Translations under genes and position numbers: made by a program
Notes under the pieces: generated by a model
Database searches by the model: none
Told to the model about the DNA's origin: nothing
What the model saw: only the letters and a program-made list of their open reading frames with translations
From: Okamejei kenojei
Taxonomy: Eukaryota
Length of the DNA stretch: 64,000 bases
NCBI GenBank assembly: GCA_035221665.1
Contig: CM069131.1
Location: forward strand, 88,536,001 to 88,600,000
Direction of reading: 5' to 3'
Part shown: piece after piece, positions 1 to 64,000 of the stretch
Layout: each line of letters begins with the position of its first letter
Numbering within the stretch: the stretch's first letter is position 1

Positions 1-272
1 AGGACTGAGATGAGGAAAATGTACCCAGAGAGTTGTGAATCTGTAGAATTCTCTGCCATAGAATGCAGTGGAAGGCAGTGAATTCACTGTATGATTTCAA
101 GTAAGAGTTAAATTTAGCCATTTGGACTATGGGAATCAAGGGATATGGGGAAAAAGCCAGAACGGGGTACTGATGTTGGATGATCAGCCATGATCATATT
201 GAATGGCGGTGCTGGCTCAAGGGGGCGCATAGCCCACTCCTGCACCTATTTTCTATGTTTCTATGATTCTAT
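1..272 (+). mobile_element. CR1 LINE 3' end fragment
   Basis: Same sequence as the reverse complement of 14130-14400; ends in ttctatg repeats. Confidence 0.8.
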
Positions 273-1651
273 GACTCCCCACCATCGATTTCATCTGCAC
301 TTCTCACCACCTCAGGAAAGCAGCCAACATAATCAAATAATTTATTTCAACCTGATCATTCTCTCTTTTCCATCTCCCATTAGGCATAATATGCAGAAGC
401 TTGGAAGCACATATGCCCTGACTCAGGACCAGCTTCTTCCCCTTTATTATCAGACTCCCATAAATTAGGGGGTAGTTCCAATATTCTAACCTACTTCTTT
501 CAGAAGCTGGACTTACTCTCTGCAACTGCAATGCTACAATGTTGTAAAACTATATTCTGCACTCTGGTATTTTTCTCTTTGCCACACATGTACTGGTGTA
601 TGACTAGTGTACTCATGAATAGTATACTTGATTTAATTGGACAGCACGTAAACAAAACCTTTTCACTGTACCTCGCTACTCGTGACAATAATAAACGGAT
701 ACTAATGCCAATGGTCATTATCCATTACACTTATGGTCTGAATGTTGCTTATCCTGCAGAACTTTTGCTGTGAGGTACTGGGCTAAAATGAGTGCTTATC
801 ATGAGTACAGCTCATATTTGTCTTCCAGATTCAAAAAAATAAATGTTATCAGAATATTTTGATACCACAGTCAAATGTTGCCCTTATATCAGTGACCATT
901 TCCAATCATCGCAGGAATTCAGCTGTTTGGCCCGTGTTGGTACCATGAGGTGTGATGAGCATGGCCCTGCCAAACTGAGCACATTATTTTTTCCTCCTTT
1001 CTGATGAATGGTCCGAGAAATGTTAATAAATTCCCCTTCCACTGATGCTGTCGGACCTGCAGAGTATTTCCAGCATTTCCTGTTTATATTTCTAATTTGC
1101 GACATTTGATTATCATTCATGAGTAAATTATTGGTGAGATTTGCCAGTGTTGATTACTATTTCCAAAACCTAGCTGATGATGAAGTATGGAGTGTGAGGC
1201 AGAAATTGGCCACGTGTTTGTCTTCTTTGTGGACTGTTCATGCCTGGGCAGATGCAGTTTATTGCAGAAGTGGTACAGCCTTGTTTAAGGGAGCAGCTTG
1301 GTTCACCAGACTGATTGTCAGCACCATAACCACAATATACTCTATATGCTGAATATGATACAGTCGATATTCTGAAATATGATACAAGGTAATCCAATCT
1401 GGAAGTGTGTGCCAAGCATAATGGCTTCAGTCATTTATATCTGAGCTTGCTTATTCTTTATTTAATCTACAATTAAAGTCAGTGATCTACATGCATTTTA
1501 TTGAAATAAAAGTCAATAACTCATCAGGATTTTCAATCATTGCTGAATAACGTTCATCATTTTGCGCTGCAACTACTCTCATTCTTTAAATAAATAAAAT
1601 ATTCCTTTCTGACTTGGACAGAAATTTCTGATTATAGGTATTAAAATGTAC

Positions 1652-1774
1652 CTTGACAACAGCAGGGCTTGGTCCAATCCTGTTATTATTGGTTGCGCGG
1701 ATGTGAGAGCTGCCTCCATGGCATTCATTGTAAGTACATTGGGAATTAGCTGGAGCCAGCAAGAGCTTCTTCAG
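1652..1774 (-). CDS. PPARGC1A: PGC-1alpha exon 4 (LKKLLLAPANSQCTYNECHGGSSHIRATNNNRIGPSPAVVK), LXXLL nuclear-receptor box
   Basis: ttttcccag acceptor, AAG|GTACAT donor, 123 nt, phase 0. Contains the LKKLL motif. Confidence 0.96.
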
Positions 1775-2155
1775 CTGGGAAAATACAATCAAATGGGTGG
1801 AAAATCGAAACAAAGCATGAAATAAACAGTGTGCAAACAAATTTTTATCCTATCACGTTATCCAAATAAGCCCATTTTTAAGTTTTTATGCTGTGTTGTT
1901 AATCATTTTGGAAACAGTTAATAACCAACAAATGATAGTTGAGAGAAACAGACTTAACATGTGCATATTTAGAAGCTATTAGTTTATGATATCCAAGTTG
2001 CTATAAATCTGTTTGTAAAATGCAGTACATGTTCAACTGCAAGATTGTTTGTAGGTATTCACTGCATACATTGTCCTTGTGGCTAAAACTTAAAAACCCA
2101 AATCTTAACTACATCACACTCATTTAGCGTTAGCCAGAGCAAGAAAGATTCTTAC

Positions 2156-2350
2156 TAGAGACGGCTCTTCAGCCTCCGGGGTCATGGGAGTGCCATCAGG
2201 TGTTGAGGGAGGGCTAGGATCATCGACACTGGTCACATCCCCATCTGTCAGTGCATCAAATGATGGCAGTCCATCCTCATCTATCGGGATGCTGTCCAGT
2301 GTCTCAGTTAGAGCAGCCAAAAGGTTGGCCTCGTTTTCTTCATCCATCTT
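2156..2350 (-). CDS. PPARGC1A: PGC-1alpha exon 3 (KMDEENEANLLAALTETLDSIPIDEDGLPSFDALTDGDVT...EAEEPSL)
   Basis: tttgacag acceptor, CTA|GTAAG donor, 195 nt, phase 0. Matches ORF track 2120..2347 and includes the L1 leucine motif LLAAL. Confidence 0.97.
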
Positions 2351-4049
2351 CTGTCAAATAAGAAATAATCTTTTAATTGTTAATCACACGATTTACAACT
2401 CAAACATAAACCTCTGTAAGAGTACATTTGCTATAAAATCAGATTGCAACTCAAAAAAGACACAGCTGAAGTTTATATATGTATAACTGTGCAATGAAAG
2501 AATTGGTCCATTCAATTAACTTAGCAGACAAATTATAGCTAGACCTGCATGTTAATGTACTCACACACTGCAGCAGTGGCCACAAGACCATAACACCACT
2601 CTGCTGCCATAGCAAATTAATTGCTTCATAACTGTAGACCATACCTATACTTAACACTAACTTTTAATTTGGTTAGCTCTCTTTCAAAGCAGACATTAGT
2701 TAGAAACTTTATCTCAATATTTTTATCAAGTGCGGCAATTAAAGGCCCAGACTTTTCAATATAGACTTTAGGACTGCCATGTGAACACTTAAAGATCTAC
2801 TAGAGATTGATGCCTGCTGGTCATTTCCTAGTTGTGGTCCTCACTGGGTTCTCATGGTAGAGTTCAATGTTGGCGTTGGGTCTTGAGCTAGTCTAGCCTG
2901 AGCTCAAGATTCTTGCTGTGATTCTCAGGCAATTGCATGTTTCGGTGCCTGTTCTCTAAACTATTCCAACACCATGTTAGATATGTTGCAGGACCCAACA
3001 ACCCCATGATTCAAGTATTGTAGCAATCCCTTGTGTCAAGTATTAATTGCAAGGCCATGGGGAAGAATAGTAACAAACTCTTTTCTCAATTGTGTGCAAA
3101 ATGATAAATACTTTTCATTAAGCATTTTTAAACATTAGTTGATTTTATTTTTATATTATTAGTAAATTTAAATTTTAAATTTTCATATCTGAACATCAGT
3201 TAATCACAAAACATTAAAAAATACAAAGACTTTGACAGTCAAAACGGGGGCTTAAGCTTTGCCAGTTGTCAAAGCAGAGATTCACAGGCTAGACTAGCTT
3301 GGGCTTGCCATCATTGCTGCAGTAAATTGTTTGAGAGCCTGCTAGTGAGGAGACAGTCCCTGGAGTCTGGGATTCTTTGGACCAGCAAGAAGTGCCCTGC
3401 TCAGAAAAGATTTTGGGAAGTAACCATTGAAGGTGACAATTGGAGAAGGTGAAATCCTGGCCAAAGTGCAATATTAACTTAATATAAAGACAAACCAAAC
3501 TTAGCAGACACCCATAGATAACTAAAATCGGCAGTGGCTTAGTGTCTTCATGAGATCACTCCATCTTTCATTTTAAGCTGCTCCTCAGCAAAAGCAGCCA
3601 CCTGAAAGTCCTCCTTAACATGCAAAGTCTCGGGCCTGCTGTCACTGTTAGGCGAAGACACCATGCCTTACCTGACTGATGTTGGAAGAGGACTCGTAGT
3701 GGAAGAAACTACTAATGTTAGCTTTATTATAGCTGGATAAAATGAAGAAACAGTTAAGCTCTCCTGTCAATGATTAACTCCATCACTTTTCTGGATTTCT
3801 TTTCTGTAAACGTATCTGAGATCTGGATATTGACTGGTAATTGTTCCACACCTATTTCTCACTTGAAAGTCAGAAGCACAGAGAAATGTCACCTCCTAGT
3901 TATAGTTCCTCTGCTACATTCTGCCTTGGATGTAATTACTGCAGTACTCAAAATTAAAATTCCTACTCTATCCCAGCATTTCTAGATAACATAGCACAGA
4001 TTTTCTTTACCTGTCTGACAAAGTTATGGGTCAAAATTGAAATAATAAT

Positions 4050-5048
4050 ATTCAGGGAACGGTGATTCCCCTTCTCTGCTATAGATGAGGCTCTCACCAG
4101 GGTCTCTTCTATACCCCGTAACTCTGCTCTCCTTCCCCATCCCCCTTCTCGCAACAAGGGCAGATTCCCCCTTGACCTCACCTTCCATCCTACTAGCCGT
4201 CACATACAACAAATAATCCTCCGACATTTCCGCCACCTCCAACGGGATCCCACCACTGGCCACATCCTCCCATTTCCTCCCCTGTCTGCTCTCCACAGAG
4301 ACTGATCCCTCCGTAACTCCCTGGTCAATTCGTCGCTTCCCACCCAAACCACCCCCTCTCCTGGCACTTTCCCTTGCAACCGCAGGAAATGCTTGTCGCT
4401 TTACCTCCCCCCTTGACTCCATTAAAGGACCCAAGCAGTCTTTCCAGGTGCGGCAGAGGTTCACCTGCACCTCCTCCAACCTCATCTATTGCATCCGCTG
4501 CTCTAGATGTCAGCTGCTCTACATCTGTGAGACCAAGCATAGGCTTGGCGATCGCTTCGCCCAACATCTCCGCTCGATTCACATTAACCTACCTGATCTC
4601 CCGGTGGCTCAGCACTTCAACTCCCCCTCCCATTCCGAATCCGACCTTTCTGTCCTGGGCCTCCTCCATGGCCAGACTGAGGACCACCGTAAATTGGAGG
4701 AGCAGCACCTCATATTTTGCTTGGGCAGTTTGCACCCCAGAGGTATGAACATTGACTTCTCTAATTTCAGGTTGTCCCTGCTTTCTCCTCCCCTTCTCAG
4801 CTCTCGCTCAGCCCACAGTCTCTGCCTCCTCCTTTCTTCTTCCACCCCCACCCTCACATCAGAAAACAAATGGTCGGCACGGACTGGAAGGGCCGAGAGG
4901 GCCTGTTTCCGTGCTGTAATTGTTATATGGTTATATGGTTATATGGTTATTAGTCTGAAGAAGGGTCTCGACCCGAAACATTGCCTATTTCCTTCGCTCC
5001 ATAGATTCTGCGTCACCCACTGAGTTTCTCCAGCATTTTTGTCTACCC
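4050..5048 (+). mobile_element. Penelope-like element, 5'-truncated, decayed GIY-YIG endonuclease and hammerhead-like tail; small CR1 tail inserted at ~4865-4950
   Basis: ORF 4448..5023 FTCTSSNLIYCIRCSRCQLLYICETKHRLGDRFAQH; CTGAAGA...GAAAC at 4955-4979; homologous to 11900 and 58920 copies. Confidence 0.88.
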
Positions 5049-7167
5049 TATTCTTCCACCACTTCATTTATTGCTGCTTGATTTGAAATGAATGAAAGTA
5101 ACATAGTTGTAAAGCAAACAAGCAAGACAGATTATTGTCCAGTGTGTGAAGTTAAAATTGCATTCACAAAATATCTATTGAATGAAGGTTTATCATAACT
5201 TCAACAATTCATATTTTATCAGTGAACACTAAGTTTTAATTTCCTATAAAAGGATTTATGTTATCAAATCAGCTGTCTTTCAAGTTGTCCTTGCTTGTAT
5301 AAATATTGGATGGCTTTCGGGAATGATATTATATCTACCACTATCTAGTATATTCATGCTTTAAACAAATTCCAACTGTATCTAATCTAAATAGACAAAT
5401 ACTTTGTAGTCATCTGGAATGCAAATCATAACATGATTGCAATTTTTATCACAATGCAAACTATTCATGAAGGGTGCCTAATCAAGAACTTAGGACAAAA
5501 GGGAATATGTGACTGGAAATGCTTCACAATTAATTTGACTGATCTCAAAAACTCACACCACTTAACAGTTCCCTGTAATTTTGTGCAAGTTCACAATATT
5601 TTTTCCACACTGTCTAACTATTTTGTCATCACTCAAAACACAATATCCTCAAGGATCTCAGCGGGACAGACAGTATCTGTGGACGGAATGTGCGGGCAAT
5701 GTTTTAGGCGCTAATAATCACAATAAACATCTTTGAATTAACTTGAGAAAATCTCTCCTGGAAATTTTCCAAAAAACAAAGATTTGGTAATTTGAAAGTT
5801 AAAGGCTGAAATTGTGCCAGGATATGCAGTTCAGGTCTGAAATGAATGGCAGTGGAAAACAGGTCTGTGTTCCCAATGAATAATTAGTCCTCACAATGGA
5901 AACTTGTGTTCGGTCCATGTCATTGTGATTGGGGCATTGAGTACCGCTGTTGGCCTTCGTGGCAAAATGTATTAATAAGCTGATCTCAGCTGAGATATTA
6001 CTGGTGCAATCAAGATAAAATTAAGGAGTCACAAAAGACTGCAGATGTTGGAAATTAAAAAGGTTTCCTTGACTGGTACAAAAGGAAATGGATATGTTTG
6101 GATATAACGTGAAGGCAAGATCAAGTTTGGATGAATGTTCCTCAATGACAAATAGCCTTCTGGTACTTACTGTCAAAACTGGCACATGTATAATGGTTCA
6201 CTGGCTGAGGTATTGGAGAGTGACAGATGCTGTACAGCCATTCACAGAAAGCAATCAATGCCTTAAGAAGAGGAGAGAACCCTGGAGTTTGTCTTAGTTC
6301 TTCAGCATATGATCAGACTAAAAGCCACTTTACTTTTCATCAAAGTGTTAGACTGGATTCATTAGGAAAAATTAGACCACTGGAGATTATCATTCAGAAA
6401 TGATGCCTAATTCAATTGTCATCAGAAACAGCTATATTTTTAAAGGGCATTCTGAAGGGTAATTCAATCATCAAAGTATGTGTTCATAGACATACATTTA
6501 AGTATTTTTCACTTGTATGTGTCAAATTTTATTATATCACATTTAACAAAAAGCTCAATTATTTTGGTTGACTGGTTTTCAGTGTTTATTTAATGTCTGC
6601 CAGCTCATATTGTGTGTAGTCTATGAACTGAAGCAATTTTAAATTCCTGCAAGATTATTGCAAGTAAGGTAAATTGATGAATGCTGAAGTGCTTGTCTTT
6701 GCAAGGTAATTTAACAAAAAATGTATGTTTTCAAGGGGGACAAGGTTAATTTTCACTTTCCTCTGTTTCAATCATTGATAAGAAAATTACCCTATAAAAT
6801 GTCCAATTCAAGATGGAAATGGCAGAGAAGATTTCATTTAAAAATATCAGGCTGAAAATGCCTCTGAACAGCACAAAATGAAATCAATTATATTGAATAA
6901 AAGAAAATGACGAAATGAAGTGTTGCTGGCAAATGCCGTAGTCATTAAGTTGTTCCACATATTTGCACCACCTGATCCTCCATTTTCTGAAGAAGATTGT
7001 TTAGATGACAGCCAAATATATGAAACATCACTTTTTAGAAATTAGAACTCTGTTCCCATTAGGTTGAATCTGCTGGCTGTAGTCAATGATTCTGAATCGA
7101 ATCAGGCAATCAACCATCCAAATGAAATAAGTTGTACCTTTAACCTTTCAGTCCACCTTAACACTGA

Positions 7168-7325
7168 GTGGGGCCTGTCCCACTTACACAATGTCGCGGG
7201 GTGACACCTGTATGGTCGTGAGTAGTCGCCCAAAGAGTTGTACCTTTTTGTGGTCGCTGCTGGATTTTCAACATGTTGAAAATTTTCGGCAACCTGCTGC
7301 GACTATGATGGGTGCCGGCAAGTTG
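7168..7325 (+). mobile_element. Partial non-autonomous DNA transposon (PIF/Harbinger-like end GGGCCTGTCCCACT)
   Basis: Terminal motif plus internal palindrome ttttcaacatgttgaaaa; a related inverted copy lies at 58295-58478. Confidence 0.45.
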
Positions 7326-8054
7326 CAAGTTGGTTCTATTGCACCAGGCACTCTTTGATCACTAATCCAATTGATCATTCTTCTTATGAGAGCACAAACA
7401 ATGCATGTCGCGTACTAGACAATTGAATAGCCTGATCATATTCTCTCCTATCTTTAAAGCTGCATCACACTTTCTGCCACAAGATTGCCCTCAGTGCAGC
7501 AACTAAAGTTGTTTTGATTCTCTTACTGAGCCCAATAGTGTTGATGCCTATTGTGAGATTACATTAACCATCTGGATTGAGGATATGTCGAGGAGCAATA
7601 GGACTTTATTTAGTATTTACACTACACACTATATTCACCATTTAGGACCTTGGGGAAACTTTAACCCAATTTTCACAAATATTTGGTTAAAAGAAGGGAA
7701 ACAAGACTACTTCCTCATTTCCCAAAATATATTAATCGTCAAACAACTGTTTCAATTGTTTTAAATAGCATTTCATATTCCTGATAGAGATATTTTCAGC
7801 AATCTTTTTTGCATTCTTTAAAATGCTGTGATAATGCCAGCATTTATTTTCTATCCTTAACAATTAAATAAGCCAGTTACAGAAATACTGCAGATCACGT
7901 GGTGAGGGTTTTCTCACAACTCAGTTGGACACAAATTTCCAGTATTTAGTCCTAACAATGATAAATAAGCAGTAATATATCTGCAAGGCAAGATGGTACA
8001 CAGTTTTAAGATGAATATGCATCAGTTGCATATATCTTCCAAGGTGGTAGATGA

Positions 8055-9121
8055 GGATTTTGAAGGCTTACGGTAGCCCTCCTCTCGTCGCCTGAGAGCC
8101 TTTGAGGATATGTACTTGGGCACCATGGCCAAGATTGTCACCCCAGATAGCGAGAGCAAAGTGTTTGAGATCCTCGTGGGGGGGTCTTACAAGGAGACAT
8201 GCTGGACGCATTGTCCTTGATTATGCCATGAGGCAGGTGCTCAAGGAACATGAGGACCTCGGCTTTACAATGACCCCAAGGCGTCCGAGAAGAATCGGGC
8301 CAGTCAACGTGTCAGACCTCGAATTCGCTGATGACATTGTCCTGCTATCAGACCAGATTAAGGAGGTACAGGAGCTGCTGTGCAGGGTCGAGACAGAGTG
8401 CGAGAAAGATGTCCTCTGCCTAAATGCCAAGAAGACGGAGTAAATGGGGTTCAACATTGGTGACCATGAGCCTCTCAAGACCAGTGGCAGTGCATCTCTC
8501 AAGAAAGTGGAGGACTTCAGGTACCTGGGAGCAAGGATGCCGAGCTCGGAGAATGACATCAAGGTCCGGAAAGCACTCGCATAGAAAACCCTCAATAACA
8601 TGGGGAAATTCTGGACGTCTCGGATGTCTAAGGGTCTCAAATTGAGATTCTTCCCAGCAACTGTAGAGACCATATTATTGTACGGGTGTGAGGCATGGAC
8701 TCTCACACGAGCACTGTCCAAGTCACTCGATGGTACCTACACCCGGATAGTCAGAAAAGTTCAAAATGTCAGTTGGAGGGACCACAACACCAACGCCCAG
8801 CTCTATGGGGAGAATCCACCTCTGACCGAGAAGATCAGGATGAGAAGGATGAGGCTCGCTGGTCACTGCCATCGCCACCCAGAAATGCCAGCAAATAGGG
8901 TTGTGATGTGGGAACCCACCCATGGAAGACGTGACCCGGGACGTCCAATCAAGACGATGCAGAAGACGTTGATGGAAGACTCATGTGTAGAGACAAAAGA
9001 GGAGCTTGCCAGCTGCATGGAGGACAGAGATGTGTGGTGCGTTCGTCACCGTGCCCTTCGGAAACCAGCACCACTGTGCCGCTAATGTTTTCAATGATAA
9101 TGATGATTTCAACAATGATGA
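8055..9121 (+). mobile_element. RTE/RTEX-clade LINE, 5'-truncated, decayed RT
   Basis: DLEFADDIVLL (RT catalytic motif), LLYGCEAWTL, LAGHCHRH, WEPTHGRR.PGRP; (ATG)n-like tail; candidate 10-bp TSD TGGTAGATGA at 8045-8054 and 9122-9131. Confidence 0.88.
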
Positions 9122-9266
9122 TGGTAGATGAATAGAAAAGCATGGAAAATATCACTGAAGGAATCTTGCTGCATTAATGCAGAATGCTTTTGATCCAACA
9201 ATGCACTGTTGGAGGGAGGTGGCAGCTAGGGTGCCATTCAAGTAGGGATGGCACCCTAGCTTTTTT

Positions 9267-9541
9267 AAGTTTAGTTTAGTTTAGAGATTCAGTGCGGAAA
9301 CAGGCCCATCGTCCCACCGAGTCCGCGTCGACCAGCGATCCTCGCACATTAACTCTATTCTACACACACTAGGGACAACTTACAATTTTACCAAGCCAAT
9401 TAACCTACAACCTGTACATCTGGGGAGTGTGAGAGGAAACCGGAGCTCCTGGCAAAAACCCACGTAGGTCACAGGGAAAACGTACAAACTCCAAAAAAAT
9501 AGCACCTGTAGTCAGGATCGAACCTGAGTCTCTGCCGCTAA
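9267..9541 (-). mobile_element. tRNA-derived V-SINE (HE1-like)
   Basis: B-box GGTTCGATCC, V-domain, (CTAAA)n tail on the minus strand. Confidence 0.8.
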
Positions 9542-9554
9542 ACCTAATATAAAA

Positions 9555-9830
9555 ACAGATGGTACTGGAAATACTCAGCAGGTCAGACATTATCTCTGAG
9601 AAGAGAAGATTATGTTTCGAGTTGAAGATTCTTCATCAGAATAACCCTGTTTACAGCTTATCTCCATGGTCAATCTGCTTTCAATTATCAGAGCCAACCC
9701 CACACCCTATTGGCAGCTTCCTTCGTCTGCTTCCCAGTTCTGATAAAGATTTTTAACATGAAATGTTAACTCTATTTCGCGTCTCAAATATACAGCTTGA
9801 CCTGCTGAGTATTTCCATTACTTTCCATTT
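9555..9830. repeat. Old fold-back of Penelope-type tails
   Basis: ggaaatactcagcaggtca (~9568) is the exact reverse complement of tgacctgctgagtatttcc (~9798); degenerate hammerhead cores on both strands. Confidence 0.6.
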
Positions 9831-11559
9831 CATTGTAAATCAAAATATCATAATTTAATTATATATCAGATAACGGGAAGAATTAACTGGCTGTATAATT
9901 CTGAGTATTGTAATAAAGCATTGGTGATGCACAATTTAACACATTACAAAGATCCATATAAGTTAGTACACCAGTAATTCAAAAGGAACTAGAGAGAGTT
10001 GTACAATGTATGTTTAGCACTATTGATTAAATTAAAATAGAACAAGAAAGGCAGTGAGTGGAAATGAGGAATAACATATAAAGGAAGAAGTACCTGCAAT
10101 GTTTCTATGTTCGGTACAAGAGTATAATATATATGTTTTATTATGGGAGCTACTTGCCCATCTTCAGCAATATGTGCTTTGTAAAGAATTACGAGTTGCT
10201 AAGGCCTAAGTATTTGAAACAAAAGGTGACATCAATAGTCTTGAATAGTTTCAAAGAAATGCAAGTTCCATTTAAGGTTGGAGAAAGTAAGACAAACCAA
10301 AAGGGTGATTGATGAAAAAGACTAAAGGGCAGATCTATCACATGTCTGTGCTACTAGTTAGCTTTGTGAGTGACACAAAGAAACCACTTCTTGGAATAAT
10401 TGAATTAAACTAAATTTTCACTGACTTGAAGAAAACCATGATAAAAAATAGTTGTCATTGTATGAGAGGACAGAGAGCATGGAATGCATCAATTTTGAAG
10501 CAATTAAATCATCAACGTTGGCTATAAATTTCCACCTTGTTGAATTGTTATTTTCCCTTTTAATGTGCCTTTATCAAAGGCTTCAAATCCATTGAATATC
10601 ACATTAGACAACATTTATTTAAAGTTACTTAATATCCTACAGCAAGTATAATACTCCTAAAAACGTGCAATTGCAAATGTTTTCCTGTTTGTGATGTTAA
10701 TACTGAATTTGATTGATTACTTTGTACCTTTCCCCTGTAAATAACGTTGTGCAAATACAATGTTCCAACAAAGTGTCATTCCTCTTCCTTAGTGACGTAT
10801 GCCTATGAATGTGAAACAAACAGGGTCAAAAGAGAGAGTTAATTAATCATAACTTTATCTGTTTGACTTTGGCAACAGATAATGCAGTGGTGAAAAATGC
10901 AAACTGTGGTGAGACCCACTTCTTGCTTCATCATTTGCAAGTGCCTAGTTAGGGCTTCAAAGTTGAATAGCTTTGAAGCCTTAACTATGATGATATTATT
11001 TATTCTTCTTAAATTAAACTGCAGAACACAAAGATGGATCTTCAGTCAAAACTAATGATTTGGGATGGTAAAGGAGAAACTGGTCCTTGCAATAAACCTT
11101 GAGGTGCTCAACATACCAAATGCCAGAGAATTTAAAAAAATTGAGAAAATGTGTCCCTTTCCAAACCACGATCTTTTCATCAAAGGCCCCCTTCAGTGAT
11201 CTGGTCATTGTTACCCATCAATCATTAGCTAACAAGATATTCTGATAACTTGTATCTACCAGAAAACCTGTCTGTCCAGTCACTTAGATCTATGTTACAA
11301 TGGCCATCTTAGACAGATACAAATACTTATCAAACTAATGACTCAGCAGAGGCAATGGTTGTTTAGGACAAGTAGTAGGATATGACTGAAATGGCATATA
11401 TCATACACTTTTAGAATTTACCAAAAAGGAATATTAGGCTCACATAATCTATCCACAGATATAACAACACATTTGCTGAACTTACTGTCACCTTAACCAG
11501 ATAGGTGGGTTTTTTAATGGTACAGAATAAGATAGAAGAATAGCAAGAGATTATAATCA

Positions 11560-11803
11560 GGGCAGCACAGTGGTGCTCACAGCACCAAACGCTCATGTTC
11601 GATCCTGATCACAGGTGCTGTCTGTTTTGTACGTTCTCCTTGTGACACGCGGGTTTCCTTCCACATTCCAAAGACATGCAGATTTGTAGGTTAATTGGTT
11701 CTGGTGTCGAGGAATGTGAGATAACATAGAACTAATGTATGGGTGTTAGCATTGACTCAGTGGGCCAAAGGGTCTGATTCCATGCTGTATCTCTAAACTA
11801 AAC
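11560..11803 (+). mobile_element. V-SINE (HE1-like), degenerate
   Basis: gggcagcacagtgg head, gttcgatcc B-box, ctaaactaaac tail. Confidence 0.75.
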
Positions 11804-11899
11804 CAAATCAAGAATTCTTGAGATTATACAAAGAATAACATGTATTTAGTTTGCTTATTTAGCAGAGCTAACCAGATAAAAATAATCAAACTGACACAT

Positions 11900-12770
11900 A
11901 ACCTTCCCATCTCCCCCCCCCTGTCTGCCTTCCGCAAAGACCGCTCCCTCCGCAACTCCCTTGTCAATTCTTCCCTTCCCTCCCGCTCTACCCCTTCCCC
12001 GGGCACTTTCCCTTGCAACCGCAAGAAATGCTACATTGTCCCTTCACCTCCCCCCTCCACTCCTTTCATTGACCCAAGCAGTCCTTCCAAGTCCGACAGA
12101 GGTTCACCTGCACCTCCTCCAACCTCATCTACTGCATCCGCTGCTCCAGATGCCAGATGATCTATATCGGTGAGACCAAGGGGAGGCTTGGCGATCGTTT
12201 CGCCGAACACCTCCACTCGGTCCGCATTAACCAACCCGACCTCCCGGTGGCTCAGCACTTCAACTCCCCCTCCCATTCCGTATCCGACCTCTTGGTCCTG
12301 GGCCTCCTCCACGGCCAGAGTGAGCAACACCGCAAGTTGGAGGAACAGCACCTCATATTCCGCATATGGGGAGTCTGCATCCTTTGGGCTTGAACATTGA
12401 ATTTTAACCCTTGCTGTCTCCTCCCCTTCCCACCTCTCCCTCAGCCCTCGGGCCCTGGCATTCCCTCTCTCTCTATCTCCCTCCCCAACCTAGTCGCGCC
12501 AGCTTCTCATTTTCACACCACAAACAGCTTACAATGGCTTGTTCCCTTTATCATCGATACTTTTTTGCATATCTTTCATTCATTGTTCTTTATTTCTCCA
12601 CATCACCGTCTATATCTCTCGTTTCCCTGATCCCTGACCAGTCTGAAGAAGGGTCTCGACCCGAAACGTCACCTATCTCCTTCGCTCCTTAGATGCTGCT
12701 GCACCCGCTGAGTTTCTCCAGACTTTTGTGTATCCTCGATTCTCCAGCATCTGCAGTTCCTTCTTTAACA
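11900..12770 (+). mobile_element. Penelope-like element 3' part (GIY-YIG remnant plus hammerhead-like tail)
   Basis: IYIGETKGRLGDRFAEH (ORF 12157..12393); CTGAAGA...GAAACGTC at 12643-12670. Confidence 0.88.
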
Positions 12771-13619
12771 CATAACTTTGGTGCTCTGTTCATTAATATT
12801 GCCTGACCAGCTGAGAGTTTCTTGCATTGTCTGTTTTATTTCCAATTTCCAGCATCCATATTATTTTGCTTTTATTGCCAATGACTGGGGAATTCAACTG
12901 AATGTCCTACAGTATATATGGGCATTTAGTCCAAACATTTCTTGCCATCACAGATGTATATGAACTAACAAACCCTTTGTCAGTGCTTGCATCTATACTG
13001 GTCATGCATGCAGGATGGTCGCTTCAGATTAACACTACACACTACATATGGTTACAATGGTGTGTACAGTAATCTGCCCCAAACTATCAACAAATTTGAA
13101 ATACTACTTCAAGGTGATAGCTCAAGGTGATCCATCATGATTCTGATATGTGTCCTTTTTTTTCTTTTCTGGCTGCAACAAGCACAAATGGCAGAGCCAG
13201 TTGAAGAGGATAATCTTGATCTTAAAGAAACCATCATCATGTTTGCCTTCACTTTTAAATCAGCATGGTGCAATTGCCTTAATAAAAAAAGTATTGAGAT
13301 AAGTACCAGCTAAGCTCTCTGATGTGCTTCTTTTATCTGCCAGTATTTCTGGGCTCTGCTTGAGCCACTTTAAAAACACTATCATTATTGAAAATTTTAC
13401 CCTCAATAAAAATTGCACTCTCTCTTCAAGATCCACCTTCATCCTCAATAATTCAGTATGTTCTTTTGAAATGGTTGCAGTTTATGTAACTGCACATGGT
13501 GAAGCCAACATATGGGGAATCAGGTCTGAAGAGCAGAATGATGATTAATATAATTTCACAAGGCCCGCAATTACTTGGATTGGGGGTAGGAGAGCCTGAT
13601 GGAAGATGCTACACTGCAT

Positions 13620-15030
13620 TTACAACATAAAAACATAAGACGTTGGAGAAGCTGTGGGCCATCTGCTCTTCGTGGCTATTCCATCATTCAAAGTGATTAT
13701 GGCTGATCTTGTAGCTCACTACTGCTTTCGTGCACTGACCCCAAATCCCTCGATTCCTGTAATATCCAAAACTCTATTTATCTTTGCCTTATATATTCTC
13801 AGTGTCTGAATCAATAAGACCCTGTTTGATAATGAATTATAAAAAATCATGTCTTCTGAGTGAAGAAATTGCTTCTCCTCTCTGTCCTGAATAACTGCCT
13901 CCTTATTTTTTTTATCATTTGCACCTAAGCACTCCCGACAAGGGAAATATCATCCGAACATCTATGTTGTCAATCTTTTAAGAATTTTCATCCTAATAAA
14001 TTCAAGAGAGCATTGCAAACACCCTTTCCCTGTCACCCAACCCAAGCTGCTTAATTCCTATTCATGCAAAAATCGTCCAAGTTAGGAACCAATCTGGTGA
14101 ACTTTCATTACATTCCTCTTATCATAATTATAGAAACATAGAAGCATAGAAAATAGGTGCAGGAGTAGGCCATTCGGCCCTTCGAACCTGCACCACCATT
14201 CAATATGATCATGGCTGATCATCCAACTCAGTATCCCGTACCTGCCTTCTCTCCATACCCCCTGATCACTCTAGCCACAAGGGCCACATCTAACTCCCTC
14301 TTAAATATAGCCTTCTGTTGCAGATAATTCCAGAGATTCCAGCGATTCAAAAAATGTTTTCTCATCTCGGTCCTAAAAGACTTCCCCCTTATCCTTAAAC
14401 TGTGACCCCTTGTTCTGGACTTCCCCAACATTGGGAACAATCTTCCTGCATCTAGCCTGTCCAACCCCTTAAGAATTTTGGGTACACAAAAAGCTGGAGA
14501 AACTCAGCGGGTGCAGCAGCATCTAAGGAGCGAAGGAGATAGGCGACGTTTCGGGTCGAGACCCTTCTTCAGACTATGTTTCTATAAGATCCCCCCTCAA
14601 TCTTCTAAATTCTAGCAAGTACAAGCCGAGTCTATCCAGTCTTTCTTCATATGAAAGTCCTGATATCCCAGGAATCAGTCTGCTGAACGTTCTCTGTACT
14701 CCCTCTATGGCAAGAATGTCTTTCCTCAGATTAGGAGACCAAAACTGTACGCAATACTCCAGGTGTGGTCGCACCTGTACAGCTGTAGTAGAACCTCCCT
14801 GCTCCTATACTCAAATCCTTTTGCTATGAATGCCAACATACCATTATATAATTTCTTAGGCAAGAAGATGTGCCCCTTACACACCATTCCAAGTGGAAAT
14901 CGTATCAGGGTCTTGTATATTTGCAGCAGCATGTCTTAACTCTTGCCTTCAAAATTCTCTCCCAATAAAGGCCAACCTAACTTTTGCCTTCCTAATTGCC
15001 TGTTGTGCCTGTATATTAACACCAAGTAAT
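13620..15030 (-). mobile_element. Nested CR1 LINE fragments (younger copy ~14130-14845 within an older copy)
   Basis: ORFs [29 protein letters not shown] are typical of the CR1 ORF2 C-terminus. Confidence 0.85.
14481..14574 (-). mobile_element. Isolated Penelope tail with hammerhead-like motif inserted into CR1
   Basis: Near reverse complement of 12641-12735; interrupts the CR1 sequence aagaattttg/tatgtttctataag. Confidence 0.8.
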
Positions 15031-15639
15031 TTGTGTACATTCAGGTGCACTGGAGCACAGTTGTAGTGACTACATTCAATCTTTTTTCTATGCCAAGATT
15101 CAAGCTTCTTTATATCCCCAATAATGGGGATTTTAAACTTGTAGTAGGACAAAGCCCAAACGTTAGTCCTTCTAAACAAACTAAGAACAAAAAAAGGAGA
15201 AGAAAAGCTCTGGAGAGAGCAGTAGGCATCTTCTGGAGTCTCCTGAGAGTACTTCATACCATTGAGAAACAGCTTTCAAAGACAATTGCATCCGGAAGCT
15301 TCAATGTTCTGGTGGCACATCTCCAATCATGCAGTCAACGCTGGACCATTCAGCTTCTGGATGTCATTATTTATCTGAATATACCAGCCATGGTGGCTTC
15401 CATAGCTCACAGATTGCAGCATGTCATTGCCTTCTCTACATCAAGTAGATTCTTTATTCAAGGAGAGGAAACGTGTCTCTGTTTCTCGAGCAGAGGGACC
15501 AGGCAGAAAAAGCATGTAGTTTTGTAAAGTTTGTTGGCCTCCTCATCATTGGAGTGCACTGGGGTCTGCACATATGTGAACCAGGTGCCGCACATTTACT
15601 GACTAGAGTAACAATCACTGAGAAAGATATGGGTCAGAC

Positions 15640-15995
15640 TGCACCTCTGGAGATTACAGATAGGTGAGGTTTCAGATCAGGACCCTTCTTCAGCGATTGT
15701 GGTGGGGAGGAAGAATGCTGGAATAGAGGAGTGGTCAGACAAAGCCTGGCAAGTGATAGATGGATACAGGTGGAGGAGGGGGTTGTTTCGATAGGCAAAT
15801 GGTTGGACAAAGGTGAAGATGACAGAGATGAAAATCCAAAAGGTGTGGGATAAGGATTGAAGAGTAGCAAGTTGTCCCAACCTGAAACGTCAACTATCCA
15901 TGTTTCCTGAGATGCTGCCGCACCAGCTAAGTTACTCCAGCACAATGGGTTTTTTTTTTTGTAAACCGGCATCTGCAGTTCCTTGTTTCTGCATT
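15640..15995. mobile_element. Head-to-head Penelope tail fragments
   Basis: Minus-strand tail ~15645-15860 and plus-strand tail ~15870-15995, each with a degenerate hammerhead motif. Confidence 0.6.
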
Positions 15996-16164
15996 TAACA
16001 CGAAGTATGCAGCTAGTAAGTGGCAACTTCCAAATAATTCTAATAGCCAATGCTATTAATCAAGGAACTCAAAAGGTTTATACAGGAAACCAGCATTTCA
16101 AAAAGTTTTAGCCATGTCAATTGGATGACAGTTGAAGGGAGATACAAGAAACTGTTAGAATCGT

Positions 16165-16262
16165 GAGTAAAACACAAAGTGCAGAGGGTGCTCAAGGGGT
16201 CAGGCTGCATCTATGGAGGGAATGGATAAGCACATTTTCGGTTGGGATCCTTCTTCAGACAC
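16165..16262 (-). mobile_element. Penelope tail fragment
   Basis: Minus strand gtctgaagaaggatcccaaccgaaa followed by the tail consensus. Confidence 0.6.
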
Positions 16263-16589
16263 TTGAAGGGAAATGGGTATCCCCTATATCCATGGGTCTT
16301 CACTCCTGCATGGGCTTCTGGAAATGCTAGATGACATCAGTTCAACCACAGCAATAGGGTTACTAAGATTATTGAAGAGCTTGCCATAAAATGAGTTTCT
16401 GTTGATGGATGAGTCAAGGGATTCATTGAAAACATTCTTGAGAGAATTGTCGCCTCCACCATCATTTACTGTATTCTCCACATTCTGAACATAATGTAAC
16501 TTGCGGTGACTGCATTATCTTGTAATAAGAGGTGTAAGAGAAGGTAAAGTCAAATTTATTTTCCTGTGAGTGGGCAAATAGGTTCATTA

Positions 16590-16652
16590 TATGTCTGTCG
16601 TCTGTCTGTCTGTTTGTCTGTCTCTCTGGCTATCTGTCTATCCAACGGTCTG

Positions 16653-16711
<59 letters not shown>
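16590..16711. repeat. (TCTG)n/(TCTA)n microsatellite
   Basis: Read directly. Confidence 0.95.
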
Positions 16712-16712
<1 letters not shown>

Positions 16713-16783
16713 ACTCTCTCTAAAACTCTGATCTTGTGCTCTTCCAGTTTGTGCGGTTTTTCAATTTGCGCAAAAACGGTACG
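16712..16783 (+). mobile_element. 5' fragment of the Helitron family seen at 53344-54314
   Basis: taaaactctgatcttgtgctcttcc...atttgcgcaaaa matches the reverse complement of ~54243-54305. Confidence 0.7.
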
Positions 16784-17172
16784 CAAGAGGCAATTTTCAT
16801 AATTCAAAGTTTATCTTAAGATTTTTTCATAGTAACAGATTCGCTGATTATGTTACTGAATCCTTCACCCCTGAATATCATTTGAGGTAATTTGTAGGTT
16901 ACCCAATAAACATACTGAAAACTCCATAACTGCATTTGAGCTCATAATATATTACCTCCATCATGTCATTTGCCTCAACTTCAGAAAAATATGAAATATG
17001 ATTTACTTGCCCATGATTTAAGCAATAAACTGTCAAACTAACTGCAACTAACAAATTACTTTTACTAATTCAAGCTAGAATTTCATGTGCAGCCTGGTTT
17101 GTCGGTTGTCCACCACATAGTTCTCTTTAATATCAGCTCCAGTGTTTTAGAACAGATGGGAAAATATTCAGA

Positions 17173-17500
17173 TGGGCGGGACTGTGGCATAGACGGTAGA
17201 GCTTGCTACCTCACAGCGCCAGAGTCCCGAGTTTGATCCTAACCTCAGGTGTCACCTGTGTGGCATTTGCACCTTCTTTCTGTGACCACATGGGTTTCCT
17301 CCGAGTGCTCCAATTTCCTACCACATGCCAGACATGCGGGTGTGTAGGTTAATTGGCCCCTAGAAAAATGGCCCTAATGTGTAGGGAGTGGATCAGAAAG
17401 TGAGATAACATAGAACTAGTATGAATAGGTGAGTGATGGTCAGCGAGGATTTGGTGGGCCGAAGGGCCTCTTTCCATGCAGTATCAAAAAACTAAATTAA
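17173..17500 (+). mobile_element. V-SINE (HE1-like)
   Basis: tRNA-like head, V-domain tgggtttcctccg, CR1-like tail gggccgaagggcct. Confidence 0.8.
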
Positions 17501-18829
17501 AATATTTTATGAAAAATGGAACCAGATTACTGGGATAGACGGTGTAAAAAAGTGTAATATATTTATGAAAGGAACTTAATAAGTCCTCCCCACCAAAGAT
17601 ATTTATTAAAAATGTACCAATGGGATACTGTGGGAATTCAGTCAGAAACAGATCTTTCTGAAACTGTTATCGTATTAGCATAAGAAAATCTGATCTATGA
17701 AACCTTTACTAAAACAATTAGCCAAAATGAAGTTTGCTGAATAATCAGCATCAAATTGAATATATATTCCTGATCCATCATAAAGTCTATCTCTGATCTA
17801 GTTAAAGTGAACAAGACAAACTGAGCAAACTAATGATCAAACTAAAGGAAATATAAATACATGTCTTTCACATGCTCCCATTAGTTGTACTTAAATTTAT
17901 TTGGCTTCTCTGTCAGACTCTTGATTATGCAGCCAAAGCTGGTGTGTAATAGCACCCACGTCTTTTTTTTAATTTATGAGCCTGGATCTTAACCAGAAAT
18001 GTTGGATTTTTATTCATTAGCACTCTCTGTGAAAATCTTGTCATCAATGTTGGCGGTGCTGGCTCGAAGGGCCGAATGGCCTCCTCCTGCACCTTTTTTC
18101 TATGTTTTTCTAAAGCTAAAAGAACAAACCTGATTTTTAAGAAAAATATTCATGTATAATTTTCTCACAATTTCTTTGGATAGATTAAATTGCCTTTATT
18201 ATCCAAAGGAAAATCACCACTGCTTCAGAAGAAAAATGCATTCTTCTGATTTTGCACGCTGAGATAAGTAAAACATTATTCCAATGCTGACATGATCATT
18301 ACACTCTAACATGCACATCTTCCAATGGATGTAGGGAGATGACACACTTAGATGTTTTGTATTATGGATAGATAAATAAACACATAACTGTGAGGAGAAA
18401 CAATATGAAGCTTTAGAGTAAAACTAGTTTATATTTTATACTTTCCTCTAAGGGACAATGTTGCTGATGCATTGTCGTTAGCATGAAAATAACTGTGCAA
18501 TGAATGTGCATTTATAAACATTAATATTTTTTATTAATAATCACAAAATACATTTTAAAACGTAACTACAAATAAAATATAAAACAAACAAATCATGGTG
18601 TGGAATTGGGAATGGGAAAATCCTCGACATGCTCATGAATTATTAAACCAAGTTAAATTTAGGAGGCTGGATATTGAACTTATTTTGTGGTATTTTTCTC
18701 TCAATCAAGATAAGAAAGCATGCAAAACTACTGAAAGCACAGTTCCCTTGCCAAATAAAAAGTAAGATGCTTTTACCATCCTGAATTGATATCCATAGTT
18801 TTAATCAATTACAATTTTTATACCTGCAG

Positions 18830-19170
18830 AACCAGTAAACAGTGAAGCCTACCCTGTGTTCTTTATAAAGTCGTATACTTCAAGATATTGTGCATAACTG
18901 CAAAATATCATTCCAACTTATATACTCAATTCCATGACTTATGAAGGCCAATGTGCCAAAAACCTTCTTACCACCTTATTTATCTGGAATGCCACTTTCA
19001 GAGAACTATGTACTGCTCGATCCTTCTGCACTACAACCCTCCCCAGGGACCTACTGTTCACTGAGAAGATCCTGTCATAGTTTGACTTCCCAAAATGCAA
19101 CACCTCACATTTATCTGAATTAAACTCCATTAGCCATTCTCATGGTCCACTTGCTCAACTAATCAAAAGT
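18830..19170 (-). mobile_element. CR1 LINE fragment
   Basis: ORF 18939..19130 MEFNSDKCEVLHFGKSN. Confidence 0.8.
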
Positions 19171-22100
19171 TCTGCTATAACAAAGACCTTCTCACAATAA
19201 TCAACATGTAAACTTTGGAAAAAAATCATTGGTCTTTTCAAAATTCTTTAGGTGTCTTTGGTTCAACACTCTTGATAAAAACTCATTTACTTACCAGCAC
19301 TCCAAATTTTTCATTCAATCCCAACTAATGTGCACAAGTTCTAGTAATTTCCTTCACAATCACAGTACCAGAATATTCAACATGAATTTCTTAAAAGGAC
19401 AAATAGTGCTGGAGTTACTCCTGCAGTCTGTGTCCCTTTGTGTAAACCACCTTCTGCAGTTCCTTGTTTCTAGATTCTGAAGTTCTTTAAAAAATGTATT
19501 TTAATTACAGTTCATAATTCATCCCATCCACAACTTACTTCATCGGTTATACTATGGTCTCATTGTGCCTTCATGTCTACCTCTGAGACTTGAAACCAGA
19601 AGCTATTTTTACAACTTTCAATGAGTAATTCTTGCATTTAATTTCTATATCTGAATTCTCAATTAGTAATCTTGACATGGCAATCTGCATTTGCACTTTA
19701 TTTCCACTTTCCCTCTTTGATCATGTAATCATATTGAGGTGAGGGAATTAGCCATATTTGCATTTGCAATAAACCATTGGCAGTAGTGCTGATTCAGGGC
19801 CAAGAATTACTAGTTAATGGACTGTGACCAAAATAGAAGATTTGCCCAATAGGAATTGACAAAACCTTTCCACTCTAAAGATTATTTATAGTCTCTCTTT
19901 CTCAATTTGAGCAATTTCCCCCCCCCCAATCTTTGACAATGCATATGACGCAAGCACAGTTGGCTTTACTTGACCATCATTCATTATGTGATTCTTGACT
20001 TTTAACAGTCATCACTCTTTTGCAGGACTATCAGTCAACTCAGTTTGTTCCATAAATGTTTGAGTAACCTTGCTGTGTGTAAATTAGACGTCCTACTTCC
20101 TATGTTATTATACACCAGAAAGTACTTCATAGACTGTGCAGTGCTTTCAAACATGTTGTGAAAATGGCTCTATAAATATGGGGACTTATTTCTTCTTTAA
20201 ATAAAAATGGAGCTTGGTGCTTCAAAGATGAATGATCAAATTGGACCTCAGCAGTGCATAAAGAGAATTCATTCATAAAATATTGTTGCAAGCAATACAG
20301 CACCAGGATTAATAATTTGTGCAAATACAATAAGCTTTTCAGTGCTTGTCAGCATCAATCATCTTTTATCCTTTTCAAGTGCTTGATATTTCTTAAACAC
20401 AATTGTTCTTTTACAGAAAAAAATAATAATTCTATATGCCAACAAATTGTTATATGGTTAAAATAAATTCCTTTGTAGAGATTATTTCAGGCTGAGGATC
20501 CACTATCAGGGCTTACTGTCACTGAAACCTATGAATTACTGAAAATTGATTCAATTTGTATCAGTAACAAAAGGTCACTGTGTTCAATTTAAACTTGATT
20601 CATTTATAAATTGTAAAGGAACACCTGTAAGTAAAAGTGATCCTATCTGGATCAGTCGCTTTAGCTCTGATTTCGAACACCAAAGTGCTGATTATCATAT
20701 AACTTATCGGTTATCTTAAAGCTTTGTTCTGAACCAGGTTTAACTTTAACTATAAAGGACAACTATTTTATGAAGCAAAATAGGAAACGTTTGCTTTTAT
20801 TTACTGAGTTGTTCCACGATATTATACATTCTTAGTAAAAAAAACAGACAATTAATAATTTGTTTAAAAAAAATTAATAGCAGAGGAATGCTCTGTTAAC
20901 ACATTATTTTAAAATCTATTTATTCTCCTGGGTGGTATCCCACTGCAAGATAAACATGCAAAAGCAATATCATTGGAAGCATCAAATCTGCCCTCTGATA
21001 GAATTGACTCTATCCCTCACAAGATAATGCACTGTTAACGGGTGTGTCTTTTTTAAATGTTGATTTTGTATCTGCCTCAAACTGGCCCCAAGTTTGTTTT
21101 GTACGTCTCTGGCAGCTCGTTTTCCATCTATGTACCCCCTTGTTAACAGTAAACTAAACAGTATAACACTTAAAAGCCATAACATTTTGATATTGTGTTT
21201 GGATATGTAAAGACAATTATAGACTTTCTGAATACATCTTAGAAATCTTGATCATAACATCAATAAGAACTTGCATTTTGATAGCACCCTTAATTCTGAA
21301 CAACATTTCAAAGTATTTAAGAGGCATTTAAGATTTTTCTGGATTGACACTGGGATTAAACGGGGAATGAAGGGATGTGCATCATTTGCAGATTCTTTCA
21401 ACTTGCCATCATGTTTGGCATGGACTTTGTAGACTGAAAGACCTGTTCCTGTGCTGAACTGTGCTATGTTCCATGTTCTAAGTGAATTATAATGGGATAA
21501 CCAGATAAAAAGGGATGTTGAGCGAGTAGAGCCATCAGGCCAACTGACCTTAGTCAGACAGCAAGGCTTTACATTAGGTCTAACAGAAGGGATGGAAATG
21601 GGAGTGGTGTGGTTGCTGGGGATTAATTTACAGAAAATTGTGTGGCAATAATTGCAGTCACTGTTGTCAGACACAACTAAAAGGAAATGGAATCCTCATA
21701 GTGGAGCAGGAGGTTAGAGATAGTAAGGTGAAGTGGTGCCCTTGTGGACTTATGAGGAGAGGAGTGATGGGTTAGCAGAATTTTTATTATGGGACAGGGT
21801 ACAAACAGCAAAGTTTCAGGAAAACCAAAGGTTTTAGTGTGTGAAGACCAGGAAACCACTTGGGACAGGGACTGGGAAACTAGTCCCAGTGTTTATTCTT
21901 GATGCCGTATTTTGTCAAATACAGTCTCTCACACACAAGCATATAATTCAGCATCTTTGTTCACTTATGGACAAGGATCATAATGAAACCTAGCATTGAG
22001 TGGTCCTGGTTTAAACCTGACATCCATGTTCATGAACCATCCATCATTCTGTTGATCGCTGAAAGTACATTGATGGTAATTGGCTGAAAAAGTATGTCCT

Positions 22101-22616
22101 GCTGTTTGTTGACAGGGTATTCCTGGACAAATCTCCTCTTTGTCAGGTGGAATACATTGTTGAACCATTGGAGCATTACCTGGATCTCCAGTACAAACCT
22201 TCAGAGGCACAGCAAGGATATAAAACTGGCCCCAAGTTCATTTTAAATAATAATTCTTGATATCGTGGAGTGAACTGAATTGACTGAAAACTGGCTTAGC
22301 ATGCAAAATAAATAGCTCAATTATTACACAACCAATAGATCAAATGAAAGCTTTGTACCCTGGCCACATTTAGTCGTGATTGAAAGCAGACAATTAACAG
22401 CTAAAAGGAAGGGGAGGCTGCAAGAATATTTTCATCTTCTTTGATGGTGGGAATTCGCCTGCGAGCACTAAAAACGAGCCATATAAATCATAGCCACGTG
22501 CAGTCCACAGTACTGAATAAATGATCCATCTCTTTTTCTTCCTGAAATCCCCACCACCACAAAAAAACAATCTCCTGCCAATTAAATTCACTGAAAATGA
22601 TAGCAAAGGACAGGAA

Positions 22617-22794
22617 NNNNNNNNNNNNNNNNNNNNNNNNNNNNNNNNNNNNNNNNNNNNNNNNNNNNNNNNNNNNNNNNNNNNNNNNNNNNNNNNNNNN
22701 NNNNNNNNNNNNNNNNNNNNNNNNNNNNNNNNNNNNNNNNNNNNNNNNNNNNNNNNNNNNNNNNNNNNNNNNNNNNNNNNNNNNNNNNNNNNNN
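22617..22794. other. Assembly gap (178 N)
   Basis: Run of n. Confidence 1.
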
Positions 22795-22959
22795 CTGCCT
22801 ATCACCCCCACCCCCACCCTCCCTCTGTTGGGTCCCTCTATTACTTGCCAGGCTTCATGCTGCCACTCCTCTTCCAGCATTCTCTTCACCACCCCACCCC
22901 CACCGCAATCAGTCTGTAGAAAGGTCCCAACCAGTAATGCCACCTATCCATGATACACC

Positions 22960-23445
22960 ATTTTACACCTCAAAGCTTTACAACATCTGTAAACCACAAG
23001 TCACCCTCCACTTGCCTGCATGAGTACAGCTCCAACAATCCACAATCTGGAACATCATCCAAGACCATGATTGTCATCCATCCACCATCCTCAACATTCA
23101 TTCTCTCTATCACCAGTGCACAGTAGCTGCAATGTGTACCATCTACAAAATACATTGCTGTTATTCACTCAGGCTAATCTGACAGCACCCCCCAAACCTG
23201 CAAGCTCTACAGCAAGATTAACCAGAACACCAGGCACACAGGAACACCACCATCTGCAGGTTCCCCTCCAATTTACATTTCATCCTGGTTTGGAATATCA
23301 CAAGTCCTTTATTGTTACCGAGTGCAAATCCTGGACTTCCCTATTGTTCGGCTATTTTCACCGAATTACTTCACCAGAAAGACTCCAGTCAGTAAAGAAG
23401 GCAACTCTCTACCATCTTCTTGAAGACAATAAGCGATATATGCTG
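22960..23445 (+). mobile_element. Old CR1/L2-superfamily LINE 3' remnant
   Basis: Degenerate text (cattctctctatcaccagtgcacagtagctgcaatgtgtaccatctacaa; aagaaggcaactctctaccatcttct) recalled from elasmobranch LINE tails. Confidence 0.45.
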
Positions 23446-23594
23446 GTCTTGACAGCAATGCAGAATCATGAAAATAAAATATTTCCCATCATCAAGAGTG
23501 AGCTTTCAAGGAGATATCTCCCCTTGGCAGATATTTATGTGTTCATCGTAATTTACTGCTGCTTGTGACAGGTCTACCTTGTCGGTATACATAG

Positions 23595-23722
23595 TGTGTG
23601 AAGTTTTGGGTCGAGACCCTTCTTCAGACCCTTCTTCAGTCTCAACCCGAAACTTCACCTTTTCCTTCTATCCAGAGATGCTGCCTCTCCCACTGAGTTA
23701 CTCCAGCTTTTTCTGTCAATCT
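23595..23722. repeat. Fold-back Penelope tail with rearranged hammerhead apex
   Basis: gggtcgagacccttcttcagacccttcttcagtctcaacccgaaac. Confidence 0.65.
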
Positions 23723-23924
23723 GTGGAATGGTAAAGATTGGATTTCATCACCACAGGAACTTTTCCATGGTCATCCCAACCAAACCGTCAAAGCATTTTC
23801 ATCAGCGTCTGGTGTATTGGTGAGAACTCGATTGTAAGCCTTCCTTCCTTGTTGGTTTTCCCCCACACCTGTTACAGGCTGGGTCTGCTAGTTATGTCCT
23901 TCTGGAGCCATCCAGTTCAGTAAT

Positions 23925-24180
23925 GGTGGCACGATGGCGCAGCGGTAGAGTTGCTTCCTTACAGTGCATCAGCGCCAGAGACCCTGGTTAGATCCCAACT
24001 ACGGGTGCTGTCTGTACAGAGTTTGTACGTTCTTCCCATGACCTTGTGGGTTTTCTCTGATATCCTCGGTTTCCTCCCACCCTCCAAAGACATACAGGTA
24101 TGTAGGTTAATTGGTGGTGGATGCGGGCTCAGTGGGCCGAAGGGCCTGTTTCCGTGCTGTATCTCTAAACTAAACTAAAC
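23925..24180 (+). mobile_element. V-SINE (HE1-like)
   Basis: ggtggcacgatggcgcagcggtagag head; ctaaactaaactaaac tail. Confidence 0.85.
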
Positions 24181-26694
24181 ACTCTTGGTGATGGAACATC
24201 TCCACACAGACTATATCCTTGAGCTTGTTATACTCAGGCAACTTCAAAATGATGATTAAAATGGAAAAGATATGACATACCATTTATTTTGTGACTCTTT
24301 GGATTTTAAAGGGGGTACTTGTGTGAAGATTGGACCTAACAGTGTATTTTAATGTTGAAATCGTCAATATTTCTGGAGTCATTGGGAAGCAACCCATTTG
24401 GATCATGAGTGTAAGCACCACTTGGGTTCGCATGTGATGAGTTCTGAAGATATCAGGATCTGTCCTATTATCATTTTGTGGGCTGCGAAGAATAAATGCT
24501 GTAACATAATAAATGTTATGGCTTCAGGTGTTTAAGTCACTTGTCTGGCCTGGACCCTACTTATTAGATACACCGGGAGAATGACGATGCAGGAGTCATT
24601 TTCAGGCACAGCCGAGTGACTCCCACCTCAGACATCTCCATTTGTCATCCTATCTCTCAAATGTAATTTTAAGAGTCAAATTTTTTTCCCACCCTCCACC
24701 CCCAGAAATAATCAAATACTGGATCCCATTGCAAGTGAACTGTGAATTTTAACCACAAAATGGAAATGGTGTTATGTATTAATTTTCACTGAGCAATACA
24801 TTCTAAATTGTTGAAACAAATTATTCAGGTGTTCTGACATACATATGAATGCAGACTATATTAGCAGTCTGCACATATCGATGGGCTTGAAACAATCAAC
24901 AATGAAAACTAAATTGTGCTGTGCTTTCAATATTTTAGTTGTAACCTGTTTATGCAAATTTCACCCTTGTCCAAGGTATAAAATAAAATAGATTACCTCA
25001 GAAGAAAACTAGCTCAAATCAGATTACCATTTTCATTGGTAAGGCTTATATATGTATAATAATACAATGATGTTGCTAACAGGGAAATTAACTTATTAAC
25101 ATCAGTTATATACAAAAGCAGAACAAATCATTTTCTTCTTTTGAAACAGCAAAGATACTCTGTTTAAAAAAAAGGGTGTGCTAGATCTGGCCAATTTACA
25201 CCATAGGAAATGTAGTATATTTGAACGTTCTCTTAAAGATGAGACTTGCATTCACTACAAATGTCCAAGACAAAACAGAAATTATTAAATGGCTTTGTAA
25301 CTAAGCCTAAGAGTAGGTTGGAGGGATACAAAACTCAAAAGGCTCTTAGACAATCTTACTCTCTGGCTAAATATAGCACCACTGAAAATGCTTACCTTGT
25401 GTATTGCTGGCACATCAGAGCATACATAATACAGGAGGGAACAAATTTGACCATTTTAACAACTTAACAATTGCACTATTTTTGCAAAGCAGATATTGCT
25501 GAATTTCATCCAAATTTGCACACACTGAGTTCAGAATGTCTAATGTTGAAGGCTATTTTGAAACGCATTCTGTAGCTATGTATTTGCAACTTGATTGACA
25601 GTGCCAAGGCATTTTTAATCACTTTTTCACACTCAATGGCGACTATACTGGCTTGTTGTAAGACAGCTGACCTGCTGCCACTGTGCATTTGGATTGTAAC
25701 CACAGTACACTGTGTCCTCTATGACAGAACTGAAGGCCCTTTATAATTAGATTGACCATTTGTCTCCAGTTTTAGTAAGGATCAGAAATTCAGCAGGATG
25801 ATAGCAATTGCCCTTTAGCAGATAAAAGCGCTGCCAAATTGCAGTGGATTAGGTAGCACATGCTTCAGCGTAAGTGGGCGTGTACTGAACACTGAAACTT
25901 GAGGACTGCCAAATGAAGTGGTAATGAATATGGTGGAATGCTTGCGTCACTGGGCTGTGACCTGCACATTTGTAATATCCACATCATGTGCCTGGGAGTG
26001 GAAGACAGTGGCTGCGAGAGCGGTTAAACATTCGAGTTGACACAACAGCTGTTTCATCCCAATTCAAACACATAAGCAAAGACACAGTTGAAACAGGATC
26101 TAATTAGTTCTGTGCAGAAACACATGGACAATCTGAACAAATGCAACAAATAAATCATAAGAAAACATCCTTTTGAAATTCTGTTCCAAACTCTTGAAAC
26201 AGCAGATTTTGAAACATTTGCTCAATTAAAAGTTTAGTTTGCATTAATACAGCAATTCTTCTGGAATTGCTTATGATGAAGCAAAGTAAAAATATTTATT
26301 TTTAATAATGAGATGCTTTGGTCTAACCTACACATGAGTGAAAAAAAATCCTACTTTCACTTGCCACCCTGCTTTCAATATTTCACCCACTTATTTGACA
26401 ATTGTTGCCTGCTAAAGCGGAAAAAAAAATCGATATTCAGTAATTTCACGTTAATTTTTTTTCAAGTAGCTGTTATTCTGTCAGAAATAAATTTAGTTTT
26501 TCAATGACAGCAAAAATTCATGTTCTGAAATCAACTTTCTTCTGATTAGAAATGAGGGCGTCACAAATCATGGACCATTTACGTCATTGCCATGGCATGT
26601 ATAGAATTTTTACTTAGGAACTTCAAAGCAACGTGCCTCAGTGCCATGCACGTGAAAACAAATGGAAAATAGACAACATTTCAGCTAAAAAAGT

Positions 26695-26880
26695 GGAGAC
26701 ACAAGACCCTGTAGATGCTGGAATCTGGAGCAATAAACAGTTTGCTGGAGGAACTCAAAATTTTGGGTTGAAACCCTGCATCAGGTAAATGATCAGAGAT
26801 GCTGCTTGTCCTGCTGAGTTACTCCAGCATTTCGTGTCTACCTTTGATTTAAACCAGCATCTACAGTTCTTTCCTACACA
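26695..26880. repeat. Fold-back Penelope tail remnant
   Basis: gtagatgctgg...tgctggaggaactca versus tgagttactccagca...ccagcatctac. Confidence 0.6.
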
Positions 26881-27299
26881 TATCAGATAAATTATGTTCT
26901 GTTGACTTTGGAAACAAATACTAAGTCCTCAGCTCAACTTTGGATTTCTACAGACGAATAAAAGGAATTAGATAATTGGCCTACTCCTTATAAGGGGTAT
27001 GCATGAGAGCTTGGAACCTAATACCTTAAGTTTCCACATGCACAAGGGGGAACTAATACCTCATAGCTGAACTGCTTGAGGTGAAACCACACTTGATTGG
27101 CTGATTTGCAGCAGTGGGCCACATCATTCAGTCCACCAAAGTTCTTTCTGTCAGGGATTCAGCAACCTTGACTGCTGTGGCTAATTGGTTTCTTGTCTCC
27201 CTCCAAAACAAAGTTATAACCTAAAAGACCTAACCCTACAATCTGTAAGCATCAGCAGGATCAACAGCAATGGTCATAAGAAGCTTAATTACATAAAAT

Positions 27300-29140
27300 A
27301 AATTACGAGTAGGCCAATTGGCCTTTGAGCCTGCTCCACGATTTAATAAAATAATGATTGACCCCAACCTTGCCTCAAAATACTTTTTTACACTCTTCTC
27401 ATACTCATTATGACCAGTTTCAAATGTCTGTCTATCTGCACTTTGAACATATTCAATGGGTCTGCCTGCACAGCCCTGAGGTGGAGAATTCTAAAGATTC
27501 ATCACCCACTGGGAAATGAAAAAATCAAATTTTATATGAGTGACCCTTATTCTAAAACTAGGCTATCTAATTCTAATTAATCTCTATTGGGGAAATAAGC
27601 TCCCACCATATATCCTATCCATCCCCCTCAGCATCTTATTTCTTTCCAATGTGGATAGTTCTACATTTTCAATGTTTTGTTTCATATACCATGAGTTCAT
27701 TCAGTTAAGTTATCCACAACACTGTGCAGACGCTTCTCAACTTGTAAACACATCTGTCTTTGTATCATCAGCAAATCTGGCTTATGGGAGACTCAATTTC
27801 ATCATCCTAATCATTAATACTCATTATAAATGGTTGATGTCCCAGCATTGATCCCTGTGGCACACTAGGAGTTACCAAATGACAATTCAAAAATAACCTA
27901 TTTATCCGTACTATCTATTTTGTGTTAGTTAACCACCCCCTTGTTCATGCCAGCATATTATCCCAACCTCAAGTGAACCTATTTTGGTGTGGGAACCTTT
28001 TATATGTCATCTTGTCAAACCATTTCTGGAAATTAGAATACATTCCATTTCCATCCCCCCTATTTGTTACATCTCAAATACTCTCACAGATGTGTCAAAG
28101 ACAATTTCCCTTTCCTTAATCCACATTTGCTGCTTGTTGTCTAATGGCTTTCTAAATATGCTACTGATACCTCCTTATCAATAAATCCCAGCATTTTCCC
28201 TGTGACAGGTTTGGCTAATTAACTTTCTATCTCTCTTATATGTGGTTTTCCAGTCTTAGTCAAAGAATAATAGTGTGGATAGAGACCCGCCAGCCTGATT
28301 TGTCCATGCTGGCCAAGGTATCCATCTAAGCTAGTTCAATTGCTCACATTAAGCCCATATCCCTCAAAAACTTTCCTCCCATGAGTGGTTAGTATCTACT
28401 CATTTAGGGTATTATTTGCTGGGATAGCATGCTAAAGGTTTTTTTTCACTGTTTCTTGGTCCATGTGACTAATATACTAATAAAGTAAATCTGCCCAAAT
28501 GCCTTTTAAAAAAGATTATTATTGCACCTGCCTCAACCACATCCTCTGGCAGCTCACTCCATATTTGGTTCACCCTTTGTGTGATGAAGTTACCCCTCAG
28601 GTCCCTCGTAAATCTTTCCCCTTTCATCTTAAACCTATGTCCCCTAATTTTTATATTCCACTTCCTTTGGAAAAATACTGTGTGCAGTCACTCTATCGAT
28701 ACTCCTCATGACTTTATACATCTCTCTTAGGTCACTCCTCAGTCTCCTATGCTCCAAGAAATAAAGTCCTAGCCTGCTCACCTGATCCTGTTCCTCAGAA
28801 TCCCTACCAGTAACTGTCAGTGGCCTGTGGTTCCCTGGTTTCTCCTTGCCACCATTCTCAAACAATGGCACAACATTTAGTCACCTTCCAGTGTCCTGGA
28901 TCATCACCCATGGCTAAAGATGATGCAAATATCTTTGCAAGGGCCTCTTCCCTTGATTTTCACAGAGTCCAAAGATCCCCTTGGTGAAGCCCTGGAGATT
29001 TATCCATCTTAATATGCATTAAGACCACCAAATTACCTCATTGGTAATTTGAATATAATCCAAGCCATCACAACTCATTTGTTTCAAATCCTTAGTTTCC
29101 ATGACCTTCGCAGTAAAAATTGAAGATAAATATTCAGTAC
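27300..29140 (-). mobile_element. Cluster of old CR1 LINE fragments
   Basis: ORF remnants PLF...KEKPGNHRPL and LEHRRLRSDL; gtatcatcagcaaa encodes FADDT on the minus strand. Confidence 0.7.
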
Positions 29141-29149
29141 AATCACCCA

Positions 29150-31975
29150 CATCTACTCTGTGTCCTGTACGTCTTTGCTCACTCCCCCAAGAATAGAGTT
29201 TCCCTGGTCCTCACCATTCACCCCATCAATCTTCATATCCAATGCATAATTTTCTGATATTTCTGCCAATTTCAATGTTATACCTCCACCTTCCTAGTCC
29301 CCCTTCTTTCCGCCTTCCACAGAGGCCCCTTCATCTGCAACTCCTTGGTTCATTGATCCGATTCCACCCAAACCACTTCCTTCCCCGGCACTTTCCCCTG
29401 AAACCACAGGAGACGTAACAGCTGTCCCTATACCTCCTTCCTCATATCCATGCAGGGATCCCAGCAGTCTTTCAAGGTGAGACAGAGGCAAATGTCAATA
29501 TGCGAAATATGAGATGCTGTTCCTCCAATAGCATCTCATATTTTGCTTCACATTACAAACTAGTGGTATGAATATTGATTTCTCTAACTTCAGGCAGCCC
29601 CGGCATTTCCTCTCTCTCTATCCCTCCCCCACCCAAGTCACTCTAGCTTCTCGTTTTTACCCACCAAACAGCTAACAATGGCCTGTTTCCTTTATAATCA
29701 TTACTTTTTTTGCATATTGTAGAGGCACCAAACATGGTGAACAAATGGGTTACTTTATTTTGGCATAAAAGGTTTGTTATGCTGGCACGTTGGTCCTCTA
29801 ACATAAAGTTGTTGTTGCTGCTGCGAGGCTGTTGCCTCGTGGGCTCGAGCTGAGCCCCTGTTGAGGTGGAAGGACACTCACCCCTAGAGTGAAGAGACCT
29901 GGTCAGCTCAAAGTAAGAGAGAAAGAGAGATAGAGAAGGTTGTCCCATGGTTATATATCCCAGGACACACACCTGTACCCCGTGGCAACTCCTCCCTGCC
30001 ATTACCCAGTCACGTGACCGACTGCTGAGGGTTCGTGTAGCTATTGGCCCAACCACCGGGTGCCGCCACAGAACCACCCCCCCCCCCAACCACCCCCCCC
30101 CCGAACCAGAGGCAGGAAAATGAGCAGGCCGACAAAACGCCACAGCCTGACTCGTCAACTAACAGGCAGACCGTGAGGGCAGAGGTCGAAAAGGGATGGA
30201 GCGCGCTCACCTTCTACTGGTCAAGGGCGGCTCTTGTTGTAGGCTGGGGGCACCCCGGCTGTGGGTCGGGACAGTGGGCCCCGTGGGTGCAGTCGACCCA
30301 CTGGCTGTGGGCCATCCCAAGGTATGCTGAGGGGTGCAAGGAGACCAATGCAAAAGCCGCAGGACGGACGAGGTATCGACCAGTCACGTCGACCAGCAGT
30401 GGATTGTGACATGAGAAAGACGTTGGCAACAATGCAAATGCAACAACAAGAAACTAATAGTAATATTAAGCTAGGTGATAAGTGTACAGTGGAAAAAAAA
30501 ATTACAGTGAGCAAACAGCAAAGATACAGCAAAGTCCAAAGTGGTCGGATTAGGTGTGCTTGAAACTGAAGGCTGTAGTATCACCAACCGACCAAGGGTG
30601 GCGCTGTAGACGTCGGTCATGCCGCTCGACCAGCCGTGGCGCTGCTGACGGCGGTCGGGCTGCAGAGTCCCCACTCGGCCATTTTTGAAGTCGCTGTAGT
30701 GGTCATGTGGGTGTAGGCCATGGCGGCCATTTTGACGGCCGGCATCAACGGGCCTCACCCCACCGCTGCAGGTACGGACTCCAGCCACCGTCGCCGTCAG
30801 AGACCGGCTGCGCTGCGTGCCCTTGGCAATGGCTGGAAGCTGCCGGGGAATCCGTCGCGCGACTGCCGACTCACAACCGGCTGAGGCTCCACCCCGCCGC
30901 TGGACCGGAAAGGCATCCAGCACCCAGGGATCTTCGGAGTCCGCGCCGGTGAGGACTTCGGGCAGCCGCCCCAGGTAGGCCTGCTGTATCGGGTGGCTAG
31001 GCCTTGAGCAGCGGTCGTCGGGTTAATGGGAGGCTCCGCTTTCTCCCCACACCCGGGGCCATCAGGCGGGTGTCGGTGATGCTGTGGGTGGGGGGCTGCT
31101 ACATTTGCAGCTCCTGCAGCAGCTGATGGGGGAGTGGTGGCTGGTGGGGGAGCGGCGGCATCCGTGACCTCTCAGCTCCGGGGTGCAGTAGCTGGTGGGG
31201 GAGTGGCGGCAGCCGCGGCCTCTGAGCTATTGTAGTCGGCTCTGGGCAGGTCATGCAGGCGAGATTGGCAGCCATCTAACAAGGCCTGGATCACGCCCAA
31301 TGACCCGGGCGGCCTCCGGCATACCTTACGGTAGGTCCGGGTTTGCAGCAGCGTCGTTGAGCTGGGCTTGGCTGACGGCTGCAGACATCAGGTCACTATG
31401 GTAAATTGTCAGCTGCGAGCATCAGGAAATCCAAAATATCTGTTTAGGAATGTCGGGGTCACCAATGTAGACGCATCAAATGTGGTGAAAAAATGGGTTA
31501 CTTTATTCAGGCATAAAAGGTTTGTTATAGATGCACGTTGGTCCTCTAACATAAAGTTGTTGTTGTTGCTGCGAGTCTGTTGCCTCTTGGGTTCAAGATG
31601 AGCCCCTGCTGACGGGGAAGGACACTCACCCCTGGAGAGAAGAGACCTGGTCAGCTCAGAGTAAGAAGGAGAGAGAGAGAGAGGGTTGTCCTAGGGTTCG
31701 TTATATATCCCAGGACACACACCTGTACCCCGTGACAACTCCTCCCTGCCATTGCCCAGTCACGTGACCGACTGCTGAGGGTTCGTGTAGCTAGTGGCCG
31801 AACCACCGGGTGCCACCACAATATCTTTCATTTGATGTTCTTTATCTCTCTACCTCATCATCCATATCTCTTGTTTCCCTTATCCCTAACCTTCTGAAGA
31901 AGGGTCTCAGTTACACCAGCTATTTGTGTCTATCTTCAGTTTAAACCAGCATCTGCAGTTCCTTCCTACACAATT
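29150..31975 (+). mobile_element. Decayed Penelope-like element split by the LTR insertion (pieces ~29150-29717 and 31821-31975)
   Basis: Homologous to 12400-12770; the consensus tttttgcatat|ctttcatt is interrupted at the ATAT TSD. Confidence 0.75.
29718..31820 (-). mobile_element. Non-autonomous LTR retrotransposon (2.1 kb, probably Gypsy-derived)
   Basis: Direct repeats 29718-30070 and 31466-31820 with TG...CA ends; 4-bp TSD ATAT; minus-strand PBS TGGTGACCCCGAC (tRNA-Trp) at 31464-31452; G-rich PPT at 30071-30102; no pol in the interior. Confidence 0.92.
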
Positions 31976-33429
31976 CCCTGCATTGCCTCTATCAATGTAT
32001 TCCCTGAACTCCAGTTAGTATGGACGCAATGTTCAATCAGCCTGCATAGATAAATTCTTTCCAGGAATTAATCACTTTTTTTTATTAGAAGTAATTAGAA
32101 GTATCACTTTTAATTTAAAAATGATTTTTCATTCTTCCTTCCAATGTGAATAACCCTCTATTTATCATGTTCTGTTCGATATACCAAATTCTTGTCCACT
32201 CAATTAACTAACCCAAATCCCTGCGCAGATTCTTTGTGCCCTCATCTCAGCTTAATATGACTTGCTAATTTACTTTCACATTCTATCTTCCCCCTTTTTC
32301 ATATTTTTCTTTAGTTATCCTCTGCTTGTTGCTAAATCCAGAGTATACAATTTTGTCCTTGGCAATTGGCAATTGTACGCTTTTACATATGCTATTGGAA
32401 AAGTAGATTTGTGCTGTTACTGTGGATGTTACTACAGACTCTGCAACCCTTGACCATGTGAGACTGTTGTTCTATGCTGCATTGCAGAGGTCAAAGTCAA
32501 CTGCATAAATGAGGCATGTTATGCTTCTAAATTCTATTTTAAAGTGGAATATGCATGAGGCTAAGGTCACTGGTATCTGCAAATTTCATAACAGCACAAA
32601 TGTACATCAATGTAAAAGAGACAACAAAACCTCAAAGCCAGGTCAGTGTGCACTGTGATGCCATGTGGAGTGACAACACAATTAGCAAAGTAATCGCATG
32701 CTTTGGGCTTTGCCTATGCAAGTTACCATTCTAGCCTGATGCACAAACTAATTTTAAACATGCCCAGTTGATTTATTATCATTCTGAAACAGCAAAACTA
32801 ATTTTTTGACTCTACTAATGTGTGTATACTACACACACATAATACTAAGGATTAGTCAGCTTGAGAGGATTACACAGAGTGCATCCAAGCAGTTATGTGT
32901 TTTACTTTCCTTTTATTGAATATGACTTGTAATCTATTGGCTGTTTTAATATCATACAGGTACTAGTCTGAAACTGCTCGCTGCAATACTCTGGCAGCTT
33001 AAGTTAAACTGGTTTTGGAGTAATTACAAAATAATCATTATCCACAAATTGAAATAAAATCATGGCAAACATTCTAGCAATGTTGTAATACTTCTTCACT
33101 GTTGAATTAACACCACAGTATTGTTCAAGTGTTTGTAATTCAGCAGGTAGCCACTCCGTGGCTCAGTTGAATACAAACGTAAGGAATTTAATCCTCGTTT
33201 TTATATGCAGCATTGATGTTGCCACATCTAATGTAGCTTCTTATTTAAAGTTGTTAAAGTGTTGGAAGCAGTTCAGAGTAGATTTACTGGACTAATACCT
33301 GAAACAGTAGGTTGTCTTGTGAAGAAAGGTTGTCCAGGCTTATATTTTCTGAAGTTTAGTGAGAGTGAGAGGGGATTTGATTGAAACATACTATGTCCTA
33401 AGGGTTCCTGACAGAAGGAAATAGTGAGG

Positions 33430-33910
33430 ATGATGGGTCTCACCTTCCCATTTCCATACTGACGTTTCTGTCCTGAGCCACCTGCACTGTCAGAGTGAGG
33501 CCACTCGCTAATTGGAGGAAAATACCTCATATTCCGCTGGTGTTTCTTATAATGGTTCAATGGTATGAACATTGCATTCTCCAATTTTAGGTGATGAACC
33601 TACAACAACCTTTCCACTTCCACCTACATCCCATCTTCGGGCTTGACATTTTGCGCTTCTTCTCCCCTTATCTTCCAGTCTTTTATTTTCTATCCATCTC
33701 TGGCCTTTGTCCACCCATTTGCGAATCAAACCCCCCTCACCTGTATCCTAATCCCTAGAGGGGCTTTGTCCCGGCAGACCTCTCTTCCAGCTTTTTCCCC
33801 CAACTACAAGCAATCCAAAAAAGGGTCCCAACCAAAATCTCACCTATCCTTGTTCTCCAGAGATGCTGCCTGATCCGCTGTGTGCCAGGCACTTTGTGCC
33901 TTCTTTTGCT
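33430..33910 (+). mobile_element. Old Penelope-like 3' fragment
   Basis: ttggaggaaaatacctcatattccgc and atgaacattgcattctccaatttt match the younger copies. Confidence 0.7.
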
Positions 33911-34139
33911 GGAATCTTTAATACTAGATCTGATAACATTTGAGCTACTTTCGAAGAATAATACCCAGAGGTTTTCTTTTGTTATGCCTTTAGCAATGTA
34001 TGTGCATTAGTTCTTTGCATTCGTCCAGTTTTATATTTTCAACAAGAGAGAAGATAATGGGCTACACATTTTAATATATAAACATATACATTAATATGGT
34101 GCTGTATAGGAAAATGCTGTTTTTATACTGCATTAGGAG

Positions 34140-34485
34140 AGCAATTTATGAATAGAAAATGATAGAGGTATGTATATTTATTCCCGGCATAGATAGGGTA
34201 CCTGCCTCCATGTCATAGGTAGACAACATTCAAGGACACCAATTTAGGGTAAAGAGAATGAGATTTAGAAGTAAATGAAGGGGATCATCTACAGCCTGGG
34301 ATGCAGTGCCTGAGAGAGTGCTTGAAGCTGGCTCAATTACAACACATAAGAAGTGTCTAGATGAGTACTTAAATTGGCATGGAATAGAGGGCTGTGAACC
34401 TAATGCTGGGCATTGCGATTAATACAGCAGGTTCATAGATGATCTGAATAGCCTATTTCCATGCTGTGCATACTATGGTTCTACA
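34140..34485 (+). mobile_element. Old CR1 3' fragment
   Basis: Degenerate CR1 ORF2 end and 3'UTR (gcctatttccatgctgtg). Confidence 0.55.
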
Positions 34486-36274
34486 TTTCTATTTTTCTCT
34501 CAAGCTTCCTTTCTCTTGTTCAGGCTAATTCTTCAGGTCAAGATCTTAGCATTTTTGAAATGCAACCATGCACTTCAGAAAGGATATGTCACAGCACCAA
34601 TATCAACCAATTGAACGCATTGCTGTACACCTGGAGACCTATGTGCATGGATACATCGGGGTTACTGCGTAGAGTATTGGATTATTTACTTAAGTGTGAA
34701 ATGCACTGGAAACAGATTTGTGGTGTGCTCGACTGATATCTGGAATAGATGGCTTGTCATAAGGGAAAAAGGACGGGTTTGGCTTCTATGCCTGAACTTT
34801 ATGAGACTGAAAGATGACTTGATTAACTCTCCCAAAACTTATAGTGAGTAGAAAGAAAAGTCCAGGGAAATGAGGCAGCACAACCATCCCACCATATTTT
34901 CCCTGCTACATCAGTTCAGCTAAGATTCAACCACATCTACCAAGAAGGCAGTTATTTTACATTGATTAATATCCTGGGGCTAGCTGAAGAAACATGTTGT
35001 ACAAAAGGAATGCATGCTTAATATATCTGCATACACATAAATCCTAGCCCTTTTCATGACCTCAAGATGTCCCAACATACCTTCCTACCAAAGCATTATT
35101 TTCGGAACAGTACCAATTTTATATTGTGGTGAAGGTGAATTCAGGTAGCAATATCCTTTTAAGTTAATGTTGGTTGAATACAGAGGTGCACTATTTTATA
35201 ATACAAGTTTGGTGAAGCAGGATTTTTATTTGCCTGATGTCAGTACAGATGACAATAATAAATCAATACCAATAACAATTCATGGGGTTCAGAAATTCTA
35301 TCCTGTTTTCTGCTACCTGCTGCCTAATTTATTCCACATGCAAAGTCAATAATGGAGAAACAAATTAATGTGTAACTGCTTATACATGAAGCCAACGTGC
35401 CTGCAGTGAGCAGTGATTTTATTCTTGCATCACACTGTCTTAGTTTAGTCTAATTGGTTGCTCGTGGGATGAGGTGTCTTTCAATTTAAAACGTACCCCA
35501 GGATTTACTCAATGCATGATCTTTACCTGGGGACTCACACATCTGTAACTGCCTTTTGAATTAAACTTTAAGGTTTTGTTCATACAATCTCAATACTTCT
35601 AAGATTGCTTCGGTGCTGGGTATAAAAAGCATGGGGTTTTTTTGGAAGACAATTTCTCCTCAAGGAGCACCACCGGAAAAACAAAGTGCTCACCTCCCAC
35701 TACTTCTATTAGTGGGATTTATTGCTCTTGAATGTTAATTAGCATTTCACATGGATTTTTCTACCTGTGGTTATCATTAACCGAGGAATGATTCGGAAGG
35801 TAGACATGAGGATCACCTGGTGGAACTTCTCCTGGGCAGGATAAAGATTTTAGTTCTCAGGAGATCTCCAATGACAGGTTGCCTCATTTGCCTGATTTTC
35901 TAAACCATGTTGCCTGCCTGAGTGATTTTGGAGTGAGTTCACACAACGTTTGATGGTTTACTCACGGATTTTTGTGATCAGTGGGCATGACAGGGACACA
36001 ATCTGTTTCATAAACAATGAAAACAAAACTGTCATTTAAATGTAATGCAAATGTACTGTTTTGGTTACTGGGTCACTTACTCCATTGCATGCAACGTCCT
36101 GGGGAAGGGGAGCTATGATATTTTATTCTGAGGCACTGGGCACATGCCCAATGTCATCCTGTTGACCTAGGCAAAGCGGAATAGAGCGAAAGATAATGCA
36201 ATACCTTAAGGCAATTCATTTGTTTATAAATTTGTTGAGAAACTTCAAAATTGTATTTTTTCCAATGATATTTA

Positions 36275-36584
36275 ATTTAGTTTGGTGCATGGAAATAGAG
36301 AAACAGGCCCATCAGCCCAATGAGTCCGTGCCAACCATTCCTCAGCTATTCGTACTAGTTCTATGTTTTTTCCACTTGCTCCTCCATTCCAAACACATTG
36401 GAGCCAATTAACCTATAAACCTACACATCTTTGGGATGTAGGAGGAGAGCCGAGCACCTAGAGGAAATCCACATTGTCACAGAGAATGTGCAAACTCCAC
36501 ATGGGTAGCACCCAAGGTCAGGATTGAACCCGGGTCTCCAGCACTGTGAGGCAGCAGCTCTACCAGTTGCGCCAATGTGCCGCC
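36275..36584 (-). mobile_element. V-SINE (HE1-like)
   Basis: Reverse complement of the SINE head at the right end (caggattgaacccgggtctc...tgtgccgcc). Confidence 0.8.
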
Positions 36585-38021
36585 TCTGCATTTGGTCTTT
36601 TCAACAAGATTGTAAAGATAATAAAAGATAATGAATAATAGACAATAATGGATAATGAATAGGAACAACCCTGTTTTACTGTTAATTTCTGTAAAGTGAA
36701 AATTGAACAAACACTTGGCGTTCACATGGTTAAACATATTGATTTCAAGTGAACAATTAACATCATGTAATATTAGTAAAGTATTGCATCCAAACAAAAA
36801 TCGGCATTATACATATTTCTAAAAATTTAAAGACATGCTTTCTATATAATTTTGGAACAAAATTAATAAAATAATTTATTGTGTTACAGTTTAAATTATG
36901 CAGTTAAATTTTAAAACATTTGCAGATTTAATTTTCTTAATAATTTGTGGCAGTCTATGTCAATCTATTTCAAGCAGAGAACAGCTCCTGCATTTTGTTA
37001 GTCGGCCATATGACTCATGCTGCAGTGTATGCTACCATATGATTCATATTGCAGTGTCATTGTGCTGTAGTTTACAGTACCTACGAACAATAGTATGCTT
37101 TCTATATGGAGAGCTTGAATTTTACAGTTTTAAGGAATGGAAAAAGACCCCTGAAGGCCTACTTGGAAAAATTGGTTTTGATTTTCTTCATCGCTAAATC
37201 TTTTTGTCAGCAATAAAACATCTACCATGCAAAATTTACACTTCTATTTGCTTTGCTTTAAGAATGCTGTGCATGGCTTTCAAGTTGCACATCTCCACTT
37301 CTGACGTTAATGGGATGTGCTGGTCAGTAGAGTGTTGGTAGACAGTAGTAAATTTTAATAAGACATGATGACTTTGAATATGCATGTGGCATTAATTTAA
37401 CCAATTTCAATAGTGTTGCATATTACAGAGATCAAATGTTAATATATTTTTCACACCTTTAATTCCATGTTCCTCCATATAGAGCACTGTGCATATAACA
37501 TGAGCTGAATTTATCGGTTTCTAGGTTGTAAGGATGCAAACTTCAATAGGCAAAACCAAATATTTACCACAGATAAGACATTCATAATGCAACATATCAG
37601 CTTACTATGCCATTCCATCGTAACATTCACTGTACAGATAATAAATCACATTCACACAAACGTATGCCAGAAAAAGATTTAAACCAATTTATAATCAATT
37701 CTAACATCCCAAAGTTACCGAGCAACAAATAACCTTGCAACAACCTTCTATAATAATGTAACATTTTACAATGGAATTCAGATTTTACACTCACTGACAT
37801 AACTAAGACAGATCTATGTTCAGCAGTGCACCTAGACTGACAGTATACATGGTTAATTTTGATTGTATTATTTCAATTGGAAATTATTAGGAAAATAGAG
37901 GCTGTAATCTGATATTATTTAATACCTGAGAAGAATAGTATGCTTTATATATGGAATTATTTGTGCGTCCATCTGAATCCTCTCCTGTTACTTGTTTAGT
38001 CCTTAAAGACTTTGTGCTAGC

Positions 38022-38324
38022 TTTTAGTTTAGTTTATAGTTTAATTTAGAGATACAGCATGGAAACAGGCCCTTCGGCCCATAAAGTCGATAAATGATCA
38101 CCCGCACACTAGTTCTATCCTACACACCAGGGACAATTTACAGTAGCTAATTAACCTACAAACCTGCACGTGTTTGAAATGTGGAAGGAAATCAGAGCAC
38201 CCGGATAAAACCCACGTGGTCACAGGGAGAACATACAAGGTCCGTACAGACAGCACCCATAGTCAGGATTGAACCCAAGTCTCTGGCGCTGTAAGGCAGC
38301 AGCTCTACCACTGTGCTGCCACTG
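38022..38324 (-). mobile_element. V-SINE (HE1-like)
   Basis: Same family; (tttag)n tail at the left. Confidence 0.85.
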
Positions 38325-39116
38325 TTCACTATTCGTTAGTAATGGAACATCTTATACATGTACTTTATACTTTAAAAATGCATATCCAGAAGTCTTGGAA
38401 AGTCATGTGAGCCACTACAGCAAGATTCAGTGTCCCCTCTTGAAGATACTGACTCTTGCTGTAGAATGGTGCACAGGTACTGGCAGCCTTTCAGAGCCAA
38501 GGCAAAAAGGTCTAGTCTGCATTCAAAATGTCACAAGCCAACCCTTCCATGGAATGCATCACATACAAATCTAATCCTTTCCTAGTGTGACAACTATAGA
38601 TGCAATATATGTGCACATTTGACACGCACAGACAATATCCAACAGGGGTTACTGAAGTGAGGGGAAGTGACAACTCGGATAAATGTTCACATGCACAGTC
38701 TGGGATACCTAGAGCTACTCAACTGCAGCCACAGTTTAATATGAAGCCAAGGACAGGAATTGAAAGAACATCCACTGATAAACTGGTTCATCAAACTGAG
38801 CAGGACAATCTTATTTGTCTGGAACCTTATGCACGTAAAATTCCTGCGGTAAAGTGAATTTTTATGTGATGACATCTATTGAATAAGGATGTGACCAGAA
38901 TGAATACTGCTCAATATACATTGAAGCATTGGCATGGTTGACAAGCTGATGTAATGGGTGGATAGGTATCAGATGAAACAATGTGGAAATGTGAAATTTA
39001 TCCTTTAGGTGCAAATATAAATTAGAGAATACAATTGAAAAATGGATACTCTCCTTTTGACAGTTATTATCCTCCCTCTTGACGTACTTCCTTGAAATTA
39101 ATAACACTTCCTCACA

Positions 39117-39410
39117 GGGCGGCACAGTGGCACAGCAGTATAGTTGCTGCCTTACAGCACCAGAGACCCAGGTTTGACCCTGGCTGTATGGAGTTTTGTA
39201 CGTTCTCCCCATGACCTACGTTGGTTTTCCCCGAGAACTTTGGTTTCCTCCCACACTCCAAAGACGTACAGGTTTGTAGGTTAAATGGCTTGGTATAAAT
39301 ATAAAAATTGTCCCTAGTGTGGGATATTGTTAACGTGTGGGTATCGCTGGTCGATGCAGACTCGGTGGGCCAAACGGCCTGTTTCCGCGCTGTATCTCTA
39401 AACTAAAAAC
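39117..39410 (+). mobile_element. V-SINE (HE1-like)
   Basis: gggcggcacagtggcacagc head; ctaaactaaa tail. Confidence 0.85.
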
Positions 39411-39948
39411 AAAGTTACAATGCTCCACCTTGAAACCAAATTCATTATTCCGCTGAGTTTTGTGACATGTGCAGTCATGACACAATTTGTGAATCATGCA
39501 ATCAAGTTTAGTTTAGTCAAGGCCAGGTATTATAGGTCAGCTGGCTGTCATTGTCATTTCTCAGCATGTTTGCAATGCTGCTATAACCTCATCCTTGTGA
39601 TGGAATTATATCAGGGAATGACCTACTCATCACAAATCTGGGAATGGAGGAAGTGCAAAAGATGATTCTGTACTTCCTTCTGTAGTGAGCATGAGCAGCT
39701 TGTCACTGTCCTCAGACTCAAGGACAAATCTTGACCAAAGATCATTCACCACAGGATGGTGCCCAGCATCTGAAAGGTTAGGACTATCCAACCAAATAGG
39801 AAACAATGGTCATAATGGTTCAGAGCAAGTGTTAGTGCTCAATGTGAAACTGCAAAAATTGTTGCAACTTTTCAGGAGTTTTTTTTGTAAGTAGTCTGGA
39901 GCTGTTCCTTTAAGGATGACAGTATACCAGCAATACAATATATATAGA

Positions 39949-40248
39949 TTAGTTTAGTTTAGAGTTACAGCATGGTAACAAGCCCTTTGGCCCACTGAGT
40001 CCATGCCGACCAGCGATCACCCATACACTAATTCGATCCTACACACTAGGGATAATTTGCAGAAGCCAATTGTGTTACAAACCTGCATTTTTTTGAAATG
40101 TGGAGGGAAACCAGAGCATCCAAAGAAAATCCATACGGTCACAGGGAGACAATACGAGCTTCGTACAGACAGCACTCATAGTCAGGATTGAACCCGGGTC
40201 TCTTGCGCGGTAAGGCAGCAACTCTACCGCTGTGCCACTGTGCCGCCC
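39949..40248 (-). mobile_element. V-SINE (HE1-like)
   Basis: Full head-to-tail similarity with the 38022 copy. Confidence 0.85.
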
Positions 40249-40894
40249 TTATCTTATAATACCTTATATATACAATATCTTATGCTCTGAGTGGATTATT
40301 TAAATTTGAAAATAAATAACTTTAAAATTGAAGTAGACATTAAAAAGATGCCAATTAAAACGTTAAAACTCTGATAAATAATTCAAAACGTCAAACTAAA
40401 ATGAAGTAAATTTTTAAGAAGCAACATATTTTACCCTTATCATCCCAAATCTCCATCCCATAATTCCCTTTGAAATTATTGGGATCTTGGATCCTGCACC
40501 AGGTCCTGACCTGATCTGGGCTAAATCCAAGTGATGACTCCTCACTATATGTCTGGGGAACCCAATGAGATTGGGCACTGCAGTCACACTGGTGACATGA
40601 GTCCAACATGAGATCCTTCTGAATTTGTCAGTAAGACCAGACTTCTTGTCTTGATCATGCATGAATAGTAGTCCAGGTTATAGACATCATTGAGTGCACA
40701 TTGGCTTTTCCACTGAGAACTGCTGGTAATCACCATTTTTAAAAATATATTTGTAATAGAAAAATTCACTAGCAAGACTAGGCTGGAAAAAAGCTTCATT
40801 GCATCACAGTAAGCATAATACATTCTGATTTTTTTTAAATGTAAGATCAGCATTTGCCACATTCATCCAGAGAGAGTCATAGTTCCATCATGCA

Positions 40895-41175
40895 GGATGG
40901 AATTAGGTCCTTTAGCTCACCAGCACAATGCCAAACATGGAGCACCAATTCACCATAATGCCAGATTATTATCCCCACATTCTCATCAATCCCTCAAAAA
41001 TTGTAACACTCTCCTACACAATTGTGACAATTTACAGTGGTCAATTAAACTTTTAACCTCCATACCTATGGATTATAGAGGAAACTAGAATAGCAAAGGA
41101 AACCCACATGGTTACAAGGAAAACATGCAAACTCCACACAAATGTCACCAGGATTGAACCCGAGTCACTGTGTTG
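40895..41175 (-). mobile_element. Degenerate V-SINE
   Basis: aacccacatggttacaagga...caaactccacac...caggattgaacccgagtc. Confidence 0.6.
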
Positions 41176-42030
41176 CCTATCATGGTTTAATTTAATTTTA
41201 ATTAGTTAATATATTTTAGAACCAAAATATACAGTAAGTGGCATTGAAACATAATTTATAATCCACTTGAGTCATTAATCACAACCACACATACTTCATG
41301 GATTATAATATCGGCTCATTCTTGAAAAAAAATAAACACTTTGCTCTCAAACCTACAGTACATATCCTTAATCATTTTTCAACACATGCCAAGTTAAAAT
41401 AAAACAGAACGTTGTTTTGAGCTGAATATTTCAGTGTATGGTATTTAGTGCAGATGTAAGAAATCTTTGATTTAAAAAAAACATTTATGCATCTGTAGAT
41501 TGGTTACTTTAATTACGAGCCAATGCTTTATTATTATAAGCTCCGCCTACTACCACACTAATCATATTATCGAAACCCGACGTGCAGCCAGTCAGTGCTG
41601 CCATACAGTAATGTAACATACTGTAGTGTGTTGTATGCGTTACTCAATAAATACTGTTGTACCAAATCAGTGAGTATGTTTGATTCACTCAACATGGTGT
41701 CAGAAGTGGTTGACCCACTGCACGTTTAAGTATATCAGTTTTTATTTATTTCCAGTGTTTTGTTTTCACCCATTTGTCCCTCTTCTCGTGTTGCCATGGC
41801 CAGCTCATTCCGTAAAACCTGACCCTCTGATTTTTGACTCAGACCTCACTGAATGTTGCCGGATTTTCGAGCGTGATTTCAACCATTACATTCGCAACGT
41901 TCCACCAGAACACCGTGCCTCTATATTTCTCAATGTCGCTGGCCCACAAGCTATCAAACGAGCAGAGCATTTCGACTATGCTCCTGCAGTTCTGGATCAC
42001 AACAATCAGATCGTGGTACCTACTGAAACT

Positions 42031-42033
<3 letters not shown>

Positions 42034-42068
<35 letters not shown>

Positions 42069-42997
42069 CTTTATTGATCCCCTCAGGGAAATTGAGATGT
42101 CCAAAAGCCAACAACCAACAAACCCACACAGTCAGAACGAAGGCAGACAGAAAATACATAAAATACAATATGGACAATACCTGAAAGCAATAAATACTTA
42201 AAAAGACCCAATAATTAACTACTAAAAATGCAAAGCATCCTCATACAGCCTGGCGGTTAGTATTATAAAATCTAATGGCTGCAGGGGTGAAGGATCTCCT
42301 GAACCGCTCCGTTCTACAGCGCAGGGAGAGGAGCCGGTTGTTGTTCCGTGTGCTCTTTTAACCCTCCAGAATTTCATGGAGGGGGTGCCCGGAGTTGTCG
42401 AGGATGACCTGCACATTTCTCCTCATACTCCTCTCAAGCACATCCACCACAGAGTCCACTCTCCCCCCCAGCATTGAGCTAATTCGTTTTACCAGCTTGT
42501 CTAACTTCTTGCTGTTTTTAGCACTTATGTTGTTGCCCCAGCAGACACAGCGTAAAAAATGACACTTGCAACCACAGTATTGTAAATCATGTACAGCATG
42601 TCATTGCGCACATTGAAGGATCTGAGCCTTCTGAGGAAAAAGAGTCTGCTCTGTCCTTTTTTGTACAGGGCATCGGTGTTGACAGACCAGCCCAGTTTGT
42701 TATCAAGGTGCACTCCCAGATATTTATATGTCTGCATCACCTCAATGTCCACCCCTGCAGTGTTAAATGGCTGAAGGGGGAGCTTGGACCTTCCAAAGTT
42801 AACAATCATCTCTTTAGTCTTGGTTGTATTCAGGATGAGACAGTTCTCTTTACTCCAGACACAGAAAGCACTGGTCAAGTCCCTGTATTCCTCCTCATGT
42901 CCGTTCCTTACACATGCCACAATCGCTGTGTCATCTGAATATTTCTGTATGTGGCATGTGTCAGACTTATATTTGAAGTCTGCAGTATACAGGGTGA
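42034..42997 (-). mobile_element. Rex/Babar-type LINE 3' fragment nested in Gypsy gag
   Basis: FTLYTADF..HIQKYSDDTAIV, YKYLGVHLDNKL, GQSRLFFLRRLRSF; (TTA)n tail at 42034-42064. Confidence 0.85.
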
Positions 42998-45827
42998 AGA
43001 TGTTCCCGAGGTTCAGACAGCTATGTGACCTTCGCGCCAACTCCATATGAAACGTACTAAATTTTTTGCTCAAAACCAGGTGAGACTGTGGAAAACTGCA
43101 TCAGCAATATGAAACGTATTGCTGCACGCTGCCGTTTTGCTAATCTGTGTGATGAACTTGTCCGTGACAGACTGGTGGGTGGAATCCTCAGTGATAAAGT
43201 ATGTGATGAATTACTCCGCGATACTGAACTAATCCTGGCCTGAGCTGAGCATGATTGTTGTATTGCTGAGATCACGACCTCTCACACTAAATCAATGGGG
43301 CCCGGACTGCATTCCTCATACCATGTTGATGCTACTGACACCTCCTACCGTAACCAGTGCTCCCAGCCCCACACATCGTCTCGACTATCTCAAAGGTTCG
43401 TGAATTGTGCATTGCCTTTGCAAAACTATGCATTATTGCAAAAGGAAAAAACATTTCTTTAAATGCTGCCTTACCCGTGGGAATCGCTCACTCCCAAGGC
43501 AGTCTGTGCACCTGTTATAAAATGAAGATTCAGATATCAAGTACCAAGAGTTACCAGCACCTCCTCCAGTCGCCCTTCCCGAGCTTGAAGATAACAATCA
43601 TATACTACCACTAACAAGCAAGTCTACCCTGAAGTCTCACTTCATGTGAACAATACCATTACTGTTGCAAAGATCGACACTGGAGCCAAATATCATGTCA
43701 TTATCTGAATTTACACGGATCAAAAATGCCGAACATATTGTAAACACTTCAGCCACTTTCTTAGCCTACAGGGGAGGGGACGTGCACCCAATTGGAGAAG
43801 CTGAGCTGAACTGCCACCTAACATCTCAAGCTCACAAGCTCAACTTTTTCATTGCCCGTGGGAAAGTTGCAACTCTGCTTGGTGTTAACCCGTGCCAGGA
43901 CCTAGGACTGGTAACTTTTGGGCCTGCTGTCCATCAAATAACTCCTGCCGAGGGTTCCACCCAGCACATACTTTCCCAGTACAAGGAATTATTTGACGAT
44001 AAGCTTGGGAAGCTACCCATCAAATACAACATCGTCACCGATGCAAATGTCCTACCTGTGGTATGAGCACCACACCGCATTCCACGTGCTATGCGTGACA
44101 GCGTACACAATGAGCTCCAGCAGATTATGTCCCTGGGTGTCATTGCCACGGTTACTGACCCATCCCACTGGTTTCCACCATGGTGGTTGCAACAAAGAAA
44201 AACAAAGAAGAAATCCAAATTTGTATCAACCCCAGAGACCTGAACACAGCGATCAAACGCCCGCACTACCCGATGCGCACGTTGGAGGAAGTTGCTGCCC
44301 AGCTAGGCAGTGCCTCGGTAATTTCTGTTCTAGATGCCAAAAGTTTGTTCTGGCAGATCCCGCTGGACCCCGACTCGTCCAATCTCGCCTCGTTCGGAAC
44401 TCCCTTTGGCCATTACAAATTTCTGCGGATGCCCTTTGGCATCAACTCTCCCAGCAAAGTATTCCAATGTACAATGGAACAATTATTTATGGGGTATCCT
44501 TGTGCCATCATTGTCGATGACATTCTCGTTGCTGGATGTGACATGGCTGAACATGATGCCAACTTGAAAAAAATACTGGACAGTGCAAAAGTCATCCATC
44601 ACAAGCTCAACCATCTGAAGTGCAGATTTTGCATCAAGGAGGTCCATTATGTCAGATACATATTCACCAGTGACGGCCTCAGACCTGACCCCTCCAAGAA
44701 CATTGCCATCAATGAGATGCCAGTTCCAACTGACGTGACAAGTTTGCAGAGATTCCTGGGAATGGTTAACTACTTGAGGAAATTAATTCCCAACCTCAGC
44801 AAAATATCTTCTCCCCTGCGACAACTGACTCACAAGGTCTCTGCATGGTCCTGCCAGACAATACTGCTGGGCTTTTGAAATCCTTAAATTATAATTGTCA
44901 AGTGCCCCTACCCTAGCTTATTTTGATTGAAACCTACAGGTGACAATCACGTGTGATGCCTCCCAATATTTACCCAGAGCTGCTTGCCTACAGATTTCTG
45001 CCGAAGGAGACAGCAGGCCCATTGCTTACACCTCCCATACCCTGTTTGAGACTGAACAGCGATACGCCCAGATCGAAAAGGAATTAATCGCCGTGGTTTT
45101 TGCCTGCACAAAATTCAAGGACTTTATTTTTGGTAAGTTCGTGGTTGTTGAAACAGACCACCAACCGTTGGTCACCATTCTGAACAAACCCATTCATGCC
45201 GCTCCTGCTCGCCTACAACGGATGATAGTGCAGCTACAGAGTTTTGATTTTACCCTAGTCTACAAAAAGGGCAAGGACATGCATCCAGCTGACACGCTAT
45301 CAAGAGCCCCATGAACAACCTGCAAATAACAGCCGTATGAAAATGACCAGTTCACAGTAGTGATGGTGTCCTACGTACCTACAGAATGCCTAAGCAACAT
45401 GGCAGAACATACGGCTGCGGATTCAACTCTACGACTACTGTCCTCAGTCATCTGGCATGGCTGGCCGGATAAACAATATCACGCCCCACTTCCTATTCGC
45501 TCATAATACATGGTTTGCGACAAACTGGTACTGCAGGTTACAAAGCAGTCATCCCAGCTGCTCTGCAGGATAAATACTTTGATGCCATCCACAGGGGTCA
45601 CCCCGGCAGGGAAGCAACTTTACTATGTGCAAAGAGCATGTTTTTCTGGCTCGGAATGACCGAGAAAGTTCAAGTCTGTGGCGTCTGCAACAGCCTGATG
45701 CAACACCAACAGAAGCAGCCCCTGCTCTCACACCCTGTTCCTCCTCTGCCTTGGTCTATGCTTGCTACTGACATATTCGAGTGGTATGGCAAACAGTATC
45801 TGGTTCTCGTTGACTCGTATTCAGGTT

Positions 45828-45950
45828 GCTTTATTGTCATTCAGACCTTTCGGTCTGAACGAAATTTCGTTACCTTGCAGTCATAACATGTAATAAATTA
45901 AAACAAAACACACAATAAACACATAATTCAACATCCACCACAGTGAGTTC
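45828..45950 (-). mobile_element. Short LINE/SINE 3'-tail insertion in Gypsy integrase
   Basis: Minus strand gaaatttcg-ttcagacc gaaa ggtctgaa-tgacaataaa; breaks integrase between LVLVDSYSG and HFAVHGAP. Confidence 0.65.
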
Positions 45951-47036
45951 ATGTCGATCCCAGCTGTCGCATCGTCATTTCGCCGTACACGGCGCCCCTG
46001 CATGCCTCTGGTTAGTTAACGGCAGTCAGTTCACTAGCCAGTGTTTCAAAAACTTTGCTCAACGATGGGATTTTCGTCATGTCACAACAGTCCAGAATTC
46101 CCACAGTCAAATGGACTTGCAGAACAGGCTGTCCAGATGCCAAGCAATTAACAGAGCGCCCACACCTTGCCAAATCCGATGTCTACCTGGACCTGCTCAA
46201 CTTAGAAACATCATCCGTGACCCAATACTGGGTTCTCCCGCCCAACGCCTGATATCCCAACAGACCTGTGCTGTACTGCCTGTGCCTCAACAACTATTGC
46301 AACCACAGGTTTGTTCACCACTTGCTGTACAGAAACAACTCCAGCTGAAACCTGCTAAACCTGCAGCTGCAGACCAACCATTGGTTGTGTCTCCAGCTTC
46401 CTCACCACCACGTTTGGTGCCCCGCTTGCCTGCCTCGCCATGTTTGTCCCCGGGTCAACAGTGCTCCCGCCGCATGGGACCCCGGCAATCTCGCCGTTGA
46501 AGGGAGGAGCTATACCGTATGCGCGCGACGGGTTTGTAGGCCACCCCATAGATACGGGGATTTTGTTTGAACCATTTGTACTTCCCTGTATGTGCTATTA
46601 GCATTTTGGGTACTGTTTTAATCAGTCAGCACCTGGTAATGTGTTTGTTCATATATATCAGTTTATTTTAGAAGTGTCTCAATTTTTATTCTTACAAGGA
46701 AAGATGTAGATTGGTTACTTTACTTACTAACCAATGTAATGTTTTATTATTATAAGCTGCGTCTACTACCAACATTCATATTATCGCAACCTGACATGTG
46801 CTGCCAGTCAGTGCTGCCATACAGTAGATGTAACATGCTGTAGTGTGTAGTATGCGTTACTCAATAAATACTGTTGTACCAGTTCAGTGAGTATGTTTGA
46901 TTCATTCAACAGCATCTACTTTTGCGAGCTTTTTGAGCATTATCTCACTTCAGGTGTAACATGCATTCAGCAGATTTCTGTTAAATTGATGCAACCAAAA
47001 CTTTGATTCTTGATGTGGTCTATTTGAATGTCTTAC

Positions 47037-47216
47037 CTCAAAGAGATCAGATGAGTCAGAGCCATAATGATTGGAAATTATTTCCGATTGGTCACTGTAC
47101 CACTTGAGTCCACCTAGAAAATTTTCTGTGTCCAAGTCATTCACATCGAGCTCAGAAAGGTCAAGTTCAGGGAGATCTGAACACAGAGGCTGATCTTCAC
47201 CTACTAAGGCAGCACA
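47037..47216 (-). CDS. PPARGC1A: PGC-1alpha exon 2 (CAALVGEDQPLCSDLPELDLSELDVNDLDTENFLGGLKWYSDQSEIISNHYGSDSSDLFE), acidic activation domain
   Basis: ttttcttcacag acceptor, GAG|GTAAGA donor, 180 nt, phase 0. Near-identical to the recalled PGC-1alpha exon 2 peptide. Confidence 0.97.
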
Positions 47217-50200
47217 CTGTGAAGAAAACAGAACACACTTTAAGATGATTTACTTTACTGAGAAACATTACCTAAGCAGTTCACTACAGCAGTAACCACT
47301 AAGAATTTTCAGCACCTTGCCAAACAATGTTCAGGTTCAGAGTGCCCATGAGATTACTCTTAAGAGACATCCAAGAACGATTTGCGTTACTACCCTTTAG
47401 ATTTTGTTCCTGTTTTATTTTTCAGGTAATTACCTTTGAATTTGAAAACCAAGCTTCAAAGAGAAGTTATTTTTAAATGCTCTCCATAGATTTGTTCAAG
47501 GGTGCATTCATAATAGTGAGGATAAAAGAAGAAGCAAAAAGATACATTGCAACAGAAGGAATGATGGACCTCATGCTTCCACCAAAGAACAAACTTCATT
47601 AGTAACAATTGTTAATGTTGGCATTTTTTTTGGAGATTTTTTAAATAACTGAAGTTTGGAAAAAATGTCTAACCGCACCATTTTGGTTGCAATAATTTTC
47701 CAAGCCATCTCTTGCAACTTGATAAAAGCAATTTATGTTAAAGTGGTTTACTATCAGTATATGCTACCGAAAAGAGGCCAACGAGTTTGGGACTAGGATT
47801 GCACTTCTATTATCCAGAAACTTATCAAATAGTTGCTTTACTAACATCTAAATGGCAAAATACTTCCATCATTTGCTTAGTTTTGCCCGTTTGGTGAATT
47901 GACAATATAAATCAGCTTTTAAATGCTCACTGAGATTAGGAAATTAACTTAAGGAAATTGGGAGTAAAACAGCTGTCCAGATATTCATGTGTATCTCATT
48001 GCCATATCTACACAGTAGTACTAAGCTACTGATTCTTAAATTTTAAACTTCTTTCACATTGCATGATGAACAGTATTGCGTTGTGTTATATTATAAAATA
48101 CTTTCTTAAAATGGAGGCTTTGCTCCATATAATCTAACAGCACAGATTTTTGAAGTGAACATAGCTTGGTCCCAAATGCTTTAACAGTAAATAACCTTGG
48201 ATTCAATTGTGCTGAACTGGATCTACTGGCCAGTCATCACTTGTCATTTCTGCATTTCTGGAATGCATGTGGAGAGCCTATTTCACTGGTCAGCTGCACC
48301 CTTGACTCCTACAGTGTGGTCCATGTGATCCCTTGGCAGCAAACAGCCTGGGGTGGAGGCATCACTTCCAAATTACCCCTGACAACCTCAGCCAGAAATC
48401 AAGCTGGGCACGGAGCTTTGTCATCCATCAATGCTGTCTGCTTTTTAAATGTCTCTGAGATTAATAACTATTAAAATTGAAGTGCCGTTATGTAAAAATG
48501 ATACCACAAGCAAATGATTTATACCACAAAAACACTTGGAACTAACTAAAAGCATTAATTAACAATATAATTTGTTTAAAATTATGTTCCTGTTTGTCTC
48601 CTAAACTGCAGACCTCGAATTCCCATTAAAATCAATAAGGCATCAGATGCTTTGCCAAGGCTGACCTGGCATGGGATCCTAGTGGTGGTTCCCCAGTTTA
48701 ATACAGGGGAATCCCTGCAAGGTTGTGTCCCGCTTTTGGAGTGAATGCACAGTGCAGTGGCAAAACAAACCAGCTGGCTCATCTCCTGCCCGATCCAGAC
48801 CGTGCTGAACTGCTATCCACAGCCAGCTTGGCTTGGCTGATGTTTCTCAGTATTTGTCTTTAGACAATTATTTAACGATCAAGCAATGCACAAAGATGTC
48901 TTTATTTCCTGAGCATTGTTCAGTTTCCAGTTTGACATGGTATTTGATGGTTAAAGCCACTGAATGATAGCAGCTTCAGGAAAGGACTGCAGAACTCAAT
49001 TCAGTGACATCAAAAACCCAGAGAGCTGACCACAATTCACTACTCCCCATTCATAAGTAATATCACTAGAACACCACTTTAATATATCACAACATGGGGA
49101 GTTCCACAGAAACCACTTGTGCTCAAGATGCACCTACACAACATAAATCAGGAAACCCAGGGTCATAGTCTGGCTACAACATTTACGATTATGTGATCAT
49201 TCCACTGGTCTGATCCTTTTCTAACTAAAATTCCAGATTGCATAAAATAGGTTAGATTTTATAACAGAGATCAGAGATTGAACAAGATTGCCTGTTACAC
49301 ATCATATTCACCTTTGCCCCTAATGAATTTCAAGGGCAATCGAACAATAATTGTCCACAACACCAGTTTATACTGTACCTCCATTATAAAATTCAAAATA
49401 TACACATGGTACAAATATACATATGATACATTCTTATAGGATTGATATTTTCCCAAAATCTGCTGCCCTTCAAAAATAAAGGCTTCAATAGGTTATCGGC
49501 AAGATTACAAAATATACTTTTAATGAATCACATTAAATGTTGCACTCTTCCCCTTGTTCACTCACAAATCGAACACATGACAGAAGAAAAGCAAGTTTGC
49601 AAACGGACTGACGAAAAAACCATGGCCAAAATCCATTATTTGAACAAACCACTCAGCTGCTTATAAACAAATAGAACCTCAGGGGCATCAAGATGTCAGT
49701 GGTGAAAAATGTACATAGTGTGTGTAGTTGCGAAGCATAAATATAAGAAGCATGCAATAATACAAATGCACTTCGTACGCATGCAAAAATATAAAAGTAT
49801 TGGAATGCAACAACAAAAGCACATGAATGATTATACATCTTCTGCTTCATGGAACATAATATTAATTCTAAAAATGTGTCTCGTGGTTAGTTGCAACCTT
49901 ACTGCCAAATGAATATTTCTGTAGTGGAACGTGAACACCTAAAACCCCCTCGCTGAGCCAAAAACGTATGACAGGCATACACGGGAGAGCAGCTGTGAAC
50001 CTGCCTGCTTTTTTTTCATGAATTGTTCCCATGCAGGTGATACAGATTTGATATATTAGTGCCTATTTTTACACCTCCAGCAGCAGCGTATTCATACAAA
50101 CAGACTGAAGCAGTCACATTCCTAGTGTGGATTGTGTGAATCTTATGGTTGGAAGGGAGTTATTTGGGAGGTAAGCTGTGAAACCTCAAAATAATTAAAT

Positions 50201-50731
50201 TTGGAACATTATCAGCACCGTAACAATTACATTTTTTTTAAATAAAACGCATTGTTCACACATTGAGCTAAGATATCTAATTGACTCAAACACATTGTTG
50301 ATGCACTTCCAGCAGATTTCCAAATGACCAGCAGGATTTTAGGTTATAACTGGATCTTGACACAATTGTTTCAGAAATGAGAATTAAAATAAAAGAAGTT
50401 ACTGTCACTTTCCACAGCATTGAAAATCACATGACATGTGACTGCATTCCAAATGAAGGAGGCAGATAAACAGATGATGGAATTTCTATCCTGCTTAAAA
50501 TACTTCAGAGAAGTTTTACGTTGAGGTCACAAAAAAAAGTTCAACAAAGCCAGTTCATCTTGAAATATAATAAAAGCATCAGTCTACTTGCCTGTGGCAT
50601 TGCCTCAATCAATTATTGGTAGAACAAGTTCAGGACAGTTGAGGTTTAGGTGAGTACACTTTTAAGTAGTATTCTCTGATCATTCCTACTTATTCCTGCT
50701 GCAAAGATCACTGAATCGTGTTACTGCTCAC

Positions 50732-50779
50732 CTCTGTTTCACTCCACTCAAAGCTTTGGTTGCACCTGTCCCGCTCCAT
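50732..50779 (-). CDS. PPARGC1A: PGC-1alpha exon 1 coding part (MERDRCNQSFEWSETE)
   Basis: Minus strand reads gagctga-ATG GAG CGG GAC AGG TGC AAC CAA ... GAA ACA GAG|GTGAGC. 48 nt, phase 0. Resembles vertebrate MAWD(M/R)CNQ..W..E and lies directly below a conserved promoter. Confidence 0.9.
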
Positions 50780-50791
50780 TCAGCTCGTGGC

Positions 50792-50848
50792 TTAAAATCT
50801 CAATAAATCCACACACACACACAGGCACACACACACACACACACACAT
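50792..50848 (-). other. Short uORF (18 codons) ending 12 nt before the main ATG
   Basis: ATG 50848, MCVCVCVCLCVCVDLLRF*, TAA at 50794-50792. Confidence 0.6.
50810..50847. repeat. Interrupted (CA)n/(TG)n microsatellite in the PPARGC1A 5'UTR
   Basis: Two CA runs separated by 'gg', read directly. Confidence 0.95.
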
Positions 50849-51564
50849 AGGCGCACACCCACACCCACAGAAAGCACATGTGTGGTGCCGGCCCCATACA
50901 GAGATTGAACTGAAGGCACCTGACTTACTACTACACTAACGCTACTGTTTAGTATCACATGACAAGGTTATTAAAAGTAGCTGTGCTGTCAGTCAGAAGT
51001 ACTGTTCCATGATAAAACAAATGACGTATTAAGAGGGTGGAGTTACAAAGTGCAGTCAATCTTTAAACTACTCAACCTTTGAGTCTTCAGACCCAGGCTG
51101 TGATTAAATCCACTGTTTCAAGGCACACCTTTCATTAGCATGCTACAGATAAAGAAATTCACTCGTAAAATAACCTACTTTTATAATCTTGAAATACTTT
51201 ATAGAACATGAGATAAACACTATTACTGTAATTGTAAATTGACTTTTACTATATTTTGTAAAATCAGAAGCTTGTTTCATAAAACAGCATTTGTAGAGAT
51301 CACACAATACAAAATGCTTTTATTATGTATCCCTTTCCCACTTTACACACAATGAAACTCATACGAATTGTAACGCTGAAGTATCAAACTAAATAAATAA
51401 ATATGAATCTTGTTTTTCTCTGTTAGGTGGAGACACAAATCAGATTTCCATAAATTCATTGAAGATCATCTGACCACGTACTTCACCGAAACATACACAC
51501 TTCAAAAGGAACATAACAAAAAAGCACAGCTCATCTGTGTTGATAGTCAAAATACTGTGGTACA

Positions 51565-53330
51565 ATAGAACATAGTACATAGAACAGTACAGCACAGAAA
51601 CAGGTCCTTCAGCCCACAATGTCCATGCTGAACAAATGCCAAGACCAATTCTTTCTGCCTGCACATAATCCATATTCCTTCATTCCCTGCATATTTATAT
51701 GCCTACCCAAAAGTCTCTTAAATGCCACTATCGTAGCTGCCTCAACCACCACCCCAGGCAACATATTCCGGGCACTCACCATCCTCTGTGTAAAAAAACG
51801 TATCCCACGCATTTTATTTAAAGTTTGCCCCTCTCACCTTAAAGCTTAGCATTTATAGACAATAGACAATAGAAAACAAGTGCAGGAGTAGGCCATTCGG
51901 CCCCTCGAGCCAGCACCGCCATTCAATATGATCATGGCTGACCATCCACAATCAGTACCCCGTTCCTGCCTTCTCCCCATATTCCTTGACTCCGCTATCT
52001 TTAAGAGCTCTGTCCAGCTCTCTCTTGAAAGGATCCAGAGAACCGGCCTCCACCACCCTCTGAGGCAGAGAATTCCACAGACATTTGATTTTTTGACTGT
52101 CTACCCTTTCTATGTCTCTCATAATGTTATATACTTCCGTTAGTTCTCCACGCAAACTGTAATTCCAGAGAAAACAATCCAAGTCTGTTCAACCTCTACC
52201 AATAGTTCATACCCCCTATTCCAGACATCATTATGGTAGACCTCCTCTGCACACTTTCGAAAGCGTCCACATTCTTCTTGTAATGGTGTGATCAGAACTG
52301 CATGCAATATTTCAAATGTAGCCTAACCAACATTTTGTAACCAAACTCGCAGACTTACTGCAGCATTTTGGGTCTATCTCTGTCATTTCTCCATCCATTT
52401 CTACAGCAGATCTATATCCCACTGTATACTTTGACAGCCTTCCTCGCAATCCTGGACCCTGGCAATCTTGGTGTCATCTGCCAACTTACTAACTAACTAA
52501 CTAATGGTCACAGACCTCCAACGGGAATATTGTCCTTCAACCCCAACCCCCTCTGCCTTCTATGATTAAGGCAATTTTGAATCCACATGACCAAGTCACT
52601 GTAAATCCTGTGCATTTTAATCTTCTGGATCAGCCTACCATGGGGGACGTTATCAAATCCCTGCAAAAAACATCCACCTAGTGTCATTGATCACCTTTGT
52701 TACCACTTCAAAAAACTTGATCAAGTTTGTAAGATATGACCTGCCATGTACAAACCCATGTTGACTGTCTCTAATAATCATAAGATCATGCGAAAGGAGT
52801 GGAATTAGGCCATTTGGCCCATCAATTCTACTCTGCCATTCAATCATTGCTGATCTACCTCTCTCTCCTCACCCCGTTCTCCTGCCTTCACCCCAAACCT
52901 CTGACACCTGTATTAATCAATAATCTATCTATCTCTGCCTTAAATATATCCACTGACGTTGCCTCCACAGCCTTCTGTGGCAAAGAATTCCATAGATTCA
53001 CCAACCTCTGACTAAATAAATTTCTCCTCATCTCCTTACTAAAAGAACATACTTTAATTCTTTAATGAGTTCCCCTCATTCTTCCAAACTTAAGCGAATA
53101 TAGGCCCAGTGCTGTCAAACGCTCATCATATGTTAACCTACTCTTTCCTGGGATCATTCTTGTAAACCTCCTCTGGCCCTCTTCAGAGTCAGCCCATACT
53201 TCCTCAGATATGGGGCCCACTATTGCTCACAATATTCCAAATGTGGCCTTACCAGCGCCTTATAAAGCCTCAGCATTATATCCCTGTTTTTGTAATCTAG
53301 TCCTCTTGAAATAAATGCTTGCATTGCCAA
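51565..53330 (-). mobile_element. Nested CR1 LINE fragments just upstream of the promoter
   Basis: RFFTQRMVSARNMLP, LWNSLPQRVVEAGSL, RDSQHGFVHGRSYLTNLIKFFE; at least three 3' ends (~51565, ~51855, ~52780). Confidence 0.85.
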
Positions 53331-53343
53331 CATTTATTACTTA

Positions 53344-54314
53344 CTAGACTAAGTGGGACCCATTTGGTCCCTGTCACACAGGAGGCTTGGTCCCCAAAGC
53401 AATATTCCACCACTCACCCATAGCCGCCAACTGCACAGGCACAGCTCATTTCCCCTCCTCCCTAGCACTCTCTCCCCCTCCTCTTCGCCCTCCCTCTTCT
53501 TTCCCCTCTCCGCCTCTCCTTGCCAATCCCTCCCTCACCTCTCGAGGTTGCCCAGGATCCCGAGGTTGCTGCTCCTCTCCCTTCTTGCATGCCCTGGAGG
53601 AGCATCAGTCGTCAGCCTTGGATCCTTGGCTCGGTCCGGATGCACCAGTAGCTATGGCCGCCCTGCCATGTGGGTGGGGGGAGAGAGCTTGGAGAAAAGA
53701 CAGGGAAGAGCCATGGGTGAGAGGGGGATATCACGGGGAGGGAGGCAGGAGCCAGCGAGGGGAACCAGAGGGGAGGGGAAACCAGAGGGGAGGGGAAGGG
53801 GCTGGAGCTGCGGGGGATAGCGATGGCAGTGCATTTGGAACTCACTGCGGGCGCTGGACACTCTCCTCCACCGGGATCAGACTCTCTGCTTTCCGCTTGG
53901 CGACATCTCCGACTCCGCTCTGCGTCGCGCCTGGCCGCTTCCAGTCCCTCCGAAAATCATGTCCAGTTGGAGACATCCGCCGGCCACCCGCAGCGTCCCT
54001 CAGCTCCAGTAAAGACGTGATGGTACAGGAAGGGGCGGACCGTCCCGGGGAGTGACAGGGGAAGAGACCAATCCGTGTGGCGCTGACTGGCAGGAGAGAA
54101 GATCAATCTGCACACGCGCGGTTTTTACGATTTTTAAACCTGGCTAACTTTTACAATATACTACCAATCGGAATTGAACTTGTTGCACTCGCACACAGGA
54201 GAACCGTGAGTGAGCTGACGAAACATTGTCGAACTCTCACATACCGATTTTGCGCAAATAGAAAAACCACGCAAACCGGAAGAGCACAAGATCAGAGTTT
54301 TAGTTATGTATAGA
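53344..54314 (-). mobile_element. Non-autonomous Helitron (971 bp)
   Basis: Minus strand A|TC...CTAG|T with no TSD; subterminal hairpin gggacc cattt ggtccc about 10 nt from the 3' end. Confidence 0.82.
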
Positions 54315-55689
54315 TTACTTAAATAAAAATATGATGAACTTTGACTTTCAAGGTTTTAAACTGGCAGCTGAGATGCAATATCTAAATTAACTTTCTCACC
54401 CAGGATGAACATGATAGGCCAAGTGGCCCCATTCAGGGCTGTAAACATAAAGATTCGCATGATATTGTGACTCCAACCAAGAAGTTTATATATTTTGCAT
54501 TCTCGTCCAAAAGTGCAAGATAATTCTTCTCATTATTTTTACATGTAATTCTATAAAATCACATTGAGGGTTTGATCATGATATTCACCAACTACGACCC
54601 ATAACTGTATATTAATGCTTATTGAATGTTTTCTTTTCTCACACACAATGATTATCTAGATCATCCTGATCCGGTTATAAATCCCCACCGCGCATCAACT
54701 CATCAAAGGATAATTGTACCTGGAAGTCAATGCTGACAGTACACTTGCTCAAAAGTGAAATTCACTTTGTCAGAGAGTCGGTCACCTTTGTTTAAATGGT
54801 CTAATTTCAACTGAGACTAACATGTACAAGCCTAAGCTTTCCAGTGCTATCCAATTACTCTCACTGGATATGGAGGCGTGAAGACCTTTCAGTACATTTC
54901 AAAGTGGCATCATTTAAGCCTCAGAACAAGTTGTTGATCTCTCAAATGTGATTGCTCAAGGAAAATAGAAGGCTCGCGTTTATTCTGTTGTCATGCTTGT
55001 CCCCTCTATTGATACAATATTGTACTCATCATCATTTTTGCATTATTTTTTAAAAATAATACCTGCATAAAAATAGCACACATGAATGCAGTTCAAATAC
55101 ATAAGCATTTGATCATGAGATTCAACAATCACAAGTTTAACTCTCATTTATTTTTGTATGGCTTATGGCCATATTAACATTCAGTTTTTACAGAGACTAT
55201 GTTCATGCAAAATTGGCCAAATCAGAGAACAGTAGTTGGAAAGGTTTTAAAATAAGGTTGATTTTAATCTTCTGTGATATGATAGGCACCAAGTGTTTAA
55301 TTATCTGTTGAGCCGCAAATAGAACTCAACATTTATCAGCACTTCTAGACTTAGAATTGAAGGAGAATTGTTGGTGAAGCAGCTGAAGATATCTGAGCTG
55401 TTGGGAGTCAACCTGAGAAACCCCTGATATAAATGGTGTTAAATGCTTATTCTCCAACAATCACAATTCACACCGATCTGAGTGTACTTGGATGGTACAT
55501 TTGGTCAAATGCCGTATTGCGTCAAAGGCTGTCGTTCTTATACCTCTGAAATTCACCTCTTTTGACCATGTTTGGAGGAAGTCTGCAAGGAGGTTTGGAA
55601 TTGAGTGGTCACTTAGGAATTTCAACTCAAGATCAGTGGACAGATTATTGGGAGAAATTGATGCTTAAGGAGAGACCATGTTGCCTTTA

Positions 55690-55862
55690 ATGACTTTCAT
55701 AAATATTCAAAGTGGCAATTTTCTTAAGATAGACATATGGATATGCAGAGAATGGAGAAATGTGGATCACATACAGACAGAGGGATTTGTTTACTTTGTT
55801 TGGCATGGATATTCTGGGCTGAAAGGCCTATTCTTGTGATGCACTGTTCTATATTCTATATT
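55690..55862 (+). mobile_element. CR1 3'UTR remnant
   Basis: gggctgaaaggcctattcttgtg...tgttctatattctata. Confidence 0.55.
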
Positions 55863-56377
55863 CTTTTATGTGGTAGCCAATAGCCAGATTGAATTTGTTA
55901 TGTTCATTTGAGAAGCTGGAACCATAGATCCTAAGAACTTGGTGGGACCTAGAAATATGCAGTGCTTTCTAAGTAAGAAAACATCCAAAGGCATTTAGAG
56001 GTGCATTTTCAAACATACTTTTTTGTTAAAAATGGACTTTTGCCTTCCCAATATTTGGGAGATTTCTGTGGGACATTACCACTGCAAATTGGACTGACCA
56101 ATAAACCAACCAAGAAGAAGTCTGACAACTTTAGAAAGTAGAAAGGACATGACACGTGGTGGTGAGTATGAACTAGTTGGCATCAATGTACATGTCGAAA
56201 ATGACAGTGTGATTTCAAATGATAAATCTAAGAGATAGCAGGTAAATGAAAAAGAGGATGCAGCTAAGGCTAAATTCTCAGGGCAACATTAAAACTAACA
56301 GTGCATGGGAAGGATGAGAAGCCACTGAAGTTGATTCGCTGGCTACAAATGAACAGGTAACAGTGGATTGAGAGAAT

Positions 56378-56630
56378 GATAGACACAAAATGCTGGAGTA
56401 ACTCAGCAGGACAGACAGCATCTCTGGAGAGAAGGAATGGTTGACGTTTCGGGTCGAGACTTCTTCAGAAGGAATGGATGACGTTTCGGGTCGAGAAGGG
56501 TCTGAAGAAGGGTCTCGACCCGAAACATCACACATTCCTTCTCTCCAGAGATGCTGCCTGTCCCACTGACTTATTCCAGTATTTTGTGTCTATCTTTGCT
56601 TTAATCCAACATCTGCAGTTCCTTCATACA
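56378..56630. repeat. Fold-back Penelope tail (hairpin 56378-56594) with three hammerhead-like units at the apex
   Basis: gatagacacaaaatgctgga...cagcatctctggagagaaggaatg versus cattccttctctccagagatgctg...ttttgtgtctatc. Confidence 0.85.
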
Positions 56631-56881
56631 CAGTGGATTAAGGGAAATGTGTTTCCACAGGGCTAGACATCAGAAGAGCAGCAGTGCTGGAGAATGGAGT
56701 GGTCAGTCATGTTCAAGGCTGTTGAGAGGTCAATTAGGAGCTGGAGAGTTTCTGAGGTTGGGCTGTGATAATGGTGACCGTGAGTTGAAACAGTATGATA
56801 TGGGGCATCAATCTGCCCCTTTACTTGTTTTGGTAAAAATTTTTGTGAATGTTTGGTCTAAGGTGTTGCAAGAGGGGCTCC

Positions 56882-57121
56882 ACCAGCGATCACCTGGCAT
56901 TATCCTACACACGTGGAACTATTTTACAATTAACTGATGCCAATTAACCTACAGACTTGTATGTCTTTGGAGTGTGGTAGGAAACCGGATCACCTGGAGA
57001 AAACCCAAGGGGTCATAGGGAAATTGTAGAAACTCCGTACAGACAGCACCTGTAGTCAGGATCGAACCCGGGTCTCTTGCACTGTAAGGCAGCAACTCTA
57101 CCGTTGTTCCACTGTGTCACC
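56882..57121 (-). mobile_element. V-SINE (HE1-like)
   Basis: gtcaggatcgaacccgggtctc (B-box reverse complement) plus V-domain. Confidence 0.8.
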
Positions 57122-57438
57122 CTCCTTTTTTGTGGTGCTCTATCCCCTGTACCATTCAAATGCTATCATTTTAATTTGTTCTTCTGTTGTAAAAATTCCT
57201 TTCAAAAAATAAAATCTACCAAAGGTGAACATATAAATGAACCAAAACTAATTTCCTTTATGTCAGTTTGCAGATTGCATGATAAGGCTGTTTAACTTTG
57301 AAAATTATACTCAGGACAAAGGTCGGTATCACAGTCTTGAAAATAATGAACCTTGAAGGAATGCTAAACAGCTAAAAGTTGTTAATGCAGTCAATTATTA
57401 CTAAAGTTGCCAAAGTTTTCCTGTATTCTATTCTATCA

Positions 57439-58228
57439 CTAGACTAAGTGGGACCCATTGGGTCCCAGCTTCACACGAGAGGGCTTGTCCCCCAACATAA
57501 TATTCCATCTCTCCACCAATTCCAGTTTTGTGGGGGGGGGGGGGGCTTTCTGGAGTGCTAGCATGGGTGTTGTGGGCCAAAGGGACGTTTCCAGAGGGCT
57601 AGTATGGGCATTGTGGGCCAATTGGATTCTTGGGCTGGCTGCTCAGTCACTCAGGCCTGGCAGCTCAGTAACAAGCCTGGCAGGCTGGCAGCTCGGAAAC
57701 AGCCAGAAATTCTGCCGAAAACAGGTGAGAGACTGTGAGAGAGAAAGGGGAGAGGGTGGACTATCAATTTTAGACATTTTCATCTTTTTTTACAGTTGCA
57801 AAAGGCACACAGTTGCAAAAGGCACACAGTTGCAATAGCCACACAGTTGCACAGGGCACAGTTTAAAAACACATGAAGGGCACTCACAGGTCAGTATTCT
57901 CAGTGTTCTGTAGATTTCCAGCTCAGACTGCGAGTCGTGACCCTCTCCCTCCCCCATCTTGCAGAGACTGAGCCACGCTTCTGGGTTTTATAGCTCGCCC
58001 CCCGGAAGGGGCATGGCCTTCATAGTGTGATTGATAGGAGAGAGAATCTCAACATTTTTTAAACATTAATAAGTCTTTAATTTTTATTGATGGGAAAAAT
58101 CATCTGGCCCTGAAAGCTGGAGGGTGACTGAGTAAGGTGGCCAAAAATCGCAGCCGTAAGTGATCCCGTTTTTTCTAAAATTAATATACAGTGCAAACTG
58201 GTCAAGTTTAGACTTTTAATTATATAGA
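57439..58228 (-). mobile_element. Non-autonomous Helitron (790 bp), different interior from the 53344 copy
   Basis: A|TC...CTAG|T; perfect hairpin GGGACCC-att-GGGTCCC 57450-57466; same 3' terminus as the 53344 copy; internal tandem cacagttgcaaaaggca at ~57790-57862. Confidence 0.82.
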
Positions 58229-58294
58229 TAAATCTTGGCCACCTACTTTCCATTCCACCTTATTATTTGGAAACAAATTAATGTTGGATTTTAC

Positions 58295-58478
58295 TCACGG
58301 GCATTTTTCAGCATGTTGAAAAATACCTAGCTGAGGCCTCGAGTACGCGGGGACTACTCTCGAGCATGAACGAGAGTTACAAAGACCTCCTAGGACCTCA
58401 TGTCGACAATGCTGCGAGTATGAGTCGAGGGCAAACTCAAACTCGCCAATTAGGTCGCCGCAGTGGGACAACCCCTTT
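58295..58478 (-). mobile_element. Partial PIF/Harbinger-like non-autonomous element
   Basis: Ends in cagtgggacaacccc (reverse complement GGGGTTGTCCCACTG); palindrome tttttcagcatgttgaaaaa as at ~7265. Confidence 0.45.
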
Positions 58479-58914
58479 AGGTTCAACATTTTCATGATTT
58501 CAGCTGGCAAAGATTATCAAACCAGATAAAGTATTTATAATGTCCTAAAATAATGAATTCCTTTTGTCAGGAATTGTCTAGGTAGGTTCCCGTGGGTCCT
58601 CAATCGGCAGCGGGCTAGTCGGGCGGGTTCCGGTCCTTGGTGCGAGTCCTCTGTCTGTGCCGGGCAAGTCCCCAGTCTACGTGCTGTGGCTTGCCTCAGG
58701 ATACTCCAGGGGTGTGCCAGGCACATCTCCTCGCTCTGCAGCCGCCCAGGCCCGGTCCCGGTCAGCTCCACGTCGGCAGCTAGGCCCGGTCCAGTACAGC
58801 TGTGCAGTGCTCACCAGGAACTCCCTTCTGTGCTGGTGCAGCGCTTGCCGGAAGCTTCCTTAAGTCCCACAGATTAAAAGCATGAAACCAGCCCTCTAAC
58901 CAAATAATAACCTT

Positions 58915-60320
58915 AATAACCTTTTGTTTGACTCCTCCCATTTCCTCCAAATCCAAGGTTTAGCTATGGGCACGCACATGGGCCCCAGCTATGCCTGCCT
59001 ATTCGTAGGGTACGTCGAACAATCCTTGTTCGAGATGTACCCGGGCCACATCCCTGACCTCTACATCAATGATCGCATTGGTGTCACCTCTTGCACCCAC
59101 ACACAACTCACTGACTTCATCCGCTTCACCACTAACGTCCATCTGGCACTCAAATACACCTGGACCATTTCCGACACATCCCAACCATTTCTTGACCTCA
59201 CTATCTCCATCGCAGGTGATAGACTTCTGACCGACATCCACCATAAACCCACTGACCCATGGCTATCTAGACTACACTTCTTCCCACCCTGCTTCCTGTA
59301 AGGACTCCATCCCCTACTCCCAATTCCTCCATCTACGCCGCATCTGCTCCCAGGATGAGGTGTTCCACACCAGGGCATCGGAAATGGCCTCTTTCTTCAG
59401 GGAACGGGGGTTCCCCTCCCCTACTATAGATGAGGCTCTCAGTGGGGTCTCTTCAATACGCAACACTGTTTTCTCTCCCTATCCCCCCACTCGCAACAAG
59501 GGCAAAGGCCCCCTAGTCCTCACCTTTCACCCCACTAGCCGTCACATACAACAAATAGTCCCCCGTCATTTTCGCCACCTCCAACGTGACCCCACCATTC
59601 GCCACATCTTCCCATCTCCCCCCGTCTGCTTTCCGCAAAGACCGCTCCCTCCGTAACTCCCTGGTCAATTATTTCCTTCCCTCCCGCACTACCCCCTCCC
59701 CGGCCACTTTCCCTTGCAACCGCAAGAGATGCTACACTTGTCGCTTTACCTCCCCCCTCAACTCCATTCAAGGACCCAAGCAGTCGTTCCAGGTGCGACA
59801 GAGGTTCACCTGCACCTCCTCCAACCTCATCTATTGCATCCGCTGCTCTAGATGTCAGCTGATCTGCATCGGTGAGAACAAGCATAGGCTTGGCGATCGT
59901 TTCGCCGATCACCTCCGCTCGGTCCGCATTAACCAACCTGATCTCCCTGTGGCTCAGCACTACAATTCCCCTTTCCATTCCGAATCTGACCTTTCTGTCC
60001 TGGGCCTCCTCCATGGCCAGAGTGAGCACCACTGGAAATTGGAGGAGCAGCACCTCATATTACGCTTGGGCAGTTTGCACCCTAGCGGCATGAACATTGA
60101 CTTCTCCAATTTCGGGTAGCCCTTGCTGTCTCCTCCCCTTCTCAGCTCTGCCTCGGCCCTCTGGCTCCTCCTCTTCCTTCTTCTCCCCCCCCCCCCCCCC
60201 CCCCCCCCCCCCACCCACCCTACATCAGTCTGAGGAAGGGTTTTGGCCCGAAACGTTGCCTATTTCCTTCTCTCCATAGATGCTGCTGCACCCGCTGAGT
60301 TTCTCCAGCACTTTTGTCAA
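58915..60320 (+). mobile_element. Penelope-like element (RT C-terminal part, GIY-YIG, hammerhead-like tail), frameshifted
   Basis: HFLQIQGLAMGTHMGPSYACLFVG, PFLDL, TDIHHKPTD, IYCIRCSRCQLICIGE; CTGAGGA...GAAAC at 60230-60254. Confidence 0.92.
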
Positions 60321-60584
60321 TCAAATAATAGAGACCAGGTGAGATCACTCACAACCACATTTTCTCTCTTTACCACCTCCATCTTCATCTCCATTCATCC
60401 TCTCCTTCACTGACATCCTCTCATTCTTTATATCCTTGCATAATGTCTTCCTTCTTCCCTCTCTCCTCCTCTTTCTAATCTCTGGACCTTCCCCTTTCTC
60501 GTGTTTTATCTCTCTCACATTCCTCTATGGCACTCTGCCCTTTCCTCCCAGAATGATTCACAAACATAATCTCCAATTTTCAGA

Positions 60585-60715
60585 GTCATGGATATGGTTT
60601 TGAGGAATATGGGCCAAATGCAGGCAGGTGGGATCAGTGATGATGGGGCATCTTGGTCAGCATGGACAAGATGGGCCAAATGACCTGTTTCCATGCTATA
60701 TGACTATGATTCTGT
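60585..60715 (+). mobile_element. CR1 3'UTR remnant
   Basis: tatgggccaaatgcaggcaggtggga...cctgtttccatgctatatgactatgattct. Confidence 0.6.
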
Positions 60716-61557
60716 GAACATAGAAATAATGCAAATGTATTAAAGTATAAATGCATCAATCACATGGGCATGGGATTTTAAGGTTTTTTTTTTTTGCACT
60801 GCTTTGGATTGCACTGCAATCTTTGCACCATTCTGCTGTTTCGCATTCATTGTTATGTATATTGTTGTATCTATCATTACCATGTATACTGTTTACTCTA
60901 TGAGCTTCATGCGAACAAGAAATTTCACTGCACCCTGGTGTATGTGACAATAAACTAAGACGATCTGATCTGATCAGTTGTCAGACAAGAATAAAGTATT
61001 CACCTTGCTTCAGGTTCAGCTGTACAATTGTTACTATGGTAGTGAGAATGTAACAGCATTCCCTTCTTTGTTCACAAACCAACCCCAAACATGGAACAAT
61101 AGTTTTGAAACACCAGAGAAGTTGAAACTTTGCTTCTTGAATGAACAGTAGCTTTCTCAGCTTAAGGATATCGAAGTAGTTGATGTCTACCAGTTCAGGA
61201 TAAAAGGAAGCAGGCAAGAACTTTATGACCACATTAACAAGGCATCTGCTGGTGGGTTTCGTCTTGTGATTAATGATCCATTAAACATACCCTAAACTCT
61301 GGTACACATATAGAGTCCATGAGAGATAGGTTACTTGAAGGTTGTAACTTTTATTTCAAAGACCTTGGCAAACTTACTGTTGTTTACTTCCTTAAAAACA
61401 CACAATGGCATGAATGACATTGAAATGCAATATTGCTACCTGGTGTGAATTATGTTAGTAAAATTAAATTGATCTGATTAAACAAGTCTCTTTCCCTTCA
61501 CAAATATTTTTAGCAATGCATACTATAAATGAGCATAGACTGTATTTAACTTCTTAC

Positions 61558-61605
61558 TATTCTAGGGCAATCCAAAATGGAATTCAAAGTGAGGCAGGTT
61601 CCCAT
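61558..61605 (-). CDS. PPARGC1A: Candidate alternative first exon of PPARGC1A (exon 1b-like, MGTCLTLNSILDCPRI)
   Basis: ATG...AGA ATA|GTAAGA, 48 nt, phase 0 and so compatible with exon 2. LNSILD resembles mammalian exon 1b MDSILK. Preceded by TATA, CRE half-sites and an E-box. Confidence 0.5.
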
Positions 61606-61730
61606 GACTTTATTGCACGACAGCAGTAATATTATATCTGTCAGCCAGTCGTCATAACAAGGCTGACTATCGACGCCACAGGACCTCGTCATTACCCTTG
61701 GCTTTTGCCAGTTCTCCCAGCTGTCCGTCC
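61606..61730 (-). promoter_or_regulatory. Candidate alternative (distal) PPARGC1A promoter
   Basis: TATAAT 61636-61631, TGACG half-CREs at 61650-61654 and 61687-61691, E-box CAGCTG 61718-61723, in non-repetitive DNA. Confidence 0.5.
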
Positions 61731-62849
61731 CAATGTTGTACTGCATGATTTATATTGCAGTGAACCAGGGCTGGATATTCTGCTCCAGATTACCTTCACA
61801 ACTATTTTGTTTTGGATTTGTTTTATGAATCCCTCATAATGCCTGTTAGATAAGAGCCTTTTTGTAGTGCAACATTCATTGGCGGTTGTAGTTACAGTCA
61901 GTTTGGCTAGAACAGGTTAATGGGGTTAACTCTGAGGCATTAATTTACACAGGCACAGCAGCGAAAATAAATGCAGAGTTTGTTTTGCCACCAAGCCACT
62001 AACTATATTCTTGTAACATCTCTCTCCTCACTTAGCTAGTGGAATTCAATAGTTCAGAATCCAGGTAAAGAAAACATGACACGGTTGTGAATGTGACGTG
62101 AAACATGGCTCCCTTAAGATGCCATTTTTTTTCTACTGGCAATATTCATACCTTTTGTTTTGGAGATCCATATGCTAGCAGAATATTTAGATATATAAAA
62201 CAGAGACCTGCCATTAACAATGGAACTTTTGAATGTTTACCAGTGGGTAATCTTCAGCTACTTACAGAGTTTTATTTTATTGATGTAGCTTTAATTCCAC
62301 AAATCTTTGGTTGGAATTAATTTTTTAATAAAAACATTCTCTTCTGTTTTTCTGAAACTTTATGCAGTTCCATATATATGTTATAAGGTCAAATGGTACA
62401 GAAATAGGCCCTAGGTCTAACAAGTCCCTCCCAGCTATTTTTTCTCCCCATGCTCTCATTTACTCCCCCCAGATTCAATACACACCTACATACTCAGGGC
62501 AATTTACAGTGGCCAATTAAACTATCAAACCACATGTCCTTGGGAAGTAGGGACACAAGAACATAGAATACAGCACAGAAATGGGCCCTTCGGCCCACCA
62601 TATCCGTGCCGAACATGATATTGTTAAATTAGTCTCCTCCGCCTGCACATGGTAAATATCCCTACATTCCTTGCATATTTATGTGCTTATCTAAAAGCCT
62701 CTTAATTGTCACTGTTACATCTGCCACACAATACTTCAAATGCAGTCTAACCAAAGTTTTATAAAACTGTAACATAACCTCCTGATTCTTGTACTTAAAT
62801 TCCTTACTGATAAATCAGTAAGCTGCTTGGTACCAAGGAACTGGTACCA

Positions 62850-63444
62850 AGGTACCAAGGAACTGATTGTGGACCTCGGGAGGGGTAGGATGGGGACCCA
62901 CAGTCCCATTTACAACAACGGGTCAATGATCGAAAGGGTCAAGATCTTCAAATTCCTGGGCATGCATATTGCCGAAGATCTCTCCTGGTCCCAGAACACT
63001 GATGCAATCACAAAGAAAGCACATCAGCGCTTCTACTTCCTGAGAAGATTACGGAGAATCGGTCTGTCAAGGAGGACTCTCTTGAACTTCTACAGGTGCA
63101 CAGTAGAGCGCATGCTGACCGGTTACATCGTGGCTTGGTACGGCAACTTGAGCATCCAGGAGTGGAAAAGGCTGCAAAAAGTTGTAAACACTGCCCAGTC
63201 CATCATCGGCTCTGACCTCCCCACCATCGAGGGGATCTATCGCAGTTGCCACCTCAAAAAAGTCTGCCAACATCATCAAGGACCCACACTATCCTGGCCA
63301 CACACTCATCTCTCCGCTGCCATCAGGAAGAAGGTACTGGAGACTGAAATCTGCAACAGCTTCCCTACAGCCATCAGACTATTAAACACAACTTCAAACA
63401 AACTCTGAACTATAACAGCCTATTGCAATGTATCTGTTTATTGA

Positions 63445-63511
<67 letters not shown>

Positions 63512-63618
63512 ACACACTGATCTGGTCTGTATTTATGACCACAATATTCTGTTGTGCTGCAGCGATGCAAGAATTTAATTGTCCTATCTGGGACACATGA
63601 CAATAAACTCTCTTGAGT
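62850..63618 (+). mobile_element. Rex/Babar-type LINE 3' fragment
   Basis: TKELIVD, FKFLGMHIAEDLSWS, KAHQRFYFLRRLRR; 3' stem-loop, tgacaataaa and tcttga repeats. Confidence 0.85.
63453..63509. repeat. (TA)n microsatellite
   Basis: Read directly. Confidence 0.95.
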
Positions 63619-64000
63619 CTTGCATCTAAAGACAAGCATACCATGCTTCTATACCATTCTATCTATGTGTTGCCACTTGGGGGGAGATATGAACTTGGTC
63701 CCCAAGATCGCTCTGTACATCAAAGCTGTTTAGGGTCTTGTCATTAACTGTATTCTTTCCCCTTACATCCTTACATTCAACCTCCCAAAGTGCAACAGCT
63801 CACTCATTTGGGGTGAAACCCAAGTAACATACTTAAGTGTACAATTTACTGCAACTAACAGCTTTGTTGTTGTGGTAAACTCCTGAAACAACCATTAAGT
63901 GTATGAATAAACAGAATGCTGTTTCCATATATAGTCACAGCAGAAGTGCAAATTATTTGTTTTCTAAATCACATTACATCTTAATAAACATAGTTAATGG

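Follow-up and report, generated by a model that had tools for sequence, protein, structure and literature searches.

Can a short tandem repeat in the leader of PPARGC1A, the gene for PGC-1alpha, set how well this protein is translated? The question is raised by a skate locus in which a TG microsatellite lies between the upstream ATGs (uATGs) of the leader and the stop codons that end their reading frames. The original prediction saw here a possible switch, in which the gain or loss of one TG unit would turn an upstream ORF (uORF) that overlaps the main ORF into one that terminates before it. We consider it fairly probable that the locus is something plainer: the known repressive PGC-1alpha leader together with a drifting TG repeat, whose predicted effect on output is small. 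(The window is the whole stretch of 64,000 nucleotides that was analysed, and positions are counted from its first letter.)

The locus is PPARGC1A in a skate-like batoid, with ATG 50779 on the minus strand as the main start codon. The coding part of exon 1 (50732..50779, minus) has 16 codons and a GT donor. It is identical to the skate-cluster protein P0121 at 14 of 16 residues, and the same Met opens 37 of the 37 chondrichthyan proteins, from sharks and rays, that use exon 1, a count of isoforms and not of independent species. Exon 2 (47037..47216, minus; 180 nt) shares 98% identity with Rhinoraja PGC-1alpha (E 2e-29), and every one of its best 15 matches is a chondrichthyan PGC-1alpha; exon 3 (2156..2350, minus) is 195 nt long. 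(Residue 3 of exon 1, within window 50782-50771 on the minus strand, is Arg; it is Trp in most chondrichthyan proteins.) An N-terminal extension of poly-Cys-Val was considered and rejected, since its frame contains two stops and all 37 of the chondrichthyan proteins open at Met 50779. Intron 2 is ~44.7 kb long and includes an assembly gap, a 178-base run of N at window 22617-22794. Decayed retroelement-like ORFs, some LTR-type pol-like and some LINE-like, appear in the ORF listing both within intron 2 and upstream; the frames concerned, at ~43650-46250 (plus), 58900-60116, 42528-43100, and 62773-63405, were assigned by eye only.

Annotated elasmobranch isoforms with other first exons bypass or change the canonical leader. 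The skate-cluster isoforms P0122 and P0129 open with M-P-Q, which matches a predicted alternative start at 50592..50600 (minus), ~140 nt into intron 1, with a GC-type donor at 50591 that is in phase with exon 2; other elasmobranch isoforms open with M(I/F)E(A/T)MSQ. The MPQ start would be either a separate first exon or part of a longer exon 1, in which the normal start would become that of a 23-codon uORF. Alternative first exons would dilute any effect of the leader.

The proximal promoter and the likely start of the leader are placed at 50923..51095 (minus), in a conserved block that continues down to ~50903. Among three related organisms, 1 of the 173 places in 50923-51095 is variable, versus 19 of 167 just upstream (Fisher P ~1e-5), and this region aligns with promoter-proximal sequence of L001, an amniote-like orthologue. 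The aligned sequence includes a CRE-like site (51028-51022, minus) and a TATA-like site (50976-50968, minus). A start 25-30 nt below the TATA-like site would fall at ~50945-50935, and all three upstream ATGs would then be in the transcript. An element with an ATG-TGA start-stop at 50964-50955 (minus) is identical in L001; it resembles an E-box/M-box site, and it probably lies upstream of the transcription start.

The three upstream ATGs of the assembled leader are at 50897, 50879, and 50848 (minus), and every coordinate of the original prediction was reproduced. uATG1 (50895..50897, minus), which is absent from L001, lies 118 nt from the main ATG and has T at -3 and G at +4, the same context as the main ATG itself. 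uATG2 (50877..50879, minus) is 100 nt from the main ATG (frame class 1, overlapping), while uATG3 (50846..50848, minus) is 69 nt away and in frame; both have C at -3 and T at +4. The contexts of the uATGs are weak to moderate: uATG2 and uATG3 lack both a -3 purine and a +4 G, and uATG1 has the +4 G only. uATG3 is created by an A preceding the TG run and is likely a by-product of it. As had been described, uATG1 and uATG2 open one and the same frame (ORFs of 49 and 43 codons), which crosses ATG 50779 out of frame with it and closes at a TGA (50748..50750, minus) inside exon 1, at which four related organisms have no listed difference; the uATG3 ORF, 18 codons in the frame of the main ORF, likewise ends at the TAA named for it (50792..50794, minus), 12 nt before the main ATG. 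The third frame is closed by a TGA at 50800..50802 (minus), 20 nt before the main ATG. A second stop in the main-ORF frame, missing from the original prediction, is the TGA at 50780..50782 (minus), which touches the main ATG; L001 has TGG at this place.

The TG microsatellite (50810..50869, minus) consists of degenerate TG (50869-50851), (TG)11 (50847-50826), CC, and (TG)7 (50823-50810). The compound structure, (TG)11-CC-(TG)7, is an addition to the earlier description, and a CC interruption likely reduces slippage. On both strands of the 64 kb window, the leader tract is the sole TG run of at least 8 units. It has two features of a frame switch: its unit is not a multiple of three, and it sits between the uATGs and the stops. 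Below the tract the three frames end differently, just as had been claimed, but this is expected by chance. When the 30-nt spacer was shuffled 100,000 times and the open or closed state of the three frames was compared, the frames differed in state in 83% of shuffles, and 55% left exactly one out-of-frame frame open. Rotation of the frames follows from any dinucleotide repeat placed between an upstream and a main ATG.

The consequences of a change in repeat number can be read directly from the frames. At the assembled length (n), the overlap with the main ORF comes from uATG1 and uATG2, and the uATG3 ORF closes 12 nt short of the main AUG. With one unit more (n+1), there is no overlap: the uATG1 and uATG2 ORFs have 35 and 29 codons and end 12 nt before the AUG, and the uATG3 ORF has 16 codons and ends 20 nt before it. 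With one unit less (n-1), the uATG1 and uATG2 ORFs have 31 and 25 codons and end 20 nt before the AUG, but uATG3 becomes the start of an overlapping ORF of 32 codons. The idea that a one-unit change gives a terminated uORF is therefore correct for the ORF that was named (uATG1/uATG2) and incorrect for the leader as a whole, where n-1 overlaps through uATG3. Changing the tract by one TG unit in either direction does not give a clean on/off effect, since loss of a unit swaps the overlapping ATG; gain abolishes overlap and loss does not. Only one of the three length classes (n+1 mod 3) is free of overlap.

Close relatives were compared via assembled contigs; these come from 8 runs, which cover 6 organisms and belong to a set of 20 with no run listed as RNA, a listing that is silent on expression. 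In this comparison differences less than ~39 letters from the end of a contig piece are not listed, the letters of the tract lie outside, and a contig bridges the tract in just one of the 8 runs (X18); the readable part excludes uATG1 and uATG2 in organisms E and G, and uATG1 in organism C. Both samples of organism B (2 of 2, depth 13-16) carry one extra nucleotide between uATG1 and uATG2, with one further difference remaining unlisted. Combined with the window's tract, which was used in place of B's own, this insertion leaves an overlapping uORF at all 7 lengths tested. In organism C a CA run is present at the location of the tract, and one loose contig end of depth 4.3, weak evidence, reads GTG at the uATG2 position and has a 1-nt insertion. 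Organisms D and E keep both the main ATG and TAA 50794; all 6 of 6 differences in their pieces are listed, and none falls at this TAA.

In organism G one bridging contig has 70 letters between the tract flanks versus 85 in the window. The length of the tract region does differ between related species, as proposed, with G being 15 nt shorter, although part of this shortfall may lie beside the tract, in letters that are not displayed. The position of uATG1 in G comes out 103 nt away from the main ATG, which gives it the frame class that it has in the window (the class is computed for the position, as the letters of uATG1 are not displayed), and the G piece departs from the window near the uATG2 position too, again in letters not displayed. 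Retention of the frame class fits selection on frame and is the single result in its favour; it is one case, with a chance expectation of 1 in 3. In organism A, no contig of either of two samples bridges the tract. The contig overhang near the tract is 41 and 54 letters in one sample (X1) versus 33 and 50 in the other (X5), a difference that could reflect a different allele, or an artefact of depth or of the graph, and that was given no weight.

Comparison over longer distances indicates that the position of the conserved uATG is kept and its frame is not. Of the 2 loci that came out of a protein-based scan, L001 alone includes exon 1; a motif scan of metagenome contigs gave 0 matches. When the two leaders are aligned, ATG 50879 coincides with the one uATG that L001 has (L001 ATG 263), which bears out the proposal that uATG2 occupies the equivalent vertebrate position; the homology is drawn from this one orthologue with DNA plus, at the protein level, salamander extensions that begin with MSV. 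In L001 the uATG is 74 nt from the main ATG (class 2), and its ORF overlaps in the other frame and runs to 63 codons after splicing. L001 has no TG run here; directly after the conserved uATG it carries (TGCC)4 (L001:263-300), a further repeat, independent of the skate tract, in the corresponding place. In three salamander genera (proteins P0019, P0035, P0208, and P0212), the annotated protein has 25 extra residues at its start, which begin with M-S-V and are joined in frame with no stop between. This MSV start is apparently the conserved uATG fused in frame, and it would then begin an N-terminal extension instead of a repressive uORF. Across vertebrates the uATG thus appears to be held in position and free in frame, with all three classes occurring. 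That frame, length, and downstream repeat vary while the uATG is kept suggests that the start codon is conserved, rather than the peptide or the stop.

How might such a leader work? Ribosomes that initiate at an overlapping uORF are unable to reach the main AUG, and those that terminate upstream reach it only via reinitiation. According to an excerpt of PMC5972666, reinitiation varies with uORF length and with the intercistronic distance, which is needed to regain ternary complex. Earlier work cited in an excerpt of PMC6614817 has reinitiation falling beyond 13-18 codons and an optimum spacing of 80-90 nt; the same excerpt's own result, that reinitiation was efficient with 58 codons and 42 nt, counts against our preferred explanation. 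The terminated forms of the uATG1 and uATG2 ORFs have 25-35 codons and leave 12-20 nt before the main AUG. With terminated uORFs this long and spacing this short, most ribosomes that start upstream are predicted never to reach the main ORF in either state: uORFs of 14-35 codons that stop 12-20 nt upstream would reinitiate poorly, much like overlap. Leaky scanning past the three weak-to-moderate ATGs, a process that repeat length would not alter, would then be the main determinant of output; the upstream ATGs would probably damp translation in the way known for this leader, and the TG repeat probably drifts in length.

A toy model of leaky scanning, which uses assumed parameter values and no measurement, illustrates the conditions that a switch needs. 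With uATG use of at most 0.5 and reinitiation of at most 0.1, predicted output differs between length classes by 1.01-1.25-fold. The difference rises to 1.16-1.71-fold at a reinitiation of 0.3 and to 1.35-5.15-fold under strong uATG use. Removal of all uATGs in the model changes output by ~2-4-fold.

These considerations bear on the readings that compete with a damping leader plus a drifting repeat. If slippage moved uATG1/uATG2 between the overlapping and terminated states with material differences in PGC-1alpha translation, and n+1 were derepressed, the repeat would be a tuner of the gene. The frame arithmetic of the tract fits this, as do the homology of uATG2 with the vertebrate uATG and the region in organism G, which differs in length and retains its frame class. 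The premise that overlapping uORFs are generally more repressive also agrees with an excerpt of PMC7253449, by which they are under stronger selection in humans than terminated uORFs and are on average more harmful, and an excerpt of PMC3605397 describes reduced CDKN1B reinitiation when a uORF stop is displaced by a 4-bp deletion. Set against this are the poor reinitiation geometry of the terminated forms (as judged by the excerpts of PMC5972666 and PMC6614817), the overlap through uATG3 at n-1, a B-type leader that would overlap at every length, the weak contexts of the uATGs, and a frame that is not conserved among vertebrates; the GTG at the uATG2 position of organism C points the same way, weakly, given one contig of depth 4.3. 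The lower slippage that is generally likely in a tract broken by CC is a further argument against tuning, and on balance we find a tuner doubtful. The bolder form of the idea, that the skate tract, if polymorphic, would be a heritable three-state dial in which n+1 (mod 3) lifts PGC-1alpha translation about two-fold or more, we judge unlikely.

Other readings dispense with frame altogether. TDP-43- and CELF-type proteins bind UG repeats, and the tract could be a site for such RNA-binding proteins, or a (CA/TG)n transcription element, with an effect that is graded by length and independent of frame. That the sole long TG run of the window lies in this leader, and that organism C also has a CA run at this location, would be in keeping with such a role, but L001 lacks a TG run at this location, the leader shows no folding advantage over its shuffles (z -1.34), and a search of the open-licence literature for this combination found no paper. 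Regulation of Ppargc1a translation by an RNA-binding protein independently of the uORF is described in an excerpt of the RBM43 preprint (10.1101/2023.01.06.522985); even so, we hold this role for the tract to be quite unlikely. The uATGs might instead be hardly used, with transcription starting near or downstream of uATG1/uATG2, or with other first exons dominating, in which case both uORFs and tract would be irrelevant. Weak contexts are compatible with this, and so are the several alternative first exons annotated in elasmobranchs and the one predicted at 50600-50592. It is opposed by the TATA-like site (50976-50968) and the conserved block, which suggest a start near 50945-50935, and by the position of uATG2, kept in L001 and apparently in salamanders; of the readings considered, it is the least probable.

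Parts of this locus have counterparts in known systems. That PPARGC1A carries a conserved uORF which represses it, and which bluefin tuna lacks, is established, according to excerpts of PMC6862278 and PMC8036390. The skate leader resembles it by analogy: the gene is the same, the canonical first exon is the same, the uORFs stand in front of the canonical start codon, and uATG 50879 is at the conserved vertebrate position. Unlike the known leader, that of the skate has a TG microsatellite between its uATGs and stops, and two of its uORFs overlap the main ORF; repression in the skate is a prediction, and one feature of a clean switch fails. Fish are said to carry several uORFs in the study of the repressive PPARGC1A uORF by Dumesic et al. 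in 2019 (Cell Metab 30:190), whose data on fish and sharks may include this leader already.

Small indels that move the stop of a uORF, or make it overlap, have precedents. The excerpt of PMC7253449 treats indels that turn a uORF into an overlapping uORF as a known class of variant, and gives NF2 -65-66insT, a 1-nt frameshift that makes the uORF overlapping, as a predicted mechanism; in the excerpt of PMC3605397, CDKN1B c.-456_-453delCCTT is an experimentally tested shift of a uORF stop. As presented there, these are rare disease alleles, whereas the source of indels in the skate is a microsatellite, and the NF2 uORF has a strong context and evidence of translation, whereas the skate starts are weak to moderate, with three ATGs buffering each other. 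The CGG repeat of FMR1 is likewise a short tandem repeat of the 5' UTR that lies in an overlapping uORF and damps the main ORF, but, according to an excerpt of PMC10027321, its trinucleotide unit entails no change of frame, initiation is at non-AUG codons, and the effect has been shown experimentally. In the open-licence literature, searched through titles and the openings of abstracts, no paper was found on a microsatellite in the PPARGC1A leader, nor on a dinucleotide repeat that shifts the frame of a vertebrate uORF.

If the three-state dial were true, the skate tract would be a vertebrate counterpart of bacterial phase variation acting on a master mitochondrial regulator: a fast-mutating repeat would be tied to mitochondrial capacity via translation, and output would be periodic in repeat number mod 3. 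The comparative point is that an upstream ATG of PGC-1alpha appears to be kept from skates to amniotes, despite changes in its frame, its length, and the repeat that follows it.

Follow-up and report, generated by a model that had tools for sequence, protein, structure and literature searches.

A candidate alternative promoter and first exon upstream of PPARGC1A in the skate Okamejei kenojei

Introduction

Does PPARGC1A, which encodes PGC-1alpha, have in a cartilaginous fish a counterpart of the inducible second promoter that it has in mammals? In mammals, that promoter responds to exercise, beta-adrenergic, or cAMP signals; the primary papers on it are reportedly Miura 2008, Yoshioka 2009 and Chinsomboon 2009. 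The mammalian promoter combines a palindromic CRE with one mismatch and a MyoD/MRF4 E-box (PMC4410395) and lies 13.7 kb upstream in mouse (PMC4460005), so that the literature bears out the premise of the original prediction, an E-box- and CRE-driven promoter about 14 kb upstream. At rest, its exon 1b can hardly be detected (PMC3871455), and the human alternative start is missing from the RefSeq and Ensembl models (PMC8788487). When mice exercise, PGC-1alpha rises mostly through the exon-1b isoforms, and animals that lack these become obese (PMC11254180; for related literature, see PMC5727290, PMC5278221, and PMC9338484).

PMC11971047 reports exon 1b across eutherians, the only group covered by the literature searched, and figures an exon-1b alignment that may bear on the homology claim. 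5'RACE applied to pooled resting tissues of chicken places first exons 287 kb upstream, at the canonical position, and in intron 1, with none at about 14 kb (PMC12874118). No exon-1b counterpart in fishes was reported in the literature searched, most subscription papers being outside its reach. A working counterpart in cartilaginous fish would, if true, separate the origin of the exercise switch from endothermy; if the candidate exon fails, the site would be an ordinary motif coincidence or an enhancer. The candidate described here is a plausible lead, drawn at present from the sequence of one species.

The PPARGC1A locus and its single-copy island

The gene on the minus strand of the window, by which we mean the whole 64-kb stretch analyzed, is PPARGC1A as judged from its sequence. 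At exon 2, identity is 98% with proteins of two skates, Rhinoraja longicauda and Amblyraja radiata, 97% with those of Pristis and Mobula, and 80 to 87% with those of bony vertebrates. The main landmarks are as follows.

62484-60701, no strand assigned: single-copy island holding the candidate, with repeat-like DNA on its flanks (blastn; GC 36.9%, 15 CpG)
51030-50910, minus strand: proximal part of the canonical promoter with the 5' leader; homology to mouse is clear
50779-50732, minus strand: coding part of exon 1a, MERDRCNQSFEWSETE, in agreement with named chondrichthyan N-termini
47216-47037, minus strand: PPARGC1A exon 2, to which the candidate is predicted to splice, starting in phase 0
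2350-2156, minus strand: PPARGC1A exon 3, which contains an ATG in frame at 2347

Codon 3 of exon 1a is Arg here and Trp in all nine other chondrichthyan exon-1a N-termini, which could reflect a lineage change or a sequence error. An assembly gap, a run of 178 N at about 22600-22800, lies in intron 2.

The candidate was claimed to sit in nonrepetitive DNA, and blastn agrees: the island of about 1.8 kb has no second copy in the 64-kb window. It has no Rfam match either, and the six Rfam matches found in 47000-64000 are all below threshold and all on a TA microsatellite near 63450. A flanking frame at 62773-63405 matches Pfam PF09004, and frames near 59000-60100 have no Pfam match; we take both to be retroelement remnants.

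The candidate element

The original prediction listed an E-box, two half-CREs, TATAAT, an ATG, 16 codons, and a GTAAGA donor on the gene strand, and each was found at the place claimed. The map of the element, from upstream to downstream, also includes several features that the prediction had overlooked, namely the one-mismatch CRE at 62101, the TATAAAT at 61754, a rival donor after 61696, an in-frame ATG at 61692, and a 4-codon out-of-frame ORF from 61655.

62101-62094, minus strand: palindromic CRE with one mismatch, TCACGTCA, 350 to 500 nt upstream of the predicted starts
61882-61878, minus strand: CCAAT motif, from sequence only
61754-61748, minus strand: TATAAAT, the better TATA-like box (7/8 to the consensus), with a predicted start near 61724
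61723-61718, minus strand: E-box CAGCTG, a sequence motif
61691-61687, minus strand: half-CRE TGACG in the 8-mer TGACGAGG, overlapping the in-frame ATG 61692 and the rival donor after 61696
61654-61650, minus strand: half-CRE TGACG in the 8-mer TGACGACT, overlapping the 4-codon out-of-frame ORF from ATG 61655
61636-61631, minus strand: TATAAT, the weaker TATA-like box, which predicts a start near 61606 that falls on the ATG
61605-61558, minus strand: candidate first-exon coding part, 16 codons, MGTCLTLNSILDCPRI, its ATG in good Kozak context
61557-61552, minus strand: candidate splice donor GTAAGA in phase 0, the last exon base being 61558

What is observed is thus a set of motifs in a given order, in single-copy DNA and with a matching phase. 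The phase-0 donor fits exon 2, which begins in the same phase, and the real donors that follow exon 2 and exon 3 have an identical intron hexamer. The claimed distance of 10.8 kb above exon 1 is also right, the donor lying 10,779 nt from the exon-1a ATG at 50779 on the gene strand, against 13.7 kb in mouse. In these respects the candidate resembles mammalian exon 1b/1b' (PGC-1alpha-b, -c, and PGC-1alpha4), lying upstream of exon 1a and having an E-box, CRE-type motifs, and a phase-0 donor able to join exon 2. It differs from the mammalian promoter in that each of its proximal CREs is a half site (3 and 2 mismatches to TGACGTCA) rather than a one-mismatch palindrome, the one-mismatch site lying further upstream at 62101.

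Motif frequency against chance

Each part of the element is common. The window holds 44 half-CREs, with 6 pairs within 60 bp, and 32 CAGCTG sites; TATAWAW-type sites occur at 1.6 per kb, and donors equal to the candidate's occur at 2.5 per kb. On an approximate weight matrix, the candidate donor scores 6.1, compared with 9.4 for exon 1a, 10.4 for exon 2, and 6.2 for exon 3, and 162 of the 3,704 GT sites on the strand score at least as high, making it a donor of middling strength by that approximate measure. The eukaryotic TATA consensus is TATAWAWR, which TATAAT fits at only 6/8 positions. A bacterial promoter scan, irrelevant here, shows only that TATAAT is the bacterial -10 word.

The combination is less ordinary. 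The 13 kb upstream was shuffled 300 times, block by block and at the dinucleotide level: the half-CRE pair alone appeared in 85 shuffles, the pair with an E-box in 10, and the pair with an E-box and a TATA-like box in none, this pattern having been defined after the site was seen. A looser pattern (one half-CRE, a TATA-like box, and an equal donor) appeared in 101 of 300. Across both strands of the real 64-kb window, the stricter cluster patterns occur once, at the candidate. CpG clustering on the element is modest, 6 of the 15 in the island lying inside 120 bp (P of ~0.02). All of these tests took their shape once the site had been seen.

Intron 2 holds a second half-CRE pair in single-copy DNA (26586-26559, minus strand), one of the two being a one-mismatch TGACGTAA, and this pair may be an intronic enhancer or promoter.

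Start sites and coding potential

The two TATA-like boxes imply different transcripts, and neither geometry yields upstream CREs together with a translated exon. From TATAAT, the predicted start near 61606 places the E-box and CREs upstream, as in mammals, and leaves no leader before the ATG at 61605. From TATAAAT, the predicted start near 61724 gives a 167-nt exon with a leader and with the CREs inside the transcript. The frame is open back to an ATG at 61746, as originally described; both predicted starts lie downstream of this ATG, which is probably of no relevance.

The resulting 63-codon open frame is unremarkable, as 103 of 3,524 stop-to-stop segments reach at least 67 aa. Compared with longer proteins, it gave one candidate and none at an E value of ≤10, and it has no Pfam match. 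A phmmer search against 1.84 billion representatives returned a single match, P0121 (E value of 1.6e-4), to a mid-protein stretch of a 913-aa protein. As these searches found no clear homologue, we reject an independent small protein gene.

A transcript with a noncoding first exon would need a start codon further downstream. Exon 2 contains only three ATGs, all out of frame, and the first in-frame ATG is codon 2 of exon 3 (2347). This Met is present in 13 of 13 readable elasmobranch proteins and in 0 of 13 chimaera or bony-vertebrate ones, which have Ile or Leu; two further proteins gave no match to the pattern used. The exon 3 Met could start an N-terminally shortened PGC-1alpha from noncoding first exons.

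Likeness to mouse exon 1b and the canonical promoter as control

The mouse sequence compared was limited to primers printed in papers; the primer tables are in PMC4106048 and the supplement of PMC4460005. These primers cover the 3' end of exon 1b and its first five codons, and the mouse N-terminus has 12 residues, so two published primers together with this length fix the mouse ATG six codons before the segment compared in the original prediction.

The canonical promoter served as a control. A mouse primer from it matches 21 of 25 bases at 50934 (0 of 200 shuffles), a second matches 13 of 19 at the right place, which by itself is nonsignificant, and the chain of both scores 64 against a shuffled 34.7 (0 of 150). 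Because this control was detected, mouse-skate promoter homology is visible with short primers at this locus. The skate canonical promoter has only a half CRE, TACGTCA (51030-51022, minus strand; CGTCA at 51026), and the full TGACGTCA occurs nowhere in the window; the mammalian canonical promoter carries a full CRE (PMC4410395).

Promoter B gave a different result. Six other mouse promoter-B/exon-1b primers, two bisulfite primers among them, have no match at the site, and an ordered five-primer promoter-B chain scores 68 there, below the best score of every one of the 150 shuffles (mean, 79.7). Judged through seven published promoter-B primers, no colinear homology with the mouse promoter B and its exon was found.

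The end of exon 1b is a separate matter. At 61588, 13 of its 19 bases match, a score shared by two other sites in 16.8 kb and equaled or bettered in 199 of 200 shuffles. The rival sites, at 57315 and 54915, have no qualifying donor. Within this stretch, 61586-61573 matches the mouse exon end at 12 of 14 bases, and the skate ATG lies exactly six codons before the match, as in mouse. An exon-end match with an in-frame donor within 30 nt was seen in 112 of 2,000 shuffles, with any ATG added in 57, and with an ATG in the exact mouse register in 2; adding a half-CRE and a TATA-like box to the match, donor, and any ATG left 3 of 2,000, and 0 in the exact register, all the joint tests having been designed after the site was seen, so that their P values are too low by a factor of unknown size. 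With the site taken as given, the P of an equally good match within the exon is ~0.006 to 0.018. None of the 36 other matching sites in the window (15 on the gene strand and 21 on the opposite strand) combines a donor with an ATG. The resemblance of LNSIL to MDSIL, taken by itself, is therefore at the level of chance; it stands out only in combination with the ATG register and the in-frame donor.

The candidate departs from mammalian exon 1b in other respects. There is no GT at the mouse donor position, and the skate donor lies 12 nt further downstream, giving 16 codons rather than 12 although the ATG register and 13 of 19 bases agree. A second donor yielding a 3-residue N-terminus, as in mammals, was not found either, since the single other donor-like site upstream, after 61696, has no preceding ATG in the predicted exon. 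With neither colinear homology nor the second donor found, we do not class the candidate as exon 1b. What stands of the proposed counterpart is the gene identity, the position, and the rare joint arrangement; what does not is any colinear similarity or an undisplaced donor. We also compared the exon end of a named deer model, 1b-like in look, which at the candidate ranks only 658th of 7,001 positions.

Representation in protein models

An exon-2 protein search listed 120 of its 745 matches, 79 of them named, and a second search gave 13 named among 51. None of these 92 named proteins among the matches listed has a candidate-like N-terminus, the best local score being 19, and the candidate exon is used by none of 17 chondrichthyan protein models, which represent clusters holding 109 sequences. 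Such absence is weak evidence, because mammalian exon 1b is almost undetectable at rest and is missing from human models.

Of 17 N-termini of named proteins, mapped onto the sequence upstream of exon 2, just two align with a donor: the canonical one and that of Pristis X4. The Rhinoraja N-terminus maps best at 61746 but weakly (score of 24, no donor), and we took this as chance.

Interpretation of the element

The grades of likelihood given here are judgments, not computed values. We tentatively prefer to read it as an inducible alternative PGC-1alpha promoter of the skate, ahead of a chance coincidence of motifs and of an enhancer without an exon. On the model of the mammalian promoter, binding, transcription, splicing, and inducibility would possibly follow: the two half-CREs would be sites for CREB-type factors, the E-box would attract a factor of the MyoD type, and exon 2 would receive a short first exon, spliced from 61558, instead of exon 1a. 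The motif order favors TATAAT-driven starts near 61606, with almost no leader before the ATG at 61605; such a transcript would be largely noncoding at its 5' end, and the protein might start at the in-frame exon 3 Met. Starts driven by TATAAAT near 61724 would instead give the 167-nt exon, with ATG 61692 or 61605 replacing the 16-residue N-terminus, and would put the CREs inside the transcript.

The main competing explanation, somewhat doubtful in our judgment, is that short, common motifs coincide in ordinary single-copy DNA, at a site picked by a reader aware of the mammalian design, and that no transcript starts or is spliced there. The abundance of every single part speaks for this, as do the exon-1b resemblance, null when taken alone, the missing colinear homology and annotation, and the existence of another half-CRE pair in the single-copy DNA of intron 2; chance would nevertheless have to produce both the motif cluster and the exon-end match with its ATG register, which are separate features and both uncommon, along with the CpG clustering on the element. 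An unlikely reading is that the site is a cAMP- and muscle-responsive enhancer of the canonical promoter and makes no exon, the half-CREs and E-box being functional and the ATG, ORF, and donor incidental. It would draw on the motif cluster, the better supported part of the element, and on the canonical promoter's having only a half CRE, so that cAMP input might come from elsewhere; the silence of the protein models and a TATA geometry that suits a coding exon poorly are also in its favor. It leaves unexplained, however, the exon-end match with the ATG register and the in-frame donor.

Within the promoter reading, which we continue to favor, common descent with mammalian exon 1b is somewhat likelier than convergence, the former being improbable and the latter more improbable still. 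It is likewise improbable, on our assessment, that the element is a true orthologue of the mammalian exercise- and cold-inducible promoter with exon 1b, in which case the ancestor of jawed vertebrates would already have had the two-promoter design, long before endothermy and brown fat, and near-silence at rest would explain why it has gone unnoticed outside mammals. Given the chance-level resemblance, the lack of colinearity, the displaced donor, and the absence of an annotated protein, a jawed-vertebrate origin is without support from a second species.

Other alternative first exons

Alternative first exons joined to exon 2 are known elsewhere in PPARGC1A, both far upstream and as the intron-1 exon 1c of mouse, human, and chicken, and in this the candidate is like them. 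Their N-termini have no resemblance to the candidate, and none maps to it with a donor. Among the 17 chondrichthyan representatives, 9 begin with exon 1a and 8 have noncanonical N-termini: 4 share a far-upstream exon common to teleosts, a caecilian, and a lizard, and 4 have others. The deep conservation of such first exons raises the prior that an upstream exon could be old.

Two alternative N-termini recur widely, and neither is encoded in the scanned part of the window. One is shared by sharks, rays, teleosts, a caecilian, and a lizard (P0005, P0006, P0013, P0016, P0050, P0059, P0112, and P0122), and the second is found in sturgeon, lizard, and seal (P0069, P0083, and P0148). Their recurrence goes against PMC11254180, which states that no variants with other N-termini were found beyond mammals.

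In intron 1 of the skate gene, 50612-50592 (minus strand) encodes LIEAMPQ followed by a GC-type donor, GCAAGT, and 5 of the 7 residues match MIEAMSQ of Pristis isoform X4. Judging from its sequence, this is likely a batoid intron-1 first exon, placed like mouse exon 1c and chicken P3, with its first ATG being TTG here.
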